From IMG/VR virus record IMGVR_UViG_3300012211_000002: a DNA stretch of 64,000 bases; one strand, 5' to 3'. Every line of letters begins with the position of its first letter. Within the stretch, counting starts at the first letter, position 1. The translations under genes were made by a program, and so were the position numbers. Source of the DNA: a virus. The notes under the pieces are model-generated. The model saw only the letters and a program-made list of their open reading frames with translations, ran no database searches and was not told the DNA's origin. Shown piece after piece: positions 1 through 64,000 of the stretch.

Positions 1-1278
1 AATGCCTTCGTAAAACTGCCTCGTACGCTCTATCGTTTCGTTTCTATCCGCCGACATTCTCATGCCCATACCCATGCTACTACCACCACCCATACCCGCA
101 TTACTTCCACCGCCACCACCAAAACCTCCCATGCCAGCTCCCTGAGAGGCTGCCCCACCCGCTTTACCAACCGCTGCCGCTGTGATAATCGCTAACTGAC
201 CCATTGTCAACTTGCCCCAACCACCCGGCAAGGGAGGGCCTATCTGCATTCTGTCTCGAATTTCATCCGGCGTAATGGCGTTGGTAGAATACAGCTGCTT
301 CGTCAACATTACCTGCACCATTTCATCCGGGTCTTCCAGGCCAACAAACTCAAATTTCAACTCCTTCCACCCCAGAGTTCTGTGCAAAATCAATCTGGTA
401 ATGGATTCTTCTATCTTCCTGGCTGCCGGGACTACTGCGCTATTGAAGTCCGCCTCGGCCATAACGGTCGCTGTCGATCTATTCGTCTGCCGCTCCAATC
501 CCAATGCCATCGGAGACAGTTCAAAGGCCGCCGCCATGATCCGAATCAAAAACTCTTGCCACTCCAACAGCAAATCTTGTGGGGTCACCGGATTCACTTC
601 TACTACATCCGGCTTGGGCAGCCCCGCCATCAAACTGACTTTGGCTTGCCCCTCCGCCTCATTCTGAATGTGCCTTCTCACCGTCTCCATATGGCCCGGG
701 GGAACATTCGTCGCCCACCACAACCAGGTCTTGTGAATCTGGTCGGCACCAGCCCTTGCGGACATATCTTGAGCACCGAGAAAAGCATTGGCAGTGAGAA
801 AGGCGCACTCCATTCTTCCGAAACCAAATGGAGTGCTGCTCCTCACATTGTCCCTCATGTATACCAGCTCATCATCCAAAAAACTGATAATGCCGCGCTC
901 CCCCTTTAGTCCTGTCAACTGGGCGTAATGTGGGCGATCCGGAGTCGCCTCCGACCAGTCTGCATAGATCCTCACAGTCGATCCGTCTACAGGCCACATT
1001 TTTATCGGCCTTCTGTAGTCTGGGGTAATCTGGGGCTCGATCGTTCCATAGCCACCAATCAGAAAATCTTCTATGACTGCTTCCATCAACGTCCGCCACG
1101 AGTCTGTCAGATTCGGATGATTTAGGCAATCCTCTGCTACCTTTACTTTCTTCAGCAACTCTGGATCTCCATCGTCATAATCATCTGAGATCGACACCCG
1201 CCACTTCAGACTAAGAATTGCATTCTTGACTATGTTCAGAGCACGCCTAGGGATAGGAGTTTCTGTAAATCTCCGGAG
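1..1278 (-). CDS. Phage portal protein, main body (3' end beyond window edge; absent from ORF track)
   Basis: Manual translation gives 426 codons with no stop from 1278 to 1: LRRFTETPIPRRALNIVKNAILSLKWRV...DFLIGGYG...WPVDGSTVRI...PFGFGRME...FLIRIMAAAFELSPMALG...AITPDEIR, HK97-type portal motifs, then a Gly/Met/Ser-rich linker. Confidence 0.9.
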
Positions 1279-1283
1279 TCAAA

Positions 1284-1437
1284 GGTTGTAGGGCGTGTTC
1301 TTCAAAATTGGCTGGTTGGACGTCTTAACCGGTGTAGGCTATTGCCACACCAGCACGCTGGACCTGTGCCGTGATTCGTGGCGCCTACACCAGTTTTACG
1401 CCTCCCCAACTGCTTTTGAAGAGCACGCTCTACAACC
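1284..1437 (-). repeat. Imperfect inverted repeat (55/56-nt arms) spanning the intein C-terminal junction
   Basis: Arms 1383-1437 and 1284-1339 are reverse complements; outer 24 bp pair 22/24, inner 13 bp pair fully with one G-U; extra inner helix GCCAC/GTGGC leaves a 4-nt AATA bulge (1340-1343). Confidence 0.95.
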
Positions 1438-2873
1438 AGTGCCCTCCTTATGCTGCTAGAGTAAACTCGCCTAACGTAAACTGTGCCGTTTGGAACTGAC
1501 GGGCAATAAACGTAACCTTTGTATTGCTCCACTTCTGGTCTGCTAACGCTTGCAAAAGACTTCCTGTGAACTCGAATTACATACGTAGGCGCTGATGGCC
1601 GACCAACATCCGCTGTAGTACCTTTTCTATTCTTTTGAGATATGGAGGCTGAACCACCGGTCTTCTGCGCAAGCTCAAGGATATCTTCCGCTAACTTTTT
1701 ACTAGCCGTACCACCTTCTTGAAAGGGACCCGCTCCTGTTCTAAAGTAGTAAACATTGCCATCTCCCATCCAATACCACTTCAACAAAATCTTAAGATAC
1801 TTCGGTGGAAGTTCTTTCACCCATTCTGGGATGTACTTCGTATGACTATTTCCAAGAGGACTTAGCTCTTGCCACAGGGATTTAACGCCACATGCCCAAC
1901 CATGCCCATCTTTCGAAAAAGAGAATGGTAGCTTAGCCAAAAGCTTCTCGATCTCTTTATAATGTATGCTACTCGACTTCTGTGAAATTCTCACACGATA
2001 CTTCGTACTACTGCTGGGAATTCCTGTAGGCAAGCTCACTAAGGCTTGCTGGTCCGCACTGGCTGCCATTGCTTGAACGAATAAGGATCTTTTATCCTTA
2101 TAATCATGCTTTCGCATGCCATAGTGAGCTCCCTCTGTTGACCCTTCTGCCAAAAATAGGCCTAAAAAAGCAACCCAATCTTCCAGTGGAACTTCATAGG
2201 ATTTCAAATTATGAGCGAACTTTGGAATCGTTTTTGGCTTGATGGGAACTTTCGTCCCGAAAGAAGGCAATTTCCCCACCCAGTTAGAAGTCAGAGGGAT
2301 TTCAAAACGTTCGTGAGATGTAGACCAGTCTTTCGTATCTCCTAAATCAAGCAGCTTATCTGCTCTAACAAAGCCAACTTCTCCAAAAGAGTCTTTACCT
2401 CCTCTAACAACTTTACGCCCTAGCATTCTATGATTCGGAGTTACCATCAAATCCACACCCAAATTCTTAAAATGTAGAACTGGACCTTCATAGTAAGACT
2501 TTGAAATTCTAGTCGCTTGCTGCCATTGAAACTCTCCTTTGTCACTCCTCGTGGCAAACCAATCTTCCTTCTTCATCTCCTCAACTGGAATCCAACCATG
2601 TTGTTTTGTTAGTATTAGTGTTGATTTAGTATAACATTCAGGCACGTATGGGAACGCCCAACTGCGGCGACCAATTATCGGAAACTGACCGGCCTTCACC
2701 GCTTGGATTTCTTTCGCCTGCTCCGACTTCTTCTGCACCCACATGTTCACAGGAGTCTGTGCCAGCTCCTGAGCATGGATCATCTGCAAAGATTTCACAA
2801 CTTCCCGTGCTCTAAAATAACGAAAGACCCTTGCTTGAATTTGGTTATGCAACCGAAGTAGGAATGCCCACAT
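1302..2873 (-). CDS. Portal N-terminal segment fused to a LAGLIDADG intein; ORF stops 12 codons after the intein end
   Basis: N-extein ...GRRSWAFPYVPE followed by intein motifs; portal-like sequence resumes in another frame (PTPVKTSNQPILKNTPYNL*LRRFTETP). Confidence 0.8.
   Translation of the reverse strand: MWAFLLRLHNQIQARVFRYFRAREVVKSLQMIHAQELAQTPVNMWVQKKSEQAKEIQAVKAGQFPIIGRRSWAFPYVPECYTKSTLILTKQHGWIPVEEMKKEDWFATRSDKGEFQWQQATRISKSYYEGPVLHFKNLGVDLMVTPNHRMLGRKVVRGGKDSFGEVGFVRADKLLDLGDTKDWSTSHERFEIPLTSNWVGKLPSFGTKVPIKPKTIPKFAHNLKSYEVPLEDWVAFLGLFLAEGSTEGAHYGMRKHDYKDKRSLFVQAMAASADQQALVSLPTGIPSSSTKYRVRISQKSSSIHYKEIEKLLAKLPFSFSKDGHGWACGVKSLWQELSPLGNSHTKYIPEWVKELPPKYLKILLKWYWMGDGNVYYFRTGAGPFQEGGTASKKLAEDILELAQKTGGSASISQKNRKGTTADVGRPSAPTYVIRVHRKSFASVSRPEVEQYKGYVYCPSVPNGTVYVRRVYSSSIRRALVVERALQKQLGRRKTGVGATNHGTGPACWCGNSLHRLRRPTSQF
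1341..2636 (-). mobile_element. Intein with LAGLIDADG homing endonuclease (432 aa)
   Basis: Block A CYTKSTLILT, block B VTPNHRM, LAGLIDADG motifs FLGLFLAEG and YWMGDG, block F VYCPSVPNGTVYVRR, block G CWCGN followed by Ser. Confidence 0.9.
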
Positions 2874-2880
2874 GGGCCAA

Positions 2881-2909
2881 ATTATAGAGAAAAAAGAGAG
2901 AGGTCGTAA
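2881..2909 (-). promoter_or_regulatory. Putative promoter for the portal gene (possibly leaderless)
   Basis: TATAAT at 2886-2881, 7 nt before the ATG at 2873; weak -35 (TTACGA) at 17-nt spacing. Confidence 0.4.
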
Positions 2910-4547
2910 GATGTTGCCCTAGTTATCCAATTAGGCGGAAGCAGGCATACTTACATAAAATTTCTTATGCCGGGAGAATCGTGACTCAGAGAGGGCGATC
3001 TAATACGGAGAATGGGGACGAAAAGGCGGGCCAGGAACGATCTTTACTGTGGGGGTGTGTGGAAAGACCGGAAATTCGCCAACTTAGTGTAGTCCATTCA
3101 TTACAAAGAAGTTACTACAGATAAAGGAGAACCAACAACTAAAGCCTTTGGAATAAGTATGTTAGAAGGAATGTAAAACCAGGGAGAGGTACCACGGAAA
3201 GCCACGACTACTGCTCAGCGTAGAGTTGCCTTTTCATTTCTTCTACTAACACTTCTCTATCCACTGCTTCCTTTTCTTCAACCAATCTTCACACTCTGCC
3301 TTACCACGATCCCGGTCCATAAAGTATCTCGGCCAACCATCCGCTGAATCCAACCACAGCCGAATAGGATCTCCACCCAGCTTCGTCTTCACGTAAGCTA
3401 TCACACTGCCACGATCACAATAGCGAGGTCTCGGCTGCATTTGAATTACGCAATCCAACCCCTCTATCTCCTCATATCCATCTTTCTGAATCCAATGACT
3501 CATCACTCTACCTCCATTTCTTTTCTAATCCTAAATTTTACTTCCCAGTGTCTTCCCCGCGTAAACCCTTCTTTGTCCGCTGCCACGACTGGGGCGTCCA
3601 CTTCGCCTTGCTTGTAGAGGCGCGTAGTCATGATTTACCTTCGCGCAGATCATTAAGCACTTCTAAAAACAGGCCAAATGCCAAACCAGCAGCAACACTG
3701 TGCATCCAGAATCCAAAGCAGAATGCACCTAAAGGAACTGAAAGAAAGGCTCGCGTTCTAGCAGCTTTGCTTGGTTCGCTCATTTCATCTTCTCCAGTTT
3801 CACAATTACTAATCCCAATTTTCCCTTACAAAATTTATCACGAATAGCACCAAACATATCACTACCACGATATAAATAATTCTCATAGTTTCTCCAGTTC
3901 CGCACGGGCTTGGGCGAGCGAGGATTCTAGTTTAGCAACGTATCTATCAGCTAATTTCGATGGTGCGTGGTCGTCAAAACCATCTTTTATCTGTTCTTGC
4001 ATCCATCGAGCCACTTCTATTCGTGCCTCCGCTTCCTTCACCTTCACGTAAAGGTCGATCAGGGCCGCACTTGAGTCTATCTTCCAGCCGCCGAAAGTGG
4101 CTGCATCCCAATACCTTCTAGCAACAGCTTCAGCTAACTCTCGGCTCGTCTCTGGCGGCTTGGTCATTTGGGGCACTCCCTCCACGCTAGACCACAGAAT
4201 CCTTGAGTCACCAACATAACCCATATCTTCTGCATCGTTACCACTCATATCTACCCTCCGATTTCTTACTTGCCATACAATTTCCTGTGTCTGTCGTACT
4301 CCCGCACTGTCAAATACTTCCCTCGCAAATAGGTTCCCACGCAATCCAAAAACCACTTGTTGCAACCTTGTAAACCACCATTCTCTTCCAACATAGATGC
4401 TATCAACCACTCTGGCTCTGCCCGATTTCTTAAGCACTGTCTGCCATAAGCAAATGAAATCGGAGCGATGGAAGACGCTACTGCTACAGCACGTTCCTTC
4501 CTACATACTTCACAAGTCAAATCACCCATCCACATGTGAATCCTCCA

Positions 4548-5015
4548 CTAATTCCAATTTTGAAACATCTCCGAAGTATCCTTCTTTTCTTTCACCTGCT
4601 CAAACTGAATCTTTCCATTCACCTTCTTATAAATGCAAGTCAGCCCCCAAGCCTCTTCCCCCCGTACCCCCGTCCCCGCAAAAACCACAATCGCTTCTTC
4701 TGCTTTTGGATCTTTCACCAACTGACCAGGTATGTACTCGGCCACTAAAGCTTCCGCTTCTTCCTTAGTTTTAGCCGGCAGCATCTTCATGTAAGTATCA
4801 TTGATTGTGATACAAGCCAACGCTTTCTTCTCTCTCGCCAAGGCCGCCACTTGGCTATAAGCATCTTCTTTTTCTTCTTCGTTCTCAAAACACAATTCCA
4901 CCAATGACAACTCTGCTCCAACGATTATCACTACTGGGGTGAGATAGCCATCTTTAACCAAAAGCTCCTTGGCTTTCTCCATATACTCCCGAGCCATTTT
5001 TCTCAAGTCTAACAT
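4548..5015 (-). CDS. Hypothetical protein, paralog of 16350-16817
   Basis: Shared motifs L.KDG.L.P, KD.AY..(V/I)A..A(R/K)E.KA.ACI.INDxYMK, PG.L..DPKAEEAI. Confidence 0.75.
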   Translation of the reverse strand: MLDLRKMAREYMEKAKELLVKDGYLTPVVIIVGAELSLVELCFENEEEKEDAYSQVAALAREKKALACITINDTYMKMLPAKTKEEAEALVAEYIPGQLVKDPKAEEAIVVFAGTGVRGEEAWGLTCIYKKVNGKIQFEQVKEKKDTSEMFQNWN

Positions 5016-5981
5016 ACTTTTCTTTTCCTTTCTTTTCTTGTTCTAACTTCTTCCCATTACCTTTATGCGTGACGAGAAATCTTAAAGTAAGCTGCCCAAA
5101 TCTCACTTCTTAAACTACGGTTGTTCAACGTCGGTCCAAAGGTGTTCAAGGCCCTCGTCAGAGAGACTATGCGACCCTTTACCTTACTAAACTGATCTAT
5201 CGGATTACAACGTGCTAATCCGCCTCCACGAAAATTCCCATCTGGATTATGAGCGCAATCTTTCACTGCACACTTGCCCTCATGAAACACACAACTCGTT
5301 AGCCATTGCCCATAGACATCATGCTGATGACTGAAATGCGCCGAATACTGCTTTCCATCATTCAATTCTAAAAGCATGTCTCCTCCAATCTTATTCTTTA
5401 AAACTGTTACGGCAATCGACCAAGCCTGTCCAAAGCAATCATTTCTTCGATTTTAATAAGGGTTTCCCAAATCCAAACCAAATGGCACCATGCTTTAATC
5501 GCAAGATACAGTTGCAGAGCCACAAACATAAAAGAGACCACCACAGTAATAACTCCTCCAGAAAAATAGGCTATAACGCCTATCTGCAAAAGGCCAAAAA
5601 AGATGGAAATGAGAACATGATACCAAGTGATACAACGTAAATCCTGCAGTTTGCCGCGGATCTCGACTAATTCCGATCTAGCCCGCAATTCCAATTCAAC
5701 GACTATCAATGCAGCTCCCTTCTTCTATACTAAGCTCTAAATGAGTATCCTAAACGTCCCCATTCAACTTCATCTGCTTCGTCCTGAATGCCAAAGCTCT
5801 CCGCCTCAGGGACTCCGCTATCTCACCTCGAAAGCACTTACGTTTTATTCCATGCATTCTATTTGTGAATTCCAATGCACAAATGCCACATAATCTGAAA
5901 CAACCTGCTGAGGAAGTCAGCACGCTAACCAAATCACCTGGGTAATCTATCTTGCACTCTTCGCACTTCATAGACGCTCCT

Positions 5982-6359
5982 TCATTTATGACTAATAACT
6001 TTCACTGGCACTCCTGCCTTTCTAGCCCTCTCCACCATATCTTTCGTACCTTTGGAATGATCTAAGTCGTCATGGAAAGCCAGAATGAGCTCTGGCTTCC
6101 CCTCCTCCAACATCTGCTTGTTCCGGAGTGGGCCAGCCGCCTTTCCGTACTTCTCCCACAGTGCCGGAAAACCAGAATACTTGAGACCGAGTCTGCTCGA
6201 AACTTTCTTAGCAAGACTGTCCGCCCCCTCTGCTTCTCCCGAAATAATGAGTGAAATCTTGCCCGCGCCCGTGTTCCCTTCCAGATGCAGACGCAGGATA
6301 CTTTTCTCAATCAGCTCTTCGTCTGCCCAATTCCTGTCCCCGCAAACCAGAACTCTCAT
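5982..6359 (-). CDS. SLOG family (YspA/DUF2493-like) nucleotide-binding protein
   Basis: MRVLVCGDRNW...ISGEAEGADSLA...GKAAGPLRNKQML...SKGTKDMVERARKAGVPV. Confidence 0.85.
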   Translation of the reverse strand: MRVLVCGDRNWADEELIEKSILRLHLEGNTGAGKISLIISGEAEGADSLAKKVSSRLGLKYSGFPALWEKYGKAAGPLRNKQMLEEGKPELILAFHDDLDHSKGTKDMVERARKAGVPVKVISHK

Positions 6360-7208
6360 CGCTGGCCTCTTTTCACTAAGCTATCCAATCTAACTGCATC
6401 TGCCCATCTTTCAGAGCAAAGTTTGCATTGATGCGGGCCTTTATGGCCCTTTTTTCTAACACAGATGCAAGGGTCCGACGGAGGACTTTCAGATCTTTTT
6501 TCTCCACACTGTTCATTTAGCATGATCCCATCACCCCTCTAAAACAGCTCCATACTCAGCAAGATGTTCTTGCAATTCCTCTTCTGGTGAGGGCTTCCTC
6601 TGATCTTTCCAAGGCAAGTCCGAGCTGTCTGTGTAAAACGTTCCGCTCCAAAGCCTCTCACGTCTAATCCAAGGTGGACCTGCTTCGATATTTGGAGTTA
6701 TCTTCTCAATGACAGCTTGTGTGCAGTCACAAAGCTCATCTCCGCACCACCAAACGCGCCCTACGATTCTCTCTTCGCCCCAAGGCATACTGCTATCTCC
6801 TCAAAATTGAACCACCAGGGTACCATTCGCCTGCTTCTGAACCTGGTACTCCTCGGATTTCTTGGGCAAGCTAACCCCGATATACTGCAGCGCAACCTTT
6901 ACAGAGATCATTGGACTCTTCGCCATCGAATTCGAATACAGTAATTTCCTCTTTGCCCACGGCCCTTTTTTCCCATTCGTAGCCGGCTGTAGCTCCAGCT
7001 TCTTTTCTTCCGGGTACGGCCTGATAAAATAACTTACTGAGCGGTTCCCTACATCGAATAACAAATCCTCCGACAGACGTAAGTATCCACTCCTAAACAA
7101 AACTACGACTCCCTTGACATCCATCTCTTTTTTACTCTTCCTTTCCATTTCATTTTCTCCAGTCGACCCCACATAGCGTAAAAACCGTCACATCATCCTT
7201 TTAGGGTA

Positions 7209-7299
7209 GGGCGCTGTCGGCATCTCAGCCGAGGACGATCACAGGTTGGGGATTATCGCGTCACCCCTAGCCATTTCCGCTCTGCGCGGCTCAGCGCCC
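7209..7299 (-). ncRNA. Candidate structured ncRNA (four-way junction)
   Basis: Intergenic; closing stem GGGCGCTG/CAGCGCCC plus AGCC/GGCT, GGGG/CCCC and TCGGC/GCCGA stems. Confidence 0.4.
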
Positions 7300-7665
7300 A
7301 CAGCTTCCTCTTGCCCGCAGGCCAGTCACAGCCAGCCAAACAGCACCTTAATAACTGTCAGGTCAACTGCGATAAGCCATAGAACCACGATAAGGACTAC
7401 CACGATGAATTTCCCTGTCCAAATGGAATCCGTGCCACCCCAGCCGTACTTTTCCTTTTGGTGTCTTTCCCACTCAGGATCTCTATTGCTCCACTTCATA
7501 TCATCACCTCACAAATATGTTCTGTGGCCGTTCATTGCTGAGCGAAGGAGCTTGGAAGATAGACTCTGTTCCTACCACGACGCTTTCTGCTCCCATCACG
7601 CCGTACTCCCTACAGCCACAGAACTTTCCCGACCCACATGCTGGGCCGGTGTGGACTGGGAAACT

Positions 7666-8457
7666 CTAGGTCAAAGAGAGTGTGCCACCCTCTTCCGATA
7701 TTCCCCCCTTACGAATTTCTTCCGCCAAAGCATGTTGAGCTCTCTTGGGCTCAATTTCATGCTCTTTTTGCAAGTACTCAATCAGCTTGTTGCGAGTCCA
7801 ATCTTTGCCATTCTTGAGTGTCCCCCGAACCAAACGCTCTACTGCCACCTGCTGCTTACTAGTAACTTCCTCTTGCTCCTTACCGTTAACTTTAGAAGCC
7901 GCCTTCTTCTTAGCAGAAGTTTCCGCCGGAGCTTTTGCAACCGGGGCTTTCTTAGAGACTTTGCCTAGCTTGATCTGAATCGTTCCCTTCTCCTTGTCCA
8001 AAATTACTCCGTACAAACCTTTTTTCTCCCCCGTAGACTTGAGCGGACCAATTCCTCGCCAGCCATCTGCCAATTTGTAAGTCTTCCGAATGCCAATGAG
8101 AATAGGCTCCAACTTGTGAGGCTTCTCATCTTCCAAAGCCGAAGCCAAATCCCCCATCGGAGTTCCCTCTCGGAATACTCCCAAGATTTTCTCTTTCTTC
8201 TCCTTCTTCTCTGCGGATTTCTTTTCTTTAGTAGCCATCACACTCTCCTCCGTTTCAGTTTTTTCTTCTGGATTCAGAACGTGTGCCATATCTGTGCCCG
8301 TTGCGCAACTGCTACACCATGTTTCCTTCTTGCTGGCCCCCCTACCAATATACCGAACCGGTTCCATGATAGGCTTCAAACAGTTGTCACACTTCTCACT
8401 TGCGTACAGACCTTTTTCCCGCAAACGCTTTCTCTCTTCCTCCGTCGTTAGCGCCAT
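7666..8457 (-). CDS. Zn-finger and Lys/Ala-rich putative DNA-binding protein (paralog of 21081-21440)
   Basis: CxxC...CxxC at N-terminus; central G.FR.GT..GDLA.AL.D.K.HKL domain; KKAPVAKAP tail. Confidence 0.6.
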   Translation of the reverse strand: MALTTEEERKRLREKGLYASEKCDNCLKPIMEPVRYIGRGASKKETWCSSCATGTDMAHVLNPEEKTETEESVMATKEKKSAEKKEKKEKILGVFREGTPMGDLASALEDEKPHKLEPILIGIRKTYKLADGWRGIGPLKSTGEKKGLYGVILDKEKGTIQIKLGKVSKKAPVAKAPAETSAKKKAASKVNGKEQEEVTSKQQVAVERLVRGTLKNGKDWTRNKLIEYLQKEHEIEPKRAQHALAEEIRKGGISEEGGTLSLT

Positions 8458-8788
8458 CAGCACCTCCCTATGCTCCAATCTCCTTCCAGAAATTTCCAAT
8501 CGGTTGTGGATAAAGAACTTTTGTTCCCTTGCAATGATAAACCAGCTCGTCTCCTCCATCGGTAATTCTAACCTCACGACCCTGACTAGCCGCTTTTAGA
8601 GCTCGAACCATTGCTTCCATGCAAGTGATCTCCTCAGCCGGATACTTCAACGGAGGTTTTCTAAACCATTGCCCACCAGTGTGAAAGCCGTCCCGATCAT
8701 AGATATAAAGCCGAAACGGTCCTTCCCGTTCCTTGCTATACTGCAACTCCGTAAGGGTTACTCCGCCCATAACTTGCCTCCTCTCTGC

Positions 8789-9775
8789 TCAAGAAATCGC
8801 CGCCGTACCTTCCTCTTTAGAAACTTCCTCCACCTCCTTCTCAATCCCAACTATTACTTCTGCTGCTGAAACTACCTGGGTGCCCAAGGACCAGCCCACT
8901 TTGCTAACCTGGAGAACTGTACCGATTTCTTTTGAGCCAGCATCTAACTGAGTCGCATGGACGGCGTGATGTAAGGCTGGATTGAACTCCTCTCCCACTG
9001 AGGGCTCTATCAAACTGATTCCAATCTTACCGAGGGCATCTCCCAGCTGCTTTTGCAACATGCTGTACAATTGGTCTTGCACCCGATGAATTCCAGCCAA
9101 CCAGACCGTATTGAAAACCGGAAAGAGTTCCTCCACGAGCTTGATCTGATCCGCTTTGCGAAGGTTCTTTTCCTGCTGTAGCTTTGACTGCAAAGCCTCC
9201 GCCTCCAAAATCTGTTCCGTAATCGTTTTGGCGTAAGATTCCACCTTGCCTCTCAAGACCTGAAGCTCCACCCTCTCCTCCTCTCTTTTTGCCAACTTCT
9301 CTTCCAATCTTTTCCGAGCTGATTTCTCATCGTTCCAAAGGAGCTGTAAATTCTGAACGCTTGCCAAAGCTGAACGCAATCTATCTGCTATACTCTTGTG
9401 CTCAACATGATCTTCCACTCCCAGAAGATTGATCTGAATCCAAGCTTCTGCTGGCTCCTGCAAAGTTCTCTCCGGGACCGGGTCTGCCGGTCCCGGCTCT
9501 ATCTCCATAATCTCCCGCTTGAATAACAGAGCCACTTCCTTGCCTCTATAGGTCACCACTCCACATCTGCCACGAATATCCAAACCCTTGTAGGCAAAGC
9601 CGTCATGGCCCGCCAACTTGTGGGCCTCATCCCCTGTTCTTACAAACGAAGCTATGGAGGCTACCCTCTCCTTCTCAGCCCCACTAATCAAGTCCGATTG
9701 CAGAACTTTGTAAGTGGGTGTAGCCCCCACACGAGCCGCTTCTCGTCCTGCCTTCATTCTGTCGTAAAAGCCCAT
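8789..9775 (-). CDS. grpE: GrpE-like nucleotide exchange factor with N-terminal extension
   Basis: Coiled coil followed by ELFPVFNT...GISLIEPSVGEEFNPALHHAV...VSKVGWSLGTQVVSAAEVIV. Confidence 0.75.
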   Translation of the reverse strand: MGFYDRMKAGREAARVGATPTYKVLQSDLISGAEKERVASIASFVRTGDEAHKLAGHDGFAYKGLDIRGRCGVVTYRGKEVALLFKREIMEIEPGPADPVPERTLQEPAEAWIQINLLGVEDHVEHKSIADRLRSALASVQNLQLLWNDEKSARKRLEEKLAKREEERVELQVLRGKVESYAKTITEQILEAEALQSKLQQEKNLRKADQIKLVEELFPVFNTVWLAGIHRVQDQLYSMLQKQLGDALGKIGISLIEPSVGEEFNPALHHAVHATQLDAGSKEIGTVLQVSKVGWSLGTQVVSAAEVIVGIEKEVEEVSKEEGTAAIS

Positions 9776-10756
9776 CTCGTTTTCCTCCGTGTTTCAAGGC
9801 CAACTACTTCTCCTTCTCACCCATCGCGTAATCATGCGCATACTTCCAAGACACATGGTACTTCTTAGCTAGAGAGTTAATAGGAGTTCCATTCTTGAAA
9901 GCCAACTTCAACTGCCTCAATGCTTGCCCCGACAGTTGGCGGCGTGGACGGCGACCCACCGCCACCTTGCGTGCTGGGGAACTTCTTTTGGCGCCGTTCT
10001 CTGGCAATGGGGACACTGTCTCCTCAGGCCTAGATATCTGCCGCACCTCACTGTTTCCCAACTGGCTGAGAACCCGCTGGGCAAGTAGGTCCGAAGGGAC
10101 TCCAGCATTGCGCGCGACGTTTTCGATGAACTCGACGACACGACCTGTAAGGAACGCGACTTCGATTTCTTGGGATGGGGATCTACGAATACCTTTCTGG
10201 CTGTTCGCATTTTCCTTTTCTCCTATCTTCATTTTTACTCTCCTTTTTGACCTTGCTTATCCAACTCAATACTGCCGACCAACTACTCAAGCTGCTTCCG
10301 ACTTGACCCGATAATCTGGATTCACTTTCGGTAGGAGTTTCACCCCACCGACGTACTTCACACCCCCAATCTCCACAGCATCTTTCGGCTTGGCGGATTC
10401 CTTAATGGAAAGGATCTTTTCCTCTGCCCGCACCAAGCCTTCTGCTGTCCCATATTTCTTAACGCAGGCCGCTGTATACATATCGGTGTAAAGCTTTTCC
10501 CAATCAATAGACTCCTTCCCACCATTGGGGGCCAACTCCAGCAAGTAAGGGCCTTCGTCCGGGAGAAGACGCCCGGAAGTTAACTCCTTCAACAGGTCCT
10601 CTCGCAGCTCCTTCTGCTTTTTATTTGCCCGAGTCAATGCTGCCGCCCTCTTACAAAACTTAGTCACTTTCCACTGCTCAATATATTTCATAGTCCGCTC
10701 CCTCCGTTCTTTTGTGTTCGTCATCCAAAATCAACTACAAAACTAGAGGCACCATA

Positions 10757-10785
10757 AGTATATGGTTTTCCCTATAGTATGTCAA
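10757..10785 (-). promoter_or_regulatory. Sigma70-like promoter
   Basis: TTGACA-N17-TATACT. Confidence 0.85.
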
Positions 10786-11796
10786 GCAGAACTTTTTTTC
10801 TCCTCCTCCTCCGCTTGAGAGACTCTCCCCACCCCGCCCCAAGTTTCCAACACTTTCCCATCTGATGTTCCATCCACCTCCACCAATCTCCCACCTTGGC
10901 CAATTCTTTTCAGGGAATCCATGACCGAACGCGCCATAGCTTCATCCACTGTACCCGACCGCCCCGGATAATAAGGAGCAAACCCATACGTCATCTCGTG
11001 CTCTGTCAAATCAAAACTTGAGCACTCCATATCCACCCGATACAAAGTGTCTGGCGTCTTCTCAACTTTTACCGGTCTTACTTTAGCCACTTTCTTAGCT
11101 TTTGCTTTCTTCACTGTCTTCGCCTTCATACTTTTCTCCTCCGCATCTACAATTCGAAGATTTTCGTGAGCGTTGTTATATATATTGCCATCTATGTGAT
11201 GAATAACTTTCATACTCATCGCCCCTAATAATTGAAAACTCTCGTGCCCGGCTTCATTTGAGATTCCATGTCTTTCCGAAGATCGTATACTTCCATCACT
11301 CGCTGCATGTTGCCTTGAAACTGCTTCTCACGCTCCCTCACGTCTTCTCCTTCCATCACATAAGCCGGGTAATCTTCGTAATCGAAAGTATCCACGACGA
11401 CTATCATATGGGTAGCTTTCTTCTCCACCCCTTCTTGAAACCAAGCCATTAACTCTCCCCCGTGAGACCGCCATGATGTTTTCTCCTCCGAAACTGCTTT
11501 GTTCAAAGCAATTTCAAATAAAGCCATAGCAACATAAAGAAGGCCAAGAGTAGTCCCTTCTGTCCTAACGTCCCTGATACTCTTTATCTCTGAGTCAATA
11601 TCATTCTGAATTTCCTTGATCTTTTCTATGGTCATCGTCCTAGCACCTCACTGAATTCCAACTTTCGACAGAATCCTTGCTACAAGGATCGCAACAGAAA
11701 TTCCCCAAACTGCACTGATAACGATAGCGCCAACAAAAATCCAACCGAGATTCTTCTCTATCCACTCCAACACTCGATCCGCGCTCATATCTATTT

Positions 11797-12591
11797 TCAT
11801 TTGTTCCTCCACACTATTTTCAGCCCCTCTCTCACTGCCAAGACTGCTTCCGTGACTGAAAGCTGATTCGGATCCATATGCACCAGAAAAAGCTTACCCG
11901 GAAGGGTCGGAGGGATAATCCAATGCTTGCCAAGGCAGGCTGGATAAAACTCAATCATAGGAGTGCCCTGCGTCGCCGCCAAATGAGCTAGCCCATTGTC
12001 AATCGTAACCAGAAGCTTTGCGTCTCTCATCAGCCTGGCTATTTGCTCCAAGGGCAATCCCGTATAATACTGATCTTCTGACAACGGTAACGCTGCCCGA
12101 TCATCCGGGGCTCCCAACACTGCTATCGGTCCATATTGATTGAGAAGGGCAATGATCTGCATCCAATGCACCCAACCAATCATCTTGTTCGGAGGCTTGC
12201 CTTCCCGAGAGGCACAACTCCTTGAAAACATGGACAGGAGAATCAACCCCGGCTCCGTCTGCCCATCCGGGGGCTTATAGTAAGGAAGTCTGTTCTCAAT
12301 CTTTACACCCAGCAACTTCGCGTAGGCATCCGCTATATGAATCTTCTCCCTGTCTCCCAACGAAAAAGCCTTATTCACATCGAAGGCAAACTCGAAGTCG
12401 TACTCCCCTTGCTTGTCAAACACGACCCGAAAGGGGAGGCCCATCCCTTCGTAGATACACGTGGCATGATCATCCAACGTTAACAGATCCACTTCCCAAT
12501 CCAGATGTTCTTTCATCCAGGCTGCCAACGCCGGCTGAATATACAAACCGTCCCCAATGAGATTCACGCTCCGAAAAAGCGCTCTGGGCAT
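11797..12591 (-). CDS. Glycosyltransferase family 9 (heptosyltransferase-like)
   Basis: IGDGLYIQPAL and LLVTIDNGLAHLAATQGTPMIEFY motifs. Confidence 0.85.
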   Translation of the reverse strand: MPRALFRSVNLIGDGLYIQPALAAWMKEHLDWEVDLLTLDDHATCIYEGMGLPFRVVFDKQGEYDFEFAFDVNKAFSLGDREKIHIADAYAKLLGVKIENRLPYYKPPDGQTEPGLILLSMFSRSCASREGKPPNKMIGWVHWMQIIALLNQYGPIAVLGAPDDRAALPLSEDQYYTGLPLEQIARLMRDAKLLVTIDNGLAHLAATQGTPMIEFYPACLGKHWIIPPTLPGKLFLVHMDPNQLSVTEAVLAVREGLKIVWRNK

Positions 12592-13090
12592 CTTCTTCCC
12601 CTATCCACAAGCTCAATGCTTGCAATAAAAACAAACCAGCATATGCTTTGCTGTCACTGCCCAAAAAGAACGACGCCCACAGTAGCCACACTTCTCGATA
12701 ATCCAATCTACATAAACTCGAACTATTCCCATAACAGCACCCCTTTCTTCGACACCGGACGAAGTTTTCCATGCTGCTTCCTTGAGTCTAAGCATCTGCA
12801 AATAACGACTCGCCCACTCATAAGCATGAAATCGTACTGATGGCCATAGCAATCCCCACGTTTACAAGAGGGGCAGCGCAGAAACTCGAACGCTATTGTC
12901 TTCTTTTCTCATGGCTCCTGCTCCCAAGGCCACTTCTCTCCATGTACGTTAAGCCACTCTTTCTGCTTTTCGTCTGATAGGAGATAACCAGAAGCAATCT
13001 TAAGTTTTGCCCAGCATTTCAGGCAACGGTAACGATACGGCTGCTCGAAAAACCAAACCAGATGATGAAAGCAACCAGGATTATATTGAC

Positions 13091-14197
13091 TCATGGCTGC
13101 ACCGCCGCTGCTGCTTGCGCTTGTGGAAAAGCCAACTGTGCCGTAGTCTTGGTCAGATTCACTTTCCAGCAGCCCGTCTTCTCACCCAGTCTGAACATTC
13201 TCTTCACCAGCCAGATTGGATGAGAGAAATTTACCCCTGCCAACAACTCCGTCAGGCTCCAAACGTTCCCATCTGCCAACCGCTCATACACGATTGCTGC
13301 TGCTGAGCCTTGAGTGTAAAGTCCAGCCACCTTGGGACCCCTGATACCCGGTCTGGGACCTCTAGGAGCGAATTGGGGGCGCTGGCCGGGGGTAAGTATA
13401 GGTTTAGGTACCCCATCACGGACGAGCCTCTTAGGAGCCTCAGGAGACTTTGCAAACTGCACAAATTCTTTGAGCAGGTCGTTGAGGATATCGACGTGCT
13501 TTGCCGGATCGTAAAGCCAACCACCTTTCTTCGAAGGATCCGGATCCTGCTCCAGGCAAGCATGACGAACCAGATAATCCAACTGCTCAAAAAATACGGG
13601 AAGGAATCCTTGCTCTTTGAACTGCTCAGAGAGTTGCTTAGCTGCTTCTCGATTATAGGAGAGGGTCGTAAGCTCGGGATTCCACTGCACTGGCTTCACT
13701 GCATCTGCCACTTCAAACTTGAATCTGTTGCCAACCGCCTTCTGGAGCAAAGCGAAAATCTCTCCGTACTTCTGCTCCAGTTTCTGCTGCATCTGCTGCA
13801 ACTTGTCTTTCAAGCCATCCAATTTTTTGTAGAAGTCATCTAATAACGGAGGCTTAATGGCTACGCAAGCTTTTTCATACATTCGCAGAGCCATCATGAA
13901 AGAAACTTCCTTTTCATGGACGTTGGTGTTATCTATGCCACGCTTCCGACACAGCACCGCCTTCTCTAACTTCTGCCTAGCATCTACTGAAAGTTGCTTC
14001 CTCTGAATCAAATACGGGAGGGCGCTATCATACCATTGCAACGCATAGGATAACGTAGAAATACGCTGCCCTTCTGAAACTGTCAGCAAGCCCCTGTACA
14101 ACATTCGAAGATCCTTTGTCTTTGGACGAGGGATCTTCATGGGCTTTGGAGCCTTTACTTTAGGAGTTCTCGGTATTCTCATTCTTCTTCTCGGCAT
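13091..14197 (-). CDS. Hypothetical basic/coiled-coil protein
   Basis: Long ORF with Arg/Lys/Pro-rich N-terminus; downstream ATGA overlap. Confidence 0.6.
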   Translation of the reverse strand: MPRRRMRIPRTPKVKAPKPMKIPRPKTKDLRMLYRGLLTVSEGQRISTLSYALQWYDSALPYLIQRKQLSVDARQKLEKAVLCRKRGIDNTNVHEKEVSFMMALRMYEKACVAIKPPLLDDFYKKLDGLKDKLQQMQQKLEQKYGEIFALLQKAVGNRFKFEVADAVKPVQWNPELTTLSYNREAAKQLSEQFKEQGFLPVFFEQLDYLVRHACLEQDPDPSKKGGWLYDPAKHVDILNDLLKEFVQFAKSPEAPKRLVRDGVPKPILTPGQRPQFAPRGPRPGIRGPKVAGLYTQGSAAAIVYERLADGNVWSLTELLAGVNFSHPIWLVKRMFRLGEKTGCWKVNLTKTTAQLAFPQAQAAAAVQP

Positions 14198-14611
14198 GTG
14201 ACCTCCAAGATCATCCTTACTTCTTCTCCGCCAACTTTCCCGAACCATGGCAATGTCCACAGCTACCACTCAACAAAGTGCCCTTCCCATTGCAAAATGG
14301 ACAGGACGAATGGTCTGTTGCTTTCTCCTCTGAGCCTTGAGTAAAACTCATGGTTTCCAAAGGCACTGGCGACCGAGCTATGTCCCAACTCTTATCCGGC
14401 CGCTGATGAATCAGGTAAGGCCACGTACAACCGGGGCAAGTATGCATCACTTGTGCCGATGCAATCTGCTGTGGAATTTCCGCTATGAAGCGTACGCCGC
14501 ATCTGCAATGAATTGCGACACGCCGCACCTCCGATTTCCTACACAGAATTCTCACTGCATCTTCCGTCATGCATCCCTCCCTTCCCTTGAATTATACAAG
14601 AGCCGCCACTG

Positions 14612-15607
14612 CTACTTCATCTGCTGTGGAGCCGGAGGCAGACATTTCCGGTTCGAGACCGCCAGGAACTTCTGAACAAAGTCTTTCTCGGTTTTGACGG
14701 TAGTAAACTCTCCGCCAGTGGCTTCACAGATATCGCGGAGAATTCGGATGACATCGTCCATACCCTCTATTGAATCTCCTCCTTGAATAAAGATGAAGTC
14801 GAAGACGATGCCGATTTCTTTCATGTCCGGCAGAAGGCCCTGCACTCCACGCGCCCCCTGATCCATGCCATCCGAAACGAGGACGATATGATGTGCACCA
14901 ACCTCTGAGGACCGCTTCTTGCAATGCTCCACTGCTCTCCCCACTGCTGCGTAGATATTCGTACCGCCTCCTCCGTAATCCGGAAGTCTGTCGATACCAT
15001 CCAAAACGCCTTGCTCTGAAACTCCACCCACCAGCATTCTCGGATGATCTTCGAAGGCATAAAGAAACACCTGCGCATCTGGCCATTTCTGAAAGCGCTT
15101 TTTAACGAAATCCCGAGCCGCCTCCTTCACCGCTTGCATCTTCGATTTCCCACTGCGATTGGGTTGCACCACTCCCACCACGGGAGAAAGTCCGATGGCA
15201 TCCTCCCAGCCCTGCTCAACGACTATCTTCTTCAACGTCTCCACCGAAAGCTTCTTCGCTTTCCCCTCCGTCAGTTCCACGCCAGAGTCCGGGTCAATAA
15301 TGGAGTCGTCATTTGTCAACGCCTCCAGCAAAAGAGAACGCGCTCCCTCCAAAGCTTCATCGTTCCATTCGTACTCAATTGGAACTTCCTGCTCCACCAG
15401 CATGCTAGAGCCCATCGAACCAGAGGCGTCGATGAGATAAACCAGCTTGCTGAAACGGTCGTACATGTCGTCCAGCGTTTGCCCAACCGAAGAGGGCTGC
15501 TGCAACGAGTCCACTACCGTCTCGAACTTTTCTTTCTTCACCTCCTTTCTGCCCGTCGAAACGATGGACACTGAACCCGGCATATCGAACTTCTTGTCGT
15601 CTGCCAT
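14612..15607 (-). CDS. von Willebrand factor A domain protein
   Basis: MIDAS DASGSM, GGGTNIYAAV, IVLVSDG. Confidence 0.85.
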   Translation of the reverse strand: MADDKKFDMPGSVSIVSTGRKEVKKEKFETVVDSLQQPSSVGQTLDDMYDRFSKLVYLIDASGSMGSSMLVEQEVPIEYEWNDEALEGARSLLLEALTNDDSIIDPDSGVELTEGKAKKLSVETLKKIVVEQGWEDAIGLSPVVGVVQPNRSGKSKMQAVKEAARDFVKKRFQKWPDAQVFLYAFEDHPRMLVGGVSEQGVLDGIDRLPDYGGGGTNIYAAVGRAVEHCKKRSSEVGAHHIVLVSDGMDQGARGVQGLLPDMKEIGIVFDFIFIQGGDSIEGMDDVIRILRDICEATGGEFTTVKTEKDFVQKFLAVSNRKCLPPAPQQMK

Positions 15608-15643
15608 TTAGCTCTCCTTTTCGATGAGATCCCCTACACAATA

Positions 15644-15672
15644 AGTATAAGGGTTTCCCTATAACTTGGCAA
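15644..15672 (-). promoter_or_regulatory. Sigma70-like promoter overlapped by an inverted repeat
   Basis: TTGCCA-N17-TATACT; GGTTTCCCT/AGGGAAACC arms flank the -35. Confidence 0.75.
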
Positions 15673-15689
15673 GGGAAACCTTTTCCAAA

Positions 15690-16172
15690 TTACTTATGCA
15701 AATTGCTAAACGTGAGTCCAACAGCCGATCCCGCAATCCCGACTGCTTGAGGAAGAAACCAGACTTTGTGAAAAACTTTGTACCGAGAGTAACGCATTTG
15801 TTGCCCCAGCCACGCTGCCCCTAAAACGCCGATGACCGTCACCGTCGCTACCACTAAATCGCTATGAACAAACGGCTTCGCAAAGGGATCGACTTCTGAA
15901 TACTTTCCACTGCTAAGCCGCCTTCTCGTCTGAATCACATCTGATGAATTCACCACTGCTTGCACAACTCCCAAGATGATTACCGACTTATCCAAATGGA
16001 AACGGCCCACTTTTCCAGATGAGGGCAACACAGGTTGCAAAGATGCCTCAAGCTTCGATGGTAGATCATTTGCCATCGCCTGACTAACGACCATCAAAAG
16101 TGACACCATAACCAATAATCGAATTTTCATCGTTGTCCTTTTTTCTCCGAAGGGCCAAGGCATTCCGGGCAA
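15690..16172 (-). CDS. Putative secreted or membrane protein
   Basis: Signal-peptide-like MKIRLLVMVSLLMVVSQAMA plus several hydrophobic segments. Confidence 0.55.
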   Translation of the reverse strand: MPGMPWPFGEKRTTMKIRLLVMVSLLMVVSQAMANDLPSKLEASLQPVLPSSGKVGRFHLDKSVIILGVVQAVVNSSDVIQTRRRLSSGKYSEVDPFAKPFVHSDLVVATVTVIGVLGAAWLGQQMRYSRYKVFHKVWFLPQAVGIAGSAVGLTFSNLHK

Positions 16173-16349
16173 ACCAAAAGCCCTTTGCCTTGCCGAAACT
16201 CTGTTCTCGGAGGCTTAATTCCATCTGTATAATACACTGTGTAAACTTTGCCGCAAGCCGGGCACTGATATCTTTTCAGAATCGTTTTCTTTTTCATGCC
16301 AAGCTCCTTATCTCCTTATCTAAGATAGAACCTGCCATGTCTGCTACGG

Positions 16350-16817
16350 TCAATTCCAATCCGGAATCATTGGAGTATTTGTAGCCTTCATTTTCTGTAC
16401 TGATGAAAACTTGATCTTGCCGTTCACTCTCCGATAAGGGCATGCCAAAGCCCAATCCTTCTTATCCCGTGCTACGAATTTTACGCAGATAATGATTGCC
16501 TCTTCTGCTTTTGGATCCAACGCCAAATCTCCTGGTACGTGACTTTCCAAGTCTTTTAGAGAGCTTGAGGATTTCATATAAGCGTCGTTGATGGCAATGC
16601 AAGCCGACGCTTTCAATTCCTTTGCGACGTCCGCTATAGCCGCATAGGCCAAATCTTTCTCTGCCTGGTCCTTAAACTGCAAAGGAATCACATGCAACTT
16701 TTCCGCTACCAGCACCACACACGGAGCCAAAGACCCATCCTTGGCCAAGTTATACTTCGCACCCTCCATGAATGTCCAAGCCAACTTCTTCAAGTCTACT
16801 GTCATTTCATCCTCCAA
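16350..16817 (-). CDS. Hypothetical protein, paralog of 4548-5015
   Basis: Motifs shared with 4548-5015. Confidence 0.75.
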   Translation of the reverse strand: MEDEMTVDLKKLAWTFMEGAKYNLAKDGSLAPCVVLVAEKLHVIPLQFKDQAEKDLAYAAIADVAKELKASACIAINDAYMKSSSSLKDLESHVPGDLALDPKAEEAIIICVKFVARDKKDWALACPYRRVNGKIKFSSVQKMKATNTPMIPDWN

Positions 16818-17568
16818 TATTCATCAGCTCTTCGTTCTTTCTTTCTTCTTCCTGAAACTTCTGCATCAACCACAGCACCCCTTGCAATGCTTCCACGTAG
16901 CCATCTCTGTAGCCAACCGAGTACATATCTTTCTGATCCGGGCTGAAAGTCCGTCTGTTCTTGAGAATGAGGTCGTGTATCTTTTTGATTAGCACATCCA
17001 CTGCTTCACCTCCTCACTGCATCAGCCATTCGGATGATAGTAGAGATTCTCCTTCTTCGGAGAAGGCTTAGCCACTTTACTAACGCCTTTGCCCTCCCAA
17101 TACTTGTCGTAGCAAACCCCACAGACGCTCTTGCCGAGCAAGCAACTGTAAAGTTTACCAAGACCCTTGCAGCCCCTACTCAGCCGCAAACCACATGAAA
17201 CTCTCGTCTCCGTCATTGGGACACCCTCTTTCTAGCCACCTCCAGAAGAAACTGCTGCACCTTTTCCGGATCGTCTGCCTTGAGAGCCATCAAAGCAAAA
17301 AGCTGGTGACTCGTCCCCGTAACCGGTGACATGTGCAACGCCGCCTTTCTAAAAGCGTGCTGGATATATCCAAAATCTTCGTCCGATATCTTTACCACTT
17401 TCCCTTTCTTGCAGAAGATATCAAATGCAGCCATGATTCTATCCACCGAAGTTACCATCGTTTCCTCCTTTGGAAACACTAGAATATGAATGCTGTCACT
17501 TTTCTTACGGCCACACGAGCTGCACTTCCCCTTATTCGGAGTAGTTACAAACGGATGGGATGTTAGTC

Positions 17569-18156
17569 TCATATCGACCACTCCTTTCCCTCCAAGGCTT
17601 CCACCAACTGCCTCGCATACTTTTTCATCTTCCGCCGAATCAGATCCACCTGCTTTCCCCGAAGCCCGTTGTATTTCGTAGCTGCCTTATGAATGTTCGA
17701 AAGAATCTCTGCGTCACTCCCGGTAAAGCCGATCTTGTTCTGCTCCGAAGTCACGTCGTGAGCCTGCTCCGTATGGGTCTGCCGCTTGAATATCACTGTG
17801 AGGGCCAGTCTCAGCTGGGGCTCCGAAGCCAGGTCCAGGAACGCTTTCATTGCCCTCATTTTCGCTGCCCTAGACGTCCCAGACGGGCTATAAACGGCCG
17901 GAACGATAGGTTGCGAGGGTAATAGGGGAAGTTGCTGCGGGGGTGCTGGAGAGCAATCATGGAACCAGGTACGGGAGGTCACAAACTTAACGGGTACCGG
18001 GGGGTGGTTCAGCTGCTCCTTCGCATCGGTGGGATACTGCTTCCCAGTTCTGTTGCTAATCTGCCAAACTATCAGCTTCCGACAAGACCGACAGAAGGAA
18101 AGCTGCGACTGATCCACCACGTACTCCGGAGCTGGATAGTTCACCGTAGAGTTCAT
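17569..18156 (-). CDS. Conserved phage hypothetical protein
   Basis: CRSC Zn motif; C-terminal RQT..EQ...T.EQN.IGFTGSDAEILS...KYARQL motif typical of phage proteins. Confidence 0.55.
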   Translation of the reverse strand: MNSTVNYPAPEYVVDQSQLSFCRSCRKLIVWQISNRTGKQYPTDAKEQLNHPPVPVKFVTSRTWFHDCSPAPPQQLPLLPSQPIVPAVYSPSGTSRAAKMRAMKAFLDLASEPQLRLALTVIFKRQTHTEQAHDVTSEQNKIGFTGSDAEILSNIHKAATKYNGLRGKQVDLIRRKMKKYARQLVEALEGKEWSI

Positions 18157-18358
18157 TCCGTTCCCCCATTCTTTTCTGTGGGAGTGATTGTAAACGTAGT
18201 CGATGACTTGAATCGAATCTCCACTGCTTGCCAACTGCTGTACCAGTCTACCAGCATCTGCACAACTTCCAGGCCACTAAAGCCTGTGCGATTGATCGCC
18301 TTCTGCAAGTCCTCTACTCGCTGCTCCTTCGTTCTCGAAATTCTTCTTCCTCTGGGCA

Positions 18359-18628
18359 TCACCCCTCCTGAAATTTCTCACCCGGAAATTTGAATTGCTC
18401 CACTGGAATCCCTTTTCTATCTGCAATGATGGCCCGATACTCTTCCAGCGTTCTGTTGCCCTTGTCCTCATTACATTTCCTGTGGCAATAGACAATGTTG
18501 CCATCCAGCTCAAAACTGCTACCGCCACGGGAGCGTGGAGTCAAGTGATCTGCCGAACGAGCCATCCTCCCAAGTCTGTAACGATTTGATCTTCTCATTC
18601 TTTCACCGCAATAAAAGCACCCCTGCAT
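18359..18628 (-). CDS. HNH endonuclease
   Basis: CFYCG...DHLTPRSRGGS...NIVYCHRKCNEDKG. Confidence 0.85.
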   Translation of the reverse strand: MQGCFYCGERMRRSNRYRLGRMARSADHLTPRSRGGSSFELDGNIVYCHRKCNEDKGNRTLEEYRAIIADRKGIPVEQFKFPGEKFQEG

Positions 18629-19098
18629 TACGCGCTCCGGTGTACTTCGTTAAGATGAATCCGCAGCCCCAGCAAACGTTCCAGGAACTGTTCAACTTCT
18701 ATCACCTTCTCCAGCTCTTCGACGGTGGCGTTCTGTACCTCTTGCGCGCCGACGATATGTGCCAATTCTTGAAGGCCACTTCGTATAACGATTTCGAATC
18801 TCATGCTTTGCCTCCTTGGGAGTGTCAAGACTCACACGCTTCGCGCGGTAGAAGGGTAAATTGTGGCGGCGGGAAAACATCCGGGTGTGGGAAACCAGGC
18901 TCTTTCCATTTCGGACCTGGGGCTAGCCGTCCATTGTGATCCCGGATTCGGATTTGTTCGTAGACGTGCCCTTGCCAGAGGTCGTCCAGTTTATTGGCAG
19001 CTAAAAAACACAGAAGCAAGAAAAGCAACAAGCGTTTCATAGAGAAATCTCTCCTATCTAAAAAACGAAAGTATATACTTTATGAAGGACAAGCCATC

Positions 19099-19512
19099 CT
19101 AACCGTTTAGATCCCACTTCGGACGCCTACCATTAGTCTGCTTGTAGGCTTCCCTAAACTTGCTTTCTTTGTAGCCAGCTTCTTTGCCGTTCTTCGTTTC
19201 GATCCAAGCAAGTTCTACCCTATCAATCATGTTGTTACTGAACAATTCCTTATGAATTCGCCTAGTTGTATCTCCGCCTATGCCTCCTAAAAAATTCCCG
19301 ATAATCCTGGTTCTGAGGCAAGTGGTCTTTCCATACTTAAGAATGTCCCCAGTCGCCGAGTCTCTCAGGGCATATACAGCCGGAAACTCACCATGTCTCA
19401 AAAAGTCCTTCACGCTCAGGGAACGGAGCGGAAGCCAATGTGTGAACTCATCTGCCATAAAATTATTCTCCTTGAAAAATTGCACCGGGAGGGGACGTAA
19501 CCCGATGCCCAC
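19099..19512 (-). CDS. GIY-YIG-like nuclease
   Basis: AVYALRD...ILKYGKTTCLRTRI...KES. Confidence 0.65.
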   Translation of the reverse strand: MGIGLRPLPVQFFKENNFMADEFTHWLPLRSLSVKDFLRHGEFPAVYALRDSATGDILKYGKTTCLRTRIIGNFLGGIGGDTTRRIHKELFSNNMIDRVELAWIETKNGKEAGYKESKFREAYKQTNGRRPKWDLNG

Positions 19513-19540
19513 TACCCTAATATTATCTACTCCTCTGAGA

Positions 19541-19735
19541 TCAGGGAATTGACAAAGCTTGAATCGCCAAATTAATCTTCGTTAATTCAGCGGTGATCGT
19601 GCTGGACAAAGTGGTCGTACCAGCCACAACAATAGACAATACTGCAGCCAAAACCAATGCGTATTCCAGCATATCCTGACCCGACTCGTCTTGGTGGAGC
19701 TTGCTGATGAGCATTGCGTATATTGACTTATTCAC
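19541..19735 (-). CDS. flp: Flp (type IVb/Tad) pilin
   Basis: DESG/QDMLEYALV prepilin cleavage and Flp motif followed by a hydrophobic helix; 64 aa. Confidence 0.85.
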   Translation of the reverse strand: MNKSIYAMLISKLHQDESGQDMLEYALVLAAVLSIVVAGTTTLSSTITAELTKINLAIQALSIP

Positions 19736-21021
19736 TTGTGTTTCTCCTTTGTGGACCCTGCGGTATCCGGTACTTAGAAAGTCGTTTGATGCAAATGCTG
19801 TTCCGTGAACTGCTCAAACCGTTCCGACTGCCTGATATAGGCTACGAAGTCCCGGCGAGAGTTTCCAAAAGTCTTCTCCGTGACTCCACAGCTGGAGCAG
19901 TGCATCTCTCCCGTGTCTTCATTGAGAAATGTGTGCCCCACTTTTTCCCACTGAATGACATTGCCCGTTTGCTGATCCAACCACGCGTTCTGAATTATCA
20001 TCTCTCCTCCTTAACTTTCACCAACGGCAGGTAACTTCACAATGAACAAGCTCATTCGGTTTGTAATGAGCCACCACAGACTCAACGAACTCTCGATTAA
20101 AATGATGCTGTAATCTCTTGCGTATTTCATCCGGTGTCATGTTCTCCTCTGCAAGAGATTGCAACGCCAAGTCTGCATGATCAAGTTCGGCCTTCCCGTG
20201 CTGGGGAAGTGGATTGTAGTGAAGCCCCCACGATTCCTTTGCCCAGTTCTCTGCTGTTCCGTTAATCGAAAATTGCCAAGTGATCTGTTGCACGCATGGC
20301 CTCCTTTTAGTATCCAGAGAAAAATTTTTCACCAGCCGTTGCATTCCACTGATTCAAAATCTCACGCACGAGTTGCTGATTCTCTACACCCGCAACGCGC
20401 CCATTCAGGATCTCTTCAATCGTTATATCTGCTGCATCCAACTTAGCTTTTTGTTCTGACGTCCGAAGGTACCGCTTGATAGCCGCGACCAGATATTCTT
20501 CGCTGTCAAACCCTTCGCGGAACTGAATGCGAATATCATTCGGCATATTCATTTCTGATCTCCTCTCAGTCCGATGAATCTTGAAACATGAACTTCCGAC
20601 ACTTCTTGCAAACGTAATTATTGCAGCAGTTGCCCGGCGTGTACTTGTTCAGATGCTCCGGGTATTTCTCTTCCAAGATTTTCTTGTTGACCGATTCGAA
20701 CTCATGCTTGCAACCGAACGCATAATAATCGAAGCGCTTGTAGCGGCAATCTTCTAGCACCGGCACCAACGCCAACCCCTCCGGGCCGTTGTAGAAATAA
20801 AGATAAACGGAAGAAAAAGGCCCCAGCTTTTTCATCAGAGCCTGACGAAATTCAATGTGAGAGTAACCGTAGCAACAGAACTGATGCACATACTCTACTT
20901 CCGTGATCTTTCTCCAGCCCTTCGGTAGGCTGTTGTAGCCACCCAACAGCTTGTCATCATACCAATCTGGGTAATCCTTCTTGTCCAACATCACGATTTT
21001 ATCCAACATGTCCCTCCTCCC

Positions 21022-21066
21022 AAAAAATAGGAAGGGGGCTTTGGCTTCTACGCCTGGCCCCCTTCC
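21022..21066 (-). terminator. Intrinsic terminator
   Basis: GGAAGGGGGC/GCCCCCTTCC stem followed by a U-rich tract, downstream of 21081-21440. Confidence 0.7.
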
Positions 21067-21080
21067 CCAGCCGCACTGCG

Positions 21081-21440
21081 TTAGGCCGCCACTGTGGTCT
21101 GCGGAGCCGCCGCCACCTTCTTTACCGCCGGTGCCACCTTCTTCACCGTCTTTTTTGAAGGGGCCGCTTTCACACCACCCTTCAGCTGGATCGTGTCCTT
21201 ATCCGAGTCCACGAGGATCGAGAATGCTCGCTTCGCTTTCCCGACGGTCTTGAGGACCCCGTAGCCGCGCCACGCCTTGACCAGCTTGTGGCGCTTGCGG
21301 ATGGTCGAAAGAGTATGGCCGAGCTTATGGGACTTCCGGTCGGAGAGGGCCTCCGCCAAATCTCCCAGCGCTGTGCCCTTTCGGAAATAACCCAACACTT
21401 TCACTGCCGGTGCCTTGCTTACTGCTTTTGTCGTCTTCAT
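21081..21440 (-). CDS. Histone-H1-like Lys/Ala-rich protein
   Basis: KAVSKAPAVK and KKVAPAVKKVAAA tails; core shared with 7666-8457. Confidence 0.65.
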   Translation of the reverse strand: MKTTKAVSKAPAVKVLGYFRKGTALGDLAEALSDRKSHKLGHTLSTIRKRHKLVKAWRGYGVLKTVGKAKRAFSILVDSDKDTIQLKGGVKAAPSKKTVKKVAPAVKKVAAAPQTTVAA

Positions 21441-22031
21441 TCTTCTTTCTCCTTTTTAGTTTGAATTAGGGACGAATCTCTTTGCTGCTAAGCCTGAATA
21501 AACTCTACCAAGACTTTGTCTTCAAAACTGACATCGCCCTTGCCAACAAATTCTCTGCTTCCCGAGGATAATAGAAATCCTCTTGAGAAAACTTCTCCGC
21601 TGATTCCCGCCAACCGATAAACCACCCACGAAAGTCTTCCAAGAGATTTTCCCCTTCGTGAAGTTCCGGCTGCTCCGCTAAGGAACGAAGGTAGCACCCC
21701 AACATTTCTTCCAAGGTACAGATGTTTTTTTCCATCGCTCTCCTCTAGTCGTTGATGATCAGAAGCTTTGCCCCACAGAAGTGCGTCTGGCGCCAACCTA
21801 CCACCTCTCCGATTTCTTCCCGACTGCACGGCCCCCTTTCTGCTGTGCCAAGGGATACTATAATCTTTCCACACTGTGGACAACTCCTCACGTTGTTGCC
21901 TTGGAGTGTGGAAATCTCTGCCGCCCAAATTCCACTCTCTCCCCTGCTCCAGACCCCATTGGGAGTACTCATTGCTAAACCTCCTTTGGATGTGAAAAAG
22001 GGGACCACCAACCGAGGGTCCCCACATGATA

Positions 22032-22060
22032 AGTATATAAGGAAAGCCATATAGTGTCCA
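22032..22060 (-). promoter_or_regulatory. Sigma70-like promoter followed by a hairpin
   Basis: TGGACA-N17-TATACT; hairpin at 22000-22023. Confidence 0.75.
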
Positions 22061-24207
22061 GCTTTCTTTTCAGATGTAGCCAAGGACTAAAAGCCAGCTG
22101 GAATGCCCATGAGGGCAAACTCCGTCGGGCTCCACCCCACACCCATCGGTGGCTTTTGCTACACCATCAAGTAGCCAGTGCTCCAGCTTCTCGAGGCTAG
22201 GACGTTTCTTAGTCGCCACATGCTTTTCTCCCTGCTTCCTGTGGCACTTGGGGCACTCTATTTCTGCAACTAGACTCATTGATTACCCCTCCCATTTAGA
22301 TATGAAACTCTCTTTGCTGCTTCCTCTTTCGTCTCGTGATCTGAGTCTGTGTTCCACTTGCCATTCGGATCGAAGAAACCAACTGTGTAAAGATTTGGCT
22401 CCGACTTAAGGTACACCCAGCAATTCCTTTCAATATCACTAGCCATTTTTCTTCCTCCATTCTTTCTCATATTCTCGAAGGGACTGTAAACGTTGCTTGC
22501 AAGTATCTTCCGGGAACTCCCGAACCTTCTTCGTGCTAACCGTCACTGATGCAAAAGCTCCGCAGACCTGGCAATTGATATGAAAACCCCAACGGCCTTT
22601 GACCCAATGCTCCGGAGTGTGACCCATCGCAAAGAGTTTCTCCGACAGCTCCTGCAGAAACTTATCCCGACTGTTCATAGACTCCTCTCTCTGGAATGCT
22701 ATCTAGATCTTTAGCGTTGACGTAGGCTTCAAGCGTGACCGAAACCAGGCGACCATAGTCTACCTGCCCATTCTGATCGCGCGGATGACAATACGTGAAC
22801 CATTGACTCATTGGATGCACCGAAGGGGTATCTTCCTCCCCTCCAAGATACTTCACAAGCACACCGAAGGAATCCCAACGTCCGTATGTGATATGCCCAC
22901 CCAGATTTCCATGCTTCGTCTGAAAAACCGGGAAAGCCACGAGCCCCGGCTCTGCCTTCGACTGAAACGCTACATCATACCGAAGCATGTCCGCCAAATT
23001 GCCAAGGTCTCCATGACGACTTACCAATCGCATGAAACTGATGTGCTTGAGTTTCATTGAGCCTCCAAATCGTATTTCATTAACTCCCTCTCCCGATTTC
23101 GCTCTCCTGCTCCTTGATCGTAGGGATCATAATCTTTTCCGCCATGGTGTGGGCAACGTCCACCGCCTTCGTACTTCTGAGTTGCCCTGTTCAGTGTTGC
23201 TGTCTTCCAAAGGCAACGCGGAGCTGGACAATACCGCTCCGGGTGCTTGACTTTGTCGAGCACTACTTTCACGGATGTTCTCATCGCTGTCTCCTCTCTA
23301 GTATTCTCCACCCATTCGTCCCTCCGCTCGATCCGCACATGCGTCGCATTGATAACCACGCGCCCGATCTGCTGGAGTCAACTTGTTCTTTTTCCCGCAA
23401 TTCGGACACGGCAGATTACGCGGATTGCGCTTGGAAGCTGCCCGCAGAGCTGAGCGCCCACCAGGGTCTGCAAACATCGAACGATCCTCATCTTCATCAT
23501 CGAACATGTGTTTATCCTCTCTCTCTAAAGATAAAACAAACCAGAACGTCTCATGGCTGTTTGTGCACGACGAGTGGAAATCCGATCGCGAATTGTATTC
23601 GCATCGACCGATCCACTGTTCTTGAGATCGATGAACTTCTGTAGGGCTTCCAATCTGGATTTCCGAACATAGACTGTGATCGTCTTCGTCACGTGGGGGC
23701 CATGGCCGATCCGACAAACTTTGCCATTGTCAACTATCACCACATAGGTTCTCCGCGTGGAATGCCTCCTTCCAGCAGCAGAGATCCCAAGGGTCGGTAT
23801 GCACCAACCAAAGGAAGGAACGAGCCACATTTCAAATTGCCTATCTTCATAGCCAAGATCGGCCGGGTAACCATCTTTGTCCTTGTAATTCGGATACGTC
23901 AAATCCTTCTCAATTACCCCTGCTGGAAGTACCACCGCTGCTTCTTTTTTCATTGTTTATCTCCTCCCAGAAGTTTCTCAAACCCACCCACCACCACCCG
24001 AAAACGCTTGCCCTTGTAGAAAATCACATCCCCTACTGAAACAGAGGGCAGCCGCTGAGGCTGAAAATCATTCTGCCCATAGTGGAACACCCGCTCCAAC
24101 ACTTCATCCTCTGTTACCCCTATCAACTCTTCATCCGAGACTACCACTGTCCTTACCTTGCCCTCAAGGAACGCATGCAACTCTACTTGAAAAACCATAA
24201 TGCCTCC

Positions 24208-24555
24208 TTATCTCTGTTCGTCCCCTACTCTTTGGCCCGTGTTCTTCACCACTTGGACTGCCCGGTCATCCCACAGCTCCCACATCTTGAAATCCTTAGT
24301 GCAAGTCACTTCCAACTCCTGGCCGATGTGTTCCCTGCACCAGTCCCGAATGAAAAGTAGCTGATGTAAACATTCATCTTCGTCCGAAACCCGAGCTGTG
24401 AAAATTCTAACTTCAATTCCTTCCGCCAGCCAGGCTTTCACACGCTCCACCATCTCTGGAATCGGTGGGCCAATCGCATATCCATGCGGTTCACCCAAGT
24501 CTTGCGCCAGAGTCCCATCCAGATCGACCCCAATCCAACTCTCTTCCCTTTTCAT
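24208..24555 (-). CDS. HAD-superfamily phosphatase-like protein
   Basis: GVDLDGTLA...IGPP...FTAR...WDDRAV. Confidence 0.85.
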   Translation of the reverse strand: MKREESWIGVDLDGTLAQDLGEPHGYAIGPPIPEMVERVKAWLAEGIEVRIFTARVSDEDECLHQLLFIRDWCREHIGQELEVTCTKDFKMWELWDDRAVQVVKNTGQRVGDEQR

Positions 24556-25174
24556 AAAACTCCTCTCTATGAAATGCTTTGGAATTTCCGAAGGATACGA
24601 TCCCCACGCCGCTCGTCCTGGAGGCAATCCCGGCCATGGGCTGTGCGCGACATTTCCTTGCTCCGTTCGCGGCCCAGTGCCACTTCGAATTTCTTCCAGA
24701 GGCTCTTGATGCTGCCGCAGGCTATCCGCTGCCTGTTCCCGTACTGCAGCACCCAAATATTCCGCTGGTGGCTGTACCAAACGATTAGAGTTTTACCTGG
24801 GCCGATCCAGAGCAAATGGGCGTCCGTCTTAGCCGTGAACGTCATCACGTCTCTCTTGATGCCTTGAAAGTGGAAACCGTAGCGCCGAAGAAAATTAGGT
24901 ACGTCTGGAATGGATGCTGAGTATTTCATGCTGCCTCCTTTTGCGCCAGCTGTCTCGAAGCTGCCACGAGTCTCTGCCCGGGGTGCTTCATATATCTCAG
25001 CTCGAACACGATGAACTCTTGAATCTCCTTCGACTTTTTGTCCAAGAGATCCGAATTCACTTTCTCTTCTTCCCCGATGTATTTCGCAAGGGCCATTCCG
25101 TTCACTGTGACTGTCATCGCATCCTCCTTTGGGTGTGAAAATGGGGGCCACCAACCAGAGGCCCCCACAAGATA

Positions 25175-25203
25175 AGTATAAGGGTTTCCCCCTAATTTGT
25201 CCA
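25175..25203 (-). promoter_or_regulatory. Sigma70-like promoter followed by a hairpin
   Basis: TTGGAC-N17-TATACT; hairpin at 25143-25166. Confidence 0.75.
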
Positions 25204-26311
25204 ACCTTATTTTCCGCTACGTCCGATTCCGAAAAGGCTACTTCGAACGCAGAATCTTCCGAGCTTTCGTTGCCTCCTTCTTGTTTGCCGGGGTGCAACC
25301 GCCAGTAGGCAAGTAGCGCATCTTCACCGCTCCGAATGGAATGAACTTCGGAGGCCATGCCTTTTTCGATTTTGCCATTTTCATTTCTCCTTTGTGAAGT
25401 TGATTCGGTTGCTATGCTACCACCGCCGACGCTTGTTCTCTTTCACATACTGCTTCAGAATATTCCGAGTTTCTGTCGCTACTTCTCCACGCCACCGAGA
25501 GATATTGTTCAGCGTGTAGAGAACTTGGAAGTAGAGTTCCTCCCCGGTCATTGCCCCGCCCTTATAGGGATGATGTAAACCCGCACTGGCGTAATTCACT
25601 GCCCAGTTGAGTGCTGGGGCCTCTTGGTTCCGTATGATCGCCCTGAACGCTCCCAGCACCTGCTCCTCCGTGATTGGAGCTACTGTTGTAGAGTATCTCA
25701 TATCCGATGTCTCCTCTCTGAATTTGAAATCCGACTACCAAACTACCCGCCGTATCCGAGCCATTCCCCTCATGGTCTCATTGTAATGCTGTGCATAACG
25801 ATGATAAGCCTGTCTGATTACGCCGCCAGCTGTTGAATTACGTTCTTGATGTGCACGCAGTTCTGACGAGGGACGCGCCAGGTCCAACCCTTGCAAGCGC
25901 AAGCCCAGCTTCGACCTTTTTTCTGAACGTTGTAGTGCCGCCGTGCGTCGCTCGATGAGTTCACCACGTAGATGGTCGCTCCGGTAGGCTTCTGATAGGT
26001 GTCCAGGATCTTGATCGGCTTCTTTGGTTTTGCCATTATGTGATCTCCATTCTGTTTTGAATTTGAAAAACTCATGCGTGACCGCACTGCCTATTCGCCA
26101 TAGATATGATGGTAGCGATTAATCGACTCCAGTTTTTCCTCGCAACTCTTGCAAAGATGAACTGAGAGACTCAAACCTTTTTTCCGACGACGCTGGGTCT
26201 CTTCTTTCGAAAAGCGAACTTTTCTAATCTCACCACATTGGAAGCACTGCCCCTCAACCCACTTGGTCGAGATCTTTTGTGCCATGATCGCCTCCCAATC
26301 TTAGATGCCGC

Positions 26312-26632
26312 TTACGCGGCTGCTGCCAGTGCTTTGCCCTTCTGCTTCCAGATCTGATTCTTCTTCGCGTCGTAAGCCTTGTGGCACCGTCTGTGGGCCA
26401 GGGTGCGGTTGGCCTTAGATTGATCCACCGCCGAGAACTTCTTCCGATTGCTTTCCTCGTCCTTATGATGGATCGTGATCTCCACCGGAATGGGAGGCCC
26501 CTGAGCCAAGCCGAACTCGATCTCAGGCTGCTCCGCCAGGAGTTCCTTACAGAAGAAGCAACGCTCACCTTCTAAAAAGTGCCAAATCAATTCGCGGGCT
26601 TTATTGAGTTCCCGCCGTGTGCTTTTTCTCAT
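26312..26632 (-). CDS. HNH-like protein
   Basis: CFFC...ITIHHKDE...N..LAHRRCH. Confidence 0.65.
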   Translation of the reverse strand: MRKSTRRELNKARELIWHFLEGERCFFCKELLAEQPEIEFGLAQGPPIPVEITIHHKDEESNRKKFSAVDQSKANRTLAHRRCHKAYDAKKNQIWKQKGKALAAAA

Positions 26633-26688
26633 CGACAGCTCCTTGGGCATTAAAAAAGGGCTCTTCGTCCGAAGAACCCCACAAGATA

Positions 26689-26717
26689 AGTATAAGGGTT
26701 TCCCCATAGTTTGTCAA
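26689..26717 (-). promoter_or_regulatory. Sigma70-like promoter followed by a hairpin and U tract
   Basis: TTGACA-N17-TATACT; hairpin at 26658-26679 followed by T6. Confidence 0.85.
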
Positions 26718-26827
26718 GGACTATTTGCCAGCCTCCCTACTGCCGTCCGAACCGCCGAACTGCTTGCCGGTATTCTCAGGTCATCAAAACTGTCAAAACT
26801 ATTCTGTGGAAAACCGAAAATTAGGAC

Positions 26828-26856
26828 TTGATTTTCTATAAGGAAAGGCCTATAGT
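26828..26856 (+). promoter_or_regulatory. Divergent sigma70-like promoter for the plus-strand island
   Basis: TTGATT-N17-TATAGT upstream of RBS AGGAG and ATG 26901. Confidence 0.65.
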
Positions 26857-26900
26857 CACTGTCGTTACAGATTTTAGTCCCACCGACACAGGAGACGCAA

Positions 26901-27218
26901 ATGGAAAAAGTTCGTTTGTACCGGCAAGGTGATGTCTTGATTAAATCCCTCTCCAAGAAACCAACCGGGAAAAAGAAAATTAGAATCGAAGGGATCTTGG
27001 CCGAAGGGGAAACCACCGGTCACATGCACCGAGTAGAGGATACGACCAAGGCAGAAGTGTACGAAATTGGTAAAAAGCTTCTGCTCTCCACCGCTCACGG
27101 CATACGCATCCTTCACGAAGAGCACGATCCCATCACTCTCCCGAAGGGGCACTACCAAGTGATCCGCCAACGAGAGTCGACCGGCGTAGGGAGAAAAGTC
27201 CACCGTGTTCTCGACTAA
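26901..27218 (+). CDS. Conserved phage protein (RQGD/HEEH motif)
   Basis: YRQGDVLI...LAEGETTGHMH...HEEHDPITLPKG.Y.V.RQRE. Confidence 0.75.
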   Translation: MEKVRLYRQGDVLIKSLSKKPTGKKKIRIEGILAEGETTGHMHRVEDTTKAEVYEIGKKLLLSTAHGIRILHEEHDPITLPKGHYQVIRQRESTGVGRKVHRVLD

Positions 27219-28245
27219 GTTCAACTTAACCGATACGCAAATTGCTGAGGTCGAATCTGGCCTCAGCAATTTGCTCCCACGATTTCACAAACTGGTCGCC
27301 ATCTCCTCTGTCGAGCACCTCTTTGAAACACTACGGCTCAAGAGGCCAGAAGTTCTCTATCTATCCTCTCCCACGGAACTCAAAGTCTATGGCATCGATG
27401 ATTTCCAACGCTTCGAGAGGCAACCGCCCACACCAAGAGGTCTAAGACCATGGAAAAGATCCCTACGGAGGGCCCTACGATCCACGCCTGCATGGCACTC
27501 AGCGGAACAAAGAATAATGGAGCAGAGAGCATGGACAAGGCTAAGACTCTGCTTCCCACTAAACTTTTCTTTGCAACGGTCTATTTCCACCAGAAGACTT
27601 TTTCTAGACGTAGCTGCCTGCTCCACAGATCTCGGCCTAAAGGTCACAACTGCTACACGAGAGAAAATAGAAGCCTGGACCGAGGTCTTTTCCAGGGCTC
27701 ATTTCTTCTGCTCTAATAGACGAACCGCTTTCCTCACCAGTCCACCAAAACGAAAAATGGATGCCATCGGTAGGCTGCACTCTGAAACTGGGCACGCCAT
27801 TCGTTATCCAGATGGAACCGGTCTTTACTTTTGGCATGGAGTGCTCGTGCCAGAGTACATTGTGCTTGAGCCAAAGAAAATAACACTGCCCAGAATTCAC
27901 TCCGAACTCAACTCAGAGGTCCGACGCGTCATGATGGAACGATATGGAATAGAAAGATTTCTAAAGAACTCCCACGCCGACCCCATCCATACGTGTTATC
28001 TGGGAACTCTTTATAATGTTCACTTCGGCCTAATGCAAGCAAGAGGCGGGTGGGTGGAACCCGATCACAGGGAGTGGATACGATTACTAATGGTAAAGAA
28101 TTCTACTCCCGAACCCGACGGCTCCTTCAAGAACTATTTCCTCCAGGTGCCTCCCCACATTCGCAAGGCTGATGATGCCGTGGCTTGGACCTTCGGATTC
28201 TCCAACGCACGGAAGTATAGAGCCGCCCTCCAAGAAGAGACTTAG
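27205..28245 (+). CDS. DUF6745-like protein
   Basis: GRLHSETGHAIRYPDGTGLYFWHGV...NSEVRRVMMERYG...VKNSTPEPDGSFKNYFLQVPP. Confidence 0.75.
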   Translation: MFSTKFNLTDTQIAEVESGLSNLLPRFHKLVAISSVEHLFETLRLKRPEVLYLSSPTELKVYGIDDFQRFERQPPTPRGLRPWKRSLRRALRSTPAWHSAEQRIMEQRAWTRLRLCFPLNFSLQRSISTRRLFLDVAACSTDLGLKVTTATREKIEAWTEVFSRAHFFCSNRRTAFLTSPPKRKMDAIGRLHSETGHAIRYPDGTGLYFWHGVLVPEYIVLEPKKITLPRIHSELNSEVRRVMMERYGIERFLKNSHADPIHTCYLGTLYNVHFGLMQARGGWVEPDHREWIRLLMVKNSTPEPDGSFKNYFLQVPPHIRKADDAVAWTFGFSNARKYRAALQEET

Positions 28246-28246
28246 A

Positions 28247-28645
28247 ATGTCAAACCAAACCTCAAGAGCCAGGCTAAAAAGAATAGAGCTCGCCGCATTC
28301 ATCTCTGGGCAAGTGGACGAGCCGATACGCTGCTTAGTCTACTGGCTAAATCTACTGCCACGGATTGAAACTTTTTCTTCCTACGGTGGGCACAAGGGAA
28401 AACTAGCCACTTCCCAAGAGCCCTTCGACCATTTTTACGTGAACTTTCACGTAACTAAACTTGATCTACCAGGAAGGGAATCTCTAGCCATCATCGCCTT
28501 GGAATGCAGCAGCAAAGACTATGAATTAAGAATCTGGTTTAACGGAGAATGGGCAAAACACCCACACCCGGAAAACATCTGCTTTGAACTCCGAGGCTCC
28601 GGAGACCCTAACAAACTAGCTGAAGCCATCTCAGCCCATTCTTAA
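28247..28645 (+). CDS. Hypothetical protein
   Basis: Continues the plus-strand operon; converges on terL. Confidence 0.55.
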   Translation: MSNQTSRARLKRIELAAFISGQVDEPIRCLVYWLNLLPRIETFSSYGGHKGKLATSQEPFDHFYVNFHVTKLDLPGRESLAIIALECSSKDYELRIWFNGEWAKHPHPENICFELRGSGDPNKLAEAISAHS

Positions 28646-30375
28646 GCGACTTCCTCATCCGTCTCGTCTCCCGTCTCACCATAACTTTCACTTGGGGACT
28701 CCACGGTGTCAAAATAACCAAGCAATACCAAACGAACTGCAGCGCCGACCGATGCTGCCATGACAACGTCATCGTGGCAACCAGGTGCCCCTTGCGGCTT
28801 CCTCCCGCCACCCAACTCCCGCTTCTTCGTGGGAGCCATGATAAAAGTTAACGCTTCATCCACAAACATTTCCGAGTGCCACAAATCCGGAGCGTCTCTC
28901 ACCATAGCCGCTAACTTATTCAAAGCTATAGGCCTAAACCGCACATTTGTTGGCCAGCCCGGCTGTAGAATAATTTTCTTCCCTTCCTTCCACCATTCCC
29001 TGTGCATATAAATGTTGCCGTAGAGGCACTGCCTCTGCAACGTGATATTCACCGTACCACCCGGACCATTTCTCTCCACTGCTATCATAGCCATATTGTA
29101 CATAGTGGCCAAGTCCACCAAATCTACCGCAAACTCTTCCGGCGGGACCCGCGATCTGTAACAGGCCATTTCTTCACCCGTATCCACATCCAAGACCACC
29201 GCCGCATTGAAATCTGCATTATCCGACGAAACCAAATTCCCCTCCGCTGCGTCTGCCCCAATGACATATCTCCTTCCCTTGATTCTCCGTTTATAAACCA
29301 ACAACGTGCCATCATGGTAGGAATCCAAAGGCCGTTCAGTCATCACTCTCAGCTTAATCTCTCTAAGGATTTCCTTGTCCATAAACAATGCACCCGATGT
29401 CAAAAAGCACGTGATCGCATTTTCCGGATACTTCTCTTCAAATCTACTTCTCAAGGAAATCTGCTTGCCCCTCCTCCAAGCCAGCTGCTTCATAGTCCAA
29501 TTAAACTCTTTCACCATCTTCTGCTCTTCTTCTGTCATCGTATCTGAGTCTGCCGATCTGTCCTCTTGGTATTCTTCCTGCCACCACCAAGGGTAAAAAT
29601 GCTGTCTAAACTCCGCTCCCGGATTACTAGATCTCTGCCACTCCTCAAAGAAGTATCCACCCATGCCGTTAGGCGTAGACTCAACGTCCACCGTGCCATT
29701 CGCAGGTACTGTCTCCTTCGACTGCGCCAGCAACGTTTCCGGATCCCCTGGCCAATACGCGCACTCAGTGCAAACTAGGTGCTGTATGGTCAAACCGGTC
29801 CCTGCATCTTTATTCTCCGCTGTGTCTACAAGGACTTTGGAGTCCAGAAAATCAAAGAGAATTTCATGTCGCGCTGAGTACTGCGTATGCAAAAGATTCT
29901 GGTGTAAGGACTCCGTAATTAAGTCCCCAAACCCGTGCTCGGAAATCCAAATTGGAGTTCTGCCAAAGTTCTTCAGCGCTCTTTGCAGAATTCTGAAGTG
30001 TTGAGCCCCATAGGCCTTAGTCTGAGAGATCAATAGCCCCGAGGATCCAGGTTCCAGAATCGCTGGAACAAATAGCCTACACAGAATGTGCCAGGTCGTA
30101 GAACCAATCTGCCTCGGCTTCAGAACTATGTTTCTTTTCCCTTTCTTGTCTTCCAAATCTAATTGAATTCTGTGTAAAGCGAAGGGAATTAATCTTGAGG
30201 AAAACCTGCTACCTATAAATTCCTTCTTTGCCAGGATCATGAGAAACATCTGGCAAAATAAAGGTGTACCTGCTTCTATTTGCCAACGTTGCAGAGCTTG
30301 CAACTGGACTTCGGATAGATAGCGATCAAAGCCGGATCTAACTTTCGTAGAGCTAGTGTAACCTGTTACTGGCAT
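28642..30375 (-). CDS. terL: Terminase large subunit
   Basis: LKPRQIGSTT (Walker A), LVCTECAYW (Walker B), ESTPNG, nuclease motifs IGADAAEG, AVERNGPG, HDDVVMA. Confidence 0.95.
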   Translation of the reverse strand: MPVTGYTSSTKVRSGFDRYLSEVQLQALQRWQIEAGTPLFCQMFLMILAKKEFIGSRFSSRLIPFALHRIQLDLEDKKGKRNIVLKPRQIGSTTWHILCRLFVPAILEPGSSGLLISQTKAYGAQHFRILQRALKNFGRTPIWISEHGFGDLITESLHQNLLHTQYSARHEILFDFLDSKVLVDTAENKDAGTGLTIQHLVCTECAYWPGDPETLLAQSKETVPANGTVDVESTPNGMGGYFFEEWQRSSNPGAEFRQHFYPWWWQEEYQEDRSADSDTMTEEEQKMVKEFNWTMKQLAWRRGKQISLRSRFEEKYPENAITCFLTSGALFMDKEILREIKLRVMTERPLDSYHDGTLLVYKRRIKGRRYVIGADAAEGNLVSSDNADFNAAVVLDVDTGEEMACYRSRVPPEEFAVDLVDLATMYNMAMIAVERNGPGGTVNITLQRQCLYGNIYMHREWWKEGKKIILQPGWPTNVRFRPIALNKLAAMVRDAPDLWHSEMFVDEALTFIMAPTKKRELGGGRKPQGAPGCHDDVVMAASVGAAVRLVLLGYFDTVESPSESYGETGDETDEEVA

Positions 30376-30429
30376 GCAGAGGGCAATCTCTTCCAGCTAA
30401 ATTGCACTCCATGATGTAGGTCTTTAGAG

Positions 30430-30996
30430 TCATCGCCCCGACACTGTTCTAGAAGCCAGATCCTTCTGTAGAATCGTCGCCTGTTCCAAAAGTCTGTCTG
30501 CCGTAGAATCATCCAAATTCAAAGTCTCCAACAACCATTTCTTCACTGGCTGCCGTTCGTATGTCAGAACTGCCAGGACCTGGTCATCTGGAACCAAACG
30601 GTAATCACCTTTTCCACCGTCTAACACCCAAACCGGAGTGATTCCAATCTCCATCTGAGGAAAAATAACGTGATCCCCCACTTTCACCGGAGACTCTATC
30701 CAAACCAGCTGATGCTTTGCTTTATCATTGAAGATTTCAGCAAAGAACTTGGCTCTTTTCCTATCCCAATTCTCTCGATTGGATTTTATTAACGACTTCC
30801 AAAAAGGCGTATAAGTTGCCAGAACAATCCCTTCATGCACTGGCTTGTTCTGGTGATGCTCCGGCAAAACTATGCCACCTCTCGACATCTGTTCTCTGGG
30901 GAGCAAGCGCACGAGGATTCTTGGGTAAGTAGGCTGAACTTCTACTTCTTTCTCTTGATACAGTCTCGTTACCAATTGTTTCAGCGCATCATCCAT
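30430..30996 (-). CDS. GroES/Cpn10-like co-chaperonin
   Basis: QPTYPRILVR...SRGGIVLP...EGIVLA...VKVGDHVIF. Confidence 0.75.
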   Translation of the reverse strand: MDDALKQLVTRLYQEKEVEVQPTYPRILVRLLPREQMSRGGIVLPEHHQNKPVHEGIVLATYTPFWKSLIKSNRENWDRKRAKFFAEIFNDKAKHQLVWIESPVKVGDHVIFPQMEIGITPVWVLDGGKGDYRLVPDDQVLAVLTYERQPVKKWLLETLNLDDSTADRLLEQATILQKDLASRTVSGR

Positions 30997-31005
30997 TCTT
31001 TCCTC

Positions 31006-31761
31006 CTATCGTACATTCCATAACTTGTGTGCCTGCGAACTAATTCGCCAATTCGGATGCTCCTTCTGCAACGCCAAGCACAAATCGACGTTCTTCTTGT
31101 TTACATCCAGCTCAAAGTTTATCGGCTGCAAAAATACGAGATCGTGCCCCAGCACTTCTTTTGGAACCGTTGCAATATCAAAGTTTTCATCCACTAACAA
31201 TTTTATCTCATTCGCAATCGTAAGCATCTCAGGAAGGACCCCATGCTTGGGTGAGACTGTAATCCAAAGCCAACCACCGTTTACTTCCATCGAATCCCCT
31301 GTCAAGTAAGCTGGGTAGGCTCTCTCCGTAATGCTAACCGTACCAGACGTTTCAATATGTATGAAGTGACCATAGTCCTCTAGAGAGTTCAACAGGGGCG
31401 TCAACTCGTGATCTAAAGGCTCTCCACCCGTCAGGCAAATATGTCTGACACCACTTGGAATCTTGCTAAGGATCTCCGGCACTGTCAAAACTTCCTTACT
31501 GATAAAGTCTGTATCACAACAGAACTGAGTTCCCGACCAAAGGGTGCAGACTTCCCTATACGTCGCTATCGCTTCTACTCGCCCATTGGAAGCCAATCTC
31601 TCCGCTGACAAGAAGAAAGCCCGCTGCTCTCCCGTCATTCTTTTACCTACTGAGCAACCTGCCAATCTCAGGAACCACATAAGTGTCCCCGTAAAAGCCC
31701 CTTCTCCTTGGGGGGACAAAAAATACTCTGCTATAGCGTACCTCTTCTCCGAAGTCTTCAT
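31006..31761 (-). CDS. queE: 7-carboxy-7-deazaguanine synthase (radical SAM)
   Basis: EYFLSPQGEG.FTG....FLRLAGC, CDTDF, ICLTGGEPL, IETSGT, TVSPK, QAHK. Confidence 0.9.
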   Translation of the reverse strand: MKTSEKRYAIAEYFLSPQGEGAFTGTLMWFLRLAGCSVGKRMTGEQRAFFLSAERLASNGRVEAIATYREVCTLWSGTQFCCDTDFISKEVLTVPEILSKIPSGVRHICLTGGEPLDHELTPLLNSLEDYGHFIHIETSGTVSITERAYPAYLTGDSMEVNGGWLWITVSPKHGVLPEMLTIANEIKLLVDENFDIATVPKEVLGHDLVFLQPINFELDVNKKNVDLCLALQKEHPNWRISSQAHKLWNVR

Positions 31762-32526
31762 GCTACGACCCTTCTTCCTCAGAAACAAGGCTTAAACCTG
31801 AGCCAATAAGTTCTCCATTCTTTCTATTCCATAGCCAATCCCGAGGACCTACTGATAGGTGAACGCGCTCATCCTCGACAATAATCATCACACGACAAGG
31901 ACTTTTGAATTGCTGACGTTCCTGGATAAGCTGAATAATAAGATCATCGCACGTAAAAATTGTTTCCAATCTATCCTCCTACACTTTATCTTTCGAAGCA
32001 AACAATGGTTTCCTTCTCCTGACAGCTGCCTTCGTCTTCACCTTTTTCACCACATCCTTCATCCTCTCACCAAGGCCAGTTACTTTGAATCCCAATGGCC
32101 CAAGATCCTCCGCTAACCCCTGAACTTCTTTCTGCTCTTGTTCTCTGGCTTGCTCCATAAGCTCCAATGCTGTCTTCCCTTGTTCTAGCTGCCCAGAGCA
32201 GACTGCACAGATGGCTGTACTGTAACCTCTGTAGAGTTCCCTGCAAATCGTCTTCTCGCAGATCAAACATTTCACAGATATCATCCCATCTGCTCCAACC
32301 CTTCTGCCCTGACCTACTCCTTGCAAACCGAAGAAAAATTGTGGGGGTATTCCCATCTTAAAACCTCCAAGTAATTATACAGGAAATCAAACCCAATTCC
32401 ATGAAAATCCTCCTCTATCCCATCCACCAGACCCTATCTCCTGCCTCTACAACTGTCTACAACTAATCATTTCCATGGAGAATGGGAATTTATACCACCT
32501 TTTCCAAAAAACCGTTAAAACGAATA

Positions 32527-41682: not shown

Positions 41683-43777
41683 AAAACTTTTCTGCCATTT
41701 ATCAAACTCATCCGCATCGAAAACGTACACGCGTTGGGCGTAGCAACGAATAATTGGGTCATCGTCTTTACTCAATTCAATGCACGGATTATTCTTTTCA
41801 CAGTCCTTCTTATCCGGGTACACACTATTGCCACCCAAAGCATGCCCAACTTCATGCTCTAATGCTATATTATCCATCCAAGCTTCATGCCTCGTTGGTA
41901 GTTCCATTTTCATTCTCCCAACCAAAATCATTTGTTCAAATTCTTCATCATCTCATCTACTTCTTCTCGTGCTGCTGTCGCCCTCTGCTTCCAATCCTCT
42001 GGCTTACAGTTACTCATAAACGTATTCACAGCCGCTACCGATTCCGCCGAAGGACTCTCTGCAGCATATTCACAAAGCTCTCTAAGCTCCTTCGACTGCT
42101 CCACCGATAGACTCACTGTCGGATAATACCATTTATTATTTTCACAAAAACCAGTCAGCCCATCTTCACTCCAAGCTAGCGTAATTGGCTGATCGAAATC
42201 CACCATTCGCCAGAACCAACCCCAATAGAAAATCTTCTTTCCCGTGTCCGAATTCGAATCAAATAAGGCTTGTACTTTACTTACTCCCGCAGGAACCACG
42301 AAATCAATAGGAACGCGTTCACTAGGATGGAGCTCAATTCTTTCTACTGCTTGCACACTCGGCAAATTTTTCATCTTATCCAACCCAACAATTGCTTCGT
42401 TCAACTCTTCGCTCGTCATGTGGTCCCCATTCTGTCAGTCTCATGCTGTCCCTTGCACATCAGGTTCTTGGGGTCCTCTCTCACGTAGATGCCGCTATAC
42501 GTTTGCTTCCCACAGAAGCAACAGACCCCTTCGTCTCCACTGTCCAACCGTCTAGAGGGATTGATCGGATGCCTTGCATCCCAGCAATCGTCACAAATTA
42601 TATGGGTCCACTCTGACATATGAGCAACCCCTACCTCATACAGAAATTTTTCTAACTCTCCATGCTGGCCAAACCACAACCCCGCCATCCCCTAGTTTTA
42701 CAGCTACCGCCAAAAGCCCCCAGTTCACATCGACAATTGTCAAATCACTAACTGTCCACCCATCGCTCACCACTTGATCCCCTTTCTTTAGAGAGTAATC
42801 AATCTGCACCGTGAACCCGAGGGCTTTTCTAGCTAGCCAACACCGAAGCTTATCCATATTCTACTCCTCATCAGTTCCTGGTAGACAAGCCAGAATCTTT
42901 TCCCTCTTCCTCTTTCAACAGCAACTTCTTTAGAGGCAACTTCCCACCACGAAGCCGTTTACGCACCTGAGCCGCTGTCAATTTTTTCTTCCACTTTACT
43001 TTCTTCATTGCTTCCCCATCACGCCGTAGTGTACCTAGCCGATTTGTGCAACAAGGGCAAATGCGTTTCCTCCATATGCTTATCGAAATCCATACGAGAC
43101 AACGGTAATTCTCGAATCTGATTTCCATGAATGCCCTTGATAGCAATACAAAAACGGCAACCGAGTCTCCGATCGTGCTCCTGGCCGATAACAGTCATTC
43201 CAAGTGGTTCCCGCCACGGTATCCAAGGGAAAGAATGCTCCAGTTCCTCTTCACGGGACATAGAATTCAATTCCTCTCATGCTTCTCTTTACGAAATTGA
43301 ATCACGGCTTCTAAAGCTTCTGCAGAGTCGTTGTACTTTTTCCCTTGCATAAGGCCACCAGCAAAAAACACTTCACTTTTCCGATACTGGCTTAAGCAAT
43401 GCATACAAAGTGGCTTCATCCCACTTGCCACCCTCTCATTCCCAGCAGACAGGGCCAATGAGGCCTTACATAACCAACATGCCACCTGTACACTGCTCGT
43501 CGTCTGCTCTCCCCAATATACGCAAAGTAGATACTCTTCGTCTCCCATGTTCCTCTCCCAATCAGCTCCCCGAGTGCTTAGGTAGGTTTTGCTCTGGTAA
43601 GTACGGTATCCCAGCTATTCTTTTGCACCGAATCACCAACGTAAACTCAGCTTCCGACTCCTTTATATCTCCCGGTGCTGTACTTATGCGCAAAATCTGT
43701 GGCTCTGAATAAGCTCTCACAATCGGTGAAACCCAATCATTGAGCTGCTCTATAAAGTCTTTCATCTACTCACCTCG

Positions 43778-44581
43778 TTAATCCAAAAACCGAACCGACT
43801 GCATTGCTTTAGCCCGACTCTCCAAATTCATGAGCACTCTGTGCCAACCATCCAAAGTCAACGTCGCATGGTCTGCATGTGTAATTTTGCCACGGACGTA
43901 CATCGTGGCGTTCTCTGTCATGCTCCGCCATGGCTGCTTCCTACTTTCCTCCGACAGTTTATTATACTCATATACCGACAGAACTTGTTCCCCCAATACG
44001 TAGACTCGTGTTCCACCCGATCTGTAAGCTTCCTGCGCATAATGGAACTTCCCACGACCCCGATTGAAAGGCTCATTCTTGAGAATCAGATTCTTCGGCA
44101 CCTTCAAAGACCAAGCTGGAACAAAGAACCATTCTCCCTGTCGCTTGAAGACCTCGTTCTTCCTCGAATGCTTCTCCGCTCCCGACAGCCTTACCATACT
44201 CTCCCGCTGCAATACTTCCTCTGGCTTCAAAGCTGTCTTCGCCGCTTCCACCGTCGAAACTGGAGACTCTTCTGGAATGGCCGCCACGAACCAGTGTCGT
44301 TCATCATGGCCACATAGGAATCTCTGCTTGATCTGCCGCCCACGCTCATCCGGTCTTCTGACGAGAAGCAGAAGATGCCTGTCTTCCGGTACGACCTGCA
44401 ACACTTCCAAGGCCGCCTTTGCATCCGCTCCGATGGTAAAATCGAAGATCTCTCCAAACTTATCCCGCTTGACATCCAATTCAACCCTGACGTCTTCACG
44501 AGTCCAACGATCTTTCTGTGGCACTTGCAACCTTACCCGAGCCCCCATTCGTCCAAACTGTTTATCCAATACGCTGCTCAT
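43778..44581 (-). CDS. Conserved hypothetical protein (RQGE motif)
   Basis: FLCGHDERHWFVAAIP...FKRQGEWFFVP...VRGKITHADH; C-terminus resembles 26901-27218. Confidence 0.6.
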   Translation of the reverse strand: MSSVLDKQFGRMGARVRLQVPQKDRWTREDVRVELDVKRDKFGEIFDFTIGADAKAALEVLQVVPEDRHLLLLVRRPDERGRQIKQRFLCGHDERHWFVAAIPEESPVSTVEAAKTALKPEEVLQRESMVRLSGAEKHSRKNEVFKRQGEWFFVPAWSLKVPKNLILKNEPFNRGRGKFHYAQEAYRSGGTRVYVLGEQVLSVYEYNKLSEESRKQPWRSMTENATMYVRGKITHADHATLTLDGWHRVLMNLESRAKAMQSVRFLD

Positions 44582-45073
44582 CCCTCTCCTCCATTCTCAA
44601 AACTTCGCACAATCTTCTCGATCTCTTTCCTGTTCGAAGCCATCTCCGGAGTGATACCCGTCAACTGCTCCAAATCTACTACTCTCCCACAAAGCGGACA
44701 AGGCCAAGTCATCATACCACACGTAGGAGCGTAATACACATCCTTCTCCACGTGGCCACACTGGCAGGTCACTTCTAAATAATAACGCGTACCCATCTTT
44801 CATCTCCCTAGGTCCTCAAACTACAGGTGGAACTTCAATCTCCCATTCGTGGCCCTTACTGCACTGAACTTTCCACGTGATTTTCAGGGAAGTAGGTGCC
44901 ACCACACTCCCTGCAAACATAGGCGTCCCCACGACCTCAAAGATAGAACCCAAATCCAACACATGGCAAACAGGGCAGATGACTTGCTGTGCTGGAATCT
45001 CATGGCCACCTACAGTCACGAATTGAATTTCTCTGTCCATCAAAGTATGAAGTCTCCCCACTGCGTACAAAAG

Positions 45074-45102
45074 AGTATAGTGAAAACCAAATATCTAGTC
45101 AA
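45074..45102 (-). promoter_or_regulatory. Sigma70-like promoter
   Basis: TTGACT-N17-TATACT. Confidence 0.7.
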
Positions 45103-45123
45103 TGTTTATTTCTGTGGAAAAGG

Positions 45124-45822
45124 TCAATCCACATCCTCCAACCGAATTGCTCTCACTCTACCAAGATCATAGGACCATGACTTCCCACCATGATGTCCAC
45201 AAGGTGTCTTGTAAGCTGCCACTGTAGCATAACCAGCTTTGTTCATTTCGTAGCATCCGATTCTGTCGCTTGAAATGTGAATCGTATCCGGCCGAAGCTC
45301 ATTCAGGTAACGACCCGGATCTCCTCTCGCCACTGAAACTTCCTGCAACGCCTGCATTGAGATTAACCAAAGATGCCCCGTTACATAATTAGGCTCTTGA
45401 GTTTCTTGGTAACGAAAGGGTATATGAGGATTTCCCCAATCTCCCACGAGACCAACTTTTCTTGGGGGAAACTTACTCTCGAAATCTGCCCACACATCCT
45501 GTAGCTCTTCTAACCACCCACTATTCAAAACTACATCTGAGTTCAACAGCACCGCTCTAGGAGTTTCTACCAGTCTCAAGCCCGTATTTGAAGCCCGCGT
45601 AAACCACCGCTGAGAATTGTTTCTTATGTAAATGTTTCTTCTATTCCTTCCAAGGCATTCTGGGCCATAAAGAAATGACCTCGTCTGCTCATCTGAAAAA
45701 TCATCTACAATGATCAATCTTCCGAAAGAGGGGGTGTGCTGATAAAGTGATTCTACGCAAGCCTTTACATACTCTAAAGCGTTATGCACTGGAAGTATGA
45801 CATCAACACATTCATGGCTCAT
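45124..45822 (-). CDS. Glycosyltransferase family 2
   Basis: VDVILPVHN...IIVDDFS...FTRASNTG...LLNSDV. Confidence 0.88.
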   Translation of the reverse strand: MSHECVDVILPVHNALEYVKACVESLYQHTPSFGRLIIVDDFSDEQTRSFLYGPECLGRNRRNIYIRNNSQRWFTRASNTGLRLVETPRAVLLNSDVVLNSGWLEELQDVWADFESKFPPRKVGLVGDWGNPHIPFRYQETQEPNYVTGHLWLISMQALQEVSVARGDPGRYLNELRPDTIHISSDRIGCYEMNKAGYATVAAYKTPCGHHGGKSWSYDLGRVRAIRLEDVD

Positions 45823-45825
45823 CCA

Positions 45826-46278
45826 CTAACACTCCGACACTGCGCAAATTTGCTCCGTCTCCCAAACTTCTACTCTACAACTCTGCAACGGAAAAGTTGC
45901 CCAAATCCTTTTTAACAGAATCGACGCCATATTCTCCGTCGTCGCCCTAACGCCCATAGGGGCAAACTCCGGCAAAGTAGAGAGATTCACATTATCCCAG
46001 CGTTTTATGATCTCCTCCTCCAAAAACTGATCATCTATCGTATATCCATTACCGTCCACTGTCCCCTTAGCTAAAATCCTCACCTTAAAATTATGCCCAT
46101 GAATTTCCGGCATAACTTTTGCCAAGTACGTGCATGCATCTTGCCAATTCCCCGTTTCTGCCGCTTTCAAACTCAAAGCGTAATTCACGTAAACTGCGCC
46201 ACCATTAAAATGACAGGACTGCAAAACATAGGTGCGATCATAGGTCACTACGTCATCCGCCGGCATTTCCACCTCCAA
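45826..46278 (-). CDS. queD: Second, intact QueD/PTPS-like protein
   Basis: SCHF...IHGHNFKV...TTENMA...VEVWETE. Confidence 0.75.
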   Translation of the reverse strand: MEVEMPADDVVTYDRTYVLQSCHFNGGAVYVNYALSLKAAETGNWQDACTYLAKVMPEIHGHNFKVRILAKGTVDGNGYTIDDQFLEEEIIKRWDNVNLSTLPEFAPMGVRATTENMASILLKRIWATFPLQSCRVEVWETEQICAVSEC

Positions 46279-46290
46279 TACATCAATACA

Positions 46291-47628
46291 TTAAGAAGCC
46301 GCCCTTGCCTTCTCCTTCAAAGAGCGAGCCACTTCTGCTAGCACTTCCAAATGCCTAATGATATCTTCCTCTGTATGCACCACCGACACCGTCCATTCTT
46401 CGTCTCCGCCATAGGGTTGTGGAATTACCCCCCTGTTCACCATACCGAGCCAATAGCGCTCCCACATATTCATATCCGCTTTAGCCCAATCCCGATAACT
46501 CCTAATCGTATCCACTCCGAAAGCCACCGAGCCATTGACCCCCACATTCGTCACCAAACCACTAATCCCATTCTCTGTAAGAATCCGCTTATAACCCACC
46601 GCCAACAGATCGCTCAGAGTTCTCGCCTGCCCATAAGCATCCCTCGTCAACACGTACTTCAACGTAGCCAAACCTGCTGCCATCGAAATTGGATTTGCAT
46701 TGTACGTACCCGCGTGAAACATTCTCCGATCCTCTATCACTTTCATGATGCTCAACGAAGCCCCAAAAGCCGCCAAAGGGAAACCACCACCAATAGACTT
46801 GGACAAGCAAACTATATCCGGGGTAACTTCAAATTCTGATGCTGCCCCACCATAACCAATTCCACCACTCTTGACTTCGTCGAAGATCAGAAGCGCTCCA
46901 TACTTCGTACAGAGTTCCCGTATCGATTGTAAATAAGAAGGGAAAGGTAGCAACACACCCATATTCATCATCACCGGCTCAACAATTACTGCCGCTACTT
47001 GATCTGGAAAAACCTTATCCAACGAGAGCTCCAGAGAACGAAGATCATTAAACTGTGCTACGTGGGTAAGATTCGTAGAAACCCCTTCTCCAAAAGGAAC
47101 TGAAAGCGGCTCAAAGCCAGGACCCCATTGCCCCGCCAAGGGCTTTACGGAAATCATCACCGCATCATGTAAACCGTGGTAGGCCCCCTCCATCTTTACA
47201 ATGTAATCTCTGCCCGTGTACGACTTTGCTAAACGGATCGCGTGCATCGTAGCTTCTGTACCAGTACTAGCAAATCTCACTTTCGCCAAGAACGGGTAAC
47301 GCTTCAGGATTTCCTCTGCCACCTCTGCTTCCAAATCATGGCACATGCCGTACATGGTCCCCAAACTCAACTGCTTCCTAACTGCCTCCAATACGACTGG
47401 GTGCCGATGTCCTGTCAACAACGCTCCGAAGGACAAATTGTAATCCACGTACTCGTTCCCATCCACATCCACTAACCGTGAACCAGCCGCCCCCGCTATG
47501 AACAAAGGGTAAGGATCGTAGGCTCTGGCGTTGCTAGCTGTACCCATAGGTAAAACTTTATTGGCCTTTTCCCAGAGAGCCTTGGATTTCTGTGTTCTAC
47601 TTTCGTAAAGATTTCTTTCCTCTATCAT
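46291..47628 (-). CDS. Class III PLP aminotransferase (GSA aminomutase-like)
   Basis: DVDGNEYVD, FASTGTEAT, GAYHG, IFDEVKSG, SKSIGGGFP, GTYNANP. Confidence 0.9.
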   Translation of the reverse strand: MIEERNLYESRTQKSKALWEKANKVLPMGTASNARAYDPYPLFIAGAAGSRLVDVDGNEYVDYNLSFGALLTGHRHPVVLEAVRKQLSLGTMYGMCHDLEAEVAEEILKRYPFLAKVRFASTGTEATMHAIRLAKSYTGRDYIVKMEGAYHGLHDAVMISVKPLAGQWGPGFEPLSVPFGEGVSTNLTHVAQFNDLRSLELSLDKVFPDQVAAVIVEPVMMNMGVLLPFPSYLQSIRELCTKYGALLIFDEVKSGGIGYGGAASEFEVTPDIVCLSKSIGGGFPLAAFGASLSIMKVIEDRRMFHAGTYNANPISMAAGLATLKYVLTRDAYGQARTLSDLLAVGYKRILTENGISGLVTNVGVNGSVAFGVDTIRSYRDWAKADMNMWERYWLGMVNRGVIPQPYGGDEEWTVSVVHTEEDIIRHLEVLAEVARSLKEKARAAS

Positions 47629-47848
47629 CAGATGTCTCCTCCATTCTTTTGATTTCTTTCAATGTGTTTCCCCTATATCCCCAATTCCTCAACCAACGAT
47701 ACAAAGTCGTTCTTCCAACACCCAATAGCTTCGCTGCCTCTTTTCTATGAGGGTGTGAACTAACTACTCGCTCAACGTGAGCGCGAATTACACTTTCTAA
47801 ACTTAATGACTGATCTGCATACTTGCTATATTTCACTGCAGGCCTCAA
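47597..47848 (-). CDS. Fis-like HTH protein
   Basis: SLESV.RAHV..V...HRKEAAKLLGVGRTTLYRWL. Confidence 0.8.
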   Translation of the reverse strand: MRPAVKYSKYADQSLSLESVIRAHVERVVSSHPHRKEAAKLLGVGRTTLYRWLRNWGYRGNTLKEIKRMEETSDDRGKKSLRK

Positions 47849-48534
47849 TCATCATACTCAGTCGGATCCGCTAAATTCGCTTCTGCGAATGCTGATCTCC
47901 TCTCTACGCAGTTGTGGCATCGACCACACTGTTTTTTCTGTGTCGTATAGCAAGACCAAGATAATTCAACCGGAAATTCGTTTTTCATCAGCCACTTCAC
48001 CGCATCACTTTTTCTAAAACCCGCTCTCAATAGAGGAGACCAAATCTCATAAGGTTCCCTCTGACCATAAGTGCCCATACCAATGGACAGCATAGTCGCC
48101 ATCGAATTCTGAAACTCTATACTCAAGTCTCCGGACACATGATCTGTCTCCTGTCCCGAGAGAACTATTTTACGAATCCCTTTCTCATAACCATAAATTG
48201 CCGCGAAGAGCAAAAACACAATATTTCTTCCCGGAACGAAGTTCACAATGGGATCTATTTCTTGCCCCAAGGCTTCTCCTCGTACTACCGGATTCTTGCT
48301 AACAAAAGCATGATAGTCACGAAGGCTTAAGCTCGTCAGTGAAATCCTCTCTTTCCCAAATCTTTCTTGCAAAACCTTGGTCCACCTCTCTGCCGCCGCT
48401 ATCTCTTTGGGCCACGCCGCTTGCCCATACGAAATGTTCAGCCCAACTATATCAAAGCTTGTGGACAATAAAATCCCAGCACTCGCCAAAGAGTCTGCTC
48501 CGCCAGAGTTCAGGAGTATCACTTTCTCATTCAT
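47845..48534 (-). CDS. queC: 7-cyano-7-deazaguanine synthase
   Basis: LLNSGGADS, SYGQ, FVPGRN, SWSCY...CGRCHNCVER. Confidence 0.93.
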   Translation of the reverse strand: MNEKVILLNSGGADSLASAGILLSTSFDIVGLNISYGQAAWPKEIAAAERWTKVLQERFGKERISLTSLSLRDYHAFVSKNPVVRGEALGQEIDPIVNFVPGRNIVFLLFAAIYGYEKGIRKIVLSGQETDHVSGDLSIEFQNSMATMLSIGMGTYGQREPYEIWSPLLRAGFRKSDAVKWLMKNEFPVELSWSCYTTQKKQCGRCHNCVERRSAFAEANLADPTEYDD

Positions 48535-49130
48535 AGCTTCAACACCCATTCCTGCCAAAATTTCAATCCACACGTTCTATGGAAAAGGGCACCTCTGAAA
48601 AAGGCTTTCTCAAGATTCTTCGCACTTCCCAAATTTGCCTCGTACAACCTCGCTCCGCTAAATCTAGCCCCTCGCAAATCTGCCCCCTGCATATTGCATT
48701 CCTGTAGGTTGGCGTGCCTAAAATCTGTATCTACCAAACATGCCTCTATCAACCTCGTCTCACACACTTTTGCCCAACTCAAATTGGCACTGGAGAAATC
48801 TGCTTTCGAAGCATCTGCTTCACACAACTTTGCCCTGTTCAAATCTGTTCCATGAAAAAATGCCCGCATGATTTTAGATTCACAAAGATTTACTGCCCGG
48901 AGGTTCGCTTCATTGAAATTTGCTTCGACAGCTGAGACTGCGTAGAGATCCGCTTCCCATAAATTCGCGCCAACAAAGGAAGTCTCTTGTAAATTTGCTC
49001 CTGCTAAATCCGCCCAACGAAAGTCGCATTGATTGAGGACCAAGCCCGATAAGTCCTGGCCATGTAAATCCGCTTTCGGAAAGGAGCTCTCTCCCCGCCC
49101 CAGCTGTTCCTGCAACTCTTCTCTGTTCAT
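48531..49130 (-). CDS. Pentapeptide repeat protein
   Basis: A(D/N)LxxA repeats throughout. Confidence 0.92.
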   Translation of the reverse strand: MNREELQEQLGRGESSFPKADLHGQDLSGLVLNQCDFRWADLAGANLQETSFVGANLWEADLYAVSAVEANFNEANLRAVNLCESKIMRAFFHGTDLNRAKLCEADASKADFSSANLSWAKVCETRLIEACLVDTDFRHANLQECNMQGADLRGARFSGARLYEANLGSAKNLEKAFFRGALFHRTCGLKFWQEWVLKL

Positions 49131-49405
49131 TCCAAAGCCTCATTCTAATCTATGTTCATAGCTATCAGCTTCTTTGCTGGAATCCAAGGACACGAAGCCT
49201 CGTGCCGTACGTTCTCTTCATTGTGGCCACTGATAGCACGACAAAGGGCACACTTACGAACAAACGATTTGGTCAAGCTTGATGGCGTACCCGGAACAGG
49301 CGGCTGAACTGATGTTTCATAAACTGGGTCAGATTCTGCCAAGGCTTTGACGATGTCGTGTGATGTCATATGGTTCATTTTCTTCCCCAATCCATTATAC
49401 AAGAA

Positions 49406-49918
49406 TTACTCACCAGGAGAAGCAACCCAGTCGCTCCCGCTCTCTTCGCAGCAACATGCTAACGATTGCACTCTTGCTCCGAATCTACCACACCAAACTG
49501 ATCGACCCTCCGCATCTGCTTTCTTTGCCTCTGAGCCCCATCCACACCTGCTACAGCCAAATCCTTTCGCTTTCCCTCTAGTGCCATAATTAGCTTCCTT
49601 CTGAGTCCACTGAACTATCTGCACCGGCCAAGCTTGAGGCCCTATCATCCATTTCTCACAACTACCAGCCTCCATAGATATTATACCGGAAACATGTGAA
49701 CACAAATCTGGCTCAATCCTCATTTGACAAGTACCACACAAATATCTCCCGCTCGGATCAAATCTTATCCCCTCCTCATCATAATCTGCAACCAGTGACA
49801 TCAGCTCCCGAACCAGATTCTCTTGCGCTGGATCATACTGCACCGGCTCTTCAAACTGCTTTTTCTTTTCTGCCAGCAGTTCTACCAAAGCCTCTTCCAG
49901 ATTGAAGTCTTCACTCAT
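49406..49918 (-). CDS. Cys-rich protein with HiPIP-like motifs
   Basis: CGTC...CSHVSG.I....GSCEKW and a second Cys cluster. Confidence 0.45.
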   Translation of the reverse strand: MSEDFNLEEALVELLAEKKKQFEEPVQYDPAQENLVRELMSLVADYDEEGIRFDPSGRYLCGTCQMRIEPDLCSHVSGIISMEAGSCEKWMIGPQAWPVQIVQWTQKEANYGTRGKAKGFGCSRCGWGSEAKKADAEGRSVWCGRFGARVQSLACCCEESGSDWVASPGE

Positions 49919-50421
49919 AGCTCAAACTTTTCCCTACTATCCTGCATCAAGTACTTCACATGCTCTGGCTTAAACTGTACCACTGACTTAATTCTATCCG
50001 CCGGGATGCCACCTTGGTATTTCAGCCACTTACCCTTTGCTCCAGATCTGCCCAACGGATCACTCTCCGTATCCTCTTGCCAAGGTGTATCTCTTCTATC
50101 TAACTTCAAAATAGAAACTTTTCCACTGCCTGTTGCCTTGTTAAAAGCCCAATCCATCTTAGCTGCCCAACGAAGGGCATCGTGGGGGCTCTCAAACGCA
50201 TTTATTTCTCCTTTTCCATATCTCGATTGATTTCCTTGCTTCACCCAGTTGGAAGTCTGCATTGGACGCAAACCCTCTTTCTGAATCTTAGGAACAAGGC
50301 TTGTATGAGTCACATGATAAACACTTGCACTAGATGCTGTCCTCCCACACTTCCCTGCCTCTGGATTACAGCCACTACCAGGTCCACCACCATAGATCAG
50401 AATTGTGGAAGCCAAATTCAT
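49915..50421 (-). CDS. Leader-tagged ART-fold (Tpt1/KptA-like) enzyme
   Basis: MNLASTILIYGGGPGSGC leader; YHVT...I.KEGL. Confidence 0.65.
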   Translation of the reverse strand: MNLASTILIYGGGPGSGCNPEAGKCGRTASSASVYHVTHTSLVPKIQKEGLRPMQTSNWVKQGNQSRYGKGEINAFESPHDALRWAAKMDWAFNKATGSGKVSILKLDRRDTPWQEDTESDPLGRSGAKGKWLKYQGGIPADRIKSVVQFKPEHVKYLMQDSREKFEL

Positions 50422-51137
50422 TATCCAAAGCCTCCCACAGTTCCACTTGGAAACCCTACAACAGCAGTAGAGCTCAAAGGACGCATACCAGAGTCCGTAT
50501 GCTGCCTTGTAAGACTATCCCTACGAGCTTTTGTAGCTGCTGCTTTCCGCCTGGTTACATCCCCATATGAATCATCCGACTCACCGGGATTATCAACAGG
50601 AACTCTCTTCGCTTTCTTTAGAGACGATGGGTGAAACGTCGACCGTGGTTCTATATGACCATAACCCCCATCGTACACGTTCGGCTCTCCCAATTCCGCT
50701 GCCAGTTCCCCACTCACTATCTTTCGAAACTCTTCCATACTCACTTTCTTCATACTTCCAAAAAATCTGCTATCGTCATAGTGCTCCAAGAAAGCCTTCT
50801 TCGCATTCGCCCCTGAAGCAAAACCAAGCATCACCTTCTCCTCGTCTGTTTTCTTAAAGTCTGGCTGCTTCATAATCATAATCACATAGGCAAACTTTGC
50901 ATCTACTTTTGGACCGATAAACACATCCAAAAACTGCCCATCTTTCCCCATCGCATGCTTACTTCTAACATATCCATAGGGAATTTTCATACGAACTTTC
51001 CAGCAACCCCACTTCTTATCACACCCCTGCCTAATAGAACCCTTTCTATTCTCAACACTGATAGGAATGCCCTGGAAAACAGTCCTATAATGTAACTTAC
51101 GATTGCAGTAAAGCGTAATTGAGCAATCTAAATTCAT
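50421..51137 (-). CDS. Inorganic-pyrophosphatase-like (InPase) domain protein with leader-like N-terminus
   Basis: MNLDCSITLY; ISVEN.KGS.R...YGYV...GKDGQFLDVFIGP...DEEKVMLGF. Confidence 0.75.
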   Translation of the reverse strand: MNLDCSITLYCNRKLHYRTVFQGIPISVENRKGSIRQGCDKKWGCWKVRMKIPYGYVRSKHAMGKDGQFLDVFIGPKVDAKFAYVIMIMKQPDFKKTDEEKVMLGFASGANAKKAFLEHYDDSRFFGSMKKVSMEEFRKIVSGELAAELGEPNVYDGGYGHIEPRSTFHPSSLKKAKRVPVDNPGESDDSYGDVTRRKAAATKARRDSLTRQHTDSGMRPLSSTAVVGFPSGTVGGFG

Positions 51138-52039
51138 GGACGTTGCCCCATAAACTTTGCTACCTTAGCAACAACTAAATCTGGTTTCTTCAGCTCAGAC
51201 GTCCAAATGATAGCAGTCTTAAAGCCCCACTTAGCAAACAACTTTTTTCTAAGAGGGACTTCACAGTCCTCATGCCAAGGTCTCCCAAACAATTCAATCA
51301 GCAATTTCTTACCATTCACATTTACAAAATCTGGCACTTTTCCACCAATCACAAACTTTCCATCTACATTTAGCTTAAACTCTCCTGGAAAACTCTTTTT
51401 AAGCAATCTTGCCAGCACCTTCTCTAACTTATTTGGACGAGAAAAAGTTAGCATCTTACAAATAATAGCACTTTTAGCTTCACCTGACAAACTAGCCCAA
51501 AACTTCTTTTTATAATCACTAAGAAGTTTCGATCTCTCAGGTCGAGCATAAACTTCTTCCATCATCTTTCTAAACTCTGGGTCTTTCCAACGATTCTTGT
51601 TATCCAAGCAATGCTTACGATATACAACTGGATCTCTCATTCTTTGGGAGCCTTTTGCACTTAAATTTTCCCTATATGCTTTCGAATTTCTAAGTGTAAG
51701 AGTTTCTTCCCGATATCTTTTATTCCTCCACCTCTTCCTCATAATCAAACCATGCTGTTCCCTATGGCTATCTGTCCAAGGGCAGTGGCCAATCCAATAC
51801 TTACTACCTTTAGTCTTAGGAACATTACCGCATCCACACAAGCAAGGAGCATTCTCTCGGACTGGATGAGAAACATGGTATTCATCCCAATACCTTTTAA
51901 CAGAAGCGCTAATTTTCCTACGTCTATTGATCTCAACTGAAGTCTTCACCATTCTAGAATTATGGCCAGGCAAAAACTTATTGCCAGGTTGCTTTGGAAA
52001 CTTTCCACAACCACAAGCACACACTAATGAGCTCTTCAT
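51134..52039 (-). CDS. Free-standing homing-type endonuclease (Vsr/DUF559-like C-terminus)
   Basis: CACGCG...GH repeats; PNKLE...KVPDF...IELFGRPWH. Confidence 0.75.
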   Translation of the reverse strand: MKSSLVCACGCGKFPKQPGNKFLPGHNSRMVKTSVEINRRRKISASVKRYWDEYHVSHPVRENAPCLCGCGNVPKTKGSKYWIGHCPWTDSHREQHGLIMRKRWRNKRYREETLTLRNSKAYRENLSAKGSQRMRDPVVYRKHCLDNKNRWKDPEFRKMMEEVYARPERSKLLSDYKKKFWASLSGEAKSAIICKMLTFSRPNKLEKVLARLLKKSFPGEFKLNVDGKFVIGGKVPDFVNVNGKKLLIELFGRPWHEDCEVPLRKKLFAKWGFKTAIIWTSELKKPDLVVAKVAKFMGQRP

Positions 52040-52073
52040 ACTATTCCACCTCTAGTTATTATACAAGTTTCAT

Positions 52074-52640
52074 CTACTTGCTCCAAATCTTTTTCTGCAA
52101 CGTTTCGTTCTTATAAGACTGTGTCAGAGGGCTATACACCTTCGTTGCCAACTGGTGTTTCATAATCTCATTCTTCGGAACTGTCACCCCAAACCATTCA
52201 TGCTCCTGCTTATCTTTTACCTTTCCACTAGCATCCATAAGAGTGGGATCAAATATTTTACCGTTGTACTCGATCCAAGCATGGTCTATCGGCACGCCAT
52301 GCACAGAGACCAACCCTTCCACATACTGAACTTTGGGGTTCGCCAAACCAGCCATTGCCATCCTCTGCGCATTCATATAGCAGAAACCGAGTTTGCATTT
52401 AGGAAAGCTTGACTTCATCCTTTTCAAGTCCTCCAACTCTTCCTTCGTGAAAGGTTCCACATTTCCAGGATGCCCATAATCTGCCAATTTCAACCACACA
52501 TGCTGATTGCCCCAGACATGTGAATCTCTAATATGCTCCAGCATCTCCTGCAACTTCGACTTCGGACGACCACAACTCTCGCCATGACAGCCAGAACCGG
52601 GGCCACCACCATAGATTGAGATTGTGGAAGAGAGATTCAT
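52074..52640 (-). CDS. Leader-tagged transglutaminase/papain-like enzyme
   Basis: Leader; CYMNA...HAWIE...FDPT catalytic triad pattern. Confidence 0.7.
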   Translation of the reverse strand: MNLSSTISIYGGGPGSGCHGESCGRPKSKLQEMLEHIRDSHVWGNQHVWLKLADYGHPGNVEPFTKEELEDLKRMKSSFPKCKLGFCYMNAQRMAMAGLANPKVQYVEGLVSVHGVPIDHAWIEYNGKIFDPTLMDASGKVKDKQEHEWFGVTVPKNEIMKHQLATKVYSPLTQSYKNETLQKKIWSK

Positions 52641-52646
52641 CTTAGC

Positions 52647-53207
52647 TCAGTCATTCCAATTCCATTTCTGTAAATGCCGCTGCTCCACAGGAGCCTCAGT
52701 AGTAGGCTCAGAGGGAACACGCTCCAATTCATGTACCTTTGTAATGTAGGAAGCTGGAATCTTCCCTTCGTGCCTAAAGTTAACGTCCTTATCTATAACT
52801 TGTTTACTTAACTTATGAGCATTCTTCTTAGGAATTTCTACTTGCAAAACAACTGCTCGCTCATTGGGAAGCACCGTGCCATAGTTCTTTCTTCCAACTC
52901 CTCGATGGCTAAGGACTTCCTCCCTTGCTTTTGCATACGTTTCTGCTTCTTCCCTATTCGGTGTCAAATAAACATAACGCAATGCTTTAGCTCCCGGTTT
53001 CAAATCTATCGTAATTTCATCCCACCTTCTAACGCTCTTGTCCCCAGAGGTCTTCAGCCCTTCTTTCATAGCTTTCTTTGCTACTTCATAGGTTGTTCCA
53101 TGATACAAAATTATCTTCTTTCCTCCTCTACCCCTTGCATCCCAACCCTTCGAAGCTCCCTCTGAGGTACCAGAACCATAAAGCGAAATTGTAGATTCCA
53201 AATTCAC
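52647..53207 (-). CDS. Leader-tagged ART-fold enzyme (GTG start)
   Basis: VNLESTISLYGSGTSEGASKGWDARGRG; LYHGT...EGL...YVYLT. Confidence 0.7.
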   Translation of the reverse strand: MNLESTISLYGSGTSEGASKGWDARGRGGKKIILYHGTTYEVAKKAMKEGLKTSGDKSVRRWDEITIDLKPGAKALRYVYLTPNREEAETYAKAREEVLSHRGVGRKNYGTVLPNERAVVLQVEIPKKNAHKLSKQVIDKDVNFRHEGKIPASYITKVHELERVPSEPTTEAPVEQRHLQKWNWND

Positions 53208-53208
53208 G

Positions 53209-53799
53209 CTACACTTTCCCGTCTCTAATGGCAATAGAATTTCCAGAAACAAAAGCCGGATCTACCACTAGCCATGCCATGGAATCATCTTCAGCATTTA
53301 TAGTTTTAACCGCCACAGGCTTAAAACCAGATTTAATGCCAGCCGAAAAATCAATGCCAACTCCGTCAGACTCATTCTGCAAAGTAACAATATCGCCTAA
53401 TCTATACATCTCAACTCTCTTAATTGCTGCCACTGGAACTAAACGACGCACACTGAGTGTACCGCCAGTAGCAATCTCTTTACCAAGTTTACTAACATCA
53501 ACAGCAATCAACGCCAACCGCATCTCACTCAGCTGCTTCACTGTAGTAAGACCAAGACGCTTGCCCAAACCCATCGCCTTAGGAGCCGCATATATTAAAA
53601 GAGCCTCCTCCTTACTATTAGTCAACCAAACATGTTTGTCGTAACCAGGCTTTAAACCAAAAGTCAAAATCTTTCTAACGTCCTTGGGTGACGTACCATG
53701 GTACCCTTCCGTCTCCGGACGGCCACATTTCCCTACTTCTGGATTACAACCACTACCAGGACCACCACCATAAAGCGAAATGGTAGAAGAGATATTCAT
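53209..53799 (-). CDS. Leader-tagged ART-fold enzyme
   Basis: Leader; YHGT...IL..GL...VWLT. Confidence 0.7.
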   Translation of the reverse strand: MNISSTISLYGGGPGSGCNPEVGKCGRPETEGYHGTSPKDVRKILTFGLKPGYDKHVWLTNSKEEALLIYAAPKAMGLGKRLGLTTVKQLSEMRLALIAVDVSKLGKEIATGGTLSVRRLVPVAAIKRVEMYRLGDIVTLQNESDGVGIDFSAGIKSGFKPVAVKTINAEDDSMAWLVVDPAFVSGNSIAIRDGKV

Positions 53800-54791
53800 C
53801 TTACTTCTGCTTTCTCTCCTCTTCCTCCCACATTTTTCGCAGCTCTTCCACGTCCTCTTGTGTATGTAGTGGATCCTTTGTTCGATCTACCCAATACGGA
53901 GGATTCTTTACTTCCCGAGATTTCTTTTCCGGCTGCTTTGTTCTTATAGGCTTCCCATCTGCTTTTGTCATGGATTTTCTCCTCTCCCAGCCCATCCCGT
54001 TCGTAAATCAACCTTGGCTCCGAACCACTAGTATCATAAAAACGTTTCTGGGTTACTTCCGGCATCTCCTTGAGCTCTTGAAACTTTTGAGCCGCCCCAA
54101 CGTGGGACTTCTCAATTACATCATCCGGAACGTGCCTGCCAAAATTTATCGGATCAGTGGAATTCCCTTCTCTCTTCGAAGCTCTCGCCTTCGCCATCGA
54201 AGTCGGAATGTCCATAAACATAGCTCTTACATCGTAACCCTTGTCCGCTAACAGCTTTCCCATTGCCGCTCCACCATTACCAGACGTCGTTGAATCGTAA
54301 ACTATATCCAGCCCTTGTGCCCCCGCCTGTGCCATCGCCTTCTTCGTAACATAGCTAGACTCTTCGTGCACCAACATAGCCGCCCTCATAGGATCTGACT
54401 TCTTCAAGGCAGCGTATTCTGGAATCGCCAACTTGAGCTCATCTGGATCCACTCTAACTACGTTGGGATCGTCCCCCATGATCTTCCTACTCGCCGTCGT
54501 TTTCCCGGAAGCTGTGCCACCACCCAGTAAAGTCACAATGGGCTGCCTACCCGCTACTTTATGCTTCCCTTCCAGTAGCTTGTCTATGATTTGCTGATGA
54601 TACTTCGCCCTCTCCGGATCCCACTCTCCCGTGGAAGGGTTCTTCCAAGCCTCCTCTGTCGACTGGCCCTGTACTAGTTGCTTCGCAGGAGGTCCTCCAT
54701 CTGTAGGCAATCTACCACATCTACCCACTGCAGGATTGCAACCCGAGCCAACTCCTCCGGCATAAATCGAAAGTGTAACCACTAAATTCAT
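53796..54791 (-). CDS. Leader-tagged zeta toxin (PezT-like P-loop kinase)
   Basis: LGGGTASGKTT, VDPDELK, HEESS, DST, GRHVP. Confidence 0.88.
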   Translation of the reverse strand: MNLVVTLSIYAGGVGSGCNPAVGRCGRLPTDGGPPAKQLVQGQSTEEAWKNPSTGEWDPERAKYHQQIIDKLLEGKHKVAGRQPIVTLLGGGTASGKTTASRKIMGDDPNVVRVDPDELKLAIPEYAALKKSDPMRAAMLVHEESSYVTKKAMAQAGAQGLDIVYDSTTSGNGGAAMGKLLADKGYDVRAMFMDIPTSMAKARASKREGNSTDPINFGRHVPDDVIEKSHVGAAQKFQELKEMPEVTQKRFYDTSGSEPRLIYERDGLGEEKIHDKSRWEAYKNKAAGKEISGSKESSVLGRSNKGSTTYTRGRGRAAKNVGGRGEKAEVR

Positions 54792-55033
54792 TTTATCAAC
54801 CTCGCCCGCAAGTAGCTACCCGAATAATAACTCGGCAAAGCCAGCATCCACTGCAACGGCTGCTCACTGGAATCTATCACCTTATCGCCCAAAACTACAG
54901 GGTCCTGCAACATCGATTCCATCAAGGTGACGTAGTGAGGGTCTGCCTCTATCGAAAACTGCCCGTTCACAAGATAGATCGAACCCGCCACTACCTGCCC
55001 GTCCCTCGTTGTCACTAGCATATCTACTCTCAT
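54788..55033 (-). CDS. Putative immunity protein for the adjacent kinase
   Basis: Small leaderless gene coupled to the kinase; W..ALP..YSGSYL.A motif. Confidence 0.5.
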   Translation of the reverse strand: MRVDMLVTTRDGQVVAGSIYLVNGQFSIEADPHYVTLMESMLQDPVVLGDKVIDSSEQPLQWMLALPSYYSGSYLRARLIK

Positions 55034-55992
55034 CGTAGCTCCATACGACGCAACTCACGCCAGGTATCTGCTTTACTAAGATTATCAATTCTTGCCTGCA
55101 ATGCCTGCCTTCTTCCCTCCGAAATCTTCAAATTCATCATAGCCGTATTTATTTCATTTCTGTGTTCTATATAAGAACCAGCCAGACTTCTCGGAGACGG
55201 AGGTGCATCTTCTGGAGTCTTCATAGCATAATACTCAGTTTTTTCCAAGAAGCCCGTATGCCAACTAGGGCCACCATGCCTAGGAAATGCAATTCCATGA
55301 TCTATCAAGCCAAGCTTATCTCCATTGACAATCCAGTTCTTCTCATGCCTATCCGAGTTTCCAATCACATAGTCAAAGGACGCTGCCCGAAACATATCGT
55401 CTTTCCCGTCAAACTTTTTATCACGCTGTGCATTCTTTGCCACCTCTCCATCCGTCCAAGCCGTCAAAGAACCCGTCCTTCCCTCTATAACTCTAATCAC
55501 AGCCGGCTTTACCATATCCTGCATTCCAACCAGCTTCGCTATTTTCCAAGCCGCCACTTCATGATTCATATCGCCTGTTTCTGACACTTTGAAAACCGCT
55601 TTATCCCCATTCTCAAACTTTACCGTATATGTTTCATTGACGCCACCGCCTAGCTTCCTCGGAGAACCCGATGTAGGAGACGTCGAAAGAAACGATTCCT
55701 TATCTCCCAAGTTCTCACTCTTGGGAATTCTTCTCATTCTAACCACTACATCTTTTCCCCGCCTCTCCACTTCCAACTTATCTCCCATCCTCTTTACTAC
55801 TTGGTGAATGCCTCCAACGCCAATCTTCTGCCTCAACGTAAACTGCCTGTGGGTTCTCGGTTCGTCTTGCAAAACTTTCATCAGAGCTTGAGACAAATCC
55901 TTTTTCCTTGGACGGCCACACTTCCCTGCCTCTGGATTACAACCAGAGCCAGGACCACCGCCATAAATCGAAATTGTTGATCTGATATTCAT
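55030..55992 (-). CDS. Leader-tagged HipA/PI3K-like kinase
   Basis: GGGVNETY...AVFK...HEVAAW...DYVIGNSDRHEKN...IDHGIAF. Confidence 0.85.
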   Translation of the reverse strand: MNIRSTISIYGGGPGSGCNPEAGKCGRPRKKDLSQALMKVLQDEPRTHRQFTLRQKIGVGGIHQVVKRMGDKLEVERRGKDVVVRMRRIPKSENLGDKESFLSTSPTSGSPRKLGGGVNETYTVKFENGDKAVFKVSETGDMNHEVAAWKIAKLVGMQDMVKPAVIRVIEGRTGSLTAWTDGEVAKNAQRDKKFDGKDDMFRAASFDYVIGNSDRHEKNWIVNGDKLGLIDHGIAFPRHGGPSWHTGFLEKTEYYAMKTPEDAPPSPRSLAGSYIEHRNEINTAMMNLKISEGRRQALQARIDNLSKADTWRELRRMELR

Positions 55993-56447
55993 AATCCGTG
56001 TTTCTTCAGATGTTTGTCTAAACTACCCGCATTCAAACCTCTGCCATGCTCCTTGTAGTCTGCTCCAAAGCTACTCGTGTGCACCCAACCAGCAGGGCTC
56101 GTTAATACGTTGTGAATCCTATGGGTCTGATATTTACTTTTCATAGAATCCATCGGATCTTCCAGGGCTTCCCTCTTCCCAACTCTCATCCATGAACCAG
56201 GACTACCGAGAATAGCTGCTCCCTGACTCTTCGAACCCGGCTGATACTGACCCACTGAACCGCTCCGCATGAATTGATGCTCCATCAGCATCTTAGACAT
56301 CTCATGCATGTTCTTCTGCGCTGTCTGCTTCATCAGTAAGCTCTTGTCGAAATTTCCCATCTTCTTCGCAGGCCTTCCACAGTTTGGTCCTTTGCAGCCA
56401 GAGCCAACGCCACCACCATAGATCGAAATTGTAGATGCTAAATTCAT
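55989..56447 (-). CDS. Leader-tagged protein of unknown function
   Basis: MNLASTISIYGGGVGSGCKGPNCGRP. Confidence 0.7.
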   Translation of the reverse strand: MNLASTISIYGGGVGSGCKGPNCGRPAKKMGNFDKSLLMKQTAQKNMHEMSKMLMEHQFMRSGSVGQYQPGSKSQGAAILGSPGSWMRVGKREALEDPMDSMKSKYQTHRIHNVLTSPAGWVHTSSFGADYKEHGRGLNAGSLDKHLKKHGL

Positions 56448-57168
56448 TTTCTTTTTTTATTCAAATCTTCCCGAGAGCCCGTCTCACTTCTATATGGAAA
56501 AAGCTTGTTAAGCATCTCCGCCCGTTCTTCACAAGGCCGACATGGCTTCACTCCCACTTTTCTCGTTATGCGTTTAACAGTGTCTCCCAATCCCTGATCC
56601 ACATCCAAAATTTGTCGTAAGTTCATTTTGGTTTTCGCTCCGCTATCTTAATGAGTATCGCTAATATATCATCCAACGCATAGTAGCGACCGTCTTCTCC
56701 CAACAACGCATAAGGCCCACCACGAGTGGGCTCTATCGAATATTGCTTAATCATTTCTATCGGAACTACCACACGACGAGGAGGAAGAGGTATCGGCTGC
56801 TGTCTAACCGAGGGCTGATTTCCACTCACATCTGGAATTGGCAAGGGCACATACTGAGTCAAAATAAAGTTTGCTCTATGAATCCCTTGCTCTTCCACCG
56901 CACTTGGCAAAGGACGTGTGCTCGTGGGAGAGGCCCCAAAGTGGCTCGCCATCTGTAACTCTAAGGATCTGATTCTGCTATCGTGTTGATCCAAGACTGG
57001 GCTAATCGCTGCTTTGATGGAAGCTACATCTTCCTTTGTAGCTATCTTACTCCCGATTGTCACCAACGCTATCAAGATCGCCAAGATACTGCCAATGACT
57101 CCGATAGTAGAGTAGCTTATGGATATTCGCCCGTTCCCTTTTTCTAACTGAGAATTCTCTGACATGTT

Positions 57169-57669
57169 TTAACTCCTGACTGCTTTTCTTACTAACTTCA
57201 TCATGTCTACCGCTTTGGAGTTCTCCAGCACTCTGAATGCTCTATCGTCAAAATACGCGATAGCAATAGGTTTAGAGTTCGTCACCAGTAAACTAGGAAA
57301 TCCCTGCTCACCCAGCCACTTCGCTACTATGTCCGTTTCTTTTCTAGCTGTAAATATAACTACATGAAACCCTTCCTTGATAAGCATCCCTAGAAACTTC
57401 AGTCCCTCTTGCTTCGGTGGGCCAATTTGCCCCCACTGAAAGGGGTTTGCCACATGAGCCAACACTCCATCAAAATCCAATGCCACGGTCTGAAAACGTG
57501 CAGGATGCCGAGAGCTTACCTCTGCCGCTGCCTGTAATAAAAGTGCCTCTGCTAACTTCATTTCTACTCCACACCCTACCGCTATTGGTCCCTTGTAGGT
57601 TCCAGCGGATGGGTTACTTGTTACACGCTTGCTGGTGCCACGTAAGGCCTGGCCTCTTCCTCTGGCCAA
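57169..57669 (-). CDS. HAD-like phosphatase (paralog of 24208-24555)
   Basis: ALDFDGVLA...IGPP...FTAR...FDDRA. Confidence 0.8.
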   Translation of the reverse strand: MARGRGQALRGTSKRVTSNPSAGTYKGPIAVGCGVEMKLAEALLLQAAAEVSSRHPARFQTVALDFDGVLAHVANPFQWGQIGPPKQEGLKFLGMLIKEGFHVVIFTARKETDIVAKWLGEQGFPSLLVTNSKPIAIAYFDDRAFRVLENSKAVDMMKLVRKAVRS

Positions 57670-57934
57670 CGCCAGTAACGACCATGAACGTTAGTCTTGC
57701 TAACATGAGTCACACTCGACTCACGTTTCATCTGCCGCCCATAATCGTCATGATCTGCTTCACTACCAGAAACGAAAAGCAGATTTACCGCCGGTCCATC
57801 ACTTCTTTTTCCCCACACAGCTGTAAGCAAAGCATTGTGTGGAACACCTCTCTCATCGTGGTAGACAACTACGTCTCCTACTTTCATCTCTTCCATTTGC
57901 CTCACCTTCTTCTCTTGCTGTCTTACGCAAGCTC

Positions 57935-58234
57935 TTATAAACCTTTCTGCAACTGATGCAATCGAATCAGCAACTCAGCATCCGACTCGAAAGGATCCAG
58001 ATTCCTCCCCATCTGCTTCTCCAAAGCTCGCTTCCTTTCCCACTGCCTAACGGTTACATCTGTTGCTGAAGACTCTTCCCACAAATGATGGCTCGCTAAG
58101 TCCGACGGAGACGCATCTGATTCAATATGCTTCAGCACTCTTCTTTTTCTCCTGCTTAACGTAGACAATCCAATAGAGCCCGGACCCACACTGTCCACCG
58201 AATTATACAATTTCAGCGTTGCTGCTAAGTTCAT
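57935..58234 (-). CDS. Small protein with leader-like N-terminus
   Basis: MNLAATLKLY. Confidence 0.55.
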   Translation of the reverse strand: MNLAATLKLYNSVDSVGPGSIGLSTLSRRKRRVLKHIESDASPSDLASHHLWEESSATDVTVRQWERKRALEKQMGRNLDPFESDAELLIRLHQLQKGL

Positions 58235-58321
58235 CTATTTCTCCAAAATCTTTTTCTCACTGAACTCACGTGCCGCTATTTCTGCTGCTGCATACAGCTG
58301 CATTGAATCCGCCAAATTCAT
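58235..58321 (-). CDS. 28-aa leader-only peptide (below ORF-track cutoff)
   Basis: RBS GGAG; MNLADSMQLYAAAEIAAREFSEKKILEK*; stop abuts the next ATG. Confidence 0.55.
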   Translation of the reverse strand: MNLADSMQLYAAAEIAAREFSEKKILEK

Positions 58322-58551
58322 ACTAGCTCCTTAGGTGCTGGGTGTTGTGCGCTGGTTCAACAGCCAGAAGTTCCCAATACCTCCGCTTGGATTCGTATTG
58401 ATTGATGGTTGAGAAACTCCTTCTACCGCAGCTCTTCTCGTATAACCAACTGTATCCAAATTCTGGAGCACACCCAGTGCTATTCTTGCTTCTTCCATCT
58501 CTCTTATCACAGGCGCGTAATGAAATGACATCGTGTCTCTCCTTTTTTGAA

Positions 58552-60585
58552 TTAACTACCAGAGCCACCAGCTCCGCCAGTTCCTGCTGTACTACCAGCT
58601 GAAGAGGGTCTATGATCTCCATCTCTTAGCCAGTCTGCCAAACGAACCACTCTCGGCTTTGGATGCTTAATGAACTTTTTCCTATCCTGCTCAAGAAGCT
58701 GTGGATCGGAGAATACATCCACTGCTGCCATATCACCAAAAGCTAGCTGATCTTCCGTAGGTTCCCCGAACCAAAAGTCTATAACTAATTTTCTAGCTTT
58801 TGTACTAGTGTACACATCACCGTGATCCGTCTGTCCAAGCTGAGTAAATCCTAATTTTCTTAACGCCCTTTCAAATCTTGCATGCATTTCATCATCGAAA
58901 CCAGGATCTTCTGCTGGCTTAAAAATTAATCGTATGTCTAAATCATTTCTAGAGTAGCCTTGCCTTGCGACACTACCAACCACTTTGAAACGCGCTTCCG
59001 GCACAGCTTCTGACAAAGCTGTCACAACTCTTTTCCCAAAGGCTGCTGTATGCAAATGACCTCTACCTCTCTTGTCCCAACCCTTACTAGCTCCTTCTGA
59101 AGTTCCATAAGCAGCTATCTGCTGAGTATGCCCTTGCAATTTCAGATACAGCTTCTCCGCTTCCGGTGTCATTCCCGGCAACTTTTCACCAAGACTCAGT
59201 GCTTTACGTATCTTGGTGGAACTCATACTTTCAGACGAACGAGGCATCGCCAAGTAGTAGTAGCCTTCATGAGCCGTGCCCTTGTCCCCCTGGTAAACGG
59301 AAGGAAAGCCAGGAGGATGTCCCGGCGCTGAATCTTCCCCCGTGATGTTGATAATCGTATGGCCGGGATATTCTTTCGCCGCCCAATCCGCTAGTTGCGT
59401 CCGCCGAAGTTTTCCTTGCGTTTTCTCAGCCTCTTCTGCTGGCTCTGACGTTACCCTGATGCCACTCCCGGTAAAAGTAAGCTTGGACAATTCTGTCCGA
59501 TCCGATAGCGACATTCTATCCGGCAACTTGTCTTTGATTAACTTGTCGGCTGTGGGAGCCACAACTACTGTCGGCACGTTGTATCCAGCTTCCCGCACTA
59601 GTCTGGCTGCTTCATCAGCCACCCTGCTATGGTCAATATGCGGTGGGTTAAAAGAGCCACCCAAAACCAGCACGACTGGCTTTGCCGTTGCTGGCATGGT
59701 CGAGCCGGGAGCCAAACCACCCTCTGATCTTCTACCTCTACCTCTTTCATCCCAACCCTTCGAGGCTCCCTCTGAAGTCCCTGACGTTTCCAACTTCTTC
59801 ACTCTTGCTCCCGCCGTCGCTCCGGTAGAACTCGGAGTGATTCCTTTCCACATCGCATATGCGGCTAGCTCTGCTTCCTCTTGTGTCTTCCACGTGGAGA
59901 TTACAAGCCCATCTGGATCCACTACTGCCCACTTCCCACCCGTAGCCACTCTCTTTATCCTCTGATTCTGAAGCGAAGGCCGATCCGCCCTCCAAGACGC
60001 ATACAGGTCTATTGCTTCTTCTTTAGAAAGCTGGTTTGAATAGGGCTTCGGTTCCCACCATTCCAACATCACTGTTTTTGTTTCTGAAGGTAATCTAGCC
60101 AACGCATCTCTAAAGCTATCTACACCCAAACCCTCAAGCATTACACTTGACTTTCTATTGTATGGAAACTCTATTCTAACGTAGCCCTGCTTAAACGCAT
60201 CTAGGTAAGAGGGCAAAGGGTCGTCGCCCTTCACCAACTTAAACTTAGTCAGTGTATCAAAATGATTCATTCCATCACCGTTCTTATAAAAACCATTTTT
60301 TCCATACCAACCATTATCTGTTATGAGAATCGTGGGCTTTCTTCCTCTACCTCTTTCATCCCAACCCTTGCTAGCTCCCTCCGAAGTCCCTTCTCCGTGT
60401 ACTTCTCCCTTGCCAGGCCCGAGCAACGTGTTCAACTGAACTCTCAAATCGTTGAGCCTCTGCTGTTTGTCCGACAAATACTTCTTGATCCATTCGTCCG
60501 CAGATCTAGAATCTGGGACTGTCGCCTGTGTACCAGCGGCTGTGGAGTGCAACTCTTGCAACTTGAGCACTTGAGCCAGTTTCAT
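58552..60585 (-). CDS. Multidomain protein: unknown domain, NadD-like cytidylyltransferase fold and Pol-beta nucleotidyltransferase, separated by three GTSEGASKGWD.RGRG repeats
   Basis: LGGSFNPPHIDH...SSTKIR; VVGSVAR...NDLDI. Confidence 0.8.
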   Translation of the reverse strand: MKLAQVLKLQELHSTAAGTQATVPDSRSADEWIKKYLSDKQQRLNDLRVQLNTLLGPGKGEVHGEGTSEGASKGWDERGRGRKPTILITDNGWYGKNGFYKNGDGMNHFDTLTKFKLVKGDDPLPSYLDAFKQGYVRIEFPYNRKSSVMLEGLGVDSFRDALARLPSETKTVMLEWWEPKPYSNQLSKEEAIDLYASWRADRPSLQNQRIKRVATGGKWAVVDPDGLVISTWKTQEEAELAAYAMWKGITPSSTGATAGARVKKLETSGTSEGASKGWDERGRGRRSEGGLAPGSTMPATAKPVVLVLGGSFNPPHIDHSRVADEAARLVREAGYNVPTVVVAPTADKLIKDKLPDRMSLSDRTELSKLTFTGSGIRVTSEPAEEAEKTQGKLRRTQLADWAAKEYPGHTIINITGEDSAPGHPPGFPSVYQGDKGTAHEGYYYLAMPRSSESMSSTKIRKALSLGEKLPGMTPEAEKLYLKLQGHTQQIAAYGTSEGASKGWDKRGRGHLHTAAFGKRVVTALSEAVPEARFKVVGSVARQGYSRNDLDIRLIFKPAEDPGFDDEMHARFERALRKLGFTQLGQTDHGDVYTSTKARKLVIDFWFGEPTEDQLAFGDMAAVDVFSDPQLLEQDRKKFIKHPKPRVVRLADWLRDGDHRPSSAGSTAGTGGAGGSGS

Positions 60586-61049
60586 TTTAATCTCAGTGTA
60601 AAATGTGGACGTTGCTCGAAACTGTTGTATTCTTCTACAACTTTATGACTCTTTGCCAAAGATCTCCAAACTCGCTCTGCCTCTGTACTTAAGGGAAAAG
60701 AAGACTCGAGTGTCTCTGCTTTCGGATAATACCTCTTTAGAAAATCTATAGCCTTAATGTACATCTTCCTACCATAGCCTTTGCCACGATACTTCTCATC
60801 TAACATACTCTCTACTAAATGGGTCTTCCGCCCTTCTTCCCTTACGCCAATTTCCACCCAACCAACTTCTTTTCCACTAAAGTCCCCGGCCAACACTCTA
60901 AAGTTATTAGACGAATGTCTCTTAACAGTCAAAGATAATTCACCAGACGATGCCCGACTTTTTCTACCCCTACCTCTAGCATCCCAACCCTTTGAAGCTC
61001 CCTCTGAAGTGCCACCACCATAAATCGAAATGGTAGAAGCCAGTTTCAT
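60582..61049 (-). CDS. Leader-tagged GNAT acetyltransferase
   Basis: MKLASTISIYGGGTSEGASKGW; LDEKYRGKGYGRKMY...S.EAERVW. Confidence 0.82.
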   Translation of the reverse strand: MKLASTISIYGGGTSEGASKGWDARGRGRKSRASSGELSLTVKRHSSNNFRVLAGDFSGKEVGWVEIGVREEGRKTHLVESMLDEKYRGKGYGRKMYIKAIDFLKRYYPKAETLESSFPLSTEAERVWRSLAKSHKVVEEYNSFEQRPHFTLRLK

Positions 61050-62029
61050 CTGGCCACCGCTACTTTCGTCTTCTCCAATTCAGCTTCTACCATGATGTTA
61101 ACCAAATCCCCAAATCCCACTTTCGGTTTCCAGCCCAACACCTTCTCTACTTTCGAATTATCCGCTCGCATATCGTAAATCTCTTGCACTCGCAGAAACC
61201 TAGGATCTACCTTCACTAAGTTCTCCGTCATATACCAATAATCTTCTGACAATCCAGCCGCTTTACATGCCTGACTTAGAAAATCTTTTACTGAATGAGA
61301 TACGCCAGTTCCAAAAACATAGTCCTGCGGCTCCTCCTGTTGCAACATACTATGCATCACTTTTACGTATTCACCAGCGAAACCCCAATCTCTTCTCGAA
61401 TCCAAATGGCCAAGCCATAAGGTTTCCATGCTACCTCTCGCCCAACCAGCTACTGCTCTGACTATCTTCCGTGTTACCATTTCTTGCCCACGCCTTGGAC
61501 TCTCGTGATTGAAAAAAATTCCACTCACCACATGTAAACCACGCTGCCTGTATAGCCCAGCCAACTTGTGAGCCGCCAATTTGGAAATACCATAAGGAGA
61601 CGTCGGATTCATAGGAGTCTCTTCCGTACATATCCCTTCATGATTCCCAAACATCTCCGACGTACAAGCCTGATACACTCGCGTATCTTTCTTAACGTCT
61701 TCTAGAATCCGCAGCAACCGACTCAGCCCTACTGTATTCACATCGAAAGTCTCTTCCGGATATTCCCATGAAATCGGAACCACCACTTGCCCTGCGAAAT
61801 TGTAGACCTCATCAGGCCAAGACTTCTGTATCGATGCCCGCAACGCTAGTTCATCCCGCATGTCCCCATATAAGTATATGACTTTCCCTATAAGATTCCT
61901 AGTGTATTCTTTCAGCACCGGATTCGATCTCACTAACCCGAAAACCCGGTAACCAAGCGCTAACAGGTATTCTGAGAGGTAACTTCCATCCTGTCCCAAA
62001 CTGCCCGTGATTAACGCCACTTTGCTCAT
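61046..62029 (-). CDS. gmd: GDP-mannose 4,6-dehydratase
   Basis: ALITGSLGQDGSYL, YQACTSEMFG, SPYGISK, FNHESPRRG..VTRKI, RDWG. Confidence 0.93.
   Translation of the reverse strand: MSKVALITGSLGQDGSYLSEYLLALGYRVFGLVRSNPVLKEYTRNLIGKVIYLYGDMRDELALRASIQKSWPDEVYNFAGQVVVPISWEYPEETFDVNTVGLSRLLRILEDVKKDTRVYQACTSEMFGNHEGICTEETPMNPTSPYGISKLAAHKLAGLYRQRGLHVVSGIFFNHESPRRGQEMVTRKIVRAVAGWARGSMETLWLGHLDSRRDWGFAGEYVKVMHSMLQQEEPQDYVFGTGVSHSVKDFLSQACKAAGLSEDYWYMTENLVKVDPRFLRVQEIYDMRADNSKVEKVLGWKPKVGFGDLVNIMVEAELEKTKVAVAR

Positions 62030-64000: not shown

What the first reader, a model, noticed from the sequence alone, without database searches (positions are those of the whole stretch)
1377..1470. ~30-residue in-frame insert in intein blocks F/G that encodes the antisense arm
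Seen: VYVRR is followed by VYSSSIRRALVVERALQKQLGRRKTGVGATNH before GTGPACWCGN, where this intein type normally has a short turn. The insert has no stop, and ACGGCACAG and GTTTAC are duplicated around it. GGGCAC in the insert could also pair with the 5' exon end GTGCCT with a terminal U-G, like a P1 helix. Inference: a dual-coding insert selected for RNA structure.
Basis: partly seen in the sequence, partly recalled or inferred. Interest (0 to 1): 0.65.

Follow-up and report, generated by a model that had tools for sequence, protein, structure and literature searches.

The report
Intein insert carrying ribosome-bypass signals
In a soil phage, the self-splicing intein inside the essential portal gene carries a 32-codon insert that holds two ribosome-binding-like motifs and two antisense arms; these fold back onto the downstream portal message right up to two tiny frame-breaking inserts, most likely so that ribosomes hop over those inserts.

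Summary
Corrected coordinates are 1371-1466, minus strand: 32 extra codons between intein blocks F and G. None of 5431 intein homologues has them.

The insert is the 5' strand of an mRNA hairpin of about 64 nt per arm (-93 kcal/mol, z -7.5). Its 3' strand is the start of the portal C-extein.

That C-extein is broken twice relative to about 45 intein-less portals:
- an 8-nt insert at 1318-1325;
- a TGA-containing 6-nt insert at 1276-1281.

One sub-helix ends 1 nt before the first gap and another ends 2 nt before the second. Each sub-helix is preceded by 5 nt and then a Shine-Dalgarno-like motif (1443-1449 and 1401-1407). The insert is therefore two "SD + antisense arm" units, one per gap.

The same layout (SD-like motif, helix with its 5' strand inside the intein, then a 6-10-nt gap) occurs at all 11 gaps in 10 related intein-bearing portal alleles. 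Three of those alleles were fetched afterwards as a test. It is absent from 5 uninterrupted intein-bearing alleles.

Best reading: these are dual-coded stimulators of short translational bypass, as proposed for the phage Hau3 terminase. The group-I-like P1 idea and the flanking direct repeats are chance-level. The scan had already noted the hop at 1276-1284 on this same DNA.

The parts
2637..2873 (-). Portal N-extein, residues 1-79, ending ..FPYVPE
   Evidence: 89% identical to the intein-less portal P0011. It has G at the otherwise invariant D68.
1341..2636 (-). Intein of 432 aa: Cys1, block B TPNH, two LAGLIDADG motifs, block F, block G ending GN, with Ser at +1
   Evidence: AF2 model: mean pLDDT 80.9, pTM 0.84. 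Best PDB matches are endonuclease-bearing inteins: TliVMA 7qsu at E 1.7e-17, PI-SceI and PI-PfuI. Pfam Hint_2 and LAGLIDADG_3 hits are below threshold.
1371..1466 (-). The 32-codon insert between blocks F and G (the finding)
   Evidence: Absent from all homologues. AF2 models it as a low-confidence helix plus coil (pLDDT 44-54) looping out between the last two Hint strands.
1443..1449 (-). Shine-Dalgarno-like motif 1 (AAGGAGG), 5 nt 5' of the outer arm
   Evidence: Duplex with anti-SD is -11.3 kcal/mol. Only 1.2% of background windows are as strong.
1414..1437 (-). Outer antisense arm: 5' strand of the helices that end 2 nt before the TGA micro-insert
   Evidence: Pairs with 1284-1307, 22 of 24 positions.
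1401..1407 (-). Shine-Dalgarno-like motif 2 (GGGGAGG), 5 nt 5' of the inner arm
   Evidence: Duplex with anti-SD is -10.4 kcal/mol. Only 2.2% of background windows are as strong.
1383..1395 (-). Inner antisense arm: 5' strand of the 13-bp helix that ends 1 nt before the 8-nt gap
   Evidence: Pairs with 1327-1339. Shuffles reach 13 bp in 0.4% of trials. It is shared with L012, with one compensatory change.
1326..1340 (-). C-extein codons +1 to +5 (SLHRL): 3' strand of the inner helix, with take-off codon UUA at 1326-1328
1318..1325 (-). Micro-insert 1: 8 nt, frameshifting, no stop
   Evidence: Absent from about 45 intein-less alleles. An 8-nt gap of the same type at the same site occurs in L068.
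1282..1317 (-). Stranded portal segment NQPILKNTPYNL, in the -1 frame relative to the intein ORF; 3' strand of the outer helices
   Evidence: 6-11 synonymous and 0 non-synonymous codon differences from intein-less portals.
1276..1281 (-). Micro-insert 2: TGA plus CTC, in frame, flanked by CUU and CUC
   Evidence: The same site carries a 9-nt version in L004.
1..1275 (-). Rest of the portal (RRFTETP...), open to the window edge
   Evidence: Pfam Phage_portal at 5.5e-27; tblastn gives 89% identity to P0011.

Best explanation
The insert is a recoding device written into the intein's reading frame.

Shown by sequence and comparison:
- It consists of two units, each a Shine-Dalgarno-like motif, a 5-nt spacer and an arm antisense to the portal C-extein.
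- In the mRNA the arms pair with the C-extein. The inner helix ends 1 nt before the 8-nt coding gap; the outer helices end 2 nt before the TGA-containing 6-nt gap.

Inferred mechanism:
- When the ribosome's P site reaches the codon before a gap, the 3' strand of the helix is still inside the ribosome and the 5' strand waits outside.
- Re-zipping of the helix at the mRNA exit, together with the SD-like motif pairing with 16S rRNA, pulls the message forward.
- The peptidyl-tRNA then slides over the 6-8 nt gap and resumes in the portal frame (CUU to CUC at the second gap).
- This yields an uninterrupted precursor, which the intein then splices.

The protein cost of the insert is probably small, because it is modelled as a surface loop between the last two Hint strands.
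For: 1. The arms are real and strong (z -7.5).

2. Helix ends coincide with gap starts at both window gaps.

3. Relative L012 has only the first gap, and it has only the inner unit: a 12-codon insert forming a 12-bp helix. The window has two gaps and two units.

4. At all 11 gaps in 10 intein-bearing alleles, a helix whose 5' strand lies in the intein ends 0-3 nt before the gap.
- The helices use unrelated sequences at four portal positions: L005 14 bp with a GAAA loop, L034 10 bp with a UUCG loop, and L001, L008 and L004 long-range stems of 10-12 bp.
- Fisher's combined p is 1.2e-5 over six independent sites.
- Three alleles fetched afterwards as a test (L067, L068, L069) all conform.
- Five uninterrupted intein-bearing alleles have no such helix.

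5. An SD-like motif lies within 16 nt 5' of every helix. Per-allele background fractions are 0.001-0.096 and the combined p is 3e-9.

6. Seven of 11 gaps have cognate take-off and landing codons, including two gaps that are not multiples of 3 (L068 UUA..UUA at 8 nt; L069 CUA..CUA at 7 nt). Readthrough cannot rescue those two. Eight of 11 gaps start with a stop codon.

7. Pairs are kept across relatives: 2 double changes between L001 and L008, 1 among L005, L067 and L069, and 1 between the window and L012. Pairing is 95-96% in register against 17-50% in slid registers.

8. The stranded segment shows only synonymous change.

9. TGA is the commonest stop in the window, and no suppressor tRNA is present.

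10. Published precedent: bypass of a 10-nt gap in the Streptomyces phage Hau3 terminase, with a proposed 5' stem-loop and flanking SD, and a mass-spectrometry junction peptide obtained in E. coli (PMC10732093).
Against: - No expression data exist. Every sequence is metagenomic and the host is unknown.
- The window's first gap is the weak point. The codon after take-off is AGA, the commonest Arg codon in this phage, so there is no stop and no hungry codon. The landing triplet UCC is not cognate to UUA.
- Four of 11 gaps lack a cognate landing codon.
- With only 2-3 sequences per helix, the formal covariation statistics are not significant (shuffles reach the observed score in 103/500 and 341/500 trials).
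- The arms carry A-C mismatches and look like a diverged inverted duplication. Template switching could produce and homogenise such a structure without selection.
- The N-extein has G at the invariant D68, which could mean this allele is decaying.
- Whether an intein with 32 extra residues between blocks F and G still splices is unknown; the insert's pLDDT is only 44-54.
Confidence: 0.55

Rival explanations
1. The insert is a neutral by-product: an inverted duplication of the adjacent C-extein, made by strand or template switching at a pre-existing short palindrome, sitting in a portal allele that is already broken and decaying. The hairpin has no function.
For: - The reverse complement of the 5' arm aligns with the 3' arm position by position. 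Internal loops are symmetric and the arm even mirrors both micro-inserts.
- Mismatches are not corrected.
- The N-extein has a substitution at the invariant D68.
- The first gap has no stop, no rare codon and no cognate landing codon.
- An open frame over the insert is not rare by chance.
Against: - Helix ends fall exactly at both gap starts, and an SD-like motif sits 5 nt before each arm.
- The same geometry recurs with unrelated sequences at all 11 gaps and in none of 5 controls.
- The stranded segment has only synonymous differences.
- The rest of the 108-kb contig's genes look intact.
- Stop-bearing alleles persist across divergent lineages and across several samples.
Confidence: 0.15
2. 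The SD-like motif plus hairpin is a split ribosome-binding site. The helix brings the SD close to the codon after the gap, so that the portal body is made by internal initiation or re-initiation as a separate protein. The portal is therefore a two-piece protein and the intein ORF ends at the stop.
For: - In L004 a GTG follows the TGA directly, and in L001 a TTG follows 6 nt later.
- Gene callers split the gene at these points.
- From my own knowledge, not checked here: hairpins that shorten the SD-to-start distance are known in T4 gene 38.
Against: - Most gaps are followed by CUN, UUA or AAY triplets with no start codon nearby. In the window the first ATG/GTG/TTG in frame is 27 codons downstream.
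- All six stop-bearing gaps other than L012's are multiples of 3, and 7 of 11 gaps have cognate flanking codons. Re-initiation requires neither feature.
- The split points fall at five different places inside a nearly invariant 30-residue motif.
Confidence: 0.12
3. The hairpin acts in some other way. It could be a processing or stability element in the RNA (for example an RNase III site separating the intein message from the portal message). Or it could act as a DNA palindrome that protects the locus from homing-endonuclease cleavage or promotes recombination.
For: - The near-continuous duplex of about 60 bp is long enough for RNase III.
- The T4 gene 60 gap is reported to be part of a homing-endonuclease cassette (bioRxiv 10.1101/2022.08.31.505936).
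- The window and L012 share a 3' intein module about 90% identical in DNA, although the two inteins are only 34% identical in protein. That suggests exchange of the module.
Against: - The other alleles use short 10-14-bp tetraloop hairpins, which are poor RNase III substrates.
- L034 has a mini-intein with no endonuclease, yet keeps both gap and helix.
- None of these roles explains the SD-like motifs or the cognate codon pairs.
Confidence: 0.07
4. The insert is a guide-like arm of a ribozyme (a group-I-like P1 pairing with the 5' exon end), so the interruption is removed at the RNA level.
For: GGGCAC at 1439-1444 can pair with the last six bases of the N-extein through a terminal G-U pair.
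Against: - No Rfam family matches in 1-6000 at E up to 1.
- Eight hexamers in the intein can pair equally well with that N-extein end.
- The intervening sequence encodes a complete intein by sequence and fold.
Confidence: 0.01

Closest known systems
Streptomyces phage Hau3 large terminase, with two 10-nt coding gaps after UUA codons (Smith et al. 2013; Antonov et al. 2023, PMC10732093)
   Same: - Short gaps (7-10 nt) absent from homologues, in a phage head-assembly gene.
- Two gaps in one gene.
- Proposed 5' stimulators are a stem-loop with a flanking Shine-Dalgarno motif.
- Cognate landing codon.
- A bypass junction peptide was seen by mass spectrometry in E. coli.
   Different: - Here the stimulators lie inside an intein and are read as protein too.
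- Most gaps here start with a stop codon rather than a rare UUA.
- Gaps of 6-10 nt occur at five positions in one motif, across many alleles.
- No host-cell-cycle logic is evident here.
Phage T4 gene 60 50-nt bypass with the MobA homing-endonuclease cassette (bioRxiv 10.1101/2022.08.31.505936 and works cited there)
   Same: - A coding gap next to a homing-endonuclease element.
- Stop codon after the take-off codon.
- Matched take-off and landing codons.
- An SD-like element and mRNA structures, including a 5' stem-loop.
   Different: - The gaps here are 6-10 nt, not 50.
- There is no take-off hairpin around the stop; the helix lies wholly 5' of the gap.
- The endonuclease here is intein-borne, so the gene is not split into two genes.
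- A nascent-peptide signal was not examined here.
Laboratory 'stop-hops' and the prfB +1 shift site in E. coli (Weiss et al. 1987, as cited in the two papers above; prfB from my own knowledge)
   Same: - CUU UGA followed by a cognate Leu codon is the classic +6 hop arrangement.
- CUU UGA C with an upstream SD is the prfB shifty stop.
   Different: - The laboratory hops are low-efficiency events in artificial constructs.
- prfB shifts by +1, and a +1 shift here would give a dead frame.
LAGLIDADG homing-endonuclease inteins (PI-SceI, TliVMA, PI-PfuI)
   Same: Same fold and same catalytic landmarks.
   Different: In a search of 1.84 billion representatives, no known or detected relative has a long insert between blocks F and G.

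Membership tests
Homing-endonuclease intein (Hint + LAGLIDADG) | Cys/Ser at position 1, block B TxxH, C-terminal Asn, Ser/Thr/Cys at +1 | tested here: met
   Cys1 at 2634-2636, TPNH..CWCGN followed by Ser.
Homing-endonuclease intein (Hint + LAGLIDADG) | Hint fold with an inserted LAGLIDADG endonuclease domain | tested here: met
   AF2 pLDDT 80.9. Foldseek top hits are the TliVMA, PhoVMA, PI-SceI and PI-PfuI inteins, E 1.7e-17 to 7.8e-9. The Pfam hits alone are below threshold.
Homing-endonuclease intein (Hint + LAGLIDADG) | Inserted in frame at a conserved site of a host protein that also exists without it | tested here: met
   About 45 intein-less portal alleles read straight through ..PYIPE-ALHRL...
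Homing-endonuclease intein (Hint + LAGLIDADG) | Protein splicing activity | not testable with these tools
   The effect of the 32-residue insert on splicing is unknown.
Programmed translational bypass (gene 60 / Hau3 type) | Non-coding gap inside a coding sequence, absent from homologues, with both flanks conserved as protein | tested here: met
   Gaps at 1318-1325 and 1276-1281. The flanks show 0 non-synonymous differences.
Programmed translational bypass (gene 60 / Hau3 type) | Cognate take-off and landing codons | tested here: inconclusive
   Met at the second gap (CUU/CUC). Not met at the first gap (UUA/UCC), although L068 has UUA/UUA at that site. Across all alleles, 7 of 11 gaps are matched.
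Programmed translational bypass (gene 60 / Hau3 type) | Slow-to-decode codon (stop or rare) in the A site at take-off | tested here: inconclusive
   UGA at the second gap. AGA, a common codon in this phage, at the first gap.
Programmed translational bypass (gene 60 / Hau3 type) | Stimulatory mRNA structure and SD-like element near the gap | tested here: met
   Helices end 1-2 nt before each gap, and an SD-like motif lies 5 nt before each arm.
Programmed translational bypass (gene 60 / Hau3 type) | A single polypeptide that spans the gap | not testable with these tools
   Needs reporter assays or mass spectrometry.
Group I intron | P1 guide pairing plus the conserved catalytic core | tested here: not met
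   No Rfam match at E up to 1. The 6-nt pairing is at chance level.
Small transposable insert with target-site duplication | Flanking direct repeats beyond chance; the element found elsewhere | tested here: not met
   The 9-mer repeat has p about 0.13. Removing one repeat copy together with the interval between the copies would delete the conserved VYVRR strand. No other copy exists in any database searched.

The most novel reading that the evidence does not exclude
The intein and the coding gaps form one co-adapted selfish cassette. The gaps sit in the host gene, while the signals needed to hop them (SD-like motifs and 5' arms) sit inside the intein.

Two consequences are possible, and they may act together:
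- A phage that loses the intein but keeps a gap would have a dead portal gene, which is an addiction mechanism for an intein.
- The gaps may protect the locus from cleavage by its own or a neighbouring intein's endonuclease, as proposed for MobA and gene 60.

The module appears to move between inteins: the window and L012 share about 90% DNA identity over the 3' intein end although the inteins are only 34% identical in protein.
Probability: 0.2. Interest if true: 0.9.

Novelty: new variant of a known kind. Interest (0 to 1): 0.78.

Why it matters
Natural translational bypass is known from very few cases: T4 gene 60 and its relatives, yeast mitochondrial elements, and the proposed Hau3 terminase gaps.

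This family offers eleven short gaps of every length from 6 to 10 nt. All share one simple, compact set of candidate signals (SD-like motif, helix, gap), and matched natural controls lack them.

The window's insert shows how strongly the signals seem to be needed. Where block F and G codons could not supply the arms, 32 codons were added to a catalytic protein domain just to carry them, one unit per gap.

If confirmed, three things would follow:
- It would be the first case of an intein carrying recoding signals for its host gene.
- It would be a clean example of RNA-structure constraints shaping a protein insertion.
- It would give a ready-made series of natural variants for working out how a 5' helix and an SD drive ribosome sliding.

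It also warns annotators that "split" portal genes next to inteins may in fact be whole.

Tried and rejected
- Group I intron or P1 guide. No Rfam hit on 1-6000 at E up to 1. Eight equally good hexamers exist in the intein.
- Mobile element with target-site duplication. The 9-mer repeat is not significant, L012 lacks it, and the implied deletion would remove a conserved strand.
- Stop-codon reassignment or a suppressor tRNA. TGA is the commonest stop of long ORFs (29 of 56). The only tRNA in the window is Pro(UGG). The relatives' loci hold ordinary tRNAs.
- A second, intact portal gene. None in the window.
- +1 or -1 frameshifting at either gap. There is no slippery site, and the frames reached are dead or would replace the invariant NQPI residues (by reading).
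- A promoter made by the TTGAC-like start of several gaps. The -10 matches are poor except in L001, by reading.
- Similarity to isolated phages. blastn of 1-3000 against 50,697 phage records gave no match.
- No whole genome is held for this window.
- Searches for further copies of the insert:
  - protein word index, near lengths and shorter lengths;
  - a degenerate DNA pattern for the block G / C-extein junction in IMG/VR, which found only L012's contig and one chance hit.
- One control look-up (P0091) was not on record.
It was redone with coordinates and a reference SD taken from the window itself.
Full report
**What is there**

All genes in this 64-kb window lie on the minus strand and look like a large phage. 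The window's GC content is 47%.

ORF 1302-2873 is made of three pieces:
- the first 79 residues of a portal protein;
- a 432-residue intein (1341-2636);
- 12 further residues, then TGA.

The rest of the portal (Pfam Phage_portal, 5.5e-27) is open from 1278 to the window edge in another frame.

The intein is genuine. It has Cys1, TPNH, two LAGLIDADG motifs and ..CWCGN followed by Ser. The AF2 model has mean pLDDT 80.9. Its best PDB matches are the TliVMA, PhoVMA, PI-SceI and PI-PfuI inteins.

**The observation**

Between the block F strand VYVRR (1467-1481) and block G lie 32 extra in-frame codons, at 1371-1466. The nearest inteins have 4-7 residues there.

No homologue carries the insert:
- In a search of 1.84 billion representatives, 5431 homologues align only up to residue 469/470.
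- Two apparent extensions are the other proteins' own block G and extein.
- A word search with the C-terminal 84 residues found only the window itself.

The insert is antisense to the C-extein:
- 1414-1437 pairs with 1284-1307 (24 nt, 92%);
- 1383-1395 pairs with 1327-1339 (13 nt, 92%).

The whole region folds into a near-continuous hairpin. Its energy is -93.1 kcal/mol, against -59.1 +/- 4.5 for shuffles, z -7.5.

- A flanking 9-mer repeat arises in 13% of shuffles.
- The P1-like hexamer has seven equally good rivals in the intein.
- Rfam finds nothing.

Intein-less portals read ..PYIPE-ALHRLNQPILKNTPYNLRRFTETP.. without interruption. This holds in about 45 loci, and the motif is nearly invariant.

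Against them, the window's C-extein has two micro-inserts:
- 8 nt after SLHRL (1318-1325), which shifts the frame;
- TGA CTC after PYNL (1276-1281), which is in frame.

The 12 codons stranded between the two gaps differ from relatives at 6-11 codons. Every difference is synonymous.

TGA is the commonest ordinary stop in the window, and there is no suppressor tRNA.

**Comparison across alleles**

I collected ten intein-bearing alleles of this portal that carry such micro-inserts. The inteins sit at three sites within 20 codons, and the inserts fall at five positions in the motif.

| Allele | Gap | Source |
|---|---|---|
| Window | 8 nt and 6 nt | |
| L012 | 10 nt | |
| L005 | 6 nt | |
| L001 and L008 | 9 nt | |
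| L004 | 9 nt | |
| L034 | 6 nt, beside a mini-intein with no endonuclease | |
| L067 | 9 nt | |
| L068 | 8 nt | |
| L069 | 7 nt | |

L067, L068 and L069 were found afterwards through the representative search.

Five other intein-bearing alleles are uninterrupted: L050, L056, L063, L070 and L071.

Of the 11 gaps:
- 8 start with a stop codon;
- 7 have cognate codons before the gap and at its end.

The cognate pairs include two gaps that are not multiples of three: L068 (UUA, 5 nt, UUA) and L069 (CUA, 4 nt, CUA). Readthrough cannot rescue these two. They point to peptidyl-tRNA re-pairing, that is, a hop.

**The helix rule**

At every one of the 11 gaps, a helix whose 5' strand lies inside the intein ends 0-3 nt before the gap. 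The sequences are unrelated from site to site:
- L005 and L069: 14 bp closed by a GNRA loop exactly at the splice junction.
- L034: 10 bp with a UUCG loop.
- L068: 11 bp.
- L001, L008 and L004: stems of 10-12 bp spanning about 85-100 nt.
- L012 and the window: 12-13 bp around a structured 45-nt loop that holds block G.

Fisher's combination over six independent sites gives p 1.2e-5. The five controls have nothing comparable (p 0.2-0.97).

Pairs are kept where relatives differ:
- two double changes between L001 and L008;
- one among L005, L067 and L069;
- one between the window and L012;
- several G-U to G-C switches.

With 2-3 sequences per helix, the formal shuffling tests are not significant. 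Slid registers pair at only 17-50%, against 95-96% in register.

**The SD rule**

Within 16 nt 5' of every helix lies a Shine-Dalgarno-like motif. As the reference SD I used the window's own queD ribosome-binding site.
- In 8 of 11 cases the duplex with the anti-SD is -10.4 to -12.6 kcal/mol.
- In the other 3 it is -6.4 to -8.4 kcal/mol.
- Only 0.1-9.6% of background windows in each intein are as strong. The combined p is 3e-9.

In several alleles the motif is written with AGG AGG codons for the conserved Arg-Arg of block F. The four controls whose DNA was printed use mostly CGN codons there, with one AGA and one AGG (reading).

**Reading the insert**

With these rules the window's insert resolves into two units:
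- AAGGAGG (1443-1449), 5 nt, then arm 1414-1437. Its helices end 2 nt before the TGA gap.
- GGGGAGG (1401-1407), 5 nt, then arm 1383-1395. Its helix ends 1 nt before the 8-nt gap.

L012 has only the first gap. It has only the inner unit, carried in a 12-codon insert.

The window and L012 inteins are 34% identical in protein. Their last 62 nt plus the first C-extein codons differ at only 6 positions, so this module seems to move between inteins.

The start of the window's insert looks like an imperfect 15-nt tandem copy of the VYVRR codons.

AF2 places the insert as a low-confidence helix and coil (pLDDT 44-54) looping out between the last two Hint strands. Those strands keep their places.

**Mechanism proposed**

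What is shown is the architecture and its association with the gaps. The action is inferred.

When the P site holds the take-off codon, the 3' strand of the helix is inside the ribosome. Re-zipping at the mRNA exit and SD:anti-SD pairing then favour forward sliding over 6-10 nt. This follows the roles suggested for the 5' stem-loop and SD in T4 gene 60 and in the Hau3 terminase gaps (bioRxiv 10.1101/2022.08.31.505936; PMC10732093). The intein would then splice the continuous precursor.

**Weak points**

- The window's first gap has neither a stop nor a rare codon. AGA is the commonest Arg codon here.
- Its landing triplet is not cognate, unlike L068 at the same site.
- The N-extein has G at the invariant D68.
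- The arms could have arisen as a diverged inverted duplication.
- Nothing has been tested at the bench.

I put 0.55 on the bypass-stimulator reading, 0.15 on a functionless duplication in a decaying allele, 0.12 on a split ribosome-binding site for internal initiation, 0.07 on other RNA or DNA roles, and 0.01 on a ribozyme guide.

**Relation to earlier notes of this scan**

A follow-up on 1276-1284 of this same window had already proposed stop-hops preceded by hairpins beside portal inteins. Another described a 4-nt gap in queD at 35541-35544. I re-derived the hairpin association independently and extended it in three ways:
- three new alleles and two new controls;
- the SD-like motif;
- the two-unit reading of the insert.

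I only glanced at the queD case, where a hairpin ends at the take-off codon.

Noticed in passing
L004:5588-5590, L056:2098-2100, L070:1797-1799, L063:3998-4000: Inteins at the third portal site (after ..LKN) end in Gly-Arg (three alleles, using the codons CGT, CGA and CGC) or Gly-Gln instead of the canonical C-terminal Asn. Arg cannot cyclise, so these inteins either do not splice normally or use another route.
   Followed up: no
Portal residues 72-97 (window 1276-1340 and 2637-2660; loci L001-L071): Three different intein insertion sites (after W72, E79 and N91) and five micro-insert positions crowd into one nearly invariant 30-residue portal motif. Several of these portals carry a second intein further downstream that has no gap after it (P0008, P0092, P0098).
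   Followed up: partly
window 2670-2672 (minus strand): The window's N-extein has Gly where every other portal of the family has Asp (D68 of P0011). It also has Val at the I/L/M position two residues before the intein.
   Followed up: no
window 35541-35544 (minus strand): queD is interrupted by 4 extra bases that start with TGA, inside its His-Gly-His motif. A predicted hairpin ends at the codon just before. This is a second gap of this kind in the same phage, already reported by another follow-up.
   Followed up: partly
window 1362-1395 with 1326-1340, versus L012:1925-1992: The window and L012 share the 3' end of the intein plus the first five C-extein codons at about 90% DNA identity (36 bases identical in a row). 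Yet their inteins are 34% identical in protein, and L012's intein body is closest to L005's (54%). L001 and L008 show a similar contrast. This suggests modular exchange of intein 3' ends.
   Followed up: partly
L034:1850-2320: A mini-intein of about 155 residues with no endonuclease domain sits at the W72 site. It still has the TGA micro-insert and a 10-bp UUCG-loop hairpin.
   Followed up: partly
window 1429-1449 (minus strand): The first SD-like motif is followed, after 7 nt, by TTG and then TAG, a minimal start-stop pair inside the outer arm. It may be coincidence.
   Followed up: no
window 41608-41682: The only tRNA gene in the window is tRNA-Pro(UGG), on the minus strand.
   Followed up: no
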